A stretch of DNA of 10,429 nt from Chlamydiota bacterium. Its GTDB lineage: Bacteria > Auribacterota > JACPWU01. The notes beneath the pieces were generated by a model. It saw nothing but the letters and a program-made list of their open reading frames with translations. It was not told where the DNA came from and did no database searches. Location of the stretch: positions 1 to 10,429 of the forward strand of contig JACPWU010000014.1 of assembly GCA_016196885.1 (NCBI GenBank), in the 5' to 3' direction. Below are positions 1 through 10,429 of this stretch, piece after piece. How positions within the stretch are numbered: the first letter of the stretch is position 1; each line of letters begins with the position of its first letter. Both the position numbers and the translations under genes were made by a program.

Positions 1-3000
1 AAGGGCATTGAGCCGTCGTCTCGTCTCATGGTTTCTGTGGCGACGGTGAGGGCGGTCGAGCCTAATGTTTTGACGATGAAGTCTGCTCTTGTGGGGGTTC
101 CTCCAAAGGCGGTGTTCACAAGCCCTGTTCCGATGGTGGCTGTAACCACCCCCACTGTTCCCCCAATTTCTTCTGAGACGGTGTTGAACGCGACACTGGT
201 CAGAATGGGTTTTACAATTTGTTTCATGATGCTGAAGTTGTCCAGGCTAGGTAAGCCTGCCCCAGGGAATATTCCAGAGCCGATCCCTGCCGCTAGGCCA
301 CTGACCAATGCTCCTTTGAGGGCGTCCATGGGTTTTGCTCCCATGGCGATGGATGTTAAGAAGCTCGATGCAAATGCTGTGATCCCTGTTGCTAGGGCTG
401 TTGCAGCGGTGGCGCCTAGTGCGAAGGATGTGGTGAGCATGGTTGAGATCCCCGCTGTGACGGGGGCGAGGATGATTCCAAGTGCGATCGAGATCGCAGG
501 CATGAGAAATTTCTTGAGGAATCCCCCGCTGGATTTTACTTTTTCACTCGTCATCTCACGGTGTTCATCTATTAGGACATTGTTAGCGCCATATTCAGGA
601 TGAGCCTCATAGGTGCGACTGATTTTGGAGCCTTTGACTTTGGTGTGTTCGGTTTCTTTATAGTAGTTGAGCAGTCCCTTGTCGTCTACGGTTCCAGCTC
701 GGTCTATGGTTGTGGAATATTTCTTAATCCCCATTCCCTTTTCGGATGTTTCTTTGTGGAAGTTGACGGTGTTTCCGACTTTGTCGAACGTGACGTTTTC
801 CAATTTGTCGTGATAGGAGTAAATTGTTTTGTTGCCTGACTTTAGGATTTTGTTTTCTTCGGATGCGATGATTCGGTTCTTGGAGTCGTATTTCACTACG
901 CCATTGGCAACGTATGTTCCTTTACCCTTTACTGTTTTGCTTCCTTGTGATGTTTCAATCGTTGTGGGCTCAGTGTCGTGGATGGAATAGGTATACGTTC
1001 TATTTTTTGCGTCGTATTTGTAGCTTTCGGTTCTGACGACTAATCCTCTCCCATTTGTTTCGGTGATGTTTTCGATGCCGTAGCGGCCAAGTTTCATGTC
1101 GACGTGGTGACCGGTGACGAGGTTGTCTATTTTGATGGTGTTGCCTTTGAGGACAGCTTCGGCGAGTTTGTTTCCGTTTTCGTCCTGGACCCAGGCACGG
1201 TTACCGGAGAATTTAACGACTAGATTCTTCGCTTCGCTCAGAATGACAGCATTTCCTTGACTCTTGACACTTGCTACTTGACTCTTTATTTTCTCCAATT
1301 CTTGTTTAGCTATTTCAAGGGCTTTGAGTGCCGCTTGTTTTGCGGCCTGTGTTGTTGCTTGAAGAAGTGCGAGTTTGGCTTGAGCTACTTTGACTTGGGC
1401 TTGAGCTATTTTTCTCTCTCCTTCGGCTTTGGCTCTTTCGGCTGTGCTCTTGGCTTGTTGTATTTTAGTTTGCGCTTGTTGCAGAGCTTGCTGAGCGGTT
1501 CGCAGGGCTTGTTGGGCGAGTGATTTAGCTTGTGATGCTGTTTGTTGGGCTTTGGAGATTTGTATGGCTGCTTGTTGTTTTATTTTCTCTGCCTGCTTTA
1601 AGAGTTCTTGTGTGACCTGTTTCTTATAGATGCTCATCGCTTTGGAGGCTGCCTTTTGCGCATTTCGAGCCTGGTCTTGGGCACGTCTGGCTTGTTCTTC
1701 TGCTTCTTTTATTTGCGCTGCAAGTCTAGGGCCATATTTGAAGGACTGCTGGGTTCCGTAGGCATCAAGGGTAATGATGTAGTCAGGATGCGATATTTCC
1801 TCTTTTTCAAGTGCTCCGCTTGATGAGTAAGTATAGGTGTGATGTGCGATGTCTCCTTTTTCATCAGGGATTTCTTTCCAGGCAAGTTGTCCTTGGTGAT
1901 TATACCCTTGCGTGATATTGTTGGTTCCACTCTTACCTTCTGTGTGGTTGTTCCAACTTTCTTTTAGTTGAGTGGCTCTGCCTGCGTGATCAAAGTCTAG
2001 GACATGTGTAGTGGTCGTTTGGTTGAATGATTTTCCTTCTGCGTTGGTTCCCCATGTGTGGCTGGTCCATTTTGTCATTCTGTTTTGTGCATCGTATTGT
2101 ATGTTTGTTCGATGTTCTGTGTTAGATGTACGATGTCCGTTTGATAAGTGGTCTTCTGTGGTTTGTTCATAGGAACTGACTCTTCCTTGTTCGTCAAAGC
2201 TGGTTGAAGTTCTATCTGTGATGTGTTTTCCTAGACTGTCTTTCTCTATTCTTTTGAATGAGATCTTTCGCCCGAGCTCATCATATATGATGTTTGTTTC
2301 TGTTGATTGATACGATCCACCGTTTGATCTTGTTCCTTCTTCTGCAGTAGATGTGGTTTCTCCTAAGGCATTAAAGGTTTGTGAACGCGAGAATGAGTAT
2401 GAACCGCTGGCATTTGAGTGACCGGATTCATTAAACGATGTGATGTTTCCATAGTTGTCATAAGAGATGTTTGTCTTTTGAGATTTTATGACTTCACCTG
2501 TGGATAGTGTTGTTTTGCTTTTGTCTCCTGTTAGGCGCCCCGCTTCATCGTAGCTTTGGTTCAAGATTTCTTTTGTTTCTTGATGGATGAGGTTCAATCC
2601 CTCCGAGCGACTTTCTATGGCTCCTACCTGAAGACCTAGAATGGAGTATTGAAGACTGCTTACTTCTTTTAGATTAATCGATTCTTCATTTCCTACCTTT
2701 GTTTGTTGGAGCTCTTGATAAGCTTGTAATTGTCCGAGTTTGTTATAGATTGCATCGCTGAATTTAATTTCTGTTGTTTTGGTCGGATGCCCTTCTATTT
2801 CTTCTGTGATGATTTGTATGGAGCTTATGAGTTGGTTGAAGAGGTTTTCAAACACTATGCCCATGGGGCCCCTAGGCGTGTTTTGGCATTCATTCGCTTT
2901 TTGAGTCCATGACAAGTTCTCTTGAAGTTCTGCTAAATTTTGCACGGGAGTTTGAAGAATACGCTGCATTTGTACTTGGGCTTGCGCTTCTATGGGGATG

Positions 3001-3050
3001 GATAAAAAGATCTGTAGCGTTGCAAGAACACTGGATAGGATTTTAATCAT
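1..3050 (-). CDS. Secreted YD-repeat (Rhs/teneurin-type) protein. The 3' end is truncated by the window edge; codons occupy 3..3050, so at least 1016 aa.
   Basis: Manual reverse-strand translation from ATG at 3050..3048 gives an uninterrupted frame to position 3. A G-run Shine-Dalgarno-like GGGGGG lies a few nt upstream. The ORF is absent from the supplied track, presumably because it has no in-window stop. The N-terminus MIKILSSVLATLQIFLSIPIEAQAQ looks like a signal peptide. YD-type motifs recur: SYDEAGRL, SYDNYGNI, IYDELGRK, SFDEQGRV, QYDAQNRM, DFDHAGRA, then KYDAKNRT, KYDSKNRI, TFDKVGNT. An Ala/Gln/Lys-rich coiled-coil-like block is encoded at about 1260-1725. A Gly/Ala-rich hydrophobic block (AISIALGIILAPVTAGISTML...GLAAGIGSGIFPGAG) is encoded at about 3-520. 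The + strand ORFs in this interval are low-complexity shadows. Confidence 0.8.
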   Translation of the reverse strand, partial: MIKILSSVLATLQIFLSIPIEAQAQVQMQRILQTPVQNLAELQENLSWTQKANECQNTPRGPMGIVFENLFNQLISSIQIITEEIEGHPTKTTEIKFSDAIYNKLGQLQAYQELQQTKVGNEESINLKEVSSLQYSILGLQVGAIESRSEGLNLIHQETKEILNQSYDEAGRLTGDKSKTTLSTGEVIKSQKTNISYDNYGNITSFNESGHSNASGSYSFSRSQTFNALGETTSTAEEGTRSNGGSYQSTETNIIYDELGRKISFKRIEKDSLGKHITDRTSTSFDEQGRVSSYEQTTEDHLSNGHRTSNTEHRTNIQYDAQNRMTKWTSHTWGTNAEGKSFNQTTTTHVLDFDHAGRATQLKESWNNHTEGKSGTNNITQGYNHQGQLAWKEIPDEKGDIAHHTYTYSSSGALEKEEISHPDYIITLDAYGTQQSFKYGPRLAAQIKEAEEQARRAQDQARNAQKAASKAMSIYKKQVTQELLKQAEKIKQQAAIQISKAQQTASQAKSLAQQALRTAQQALQQAQTKIQQAKSTAERAKAEGERKIAQAQVKVAQAKLALLQATTQAAKQAALKALEIAKQELEKIKSQVASVKSQGNAVILSEAKNLVVKFSGNRAWVQDENGNKLAEAVLKGNTIKIDNLVTGHHVDMKLGRYGIENITETNGRGLVVRTESYKYDAKNRTYTYSIHDTEPTTIETSQGSKTVKGKGTYVANGVVKYDSKNRIIASEENKILKSGNKTIYSYHDKLENVTFDKVGNTVNFHKETSEKGMGIKKYSTTIDRAGTVDDKGLLNYYKETEHTKVKGSKISRTYEAHPEYGANNVLIDEHREMTSEKVKSSGGFLKKFLMPAISIALGIILAPVTAGISTMLTTSFALGATAATALATGITAFASSFLTSIAMGAKPMDALKGALVSGLAAGIGSGIFPGAGLPSLDNFSIMKQIVKPILTSVAFNTVSEEIGGTVGVVTATIGTGLVNTAFGGTPTRADFIVKTLGSTALTVATETMRRDDGSMP

Positions 3051-3113
3051 TTGCCCCCCATCAACCAGACTGGCTTGGATTGTACCACTTGGAGGGAGAA
3101 GTATCTAAATCTT

Positions 3114-3374
3114 TTATGGGTTTTTTAGGACTTCATCGTGGTTGCCAACCAGTCTCAAATAAATCGTGTCCTTATCCATTTCAAAGCTCATTCGATAGTG
3201 GATGTCTACACGAGCTTCCCAAAGATCAGGGGTTCCTTGGATTTTTCTCGTGCGTAGGGACGGATGCATTGGATTTTCTGAGAGTTGCTTAACTTGACGT
3301 TTTGTTTTCTTTTGGATGTGCTGGGGGAGTTGAAGAAAAGATTTGTCAAAGCCTTTATAGTAGTGAACTTTCAC
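3114..3374 (-). CDS. RelE/ParE-superfamily type II toxin (86 aa)
   Basis: The size and motif layout are typical of RelE/ParE plasmid-stabilisation toxins: FxKxFxxLPxxIQKK...LSENPxHPSL..RKIQGTPDLWEARVDIHYRMSF....IYLRLVGNHDEV. A GTG start overlaps the upstream ORF stop by 4 nt (GTGA at 3374..3371), which is classic antitoxin-toxin coupling. Confidence 0.75.
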   Translation of the reverse strand: MKVHYYKGFDKSFLQLPQHIQKKTKRQVKQLSENPMHPSLRTRKIQGTPDLWEARVDIHYRMSFEMDKDTIYLRLVGNHDEVLKNP

Positions 3375-3619
3375 GATGCTTTCTTGATTGACTTGAAGAG
3401 GCCTTTGACTGTTCCATCACCTAGGATTTCACCTTTTTTCTTAGCTTCGTCTATCTCTTTCTCTTTTCTTTGCCATTCTTTTGTCCAGAAATAGGCTTGC
3501 TCTGGATCAATGATATGCTTCATTTTGAGGTAGCGGGCAAAGTCTAGGATTTCAGAAAATTCCTTGGGGTCCAGGCTTTTAACGGTGCTTAATAGTTCTA
3601 GTCTCATTGTGTTCGTCAT
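3371..3619 (-). CDS. Putative cognate antitoxin (82 aa)
   Basis: A small acidic/basic ORF lies immediately upstream of the RelE-like gene and overlaps it by 4 nt. The N-terminal segment KEFSEILDFARYLKMK resembles DUF2281-type antitoxin N-termini. The assignment rests mainly on position. Confidence 0.6.
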   Translation of the reverse strand: MTNTMRLELLSTVKSLDPKEFSEILDFARYLKMKHIIDPEQAYFWTKEWQRKEKEIDEAKKKGEILGDGTVKGLFKSIKKAS

Positions 3620-3625
3620 GGGTTT

Positions 3626-3654
3626 ATTCTATCATACTGTTTTTCCGTTCTCAA
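3626..3654 (-). promoter_or_regulatory. Candidate sigma70-type promoter for the toxin-antitoxin pair; the transcript may be leaderless
   Basis: Minus strand reads TTGAGA (3654..3649), a 17-nt spacer, then TGaTAGAAT (extended -10, hexamer 3631..3626). Six nt later comes the antitoxin ATG at 3619. The -35 overlaps the stop codon of the upstream recombinase. No Shine-Dalgarno is visible before the ATG. Confidence 0.3.
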
Positions 3655-4550
3655 ATTTTTTTTGGCTCCCCTTTTTCCCTTGGATGACATTTAGCATGAA
3701 CTTCTTTTAAGTCCATGATGGTGAGTTTTAAGTAGGGTTCCAAGCTTGAGAGTTTGGCGTGGCCTAGGAGCTCTTTGATGTAGTAGGGGTTTGCATGATT
3801 GCGGATCATGCCTGTGGCGCAGCTTCTTCTAAAAACATGCGGGGTGACGGGCCCTTCGATTCTTGCCTTGAACGCTGCTCTTCGGATGAGCATTCTTAAG
3901 CTTTCTCCTCCTAGTCTGGTTCCTCTGTGTGTTAAAAATAATGCTTTTTCTTGGGTGTTTCCTTGGGTGAGAATGGGTCTTATTCCTTTGAGGTAGTTTT
4001 CTAGCACTTGACACGCTGTTTTTCCAATGGGGACGACTCTGTCTTTTCCTCCTTTGCCCCTCATGATGCGGCAGTATCCTTCTTGGATGTCTATGTCCTT
4101 TAGGTCTAGGTTCAATAGCTCTTGTTTTCTTACCCCTGTGGTGTAAAGAAGTTCTAGGATGCTTCTATCTCGGTAGCCTAATAAGTGATGAGGATCCGGG
4201 GCCACTAAGATTTTTCGGATGATTTGATCAGGTAAGGTAAGACGGGGTAAGGTTTTGGGTTCTTTGATGTATTCTATTTTAGGCTCTAGTGCGATCAGTC
4301 CCTCATTCTTGAGACATTTAAAGTAGCCTTTTAGAATGGCGCTTACGATGTTGATGGTTCTTGCTTTGTAGGTTTTGAGCGTTTTCCGGTGCGCCTGGAT
4401 ATGGTGTTGTACGATTGCATCTATTCCAGAGATTCCCTGCGAGATCCCCCATTCAATGAACTTTGTGAGATGCCATAGATATGTTTCCTGCGTCCTAGGA
4501 CTGAAGTTTTTTCGATCCATCCACGCTCGGTACTTTTCTATGTGCCACAT
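3651..4550 (-). CDS. XerC/XerD-family tyrosine recombinase (299 aa), downstream member of a tandem pair
   Basis: N-terminal SAM-like core-binding region (FSPRTQETYLWHLTKFIEW). Catalytic signature is present: ELLYTTGVRKQEL (Arg I), GKGGKDRVVPIG (Lys), HVFRRSCAT (His-x-x-Arg), ELLGHAKLSSLEPYLK (His/Tyr nucleophile). The Xer-typical C-terminal tail is HAKCHPRE. GAGGGAAAG lies upstream of the ATG, and the gene starts 11 nt after the preceding recombinase's stop. Confidence 0.9.
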   Translation of the reverse strand: MWHIEKYRAWMDRKNFSPRTQETYLWHLTKFIEWGISQGISGIDAIVQHHIQAHRKTLKTYKARTINIVSAILKGYFKCLKNEGLIALEPKIEYIKEPKTLPRLTLPDQIIRKILVAPDPHHLLGYRDRSILELLYTTGVRKQELLNLDLKDIDIQEGYCRIMRGKGGKDRVVPIGKTACQVLENYLKGIRPILTQGNTQEKALFLTHRGTRLGGESLRMLIRRAAFKARIEGPVTPHVFRRSCATGMIRNHANPYYIKELLGHAKLSSLEPYLKLTIMDLKEVHAKCHPREKGEPKKI

Positions 4551-4561
4551 TTTCTTTCCCT

Positions 4562-5506
4562 CTATAGTTTTTTAATCTTTTGAACCTTTGATCTTTTCTT
4601 TTCCCTTGGATGTGTTCTTGTATGCTCTTTTTTTAAGTCTTTACCCGCTATTTTGAGGTATCGCTCCAGGCTCCCTAAGTCAGAGTGGCCTAAAAGCTCT
4701 TTGACGTAGTAAGGATGTGCGTTGTTGCGTAAGAGATGTGTCGCAAAGGTGCGTCTGAAAGTGTGCGCGGAGACAGGTTTTGCAAGGGCTAGCCTTTGGG
4801 CCATTTCTCTCACGATTTGATTGATTCGGCAATGAGATATTCTACGATGATGGCTTGAGATGAATAAGGCCGATTCGTCTTTTTCTTGAATGAGCTCTTG
4901 CCTTGCATTTTTGAGATAGTCTCTTAAAGGATGGGTCGCTTTCCTCCCCAACGGTTGTATTCTGTCTTTGGCTCCTTTGCCCCCTTGTATTCTTATAAAA
5001 CCTCCTTCGATGTCTATGTCTTCCATGTCCAGTCCCACCAGCTCACTTAAGCGCACTCCCGTGGAGTACATGAGCTCCATGATCGCTCGATTACGCAAAC
5101 CCAATATGCTTCTGTCCCATCCTTCAATCATTCGAGTGATTTCTTCTTCCGTTAAGATTTCCTTTACGATTCGATGCTTCACGAGACGGGGTATCAAAAG
5201 TGATTCAGATGGGTTGATGAGGAGCTGATGCGTTTTTTCTAAATGTTCTAGGAACCGTTTGATTCCTCTGAGGTAATGCTGCCGAGTCTCAGGTGAGTAT
5301 TCCTTTTCTTTTGAGCGTTCATCAAAGTCCTTTTGATATTCTTTTAAACGCTCCGGTGTGATCTGTCCCGGATGCTCAATCCCTTTCAAAATGAGCCAGT
5401 CCGTAAAATATCTTATGGGGCGTAGATAAGTTTTTAGCGTCGCTTGAGAGCGGTTTAGTTCTCTCAGGCGCTTCTCAAAGCCAAGCAGTGCCTCTTCAAA
5501 CTTCAT
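4562..5506 (-). CDS. XerC/XerD-family tyrosine recombinase (314 aa), upstream member of a tandem pair
   Basis: Same architecture as its neighbour: RSQATLKTYLRPIRYFTDWL, MELMYSTGVRLSEL, GGKGAKDRIQPLG, HTFRRTFATHLL, ELLGHSDLGSLERYLK, tail HTRTHPRE. It is clearly paralogous to the 299-aa neighbour; the C-terminal 40 aa are highly similar. AGGAG lies 9 nt upstream of the ATG. Confidence 0.9.
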   Translation of the reverse strand: MKFEEALLGFEKRLRELNRSQATLKTYLRPIRYFTDWLILKGIEHPGQITPERLKEYQKDFDERSKEKEYSPETRQHYLRGIKRFLEHLEKTHQLLINPSESLLIPRLVKHRIVKEILTEEEITRMIEGWDRSILGLRNRAIMELMYSTGVRLSELVGLDMEDIDIEGGFIRIQGGKGAKDRIQPLGRKATHPLRDYLKNARQELIQEKDESALFISSHHRRISHCRINQIVREMAQRLALAKPVSAHTFRRTFATHLLRNNAHPYYVKELLGHSDLGSLERYLKIAGKDLKKEHTRTHPREKKRSKVQKIKKL

Positions 5507-5545
5507 TTACAACGTCTCCTGTTTTTGGATATATATACGTACCCC

Positions 5546-5646
5546 TCACGAAGTCACGAAGTTGGCTTTTTTGGATGTAAGTTCTTCCGTCTCACTTAAT
5601 AAACTTCGTGAAAAATTTTCACGAAGTTTCACGAGGTTTCACGAAC
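5546..5646. repeat. Cluster of six TCACGAAG-type motifs including a 29-bp palindrome (candidate iterons, protein-binding sites or terminator)
   Basis: Tandem TCACGAAG-TCACGAAG at 5546-5561. An inverted copy ACTTCGTGA at 5603-5611. Three direct copies phased at 10 bp at 5617-5646: TTTCACGAAG, TTTCACGAGG, TTTCACGAAC. The palindrome AAACTTCGTGAAAA-A-TTTTCACGAAGTTT (5601-5629) spans the primase stop codon (5619-5621). The cluster lies between the replication gene and the recombinase pair. Confidence 0.65.
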
Positions 5647-8357
5647 TTTGTGCTCAAGGTTAAAATTCTATGAGTTTGTCCCGCAGGGACTATCCCTTCG
5701 GGGACTATAAGATCTTGTCCCGTGGGGACTATAAGATCTTGTCCCGTGGGGACTATAAGATCTTGTAAAATTTTGTAGCGGATTAAACTCCCCTGCCTTC
5801 CACCTAAAGCAATCACATATTCCAAATCCACCAGTTCCTTAAGATAAGTCCTAACCTGATAGTCTGTCCAAAGAAGCGTTTCCCTGATTTCACGTCTCGT
5901 GAAGATGATTTTTCCCGCGGGTCTTCCCTCTAATATTTTCGCCTCTTTCATTTTTTCAAGATGATGGAGCAGTGTCTCTCCTGGCTCGGAGAGTTCTTGT
6001 AGATTCTGTGATAGAAGTTTCTCGGCTAGACGATTGGCAAGTGCGATGTCACTCTTTTCAGTTTCAATCACTTTGATGATCTTTCCATTGTGTTCTATTT
6101 CTTTCACGGGCCGTTGGAACTGATGAATGAAGGTGATGGCCTTCACGACAGAAAGATATTTTGGATGGTCACGCCTCGCCATTAAGGCCTTCATCGACCA
6201 AGAGAGTTCTATCTCTTTTGGGATAACGACTTCTATCGCTTGAAGAAGTCTTTGAAAGTTTTGATGGGCTTTTACAATTTCACTTTGCTCTAGCTTCTTC
6301 AATAATCCCTCCAGGCTTTCACTTTCTCTTTGGAGAGCTAATATCTTTTCTGTTTGTTCTCTCGTTTCATCCATGCTGACTGTCAGAAAGCGACTTTTTG
6401 TCTCTTGATCTTGCTTGGGCTGTGTCGTGCTTTTCATCACCGCTGTGGGGCCTAGTACTTCATTGGTCATTGTGGTCATTTTTCCTGTGTGTGGGTCCCG
6501 GATGGTGGATTCTATGACGATTTTTTTGGAGCTGATGAGACTGCGTATGGGGTAGCTTGCATCTTCTGCCCCTGTTTCTTCTTCTATCGCCAAGACTTTA
6601 TGGACCATGCTTAAAGCGTCTTTATAGAAGAGGGCTTGCTTGGTGAGACTGGTGAGCTTGATTAAATCTTCTTCGGGACAGAGTGAAAGTACTTTATCCT
6701 GTAGGATGCTTTTCCCTGCTCCACTGCCAGATAAGATGAGTACGCTTAAGGGGTCGCTCATCTTGCGTGAACTCATAGATAAATAGAGAAGCAGTTTGTT
6801 CGTGTCTTCTCCGACAAGGCCCAGTGTGGAGAGGTCTTGCGTGATTCTTTCGGTGAGCTTGGGATCTTTCGCCAATCTCAATGCTTCTTTTTCTTCTTGT
6901 TCTGTTATTCTGTGGACCATCGACTGTCGACTATGGACTTTCTTTAAGTATTCCTGGCACTCGATAATCAGTTTTTCAATATCTTGCTCAATTAAATCCG
7001 CTTCTACGCTGTAGAAGAGCGCTATCTCTCGCGTAAGGTAGTTCCTCGCTCTGGAGTTGTAGAGGTCTATGGTGTCGATCGTGAAGCGGTGATTACTGAT
7101 CGCCTTGATGTTTGCTTTTAGGTGACGAGCACTATTTTGTTCTATTCCTCTGAGTTCGTAGGTGCGGCTTGTGTACTGGACACAGAAACCATCTTCGATG
7201 AGTCGTCTCTCATCCCTCCTCCATCGTCCGTCGTCCCTCTTGAGACTCACCAAGCGGATTTCTGGATATAAGATTTTCTCCATCTCTTCTTTTGTATGCT
7301 TCTTTAAAAAACTATTGGGGTCTTCACCGTCTGGTAGGTTAGCGATTCTTGTGGGGGTCCCTAATTCTTCAAGTTTTTCTTTTAATCTCAAAGCCCCACT
7401 CTTCCCCGCTTCATCCCCGTCCATCAATAAAATAATCTGTGAGGTGTTGTTTCGCTTAAAGCCCATGAGATGATCTGATGTGAGCCCATTCAATCCATAA
7501 AGGGGAATGGTGTTCTTGAACCCCGCTTGATAAAGTGAGAGTGAGTCGATGATGGATTCTGTGAGGATGATTTCGGGATAAAGTTTTAAGGAGGGACCAT
7601 TGAATAAGCCTCGATGAGGGCCTTTTAAGTATAGATGATTTGCCCCTTGCCCCTGGAGTCTCCTTCCATAGAAGGAGACAACCCGTCCCTCTTCATCTAA
7701 TAACGGAAACACAACGCATCCTTCAAAAAATTCTCGGTTGGCGCTAGTCAGAATGCCTAACCCCCTTAAAGCATCCCCATATTCCCCCTCTTCAGTCACT
7801 GTCTTAAAGATTGTCCCATTCGAGTATCCGATTCTAAAGATTTCGTAAAGCTTGGGGTCGATAAGACCCCTGATTTCTGATAAATAATTCCTCGCCCTTA
7901 AGTCATCATGGAACGTGTGTTGATAGTATTCACAAGTCTTGTCGAGCAACCTTTGATGTAGAACCGTTGGGAGTGTTTTTCTGACTTCTGCCCTAAAGGA
8001 CTGCTCCGCTGTCTTCTGACTTCTGTCTTCTGATTCTTTCAGCCTTCTAATCGCTTCTCCCGTCTCCACCCCTTCCTTCTTCATTACATAATCAATGACA
8101 CTTCCCCCAAGACCACACCCAAAACAGTTCCATAGCCAGATCCCACCCTCGACTTGCTTGACATTGAAGCTGGGGTTTGTTTCCTCATGCAGTGGACACA
8201 GGGCTACCCATCCATTCCCGCTTTTCTTGAAAGAGATTCCAAGGTTGGATAAATATTCAGTGAGGTCTCGTCGCTTTAGCTCTTCAAGATCATTGTGATG
8301 ATCTACAATCTTAATGATTGGATGTGTCCCGTTATGGCGTTTGGCAAGCCCCAACAT
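5619..8357 (-). CDS. Multidomain replication protein (912 aa): CHC2 zinc finger + DnaG-type primase/Toprim + P-loop NTPase (helicase-like) + C-terminal winged-helix
   Basis: Zinc finger CPLHEETNPSF...NCFGCGLGG (C54, H57, C78, C81). DnaG core motifs RNYLSEIRGL..FRIGYS and FEGCVVFPLLDEEGRVVSFYGRRL. Toprim motifs IILTESIIDS (E267) and LLMDGDEAG (D313/D315). Walker A LSGSGAGKS (543-550), Walker B-like VLAIEEE (588-594), then a KSTT / SRFLTV pattern resembling SF3/P4-alpha-type helicases. A wHTH-like segment REIRETLLWTDYQVRTYLKELVDLEYVIALGG lies near the C-terminus. The ATG at 8357 is preceded by AAGGGGGA. Confidence 0.85.
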   Translation of the reverse strand: MLGLAKRHNGTHPIIKIVDHHNDLEELKRRDLTEYLSNLGISFKKSGNGWVALCPLHEETNPSFNVKQVEGGIWLWNCFGCGLGGSVIDYVMKKEGVETGEAIRRLKESEDRSQKTAEQSFRAEVRKTLPTVLHQRLLDKTCEYYQHTFHDDLRARNYLSEIRGLIDPKLYEIFRIGYSNGTIFKTVTEEGEYGDALRGLGILTSANREFFEGCVVFPLLDEEGRVVSFYGRRLQGQGANHLYLKGPHRGLFNGPSLKLYPEIILTESIIDSLSLYQAGFKNTIPLYGLNGLTSDHLMGFKRNNTSQIILLMDGDEAGKSGALRLKEKLEELGTPTRIANLPDGEDPNSFLKKHTKEEMEKILYPEIRLVSLKRDDGRWRRDERRLIEDGFCVQYTSRTYELRGIEQNSARHLKANIKAISNHRFTIDTIDLYNSRARNYLTREIALFYSVEADLIEQDIEKLIIECQEYLKKVHSRQSMVHRITEQEEKEALRLAKDPKLTERITQDLSTLGLVGEDTNKLLLYLSMSSRKMSDPLSVLILSGSGAGKSILQDKVLSLCPEEDLIKLTSLTKQALFYKDALSMVHKVLAIEEETGAEDASYPIRSLISSKKIVIESTIRDPHTGKMTTMTNEVLGPTAVMKSTTQPKQDQETKSRFLTVSMDETREQTEKILALQRESESLEGLLKKLEQSEIVKAHQNFQRLLQAIEVVIPKEIELSWSMKALMARRDHPKYLSVVKAITFIHQFQRPVKEIEHNGKIIKVIETEKSDIALANRLAEKLLSQNLQELSEPGETLLHHLEKMKEAKILEGRPAGKIIFTRREIRETLLWTDYQVRTYLKELVDLEYVIALGGRQGSLIRYKILQDLIVPTGQDLIVPTGQDLIVPEGIVPAGQTHRILTLSTKFVKPRETS
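5678..5766. repeat. About 3.5 tandem copies of a 24-bp unit GGGGACTATAAGATCTTGTCCCGT (candidate iterons), embedded in frame in the 3' end of the replication gene
   Basis: Perfect copies at 5700-5723 and 5724-5747, a 19-bp partial copy at 5748-5766, and a degenerate copy at 5678-5699. Each unit carries an internal inverted repeat GGGAC...GTCCC around the palindrome AAGATCTT, which contains GATC. The repeats translate as QDLIVPTG repeats in the C-terminal tail of the 912-aa protein. Confidence 0.85.
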
Positions 8358-8643
8358 ATTGTCCCCCTTTTCTTAGTCTTAGTCCGTTTTGTGGTGAGTC
8401 TGTCTTTTCCCTGATGAGTGCGTACATCCTGTCCCTCAGTTCACTCATCGCTACCTTCAATTGATAAACATTGGCCTGGGCCTTGCCATGTTTATACTCC
8501 TCCTTCAACCCTTCAATGGATGTCCCTTCAAATTCAAACACCACCGTTCTCTTCCCATTGGCCTCCATCCAAAGGTTCACGAGTGTCATCCCCCTGGATA
8601 AAAGCCACGCTCCTTCATATAAATCATTCGTGAGTAGTCTCAT
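8332..8643 (-). CDS. DUF5659-like small protein (103 aa)
   Basis: The pattern TNDLYEGAWLLSRGMTLVNL....GKRTVVFEFEG....LKEEY...AQANVYQLKVAMSELRDRMY matches my recollection of the DUF5659 family, common in phages and mobile elements (t-DLylAayL..G..l......k..F.F......l...f....vd...f......lk). AAAGGA lies upstream of the ATG. The 3' end overlaps the primase start by 26 nt. Confidence 0.5.
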   Translation of the reverse strand: MRLLTNDLYEGAWLLSRGMTLVNLWMEANGKRTVVFEFEGTSIEGLKEEYKHGKAQANVYQLKVAMSELRDRMYALIREKTDSPQNGLRLRKGGQYVGACQTP

Positions 8644-8794
8644 CAGGGATTCCTTTCTTAAGCTCTTGGATTAATTCTTTAATCTGGTCCTGCGCTTTTC
8701 GACAATTTGACCCCGCCTGACTCACTGTCTCCAATACCGCCACGGGTAGCGTTAGTTTATTGGCAATCATGTGTAGGATTTCGGATTTGTTCAT
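8624..8794 (-). CDS. Small ORF (56 aa), first gene of the leftward operon; possible Cro/Xis-like or HU N-terminal-like protein
   Basis: Found by hand because it is below the track cutoff: ATG at 8794..8792 and TGA at 8626..8624. A strong Shine-Dalgarno GAAAGGAGCC lies directly upstream. Product: MNKSEILHMIANKLTLPVAVLETVSQAGSNCRKAQDQIKELIQELKKGIPDETTHE. It is divergent from the XRE gene and overlaps the next ORF's start by 20 nt. Confidence 0.45.
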   Translation of the reverse strand: MNKSEILHMIANKLTLPVAVLETVSQAGSNCRKAQDQIKELIQELKKGIPDETTHE

Positions 8795-8841
8795 GGCTCC
8801 TTTCGACGGTTTTTAAAAAGTGTGTCAATAGCAAAAAGGCC

Positions 8842-8914
8842 GCTACATTTTTATGTTTATATGCTACATTTGGCGTAGCTATTCGTCAAGGGATTTCTAT
8901 ATGATTGTTATAAT
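8842..8914. promoter_or_regulatory. Divergent promoter/operator region between the XRE gene and the leftward replication operon
   Basis: Direct repeats GCTACATTT at 8842-8850 and 8863-8871, 21 bp apart. The second forms the inverted repeat GCTAC-ATTTGGC-GTAGC (8863-8879). Leftward promoter candidate: TTGACG (8889..8884), 17 nt, TAGCAT (8866..8861), with its -10 overlapped by the repeat. Rightward extended -10 TGTTATAAT at 8906-8914 lies 7 nt before the ATG at 8922. Confidence 0.4.
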
Positions 8915-8921
8915 TCTTTGC

Positions 8922-9335
8922 ATGAGACACATGACATCAACGATAAAAGATTTCGGAAAACGATTGGCAGAGATCCGTAAAGCTAGGGGACTTAGTCAGA
9001 GAGACCTCGCTCGGGAGTTGGGGATTTCCAATCGAATGGTTGCATACTATGAGGCTCAAACCCAATACGTTCCCTCCAATCTCTTAATCCCTTTGACAAA
9101 AATTCTAAAAATTCCTGTGGAAGAACTTTTAGGAGTTAAGAACTTTAAGGAATATATTAATCCCCAGGCAAAGAGCCTCTGGAAAAAATTAAGAAAGGCA
9201 GAGCTCCTTCCAAAAAAAGATCAAAAAGCCTTGTTGGATCATTTGGAAGCTCTTCTCCAAAGAGTCCCTCAATCTGAACCCTCCAAAATCCCGTCTCTTC
9301 ATAAAGCAGCTCAACAAAAAATAAAGGTTGGATAA
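8922..9335 (+). CDS. XRE-family helix-turn-helix transcriptional regulator (about 137 aa; the start could instead be 8931)
   Basis: Canonical HTH_3 motif IKDFGKRLAEIRKARGLSQRDLARELGISNRMVAYYEAQTQYVPSNLLIPLTKILKIPVEELLG. The track start at 8853 adds an implausible hydrophobic or aromatic leader (MFICYIWRSYSS...) that overlaps the promoter/operator region. I prefer ATG 8922 or 8931. Confidence 0.8.
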   Translation: MRHMTSTIKDFGKRLAEIRKARGLSQRDLARELGISNRMVAYYEAQTQYVPSNLLIPLTKILKIPVEELLGVKNFKEYINPQAKSLWKKLRKAELLPKKDQKALLDHLEALLQRVPQSEPSKIPSLHKAAQQKIKVG

Positions 9336-9577
9336 TAATAAGCAGGAATCACCCGTCCCAAAATAATCTCCGCAATATTTCCCCAATCACATCCGCTCGC
9401 CACTTTTTTTCTGCCCCCGCAAAATCCCCTCTTAGCCCAGGGTCTGTGATCCAGTCCATGCCATTGAGCTTTTAGCACCTGCCCTATCACTTGTAATGTT
9501 TTATAAAGTTTATAAGGTCTTATTTTATCGGGTGCGATGATGGCCTGGCCTAAAGCTCCGCAACGTCAAGCCCACAA

Positions 9578-9605
9578 GGGGCGCATAATGCGCATTATGC
9601 GACAT
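9578..9605. other. dif-like 28-bp site with XerC-type arms on both sides (C/C palindrome)
   Basis: GGGGCGCATAA-TGCGCA-TTATGCGACAT compared with E. coli dif GGTGCGCATAA-TGTATA-TTATGTTAAAT. The left arm matches 10 of 11, the spacer 3 of 6, and the right arm 8 of 11. The right arm is better described as an inverted copy of the left arm (CGCATAA / TTATGCG). Confidence 0.45.
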
Positions 9606-9626
9606 TGCGGGGCCAGGCCATGCTGC

Positions 9627-9654
9627 CTTTAACATAACTGAGGTTATGTTAAAC
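9627..9654. other. dif-like 28-bp site with XerD-type arms on both sides (D/D palindrome)
   Basis: CTTTAACATAA-CTGAGG-TTATGTTAAAC. The right arm matches the dif XerD half-site TTATGTTAAAT at 10 of 11 positions. The left arm is its inverted copy. The spacer is 6 bp. Confidence 0.45.
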
Positions 9655-10148
9655 TCTGACTGAGGTCAGAGTACGTCAGCTCTCCGATGTCGCATCGGAG
9701 ACATCGCACCCGGGCGAAGCCCTCTTTCCTCTTTTGCTCGACATAGCCCAAGACTCATCCCACGCCCGTGGCTCGCTTGATTTTCTCTGCTAAGAGATTT
9801 CGCTCGTTCAGTTTTAAATGCTCCGCTTTCAGTGACTCGCGACTCTAAAAAAATTCATTGGGCAACTCCAGGTAAAAAAAATTTTGGATTCGATGTGAAA
9901 GGGGTTTTTAGGAGTTAGATTTTTTCAAGATCATATTTTGTGATTTTAAATCAGATGTGTTTTTGAACAGGCGAGTCACTAACTTCACTTGTCCTAAAAA
10001 CTTTTCCGAGACAAAACTTTTAGCAAACCCTTTTGCTTTTCGTGCTTTTCCCCCGCGTGCACTCCGAGGCTTCTTTCGGAGTGTCGGCCACGTCGCTCTC
10101 TCGCTGCCACTGGCTTTGCCCTCTTCTCTCGCCTCCCCTAATCTCCTT

Positions 10149-10289
10149 TCCTTCCCCCTTCTTAATCCTATTCCTTACCACTCTCATTTTTGGGAAGTTC
10201 GAGAAGGGGCCCAAAAATGAGAGTGCACTAGGGGTGTAGAGGATAGGATGGGGGTAGGCCGATCGCAGTGAGGCCGCAAGGGGGAAGGA
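10149..10289. repeat. Long composite inverted repeat: pyrimidine-rich left arm, purine-rich right arm
   Basis: A perfect 16-bp inverted repeat, CACTCTCATTTTTGGG (10179-10194) / CCCAAAAATGAGAGTG (10210-10225), with a 15-nt loop. It is enclosed by a perfect 12-bp inverted repeat, TCCTTCCCCCTT (10149-10160) / AAGGGGGAAGGA (10278-10289). Additional imperfect pairing is possible, for example CCTATTCCTT (10167-10176) with AGAGGATAGG (10238-10247). Confidence 0.7.
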
Positions 10290-10429
10290 TCGAGGTAGGA
10301 CGGCCAGTTGCCCAGCCGCCCCCTCACAGATCCCGACGTGCGAAATTATCGCATCGGGCTCTTCAGAGATACTCGCCTACGCATTTAGGCCAGTTGTCAG
10401 AGCGTGTAGATGGCTTGTGGTTTTGTCCG
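10289..10429 (-). mobile_element. Probable 3'-terminal part of a group II intron (end of domain IV, domain V, domain VI). The intron body and reverse-transcriptase ORF would lie beyond the right edge.
   Basis: Minus strand 10361..10329 reads GAGCCCGATGCGATAATTTCGCACGTCGGGATC. It aligns with the classical domain V, for example yeast ai5-gamma GAGCCGUAUGCGAUGAAAGUCGCACGUACGGUUC. Shared features are the AGC triad, a 9-bp lower helix with compensatory changes, a 2-nt AC bulge on the 3' strand, and a 4-bp upper helix. It is followed by a domain VI-like hairpin, GAGGGGGCGGC (10325..10315) / GCCGTCCTACCTC (10304..10292), with a bulged A at 10296. That A lies 7 nt before a terminal ...GAT, so the intron would end in AY at about 10289. 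Caveats: the G of the triad faces A rather than U, and the loop is UAAUU rather than GNRA. Confidence 0.5.

Follow-up and report, generated by a model that had tools for sequence, protein, structure and literature searches.

Introduction

What are two complete tyrosine recombinases doing side by side behind a replication gene? The question is raised by the present window, i.e., the whole stretch of 10,429 nucleotides analysed here, which had been read as a replicon maintenance backbone similar to that of the small Chlamydia plasmid. The best explanation we can offer, and one we hold with moderate confidence, is that the two proteins, hereafter IntA and IntB, are inherited together, are both active and serve as the recombinase pair of an integrative element that is small and plasmid-like. 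Most likely they serve as an integrase pair for toxin-tip exchange and not only as a multimer resolvase; this role is deduced from integrated relatives found in toxin genes and from a 68-bp identity between the closest relative and a chromosomal gene of its genome bin, because the window itself shows no junction.

The Recombinase Pair

The two genes are co-directional:

4562-5506, minus strand: IntA, first tyrosine recombinase of the pair, 314 aa (Phage_integrase Pfam match, E = 7e-39, and SAM-like N-terminal domain)
3651-4550, minus strand: IntB, second tyrosine recombinase, 299 aa (Phage_integrase Pfam match, E = 3e-35, and N-terminal SAM-like domain)

The initial annotation described them as catalytically complete paralogues with HPRE tails, and the open reading frames, Pfam and the catalytic hexad confirm it: the genes are separated by 11 nt (4551-4561), the set R-K-H-R-H-Y is complete in both proteins in the alignment, both carry the HPRE tail, and they share 37% identity. 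Their architecture is simple (Xer-like), with a SAM-like core-binding domain and no arm-binding domain, and the nearest solved structures are XerD (1a0p) and the XerC-like XerA (4a8e). The best NCBIfam matches are likewise the XerC and XerD models (TIGR02224 and TIGR02225), whose equivalog cut-offs for the housekeeping proteins are 335 and 329.6 bits; IntA scores 201.5 and 206.6 and IntB 191 and 198.8 bits, all under these cut-offs.

A phylogeny including XerC/XerD references had been suggested as a check. In our trees, which are neighbour-joining only and, for the bootstrap analysis, leave aside the Chlamydia plasmid proteins pGP7/pGP8 with their saturated distances, the seven reference XerC/XerD proteins have a split of their own (99.5% bootstrap), excluding IntA, IntB and all the first (A), second (B) and single recombinases of related elements. 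IntA groups with the first recombinase of the related loci L089, L090 and L006 (100% bootstrap), and IntB with the B proteins of the same loci (99.5%). The second recombinases of the two-recombinase loci in the tree, IntB included, form a single split (78%), and the A proteins are not monophyletic. Pairwise identities among A and among B proteins correlate strongly (r = 0.93 over 49 loci, a value reached by none of 2000 permutations), and each hexad position is kept in at least 86% of the A and at least 88% of the B proteins.

Circular and Integrated Relatives

The pair belongs to a recurrent module, in the order XRE(-), (p103), primase, YR-A, YR-B, which is found in L003/4, L006/7, L008, L089 and L170-172, p103 being a small protein and YR-A and YR-B the two recombinases. 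We will refer to the operational family defined in the present analysis as primase-dual-recombinase toxin-gene elements; the window shows its gene order, with a divergent XRE gene followed by a DnaG- and MCM-like primase and both recombinases, and IntA and IntB are orthologous to its A and B proteins. Among related metagenome loci, 40 extend at least 2.3 kb past the primase; 39 of these have both recombinases, mostly with a gap of -4 to +10 nt between them. A profile scan of genomes for the primase returned mostly chromosomal DnaG, with full-length relatives only in L009-L017 and L021; no relative was found in IMG/VR with the helicase half of the primase, and 50,697 phage records gave N-terminal primase matches only, with no full-length relative.

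Several of these relatives are circles of 8-11 kb. Terminal overlaps amount to 123 bp in L093, 91 bp in L010 and 19 bp in L089, the last not being a standard assembler overlap, so that the circularity of L089 is partly inferred. Another is a plasmid of a cultured isolate of Lonsdalea populi (11,289 bp), with the order primase-YR-DinJ/RelE-Rhs tips. The replicon reading of the initial annotation is borne out to this extent: the element is a mobile replicon.

Other relatives are integrated in toxin genes (Rhs, CdiA or giant YD-like ones), where the conserved core gives way to the variable toxin tip, and are flanked by direct repeats of 56-134 bp. Such repeats point to integration and excision, and multimer resolution, which had been proposed for the pair, is not supported as its main role. 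In L171, a 77-bp repeat lies within a 4874-aa gene, and a 690-aa open reading frame after YR-B is homologous to the C-terminal part of that gene; further flanking repeats measure 134 bp (L121), 113 bp (L097), 100 bp (L150), 60 bp (L142) and 56 bp (L105). At Rhs targets the repeats terminate at the core-end motif PxxxxDPxGL, which is situated 150-1400 nt past YR-B in about 15 loci. L009, a relative with a single recombinase, is located in cdiA precisely at the VENN codons, and the former tip of the gene is displaced. For L170, the nucleotide att repeat is a 14-bp match at chance level, and the Rhs core-end motif is recognisable on both sides at the protein level.

The Secreted Gene and Its Candidate Attachment Site

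Downstream of the pair, the window carries a long gene and, within it, the counterpart of a repeat seen in L089:

3-3050, minus strand: secreted, YD-repeat-like, polymorphic-toxin-like gene, cut by the contig end
717-784, minus strand: candidate att core, by homology only, equivalent to a 68-bp stretch of L089; encodes DKVGNTVNFHKETSEKGMGIKKY

The gene has its own extended -10 promoter and a signal peptide, and its product matches a 7589-aa protein at residues 5978-6834 with 40% identity; homologous genes come after the second recombinase in L006, L007 and L089. Since it gave no significant match to Pfam, its action as a toxin is presumed.

At both ends of L089, the closest relative, 68 bp (R) match P0244, a chromosomal toxin-like gene from the same bin, at 100% identity, and to either side the sequences diverge abruptly; L089 is tied to L180 by binning only. 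The secreted gene of the window, which follows IntB and a toxin-antitoxin pair, holds a homologue of this L089/L180 stretch at 717-784, and we infer from this homology that the att position of the window lies there. The similarity is of about 84% to L180 in the 3′ part (51 bp aligned), with little further 5′, and no clear inverted-repeat core is seen within 717-784. A homologue search with the C-terminal part of the protein gave no match, and the partner of the att candidate was not found; nor does the window contain a tRNA gene as att site. The contig, for which circularity or flanking repeats had been suggested as a check, shows neither terminal overlap nor a flanking or other long direct repeat, and ends before a second copy or a junction could be seen.

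Replication, Regulation and Maintenance Genes

Besides the recombinases and the secreted gene, the window comprises:

5619-8357, minus strand: replicative primase-helicase, 912 aa, DnaG Zn-ribbon and Toprim domains predicted to be fused to MCM-like OB, AAA+ and winged-helix domains
8332-8643, minus strand: small conserved ORF, 103 aa, overlapping the primase start
8624-8794, minus strand: small ORF, 56 aa, opening the leftward operon
8853-9335, plus strand: divergent, repressor-like XRE-family HTH regulator (HTH_3, E = 5e-9; RstR-like)
3371-3619, minus strand: antitoxin-like gene, 82 aa, weak DUF2281 match
3114-3374, minus strand: ParE/RelE-superfamily toxin-like gene, 86 aa (ParE_like, E = 5e-5; weak Gp49 match)
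9424-10288, minus strand: conserved non-coding region, 71-77% nucleotide identity to L089, with two stable hairpins

The replicative primase/NTPase reported at the outset directly upstream of the pair, in the direction of transcription, is indeed there, DnaG-type and with a C-terminal NTPase. Its DnaG domains are recognised by Pfam and NCBIfam, and Foldseek matched its AF2 model (pLDDT 81.7) both to the primase of Aquifex (2au3, E = 2e-19) and to MCM subunits or archaeal MCM (8q67, E = 1e-9 to 1e-7); its modelled structure is thus that of a DnaG primase joined to an MCM-like helicase. The 103-aa ORF is without a Pfam, NCBIfam or PHROG match, with homologues at the same position in L008, L089, L097, L105, L109, L117, L121, L124 and others, and the 56-aa ORF is likewise without a family match in these three collections.

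The XRE switch and the toxin-antitoxin pair of the initial annotation are also present. Of 47 loci, 31 have a divergent XRE homologue upstream of the primase. The antitoxin-like gene shares 4 nt with the toxin-like gene, which scores 23.5 bits for ParE_like against a Pfam cut-off of 24.4, and has a promoter-like site with an extended -10 at 3654-3626; pairs occupy the equivalent position in L089 (BrnT/CopG) and in the Lonsdalea plasmid (DinJ/RelE). In the non-coding region, the hairpins at 10179-10225 and about 9530-9625 (z = -5.6 and -4.8) include two compensatory changes, both in the stem of the former. The sole Rfam match is the end of a group II intron at the edge of the contig, with none in the element core.

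Iterons and Tandem Repeats

Three repeat features lie between the end of the primase gene and IntA or just inside the former:

5601-5645, minus strand: iterons clustered at the stop codon of the primase, with (T/C)TCGTGAAA(C) as the unit and three direct copies spaced by 10 bp
5529-5560, minus strand: promoter-proximal iterons (5546-5552 and 5554-5560), then a TATATATAT box (5529-5537), upstream of IntA
5700-5771, minus strand: 24-bp tandem repeat, 2.8 copies with 100% matches, within a 3′ extension of the primase ORF

Conserved iterons of about 10 bp occur at 5619-5645, 5605-5611 and 5546-5560. The last direct iteron and an inverted copy make up a perfect 11-7-11 palindrome with an AT-rich centre (5601-5629; z = -4.4 when folded). 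The layout of the cluster recurs with a co-varying iteron sequence in nine inspected relatives (10 loci with the window), and the order of iteron, short spacer, (GC)ATATATA and recombinase-A start is kept in all 10; the window thereby displays, at 5529-5645, the arrangement of the family, i.e., a post-primase iteron cluster together with an iteron and TATATATA box before YR-A. The segment 5529-5560 is likely a regulated promoter of the recombinase operon, and the iterons clustered at the 3′ terminus of the primase-helicase gene are the probable replication origin. A role of the palindrome as the recombination site is not upheld: it is part of an iteron-plus-promoter architecture, and its sequence is unrelated to the att candidate. 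Co-variation of the iterons with the primase winged helix did not single out the protein that binds them, the helix being nearly identical in the window (iteron TTCGTGA) and in L089 (CCTTGCGA).

The 24-bp repeats reported earlier do exist, not between genes but inside the primase ORF extension, where they encode DLIVPTGQ repeats, each unit holding the inverted 5-mers GGGAC...GTCCC. The extension is absent in L006, L089 and L090, the closest relatives; the repeats are lineage-specific, and their role as an origin feature is not supported.

Proposed Mechanism and Rival Explanations

Broadly, the element would replicate by its own DnaG-MCM primase-helicase, be controlled by the divergent XRE repressor and be stabilised by the toxin-antitoxin pair, with the secreted polymorphic-toxin-like gene as cargo. 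IntA and IntB would act jointly and would probably assemble into an A2B2 tetramer at a core that is asymmetric; the att within the toxin gene of the element, at the junction of its conserved and variable C-terminal parts, would recombine with the identical sequence of a chromosomal homologue. By integration the chromosomal gene would gain a new tip with its immunity genes, and in the subfamily of the window the promoter and signal-peptide stub of the element would be left attached to the displaced tip. Two att copies recombining with each other would also excise the element and resolve multimers. That the recombinases make the crossover, and not RecA, and that IntA and IntB act heteromerically, are suppositions of this scheme; a RecA-dependent single crossover of a circle would likewise give flanking direct repeats, and has been put forward for Rhs tips (Jackson et al., 2009, PMC2935791).

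The element could instead be a pure plasmid, with IntA/IntB in charge of Xer-like multimer resolution at the palindrome and iterons (5601-5629 and 5546-5560) and relatives integrating by homologous recombination. We consider this unlikely, at perhaps a fifth of our belief. The perfect palindrome does adjoin the recombinase genes and is kept, with co-varying arms, in L006, L089 and L090; circular relatives and one real plasmid are known, toxin-antitoxin modules suit plasmid maintenance, and flanking repeats alone cannot separate a RecA-dependent from a site-specific crossover. However, other subfamilies with the same pair have direct iterons only, or have no spacer between primase and YR-A (L170, L093), and direct repeats spaced by 10 bp with a further copy at the -35 of the TATATATA box resemble the site of a replication initiator or an operator rather than a recombinase core. 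Furthermore, att lies just downstream of YR-B throughout the toxin families (Rhs, CdiA and others), and the contig ends of L089 lie in the 68-bp R rather than at the palindrome.

Other roles for the pair fare worse. It is very improbable that it works as an invertase or shuffler of cassettes, rearranging alternative toxin tips within the locus, as in phase or antigenic-type variation, without moving the whole element: arrays of at least two tips do occur downstream of YR-B in L166/L168 and in the Lonsdalea plasmid, and Bacteroidales rAID joins a tyrosine recombinase to orphan immunity gene arrays (PMC12247911), but every repeat found is direct and none inverted, the replication module always accompanies the recombinases, and whole elements exist as circles. 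Equally hard to sustain is the view that the two are the integrases of a P4-like element, either a phage satellite or the remnant of a prophage, and have nothing to do with the toxin gene. Recombinase, primase-helicase, CI-like repressor and a plasmid or integrated state do follow the general logic of P4, and PHROG integrase and primase families are matched; nevertheless, these matches are limited to primase, integrase and regulators, phage genes, including those for capsid, packaging and helper manipulation, were not found, neither the phage records nor IMG/VR hold a full-length primase relative, and the targets are toxin genes rather than tRNA genes. Membership among P4-like satellites was accordingly rejected, and the earlier opinion that these are not prophage integrases stands. 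As for the host's housekeeping XerC and XerD, adjacent by chance, the likelihood is practically negligible: the top NCBIfam models and the nearest structures would suit them, but scores of about 200 bits against cut-offs of 330-371, the separate split of the reference proteins and the embedding of the genes in a mobile module present across phyla agree with the initial view that they are something else.

Relation to Known Systems

Returning to an integrase pair on a plasmid-like element, IntA/IntB resemble XerC/XerD at dif (and plasmid cer/psi) as simple two-domain recombinases without an arm-binding domain, as diverged paralogues (37% identity, against 38% for E. coli XerC/XerD in the same alignment), in the C-terminal motif HPR(E/A) and in that a heterotetramer is plausible. 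In contrast to XerC/XerD, their genes are tandem, element-borne and under the equivalog cut-offs, their likely site is within a toxin gene and not dif, a link to FtsK is not known, and the A/B split stands apart from the XerC/XerD clade.

The Chlamydia plasmid, to which the window had been likened, also combines two tyrosine-recombinase homologues, a replication helicase and short tandem repeats on a small circular replicon. The analogy breaks down in detail. On pCTA, pGP7 (25-942, minus) and pGP8 (6492-7484, plus) lie on either side of the record origin in convergent orientation, whereas the window genes are tandem and co-directional after the DnaG-MCM fusion; pGP7 is without four of the six catalytic residues in the alignment, and both proteins are the most distant sequences of the trimmed alignment (16-18% identity to IntA/IntB). 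The helicase, annotated as "replicative DNA helicase," differs from the DnaG-MCM fusion, and the 22-bp repeats differ from the lineage-specific 24-bp repeats within an ORF.

P4 is a small element that replicates as a plasmid or integrates, and carries Int, the alpha primase-helicase and immunity; in alpha, a winged-helix domain forms the C-terminus, and its gene has iterons nearby. The window shares a primase-helicase with a winged helix and nearby iterons, and differs in its DnaG-MCM fusion, in two simple recombinases instead of a single arm-binding integrase, in a toxin gene instead of a tRNA gene as target, and in the absence of helper-phage genes. Side-by-side tyrosine recombinases with presumed joint action are also found in Tn554 (TnpA/TnpB), RIT trios, BIM pairs and SE IntA/IntB, and a recombinase tied to exchangeable toxin/immunity cassettes in integrons and Bacteroidales rAID (PMC12247911). 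Compared by description, the window elements differ from them in a replication module that is always present, and have no third recombinase (RIT), no evident TnpC-like third gene and no tfp gene. A RIT trio was discarded for the window, which has only two recombinase ORFs followed by the toxin-antitoxin pair.

The closest layout is that of plasmid unnamed1 of Lonsdalea populi N-5-1, an annotated public record (NZ_CP072857.1; circular, 11.3 kb) for which literature searches found no describing paper. A divergent XRE gene is followed by a DnaG-type primase (36% identical over 91% of the window protein), "xerC," antitoxin, RelE/ParE, and toxin tips with immunity genes. Unlike the window, it has one recombinase and not two, its Rhs tips (DPxGL motif) are promoterless where the window has a complete secreted gene, and its host is a gammaproteobacterium.

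The relatives also show the products predicted by C-terminal displacement in Rhs genes (PMC2935791; Poole et al., 2011, PMC3150448), namely a resident gene that has received a fragment of core with a new tip and whose former tip now lies further downstream; a circle carrying the incoming tip is also known among them. Contrary to that model and to orphan CdiA-Rhs cassettes, the circle is self-replicating and has dedicated recombinase(s), and the toxin-like gene of the window is not recognisable as Rhs or CdiA.

Significance

A wider reading can be put forward tentatively, with somewhat less than even confidence: that these are a widespread family of self-replicating DnaG-MCM episomes whose dedicated pair of Xer-like recombinases (one recombinase in Proteobacteria), evolving in concert, inserts them site-specifically at toxin core/tip junctions, i.e., Rhs at DPxGL, CdiA at VENN, and giant unannotated YD-like proteins. 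On this reading, the family would be the "circular intermediate with an integrase" that has long been hypothesised to underlie C-terminal displacement, and in the subfamily of the window the promoter and signal-peptide stub would keep the displaced tip expressed. Literature searches on the primase, the recombinase and Rhs/CdiA tip elements found no description of it.

New C-terminal toxin/immunity cassettes of Rhs, CdiA and other polymorphic toxins are mainly ascribed to homologous recombination with orphan cassettes. If the comparative data hold, the family would supply the carrier: a circle that replicates, can in some cases be mobilised, encodes its recombinase(s) and has its att where the conserved core of toxin genes meets the tip. 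It would add a new natural heteromeric pair of simple tyrosine recombinases, one whose target site is protein-coding, and tip exchange would become experimentally testable, with a plasmid form in cultured Lonsdalea and an integrated tandem form in a Limnobaculum strain. It would also account for the fragmented metagenome assemblies at such elements and toxin genes.

Gene Content and the Recombinase Pair

The window corresponds to one whole metagenome contig of 10,429 bp. Its leftward genes run from two small ORFs through a primase and two adjacent tyrosine recombinases (IntA and IntB) to a large open frame, "big", which is YD-repeat-like and polymorphic-toxin-like.

Genes of the window, the leftward genes in transcription order
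Minus strand: 56-aa ORF, first of the leftward genes
Minus strand: 103-aa ORF, second, ahead of the primase
5619-8357, minus strand: DnaG-type primase with C-terminal NTPase, 912 aa
4562-5506, minus strand: IntA, 314 aa
3651-4550, minus strand: IntB, 299 aa, after an 11-nt gap
3371-3619, minus strand: antitoxin-like gene
3114-3374, minus strand: ParE/RelE-like toxin gene
3-3050, minus strand: big, running past the contig end
8853-9335, transcribed divergently from the minus-strand genes: XRE-family regulator

The initial annotation had described two adjacent, catalytically complete recombinases, and this was confirmed: IntA and IntB, 37% identical and 11 nt apart, both contain a SAM-like N-domain and a Phage_integrase domain, a complete R-K-H-R-H-Y set and the HPRE tail. 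Their identification as the housekeeping XerC and XerD is contradicted, since they reach about 200 bits with the corresponding NCBIfam models, whose cut-offs are about 330, and a phylogenetic comparison grouped seven reference XerC/XerD proteins in a split of their own with IntA and IntB outside it (99.5% of 200 bootstraps; this and all other trees are distance-based, by neighbour-joining). The suggested analogy with the chlamydial plasmid did not hold either. The pGP7 and pGP8 proteins of pCTA are only 16-18% identical to IntA/IntB, their genes are convergent whereas those of the window are in tandem, their companion gene is annotated as a replicative DNA helicase, and pGP7 misses four catalytic residues in the alignment.

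In an AlphaFold2 model of the 912-aa protein (mean pLDDT 81.7), the first ~370 residues match the zinc-binding and RNA-polymerase domains of bacterial DnaG (2au3, E 2e-19), and residues ~385-865, folded as an OB barrel, an AAA+ domain and a winged helix, match MCM helicases (E 1e-9 to 1e-7). From these two matches the protein is modelled as a primase-helicase fusion, predicted to be capable of supporting autonomous replication. Together with the circular relatives described below, it bears out the view of this block as a mobile replicon backbone.

A Conserved Primase-Recombinase Module

The closest relatives of IntA (37-54% identical), one of them located in a Candidatus Aureabacteria bin, all follow a homologous primase and precede an IntB homologue, in the same order. 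Hundreds of metagenome sequences belong to the primase family, most of them on contigs of 4-15 kb. A metagenome scan with the helicase half of the primase provided 80 loci, 40 of which were informative (at least 2.3 kb after the primase); two recombinases were present in 39 of these 40, mostly separated by -4 to +10 nt. The second recombinases (YR-B) form one clade (78% bootstrap), the pairwise identities of first and second recombinases are correlated across 49 loci (r = 0.93, a value reached by none of 2000 permutations), and the catalytic residues are kept in both lineages; on these sequence grounds, the pair would be old, with both members active and stably inherited together. More distant elements from Proteobacteria, Actinobacteria and Acidobacteria carry a single recombinase belonging to a separate clade. 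Two Bacteroidota loci (L017 and L021) have distant primase relatives followed by two recombinases which fall outside the A and B clades, suggesting an independent origin of that pair; L021 also contains a 117-bp direct repeat, with copies ~10.7 kb apart.

Circular and Integrated Relatives

Relatives were found both as circles and within toxin genes. The Lonsdalea populi N-5-1 plasmid (NZ_CP072857.1), from a cultured isolate, is circular (11,289 bp) and carries primase-"xerC"-DinJ-RelE followed by promoterless Rhs tips, which start at a DPxGL motif and each have an immunity gene beside them. It holds one intact and one truncated primase module, and its two tips (HNH and non-specific endonuclease) are accompanied, besides the immunity genes, by SymE/HTH pairs; the plasmid resembles two related elements fused into a dimer. 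Among two-recombinase loci, L093 closes into a 7.9-kb circle through a 123-bp overlap, and the ORF immediately after its YR-B begins "GEVRIGLFVGNNPINNIDPLGL"; this Rhs core-end motif lies 150-1400 nt after YR-B in about 15 loci.

Flanking direct repeats of integrated relatives
L121: 134 bp
L097: 113 bp
L150: 100 bp
L171: 77 bp
L142: 60 bp
L105: 56 bp

The repeats terminate at the Rhs core-end motif in L121, L105, L150 and L142, and the other two elements are located in toxin families other than Rhs. The left repeat of L171 falls within a gene of 4874 aa whose C-terminal part has a homologue in the 690-aa ORF that follows YR-B. Limnobaculum eriocheiris (L009, NZ_JAJNAG010000009.1) carries a 6,893-bp unit in two tandem copies (2716-16526), which lie in a cdiA gene, precisely behind its VENN codons (GTGGAGAATAA); the unit comprises a CdiA-CT (CdiA_C) tip, present in each copy, a small ORF, a HTH gene, the primase and one recombinase, and the original EC869-like tip has been pushed downstream. 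A further integrated relative, L170, which has two recombinases, follows a 4339-aa RHS/YD gene and encodes a TrwC-type relaxase (4772-7735), which makes at least some members mobilisable; no such relaxase was seen in the window.

Direct repeats in toxin genes leave a role confined to multimer resolution unsupported. We rather favour, with somewhat more confidence than doubt, that IntA and IntB are the heteromeric integrase/excisionase pair of a DnaG-MCM episome which swaps the ends of toxin genes. The outcome predicted by the published "C-terminal displacement" model of Rhs tip exchange is what the relatives show; literature searches retrieved no paper describing these primase-recombinase toxin-gene elements. 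RecA-mediated crossover may produce the exchange in place of the recombinases, and the sequences alone fit this too.

The Window Subfamily and a Candidate Attachment Site

The closest relative is L089, whose primase is 72% identical to that of the window and with which ~1 kb of non-coding DNA is conserved. Instead of a promoterless tip, IntB is followed in the window, in L006/7 and in L089 by a complete gene that has a signal peptide and an extended -10 promoter. A chromosomal contig in the bin of L089 encodes a 7589-aa protein whose residues 5978-6834 share 40% identity with the big protein of the window, and the big ORF of L089 continues through the ends of its contig. A second chromosomal paralogue (L180, 1493 aa) is present in the same bin; it shares with both ends of L089 a 68-bp stretch, R, which is 100% identical and contains an imperfect 10-6-10 inverted repeat. 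On the left side of R, L089 carries a short, unrelated stub made up of a promoter, a signal peptide and ~70 aa, and on the right side both genes go on as ~70%-identical C-terminal parts. The L180 gene is uninterrupted, so L089 would most simply be a free circle with an attP equal to the chromosomal attB. A similar stub occurs in L170, ahead of a Rhs motif and a reprolysin-like tip.

By homology, the candidate att of the window is 717-784, and no att junction is visible within its 10,429 bp. Integration at this site would fuse the N-terminal part of the chromosomal gene to the tip and immunity genes of the element, and the old tip would come to lie after the promoter and signal-peptide stub that the element itself supplies. 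At its upstream edge, the candidate att overlaps a 27-bp imperfect tandem repeat (752-810, 2.3 copies) that codes for the repeated peptide NVTFDKVG / NTVNFHKE.

The big protein, presumably a toxin, has a long Q/A/K-rich coiled-coil-like stretch between its YD-like repeats and a Gly/Ala-rich hydrophobic region close to the contig end; its coding strand is A-rich, with a strong AT skew at ~500-3000 (-0.37 to -0.48). In L178 (GCA_964640155.1, contig CAZXEQ010000008.1), two consecutive giant genes (>3658 aa and 7589 aa) are homologous to big and have no Pfam matches on record; the lipoprotein gene behind them is related to that of the L089 element. By homology, these proteins and big would form one family of giant, secreted proteins lacking Pfam annotation.

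At the other end of the window, 10289-10363 (minus strand) matches Rfam Intron_gpII (domains V/VI) at E 5e-5, its 39.4 bits falling below the gathering score of 40. The intron-like segment, which reaches the contig end at 10429, is absent from L089, and homology to L089 picks up again precisely from 10288; the window element seems to have received a group II intron, which probably explains the contig end.

Iterons and Non-Coding Structure

The 24-bp tandem repeat noted previously is real (5700-5771), and it sits where the primase ORF is extended at its C-terminus, an extension missing from the closest relatives. Within 5619-5771, this 45-codon extension crosses both the 24-bp repeats and iterons, and the third TTCGTGA iteron provides, with its TGA, the stop codon; the tail may be translated, or the region may instead be non-coding origin DNA.

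The interval between primase and IntA has one layout in the ten loci inspected, the window included: three to five direct ~10-bp iterons on the primase side, a 40-80 bp spacer, and one or two more iterons that occupy the -35 position relative to a (GC)ATATATA box, followed by the first recombinase gene. The iteron sequence depends on the lineage, being TTCGTGA in the window, CCTTGCGA in L089 and ACTTGGAGGG in L099, L105 and L121. The window subfamily also has a perfect palindrome (5601-5629), made up of the last iteron together with an inverted copy; it is missing in other subfamilies, some of which lack any spacer between primase and recombinase. We read this region, from its layout, as a putative origin and regulated promoter rather than a recombination site; the iterons would presumably be bound by a protein.

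Finally, the conserved ~1 kb non-coding region contains two very stable hairpins (10179-10225 and ~9530-9625; z = -5.6 and -4.8 as DNA), with a possible role in priming, transfer or regulation. In L089, the 16-bp stem of the first hairpin shows two compensatory changes; a conserved polypurine run, GAAGAAGGGGGAAGGAAAGGAGA, comes after this hairpin.

Follow-up and report, generated by a model that had tools for sequence, protein, structure and literature searches.

Nested hairpins with XerC-like and XerD-like arms in elements encoding a DnaG-type primase and two Xer-like recombinases

Genes and features of the locus

The stretch of DNA analysed here, called the window below, is a whole 10.4-kb contig of 10,429 nucleotides. 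No terminal overlap pointing to circularity was found on this contig, and its GC-skew profile is dominated by gene orientation. The genes and the non-coding region that concern us are:

3651-4550, minus strand: Xer-like tyrosine recombinase 2, 299 aa (Xer models, about 200 bits)
4562-5506, minus strand: Xer-like tyrosine recombinase 1, 314 aa (Pfam Phage_integrase, 7e-39)
5619-8357, minus strand: DnaG-type primase (zinc ribbon and Toprim) fused to a C-terminal P-loop domain, 912 aa
8853-9335, plus strand: HTH_3 regulator, divergent from the primase; the module begins 194 bp past its stop codon
9336-10289, no strand assigned: the contig's sole large non-coding region, alignable with positions 3966-4742 of the relative L001
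9529-9712, putatively minus strand: the whole folded module (evidence: fold z-scores, compensatory changes in L001, wobbles of relatives)

The two recombinase genes lie about 4 kb from the module, as the original prediction had noted. Recombinase 1 matches the XerC, XerD and XerA models with 185-225 bits, under their equivalog cut-offs; among solved structures it is closest to XerD (1a0p), and it retains the catalytic R, K, HxxR, H and Y. Recombinase 2 has the XerA-like 4a8e as its best solved relative and also keeps the catalytic residues. Integron-integrase models reach 55-102 bits with these proteins, compared with about 200 bits for Xer models. Judged by sequence, both recombinases are Xer-like with intact catalytic residues. 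The 912-aa primase served as the family marker for finding relatives (numbered L001 and upwards), and HTH gene and primase gene are arranged in the same way in L001, L002 and the P0003 contig.

Between the primase and recombinase genes, at 5554-5650, lies an iteron-like array of ACTTCGTGAA palindromes that is conserved across phyla. Besides the module, the non-coding region holds an A+T-rich stretch (about 9840-9960) flanked by inverted repeats and a second structured domain composed of a hairpin (10179-10225) and a stem (10149-10160/10278-10289). The loop motif of this second domain, GGGARGTYCGAGRAGGGRCCC, is found among the loci in L001 (duplicate record L004) and L002 only, and has no viral matches. 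The one near-threshold Rfam match in the window, to group II intron domains V/VI, falls at 10289-10363.

Architecture of the module and its Xer-like arms

A repeat search of the window resolved the 184 nt at 9529-9712 into a cluster of nested inverted repeats and hairpins, with the following parts (no strand assigned):

9529-9539/9702-9712: outermost closing stem, perfect 11 bp (100% complementary)
9540-9550/9611-9621: second closing stem, perfect 11 bp (100% complementary)
9529-9550: 5' halves (plus-strand coordinates) of both consecutive closing stems
9555-9613: inner branch, with helix 9555-9567/9601-9613 (85% complementary)
9578-9605: C/C palindrome GGGGCGCATAA-TGCGCA-TTATGCGACAT, with a perfect core and a XerC-arm match
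9627-9654: D/D palindrome, stem TTTAACATAAC/GTTATGTTAAA at 9628-9638/9643-9653 with a 4-nt loop
9653-9672: hairpin 3, ACTCTGAC-TGAG-GTCAGAGT, perfect stem 9653-9660/9665-9672
9681-9701: hairpin 4, TCTCCGATG-TCG-CATCGGAGA, perfect stem 9681-9689/9693-9701

Read along the minus strand, the module comprises, in order, the closing stem, hairpin 4, a branch formed by hairpin 3 and the D hairpin, a second branch that holds the C hairpin together with a small GCCC/GGGC hairpin, and again the closing stem. The original prediction described two consecutive perfect 11-bp stems enclosing perfect hairpins, two of which share the apical 8-mer ACTGAGGT. Both observations are correct, the 8-mer being common to the D hairpin (9637-9644) and hairpin 3 (9659-9666). 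The accompanying statement that G-T pairs and mismatches are absent is true of the six perfect stems but not of the helix 9555-9567/9601-9613: this helix, which encloses the C hairpin and the small hairpin GCCC-ACAAG-GGGC (9570-9582), forms a U·G pair on the minus strand at a position that is a C·A mismatch on the plus strand. Folded as RNA, the 184 nt reach -103.5 kcal/mol on the plus strand (z -10.3) and -106.4 kcal/mol on the minus strand (z -11.0), and folded as DNA -66.9 (z -11.8), with 0 of 200 shuffles folding as well. The inverted repeats are far beyond chance, at fold z-scores of about -10 to -12.

Two of the palindromes carry arms resembling those of dif. The left arm of the C/C palindrome, GGGGCGCATAA (9578-9588), matches the XerC arm GGTGCGCATAA at 10 of 11 positions and is the sole such match in the window, where 0.06 would be expected. 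Its right arm TTATGCGACAT, presented earlier as a mirror image, mirrors the inner 10 bp only, and its reverse complement matches the XerC arm at 7 of 11 positions. The core is a perfect 20-bp palindrome, CGCATAATGC|GCATTATGCG, at 9582-9601 (9582-9591/9592-9601). As predicted, both arms of the D/D palindrome match the XerD arm TTATGTTAAAT at 10 of 11 positions each (0.23 matches expected). Matches of 10/11 in the window are limited to position 9578 for C and positions 9627 and 9644 for D, so arranged as to give C/C and D/D, 49 bp apart; the arm scan found no C arm and D arm on the same duplex anywhere in the window. Looser arm scans (2-3 mismatches) were too noisy to use, with 119 matches compared with 71 in shuffles.

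The 6-bp spacers assigned to both palindromes are partly self-complementary, so that the stems reach 10 and 11 bp and the loops are in reality 0 and 4 nt. The ATAA/TTAT of the window's C and D arms face the palindrome centre, as in the dif consensus. Because these ATAA ends face the loops, the serial C and D hairpins cannot stack into a canonical C-spacer-D site. The module is not a canonical dif, cer or psi site.

Conservation in related elements

The relative L001, whose primase is 72% identical, has the same structure in the same place: the interior is collinear with that of the window, and all stems are kept despite 10-12 double changes. Its outer stem CGCACCCGCTGG/CCAGCGGGTGCG differs from that of the window by four double changes with pairing retained, the position of hairpin 3 is taken by a hairpin of unrelated sequence (TCACGAT...ATCGTGA), and the equivalent of hairpin 4 pairs fully only on the primase-sense strand, via G·U. 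The inner-branch stretch CCGCAACGTCAAGCCCACAAGGGGCG is unchanged between the two. In an alignment of five distant modules, 95.4% of cells pair, compared with 32-49% in slid controls, and double changes occur at 20 of the 59 pairs, which 0 of 500 shuffles reach.

The original prediction had proposed arm conservation in homologues as a check, and the arms pass from element to element with their sequence kept: C-type arms retain CGNATAA(T) and D-type arms A[AC]CATAA in L001, L002, L069, L038, L033, L054 and others, the remaining stems not being sequence-conserved and changing by compensation. This conservation spans elements derived from Chlamydiota, Desulfobacterota, Rokubacteria and metagenomes. 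The CGNATAA core is present in the C hairpins of L001 (GGATAAGTC|GACTTATCC) and L002 (CGCATAATCC-ACGA-GGATTATGCG); the D hairpins of these loci are TTTACCATAAT/ATTATGGTAAA and GTTGACATAAT/ATTATGTTAAC, respectively, with similar ones in L008, L074, L038 and L069. The loci contain 12 different palindromes built as X7-ATAA-loop-TTAT-X7', and the shuffles contain 0. Across modules the ATAA-to-TTAT distance is 4 to 10 nt, mostly of self-complementary sequence, and such a variable, self-complementary "spacer" would fit a hairpin better than a fixed duplex core spacer.

We define the module as a closing stem with a D-type hairpin (A[AC]CATAA), one or more variable hairpins and a C-type hairpin (CGNATAA), all on one strand of an element that encodes a DnaG-type primase-helicase and two Xer-like recombinases. 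The window contains such a C/C and D/D module on a primase-dual-Xer element. A metagenome search by sequence only, for the D-then-C arrangement, returned another element of the same primase family. The split into C/C and D/D palindromes, which the original prediction knew from no other locus, thus recurs: a C/C hairpin and a D/D hairpin within a closing stem are found across several phyla and, by these comparisons, are a hallmark of the family. ATAA-type modules were found in about 20 of the 78 family loci only; a stricter automatic module detector overlooked known modules. The purine motif GGGAGCGARGGGA comes after the D hairpin in L002 and in the further relatives looked at and is missing in the window and L001, and the Desulfobacterota motif TTTTTCTTTAACCGC is absent in the window.

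The module's place in the element varies. In L033, L054, L064, L043, L057 and L074 it lies 30-400 bp past the second recombinase gene, and the region after a recombinase gene is the usual position of attP. L074, L057 and L043 have inverted module copies on both flanks of the core genes. Desulfosarcina alkanivorans PL12 hosts a family member in two copies (L049 and L066). L073 (7444-7552) and L037 (7807-7880), whose modules likewise follow the second recombinase gene, have both arm types nested in one hairpin, which restores the order C arm, unpaired spacer, D arm. Module orientation relative to neighbouring genes varies among relatives. In L038 an oriT-like traJ-II match lies 190 bp from the module, a plausible hint of a single-stranded stage. 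L038 and L039 are the only relatives with mapped integration junctions, and their crossover (...ACTTAGG|GCAAGG...) is about 1 kb from the module. Because it falls outside the module, the module can be at most an accessory site in these two elements, and the earlier suggestion that the palindromes themselves are the crossover site gains no support from it.

The module occurs once in the window, and no dispersed copies of it were seen in PLSDB, metagenome contigs or viral contigs: PLSDB returned no match to the whole window (megablast) or to 9480-9760 (blastn), and the conserved loop 22-mer had 0 exact matches in metagenome and viral contigs. Rfam 15 gave nothing in 9529-9712 at E up to 1, STAXI and traJ-II included. 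The searches for a known RNA family and for scattered copies, both proposed with the original prediction, thus came back negative. Literature searches on the element family and on RNA-guided tyrosine recombinases gave nothing relevant.

The folded strand and the function of the module

The original prediction took a fold that works equally on both strands as an argument for a DNA-level element; as a case for a strand-neutral, duplex-level element this argument fails. The window's strands do fold near-equally (-106.4 and -103.5), but the stems of relatives show G·T wobbles on one strand only. L001 folds to -111.5 on one strand and -97.0 on the other, the five-sequence alignment has 32 G·T cells and 0 A·C cells, and internal wobbles across 11 modules are split 32 to 8 between the strands. 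Because these wobbles are one-sided, one strand, as DNA or RNA, is probably the selected form. From the wobble pairs of relatives, the folded strand in the window would be the minus strand.

Structure, compensatory conservation, strand bias, conserved arms and the genomic link to the recombinase pair are all observed, and these features support a genuine cis element that is linked to the two Xer-family recombinases and distinct from a C-spacer-D site, as the original prediction held. The reading we favour, with confidence a little short of even, is that the module is a strand-specific folded-DNA platform which binds the element's own recombinase pair and is part of its recombination region. 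The minus strand would become single-stranded at the replication fork, after transfer or by cruciform extrusion, and would then form a multi-branch junction closed by a 22-bp stem. One branch would present a XerC-arm duplex (CGCATAA) and another a XerD-arm duplex (AACATAA), and each hairpin would presumably bind one member of the recombinase pair that the element encodes. In this way the folded DNA would be the recombinase-loading part of the recombination region, like CTXφ attP(+) and integron attC; the reaction that follows binding may be integration and excision, or resolution. That the folded strand is DNA rather than RNA is likewise our inference. Several observations count against the platform as a whole: the near-equal folding of the window's two strands, the inability of the serial hairpins to stack into a C-spacer-D site, the distant crossover in L038 and L039, the inconstant module orientation, wobbles at about 12% of pairs with zero A·C, conserved single-stranded motifs (GGGAGCGARGGGA and GCCGARCG) and a junction architecture that would suit RNA, and the restriction of ATAA-type modules to a minority of family loci. 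A wobble-rich, A·C-free pattern is more characteristic of RNA than of DNA hairpins, G·T being costly in DNA.

Another possibility is a structured non-coding RNA from the minus strand, a four-way junction with single-stranded purine motifs that regulates or scaffolds element functions, the dif-like stems being secondary or a dual use of the same DNA. Its wobbles (32 G·U to 0 A·C, and 32 to 8) would be RNA-typical, its consensus is RNA-like with conserved unpaired motifs and one hairpin of variable length, and in L038 the folded strand is the sense strand directly downstream of the HTH gene. We nevertheless consider this account unlikely, if not strongly so. In addition to the empty Rfam search of the window module, other modules have no Rfam match (12 loci at gathering score, 7 loci at E up to 0.1), the window has neither a sigma-70-like promoter upstream on the minus strand nor a terminator past the module, and orientation to flanking genes differs between relatives. 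Perfect stems of 11-22 bp are unusual in bacterial RNA, and an RNA leaves unexplained why XerC-arm and XerD-arm sequences occupy two stems across phyla, why nested variants restore a full dif-like site and why the centres of C palindromes are self-complementary. A further account has duplex-only C/C and D/D sites, each for a homodimer of one recombinase (XerA/XerH/XerS-like), with the larger fold incidental. In its favour, the ATAA and TTAT of the C palindromes are 6-8 bp apart in most relatives, and the symmetry of these palindromes extends across their centre, a feature for which folding by itself gives no reason. Xer sites of the single-recombinase kind consist of two inverted arms of 10-11 bp with a spacer between them (PMC5357621). 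Such sites leave unexplained the compensatory changes in closing stems and in sequence-unrelated hairpins, and the one-sided wobbles, including those in the C arms of L057 and L074, and the D "spacers" range from 4 to 8 nt; we hold this account to be very improbable.

It is also quite improbable that the module acts as a signal for single-strand initiation (G4-oric, plasmid ssi or sso type), with hairpins on the exposed strand that the element's DnaG-type primase-helicase would recognise in order to begin the complementary or lagging strand. A cluster of strand-specific hairpins, 180-250 nt long and placed in the sole large non-coding region, by the A+T-rich stretch and near the primase operon, would suit this role, as would the return of the same primase family by a pattern-only metagenome search and the oriT-like element adjoining the module in one relative. 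However, priming does not need conserved Xer-arm stems, most relatives have the module behind the recombinase genes and not behind the primase gene, inverted copies can flank the core genes on both sides, the ACTTCGTGAA array is a better origin candidate, and a Lonsdalea plasmid has the primase and one XerC with the module missing. Finally, the intergenic position after the HTH gene and the many perfect hairpins might suggest a nest of palindromic mobile repeats (MITE/REP-like) or a terminator cluster devoid of specific function. This is hardly credible for a structure that occurs once in the window, is unmatched in PLSDB and, as far as its conserved 22-mer goes, in metagenome and viral contigs too, occupies the same syntenic position with compensatory changes in L001, and has no T-runs 3' of its stems.

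Other candidates were rejected. A true chromosomal dif would require another arm arrangement, and the region is on a small element. A telomere-resolvase-type hairpin site, suggested by the centre-symmetric C palindromes, does not agree with proteins that are Xer-like and not ResT/TelK-like. An invertible segment was discarded since inversion cannot exchange the arms of an inverted repeat, and since the window and L001 have collinear interiors.

The folded-DNA platform that we favour has partial counterparts among known systems. To our knowledge, natural tyrosine recombinase systems that act on folded single-stranded sites number two, integron attC and CTXφ-type phages, both discovered in well-studied pathogens. 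In CTXφ attP(+), dif-like arms are paired within one strand with the spacers as an internal loop (PMC4246890). The module shares with it inverted dif-like XerC and XerD arms, intra-strand pairing and, judging by the wobbles of relatives, probably a fold favoured on one strand, and L073 and L037 share its nested geometry of paired arms with the spacers as an internal loop (PMC4246890). In the window, by contrast, the C and D arms sit on two separate serial hairpins, so there is no C-spacer-D duplex and no single attP-type hairpin; the module adds a closing stem and extra hairpins to give a multi-branch junction; and the element has its own Xer-like pair and a primase-helicase, whereas CTXφ is a filamentous phage that has no recombinase gene of its own, exploits host Xer and integrates while its genome is single-stranded. 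Like attC and IntI, the module would combine an Xer-related tyrosine recombinase with a strand-specific folded site, structure is kept more than sequence, and relatives go with exchangeable cargo. However, attC forms one imperfect hairpin (R''-L''/L'-R') in which some bases are extrahelical and the central spacer stays unpaired, whereas the window's hairpin stems are perfect with no bulges, the arm sequences are conserved and two recombinases rather than one are encoded.

A dif site lies at the replication terminus, and cer and psi sites are recombined by host XerCD with accessory proteins. In dif-type sites, the XerC and XerD arms have ATAA facing the centre, and the archaeal XerA dif has inverted arms around a 6 bp spacer (PMC5357621). 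The window's arms resemble those of dif, cer, psi and pdif sites, at 10/11 to each of the E. coli XerC and XerD arms, but the window has no XerC arm, 6-8 bp centre and XerD arm on one duplex; the module's arms are C/C and D/D, and its spacers are self-complementary and vary in length among relatives. With XerA dif, XerH difH and XerS difSL the module shares paired inverted arms, a short spacer and a nearby recombinase gene (PMC5357621), and differs from them in having two distinct palindromes, presumably for two recombinases, within a conserved higher-order fold with strand-specific wobbles. STAXI (RF01728) and traJ-II (RF01760) are structured motifs by DNA-handling genes for which a role in ssDNA has been considered (PMC2864571). 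The module is likewise a structured non-coding motif near DNA-handling genes, with traJ-II beside the L038 module, but the window has no match to either of these families at E up to 1, and STAXI is a repeated pseudoknot, whereas the module is a plain-hairpin junction.

G4 oric, plasmid ssi and the sso of RCR plasmids are orientation-specific hairpin clusters of 150-300 nt, active only when single-stranded. The module is also an orientation-specific hairpin cluster of similar size; those signals have no recombinase-arm sequences, whereas the module tracks the recombinase genes in most relatives.

It is rather unlikely, in our judgement, that the family as a whole uses a dedicated folded single-strand module, with Xer arms on separate junction hairpins, as a recombination substrate or scaffold. 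If it did, single-strand-dependent tyrosine recombination would gain a third class with a new architecture, in addition to integron attC and CTXφ attP, the folded-site principle would extend to self-encoded XerC/XerD-like pairs, and it would reach a large unstudied element family in uncultured Chlamydiota, Desulfobacterota, Rokubacteria and others. If the folded strand were a transcript, it would be the first RNA to recruit Xer-type recombinases. Recognition of structured DNA by paired recombinases could be studied with short substrates from the module, namely its closing stem and its C and D hairpins, and the module could be a sequence-and-structure marker for such elements in metagenomes.

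The elements of the family are small, replicate or integrate, and encode a primase-helicase and two Xer-like recombinases, often with Rhs/YD-type toxin cargo: L038 carries an Rhs-type toxin tip and immunity genes, and the Lonsdalea plasmid carries toxin/immunity cassettes.

Setting and fold of the hairpin module

The window is the complete 10,429-bp contig of a metagenome-assembled "Chlamydiae bacterium". Its sole large non-coding region (9336-10289) holds a 184-nt hairpin cluster, here called the module, at 9529-9712.

Features of the window
3104 to 3, minus: reading frame of >1,034 codons, leaving the contig at its left end
3651-4550, minus: tyrosine recombinase, second of an adjacent pair
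4562-5506, minus: tyrosine recombinase, first of the pair
5619-8357, minus: DnaG-type primase fused to a P-loop domain
8853-9335, plus: HTH_3 regulator, divergent
within the window: ParE-like toxin-antitoxin pair
9529-9539/9702-9712: first 11-bp perfect stem
9540-9550/9611-9621: second 11-bp perfect stem
9582-9601, 9628-9653, 9653-9672 and 9681-9701: perfect hairpins

Both recombinases score ~200 bits to the XerC, XerD and XerA models and have intact catalytic residues; XerD and a XerA-like protein are their best relatives among solved structures. The top NCBIfam match of the regulator is the RstR family (CTXφ repressor), but because it scores 46.6 bits against a cut-off of 80, it is only a generic HTH_3 resemblance. 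The long left-end frame (3-3104) shows many YD-like dipeptide repeats by eye and has no Pfam match. Its end is homologous to the start of a truncated 969-aa ORF in the related locus L001, and the contig of a close relative, P0003, gives faint RHS/YD-shell matches at the equivalent place.

All repeats listed in the original prediction were found where it had placed them, including the apical 8-mer ACTGAGGT common to two hairpins. Calculated RNA fold energies of the 184-nt module are -103.5 (plus strand) and -106.4 kcal/mol (minus strand) and the DNA fold energy is -66.9 kcal/mol, with z-scores of -10.3 to -11.8 and 0 shuffles folding as well. The fold had been described as free of non-Watson-Crick contacts, which is incorrect: in the helix 9555-9567/9601-9613, the minus strand contains a U·G where the plus strand has C·A.

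The resemblance to the arms of dif stands. GGGGCGCATAA matches the E. coli XerC arm at 10 of 11 positions; the window contains no second match of this quality, and chance would give 0.06. Both arms of the D palindrome (9627-9654) match the XerD arm equally well (10/11; 0.23 expected). The proposed mirroring of the XerC-like arm on the right of the C palindrome (9578-9605) extends over the inner 10 bp and fails beyond them, and the supposed 6-bp spacers are largely self-complementary, being really stem plus a loop of 0-4 nt. Symmetry continues through the centre of the C palindromes, both in the window (9582-9601) and in relatives, among which the self-complementary centres differ (GCGC, TCGA, CATG, GGCC, CCGG, GGCGCC). 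The D hairpins, unlike the C palindromes, have ordinary, asymmetric loops.

Searching Rfam at E up to 1, a check that the original prediction had proposed, returned no known RNA family on the module, and neither the region nor the 22-mer that is its best-conserved part had a copy in PLSDB, metagenome contigs or viral contigs. By these searches, the module is neither a known RNA nor a dispersed repeat.

Conservation and strand preference among relatives

The gene order HTH, small ORF, primase, two recombinases is common to L001, the P0003 contig and a more distant locus, L002; the primases of L001 and L002 are 72% and 55% identical to that of the window. L001 has a module at the equivalent position, and it conserves the fold rather than the sequence. 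The outer stem reads CGGGTGCGATG in the window and CGCACCCGCTGG in L001, and the D hairpin TTTAACATAAC and TTTACCATAAT, in both cases with matching changes in the partner strand. The C hairpin is CGCATAATGC/GCATTATGCG in the window and GGATAAGTC/GACTTATCC in L001, the third hairpin keeps its form with a wholly different sequence, and the unpaired stretch CCGCAACGTCAAGCCCACAAGGGGCG is the same in both. In L002, the hairpins follow in the same order as in the window, with a D hairpin of GTTGACATAAT-GTG-ATTATGTTAAC that includes one G·T and a C hairpin of GTGCGCATAATCC-ACGA-GGATTATGCG.

A primase profile search of GTDB genomes returned 276 stretches. Most are contigs of 5-15 kb; among the others are copies in chromosomes, tandem arrays and an 8.6-kb molecule that is circularly permuted. 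A C-type palindrome (CGNATAA(T)...(A)TTATNCG) and a D-type hairpin (A[AC]CATAA-loop-TTATG[GT]T) lie 50-95 nt apart in about 20 of 78 loci, for example L038/L039, L069, L033, L054/L064, L043, L018, L057, L074, L008, L066, L058, L040 and L029. Read from D to C, the common layout is a long closing stem, the D hairpin, an unpaired purine motif (GGGAGCGARGGGA or similar), a variable long hairpin, the C hairpin, GCCGARCG and the closing stem. The layout is strongly supported by a five-sequence alignment, in which 95.4% of cells are paired and 20 of 59 pairs have changes on both sides; none of 500 shuffles was as good, and slid controls were only 32-49% paired. Searching JGI metagenomes by arm pattern alone (ACATAA-N2-8-TTATGTTAA-N20-50-CGCATAAT) gave 11 matches, several of them full modules, and one of the matched loci, L092, encodes the same primase family. 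The module is real, and more general than could be known from the window by itself. A family relative from a cultured bacterium, the complete circular 11.3-kb plasmid L093 of Lonsdalea populi (NZ_CP072857.1), encodes RelE/ParE, one XerC, the primase and a divergent HTH, in that order, as well as repeated HTH-SymE-toxin/immunity cassettes; a hairpin module of the ATAA type was not detected on it.

The original prediction had reasoned that the fold serves both strands equally, an argument overturned by the one-strand wobble bias of the relatives' modules. The five-sequence alignment contains 32 G·T cells and no A·C cells. Across 11 diverse modules, in-helix wobbles number 32 on the D-to-C strand versus 8 on the other, and the D-to-C strand has the lower energy in all 11, often by 10-35 kcal/mol. 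Four positions in L001 pair solely as G·U, on the primase-sense strand; the fold energies of this strand and its complement are -111.5 and -97.0 kcal/mol. In the window, L001 and L002, it is the primase-sense strand (the minus strand of the window) that runs from D to C. One strand is the selected form of the module, and the perfect stems of the window are the cleanest case of the family fold.

Placement and possible role of the module

The module lies 30-400 bp past the second recombinase gene in L033, L054, L064, L043, L057 and L074. In L074, L057 and L043, inverted copies of it flank the HTH-primase-recombinase core, a layout reminiscent of a transposon, or of the yeast 2-micron plasmid with its inverted repeats; these copies are ~400 bp long (889-1269 and 7215-7615 in L074). 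At the same position after the recombinases, L073 and L037 have a single long hairpin in which a full C arm-spacer-D arm pairs with its own inverted copy and the spacers stay unpaired in an internal loop. This is the geometry of the folded attP(+) of CTXφ (PMC4246890). The serial form of the window and this nested form look like two topologies of one device, in which a C-arm duplex and a D-arm duplex within one strand appear to be the constant.

A 6.9-kb element (7876-14760) occupies two sites of one 6.2-Mb chromosome, L038 and L039, and contains an Rhs-type tip, small ORF, module, oriT-like motif, HTH, primase and two recombinases. Its junctions read ...ACTTAGG/GCAAGG..., with the crossover inside ATACTT-AGG/GCA-AGGTAT. 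The L039 insertion is in the conserved RYYDP-coding end of an Rhs core, with ~100 bp of the core duplicated, as if a toxin tip had been swapped. Since the module is ~1 kb inside this element, the crossover in this case does not occur at the module. Several Desulfobacterota elements have the module, the motif TTTCTTTAACCGC and the likely crossover all within ~250 bp, so the attachment region may include the module as an accessory component. L038 also has a strong Rfam traJ-II match (9261-9366, plus; 69 bits, gathering score 40), an oriT-like element that contains the variant ATCATGC of a MOBP-like nick motif. It lies on the HTH-gene side of the module, 190 bp away, and is a hint that some members pass through a single-stranded stage of transfer. 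The window and the other loci scanned gave no traJ-II match.

With its C arms and D arms on separate duplexes, the module does not qualify as a dif, cer or psi site. We tentatively favour a fold, specific to one strand, in which Xer-type arms are offered to the two recombinases that the element itself encodes. By analogy, it would most likely work like CTXφ attP and attC; strict membership of either family was rejected. A structured RNA is an unlikely alternative. The proportion of wobbles (~12% of pairs) and the conserved unpaired motifs would suit it, but the surroundings of the window module showed neither a promoter nor a terminator signal, and the orientation of the module to neighbouring genes differs between relatives.

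A priming signal for the primase is less probable than an RNA. We also give little credence to the C/C and D/D palindromes acting solely as duplex sites, the least probable of these readings. The symmetry through the centre of the C palindromes would suit such sites and is not accounted for by folding alone, but the ATAA-to-TTAT distance varies from 4 to 10 nt among relatives, as would be expected of hairpin loops more than of a duplex spacer of fixed length.

Further structured elements

In the interval that separates the primase stop from the first recombinase gene, the window has an iteron-like array (5554-5650), a palindrome AAACTTCGTGAAAA-A-TTTTCACGAAGTTT with three more half-copies, which is a candidate origin or operator. 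A similar palindrome occupies the matching position of a Verrucomicrobia element (L025, 5778-5803), and that of L001 (8430-8454) shows compensatory changes. Within the 3' end of the primase frame, TATAAGATCTT occurs three times at 24-nt spacing (5706-5767), the third copy belonging to a palindrome.

A second conserved structured domain spans 10020-10290. In L001 its hairpin 10179-10225 has changed in a compensatory manner, and the loop, GGGARGTYCGAGRAGGGRCCC, is conserved; in L002 (264-284) the loop motif has the reverse orientation with respect to the primase gene. At its right end, the contig stops inside a group II intron. The 3' end of this intron (domains V/VI; 10289-10363, minus) scores 39.4 bits, just short of the gathering score (40). 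The intron sits at the exact end of a 12-bp stem (10149-10160/10278-10289), and L001 lacks an intron at the homologous point.

L083 has two tandem canonical dif-like sites (~1954-2006), e.g. ACGTCGCATAA-TATATA-TTATGTTAAGT, which have the look of a chromosomal dif into which an Xer-exploiting element has integrated; they are unrelated to the module. In L066, from Desulfosarcina alkanivorans PL12, 5873-8373 is repeated at 8371-10871 as an exact 2,501-bp tandem duplication that starts 145 bp upstream of the module and ends within the primase gene; either a recent event or an artefact of assembly could account for it.

Follow-up and report, generated by a model that had tools for sequence, protein, structure and literature searches.

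The right edge of the window (the whole 10,429-nt stretch of DNA analyzed here, which makes up all of contig C18 in a MAG of 66 contigs and 2.23 Mb that is 94% complete) very probably holds the 3'-terminal part of a mobile group II intron of bacterial type that occupies at least three sites in the MAG and whose interior lies outside the bin. The original prediction of a group II intron 3' end on the minus strand at this position is upheld by a covariance model match, by covariation, by homology that extends beyond domain V, by a boundary at position 10289 that recurs in three contigs, and by the host gene that is restored when a sister copy, flanked by contigs C64 and C13, is removed.

Re-reading of the minus strand from 10429 to 10289 places domains V and VI of a group II intron in the last 141 nt of the window (Table 1). 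Group II introns have as their domain V a hairpin of ~34 nt that is marked by a triad, AGC or CGC, and by an AY bulge of 2 nt (PMC4424553). In the hairpin at 10361 to 10329, the lower helix has nine positions and includes the AGC triad (10360 to 10358), and the 3' strand carries a 2-nt bulge, A10339-C10338. Its upper helix consists of 4 pairs (GCGA/UCGC) and closes a UAAUU pentaloop, and G10359 stands opposite A10331, where a G-U pair is usual. The 33-nt hairpin, the triad, and the AC bulge had been described in advance, and that description was accurate to the base. Domain VI has a GCAA tetraloop at 10311 to 10308 and a bulged U10297-A10296. The predicted branch point is A10296, at a distance of 7 nt from U10289, with which the intron ends (...CCUCGAU, terminal GAU); a bulged A 7 to 8 nt from the 3' end and an intron end in AY are the features by which a group II terminus is recognized. 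The spacing that had been claimed for domain VI, 3 nt after domain V and with its bulged A 7 nt upstream of a terminal AU, was the same on re-reading.

Table 1. Features of the intron terminus and its 3' exon in the window, and complete related introns cited in the text
Feature	Position in window	Strand	Basis or description
Putative RT/maturase ORF end: RTKPQAIYTL (10 codons) and TGA stop (10399-10397)	10397..10429	-	Inferred, frame 0
Domain IV 3' part and linker to domain V	10362..10396	-	Alignment to L039 and L041
Domain V hairpin, 33 nt	10361..10329	-	Sequence, covariance-model alignment, fold
Domain V-VI linker, 3 nt	10328-10326	-	Sequence and fold
Domain VI hairpin, 34 nt, 14-bp helix	10325..10292	-	Covariance-model alignment, fold, covariation
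Intron terminal GAU; 3' splice site between 10289 and 10288	10289..10291	-	Identity boundary common to C13 and C44
3' exon long imperfect hairpin, from exon base +1	10140..10288	-	Fold and inverted repeat
Relative L041 (metagenome contig Ga0233405_10001095)			Complete intron; RT split into two ORFs
Relative L039 (metagenome contig Ga0316190_10084380)			Complete intron; open 434-aa frame
Relative L136			Complete intron; open 434-aa frame in RT position
Relative L019 (Desulfobacteraceae MAG contig)			Among the closest complete copies

The resemblance to known introns does not stop at the two hairpins. From position ~10391 on, the window tail aligns with the corresponding part of two complete introns, L039 and L041, at 86 to 87% identity. 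The putative ORF that runs into the window stops 35 nt before domain V, and the corresponding distance is 29 to 34 nt in L039, L041, and L136. The ORF of L039 ends in ...RTKQLSLRFT*, beside RTKPQAIYTL* in the window, a stretch of 10 codons that is too short for statistics; the window peptide is probably the last codons of the intron RT gene. The same segment had also been singled out as richer in G+C than the remainder of the window. This rise is real (56.7% in 10289 to 10429 versus 44.6% in the rest), but the intron is not alone in showing it, since G+C amounts to 57.6% in the 3' exon next to it (10051 to 10288).

The 81-nt stretch that comprises domains V and VI folds with -41.2 kcal/mol (z = -4.1), a value that none of 200 dinucleotide shuffles equaled. 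The Rfam model RF00029 (Intron_gpII) matches positions 10363 to 10289 over its full length (model positions 1 to 77) with 39.4 bits and an E value of 3.1e-6 when run in E-value mode, and in a genome-wide search the window match has an E value of 2.6e-6. The covariance model check that had been proposed for the minus strand is therefore significant (E of 3e-6), though the match is 0.6 bit under the curated gathering cutoff of 40 bits, and for this reason a default Rfam scan of the window at the gathering cutoff gave no match. In the cmscan alignment, two pairs are marked as compensated relative to the Rfam RF00029 consensus.

Covariation was assessed for domains V and VI in a set of 9 sequences. 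Across these sequences, 99.6% of the cells in the two helices are paired and 6 pairs vary on both sides. In domain VI, 99.2% of the cells are paired and 5 of the 14 pairs vary on both sides. None of 500 shuffles reached the covariation score and 5 of 500 reached the count of pairs changed on both sides, while helix registers slid from the proposed one pair in only 36 to 48% of cells. Because the search pattern fixed the domain V stems, the independent covariation evidence is that of domain VI and the loop-closing pair.

Relatives were collected by requiring the domain V stems of the window exactly and leaving the seven inner bases free. This pattern occurs in 23 stretches from GTDB and, among metagenomes, in at least 120; the public stretches that carry it number at least 144. 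The inner 7 nt among the matches listed are GUAGUUC (110), GGAAAGC (16), GUAAUUC (5), and other variants (13). The inner segment of the window, AUAAUUU, keeps the UAAUU loop of GUAAUUC and has an A-U closing pair in place of G-C, which is a compensated change; the same pentaloop is found in L039, L019, and L021. Closest among the matches listed are L041, L039, and L136, which are 83 to 87% identical to the window over the last 92 to 105 nt. These three are complete introns of 1983 to 2084 nt that match RF02005 with 97 to 127 bits, and all five of the close relatives that retain their 5' part match this model (97 to 135 bits). The 434-aa ORF of L039 contains RVT_1 and GIIM and matches TIGR04416 (group II intron RT/maturase) with 364 bits versus a cutoff of 300; no endonuclease domain was found in it. 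An actinobacterial member with the same domain V stems (L010, on a Microlunatus MAG contig) has a 531-aa ORF with RVT_1 only and no HNH.

The original prediction allowed that the G-A opposition in the triad helix and the non-GNRA loop could mark a divergent or decaying copy. This is not supported, given the recurrence of the G/A opposition and of a 7-nt inner segment in the at least 144 public stretches, many of which have an ORF of at least 250 codons that ends just upstream of domain V. The non-GNRA loop likewise recurs in the lineage, and the one change at the loop closure of the window copy, G-C to A-U, is compensated. Compared at the level of sequence, both peculiarities are traits of the lineage. 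They also account for the borderline RF00029 score and for the scores of most other members of the lineage, which are under the cutoff as well. The complete introns L041, L039, L136, L010, and L063 have no RF00029 match at the gathering cutoff despite strong RF02005 matches, and since even complete members are missed, the RF00029 cutoff under-calls this lineage. Default Rfam annotation thus systematically misses the 3' ends of these introns.

When the 141-nt tail was used as the query, 40 relatives gave matches at the level of domain V only, and the 79 genomes of the same phylum that were searched contained no close copy, which fits a horizontal arrival. Exact-pattern scans of viral contigs gave no match. 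Two of the relatives have unusual arrangements. In a Syntrophomonadaceae MAG contig (L014, JAAYQE010000024.1), positions ~130 to 839 appear to be an ORF-less intron of ~0.7 kb from the same lineage, with an RF02005 match at 202 to 458, a domain V that starts at 767, and the intron end at 839. The 2235-nt contig of L039 begins with the last 48 nt of a second copy of the intron. A spacer of 28 nt separates these from the GUGCG of the complete copy and recurs directly after the 3' end of the latter; either two introns lie in tandem with 28 nt between them or the assembly is wrapped.

The end of the window coincides with a repeat in the MAG. The last 140 to 141 nt of contig C18 are identical to the left end of contig C13 and to the right end of contig C44, and the identity starts exactly at 10289, the predicted last base of the intron. 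The 3' exons of the three contigs start with C, U, and U, respectively, and have nothing further in common. Many other contig ends in the MAG share 139 to 141 bases in the same manner, which is the signature of a de Bruijn assembler with k = 141 that cuts contigs at repeat branches. The intron is thus a repeat with at least three insertion sites on which the assembly broke, and therefore each flanking contig stops 141 nt inside it. The identity over 141 nt is in part a by-product of the assembler, in that three flanks enter one 141-mer and the copies may differ further in; the source is a metagenome, and the three flanks could belong to different strains. Position 10289 can be marked as a true element boundary.

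A collapsed intron interior of ~1.7 to 2.0 kb would not exceed what appears to be the size floor of the bin, in which the smallest contig is 2061 nt, or could have been lost in binning through its higher coverage. A profile search of the whole MAG found no RVT_1 and no GIIM match, and a whole-genome search with RF02005 gave no match. Since the MAG contains no RT, maturase, or complete D1 to D4, the full-length, RT-bearing state of the window copy is unproven. For the intron type found in the window, the MAG has two 5' junctions versus three 3' junctions.

A second group II intron tail is present in the MAG. It scores 40 bits on RF00029 and occurs at C6:49-137 (+), C24:104913-105001 (-), and C25:51-139 (+), that is, in at least three copies at contig ends, and all three of its 3' exons start with G. 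Its domain V also has a G/A opposition, together with an AU bulge, and its domain VI is longer. The MAG therefore carries at least two group II intron families, and these introns account for the stop of the window contig and of at least seven other contig ends. No 5' end of the second family was found in the MAG. The contig ends C11_R, C2_R, C15_L, C49_R, and C3_R were considered as a second intron 5' end and were rejected as an unrelated repeat with IS-like termini, on which the assembly also broke. These ends share the termini GTATTTAAAAGTGTGTCCTTTTA in both orientations, like inverted insertion-sequence ends.

The 5' end of the window-type intron was found on contigs C64 and C7, whose ends have 141 bases in common (...UCUCCUCU/GUGCGCCAAG...); the exon-intron junction reads ...UUCUCCUCU/GUGCGCCAAGAGAAGCUUGGCG.... 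This 5' end, GUGCGCC..., aligns with the 5' ends of related complete introns, relative to which the C64/C7 piece carries a 24-nt hairpin insertion. The piece gives a 3'-truncated RF02005 match of 20.8 bits (E of 0.004), to be read against a cutoff of 49 bits and against an assembled length of 132 nt that reaches model positions 1 to 66 only.

The pairing of this 5' end with the window-type tail follows from a gene that the two interrupt. The 5' exon on C64 (its right end, up to position 50908) encodes 7TM-GAF-HisKA, and the 3' exon on C13 (from position 141) encodes HATPase_c in the same phase as the C64 frame. Joined at the predicted sites, the two exons encode a 635-aa 7TM-GAF-HisKA-HATPase_c histidine kinase. 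Uninterrupted kinases from related genomes align with it and show no gap at the junction (L161 is 37% identical over 312 aa). Because C64 and C13 flank one kinase gene, the GUGCG end belongs with the window-type tail, and the gapless kinase that their exons rebuild shows that both splice sites were predicted exactly. Removal of this sister copy at its predicted boundaries restores a continuous host sequence. The intron splits the kinase between its HisKA and ATPase domains and lies in the sense orientation, so the kinase is intact only if the intron splices. A group II intron inside a conserved gene is uncommon in bacteria.

These observations bear on several other readings of the window tail. 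One is that the copy in the window has been truncated to a 3' remnant or belongs to an ORF-less form. It would then have domains V and VI, perhaps with a shortened domain IV, but no RT gene of its own, and would either depend on an RT supplied in trans or be inert. We consider this unlikely. Truncated group II copies are common in bacteria, neither RVT_1 nor GIIM is found in the whole MAG, an ORF-less relative of ~0.7 kb (L014) appears to exist, and only two 5' junctions are matched to the three 3' junctions. However, a stop codon and a tail peptide are present where the RT ORF ends in full-length relatives, the sister copy between C64 and C13 lies in a gene and starts and stops exactly at splice sites, and an interior contig of ~1.7 to 2.0 kb would fall at or below the 2061-nt floor, so that the RT is expected to be absent from the MAG whether or not the copy is truncated.

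Far less probable is an assembly artifact in which the terminal 141 nt come from the intron of another organism and were joined to the contig only through a shared k-mer, in which case no intron would adjoin the mobile element. The contig does end inside a repeat that is common to several contigs, but it extends a full k-mer past the junction, so k-mers that span 10288/10289 must exist in the reads. The junction is also exactly at the predicted splice site, as it is in C13 and C44, and the helix of the 3'-exon hairpin is extended by a candidate 5' exon, C7, from the same bin. The probability that the tail consists of two chance hairpins, or is an unrelated structured RNA of the mobile element, is close to nil. 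An RF00029 score under the gathering threshold, the mismatch in the domain V triad helix, and the lack of a GNRA loop would be in keeping with it, but it is already refuted by the RF00029 E value of 3e-6, by homology to complete introns that extends past the hairpins, by the covariation of the helices, and by the exact excision of the sister copy from the kinase gene. We therefore retain the 3' terminus of a mobile group II intron as the best explanation of 10289 to 10429.

The DNA that surrounds this intron terminus encodes a 912-aa DnaG-type primase protein, two tyrosine recombinases, an XRE-type repressor, and a 1016-aa protein with no Pfam match. Together with a toxin-antitoxin pair, this content is that of a mobile element, in agreement with the plasmid-like element to which the window had been assigned. 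The toxin-antitoxin pair, at 3114 to 3619 on the minus strand between the recombinases and the 1016-aa ORF, consists of an 86-aa ParE-like/Gp49-like toxin and an 82-aa DUF2281-like partner that overlap by 4 nt. The intron lies in the 1.1-kb noncoding stretch of the element, inside no gene, and reads toward the 3' end of the repressor gene. Closure of the element as a circle through the intron was considered and rejected, as C18 at its left end runs on within the 1016-aa ORF and has no end sequence in common with another contig.

The 3' exon in the window forms a long imperfect hairpin (10288 to 10140; -59.9 kcal/mol, z = -4.4), one arm of which is rich in pyrimidines and the other in purines, around a perfect core of 16 bp (10179 to 10194 with 10210 to 10225). 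The intron is thus situated at the base of a long hairpin or within it. Weak matches to miRNA families at 10149 to 10259 were dismissed, since they merely reflect this long hairpin. When the right end of C7 (C7:88600-88671) is placed as the 5' exon, the helix gains ~22 bp. The resulting stabilization of -31.7 kcal/mol compares with -19.8 ± 6.3 kcal/mol in random controls that keep the last 15 bases of C7, and 6 of 400 controls reach it. This modeled fold suggests, at about the 2% level, that C7 may be the missing 5' exon and that the intron may be situated inside one arm of a hairpin of ~200 nt. The C7 end has RadC and NYN-domain genes after housekeeping genes, a gene order that would fit the edge of an integrated element. 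When the 3'-exon region was compared with the genome by BLAST, no partner contig emerged.

A bolder proposal is that the intron is targeted into the hairpin arm, coupling its splicing or mobility to replication or recombination of the element, and that, separately, it is a natural catalytic-core variant; we regard this proposal as a long shot. If it were true, presence or excision of the intron would change how the hairpin folds, as single-stranded DNA or as RNA, in the noncoding control region of the element. A lineage that lacks both the triad-helix G-U and the GNRA loop of domain V would, if not yet described structurally, be a natural variant of the catalytic core.

By analogy with the complete relatives, an RT/maturase likely adjoins the window, and the whole element should be ~2.0 to 2.1 kb with an RT/maturase of ~430 aa that has no endonuclease domain. 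The anatomy of the terminus, its exact boundaries, its copy number of at least three, and its membership in the lineage are demonstrated by the analysis, whereas we infer the presence of the RT beyond the contig end, and likewise splicing and mobility activity. The standard group II splicing chemistry is expected here (PMC4424553). The intron RNA would fold, with domain V binding the catalytic metal ions; the 2'-OH of A10296 would attack the 5' splice site to form a lariat, and the 5' exon would then attack after U10289. A particle of lariat and RT would subsequently reverse-splice into new DNA sites through base pairing with the 5'-exon motif ...UUCUCCUCU. Both known 5' exons (C64 and C7) end in UUCUCCUCU, so the target would be chosen mainly by the 5' exon. 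In En-less group II introns, priming is expected from replication intermediates rather than from endonuclease cleavage.

Compared with the canonical domain V (yeast ai5-gamma and the RF00029 consensus), the window hairpin has the same AGC triad, the same 9-bp lower helix, the same 2-nt AY bulge on the 3' strand, a similar upper helix, and the same placement 3 nt before domain VI. In contrast, it is 33 rather than 34 nt long, it has a G/A opposition rather than a G-U wobble, and it has a pentaloop rather than a GNRA tetraloop. Its closest complete relatives, of the RF02005 type (group-II-D1D4-6), are L041, L039, L136, and L019, whose domain V stems are identical to those of the window, G/A opposition included. 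In the window and in these relatives the pentaloop is UAAUU or UAGUU, the layout of domain VI is common to all of them (a GYAA loop, a bulged UA, and an end in ...CUACCNNNAY), and the distance from the stop codon to domain V is 29 to 35 nt throughout. The 5' end GUGCGCCAAG is common to the copies of this genome (C64/C7) and the D1D4-6 relatives. The window copy differs from these relatives in its loop-closing pair, which is A-U rather than G-C, and in its sequence, which is only 83 to 87% identical to theirs over the last 92 to 105 nt.

The En-less bacterial intron classes are C, D, E, F, and the later "g" varieties (PMC4424553, PMC3552965). Set beside these, the protein of L039 has RT and maturase only, and that of L010 has RVT_1 only. 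Membership in class D (RmInt1-like) was considered and rejected: the intron on pSymA of S. meliloti, which is presumably RmInt1 and of class D, matches RF01999 and not RF02005, and its RT is 36% identical to that of L039. Class C (IIC) introns insert just downstream of a terminator-like or attC hairpin in the 5' exon. This class was also rejected, although by a weak test, as the C64 copy is inside a coding sequence without a preceding hairpin and the hairpin of the window is in the 3' exon. The best plasmid-borne RTs are no more than 45% identical, and the PDB matches (LtrA, T.el4h, and GsI-IIC) are all distant. For the Rfam subtype group-II-D1D4-6, the literature that we found consists of Rfam release papers only. 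Nothing here alters existing knowledge of group II introns. Judging from its sequence, the window tail is a new copy of a known kind of bacterial group II intron, probably of the D1D4-6 type, whose members related to it have an En-less RT.
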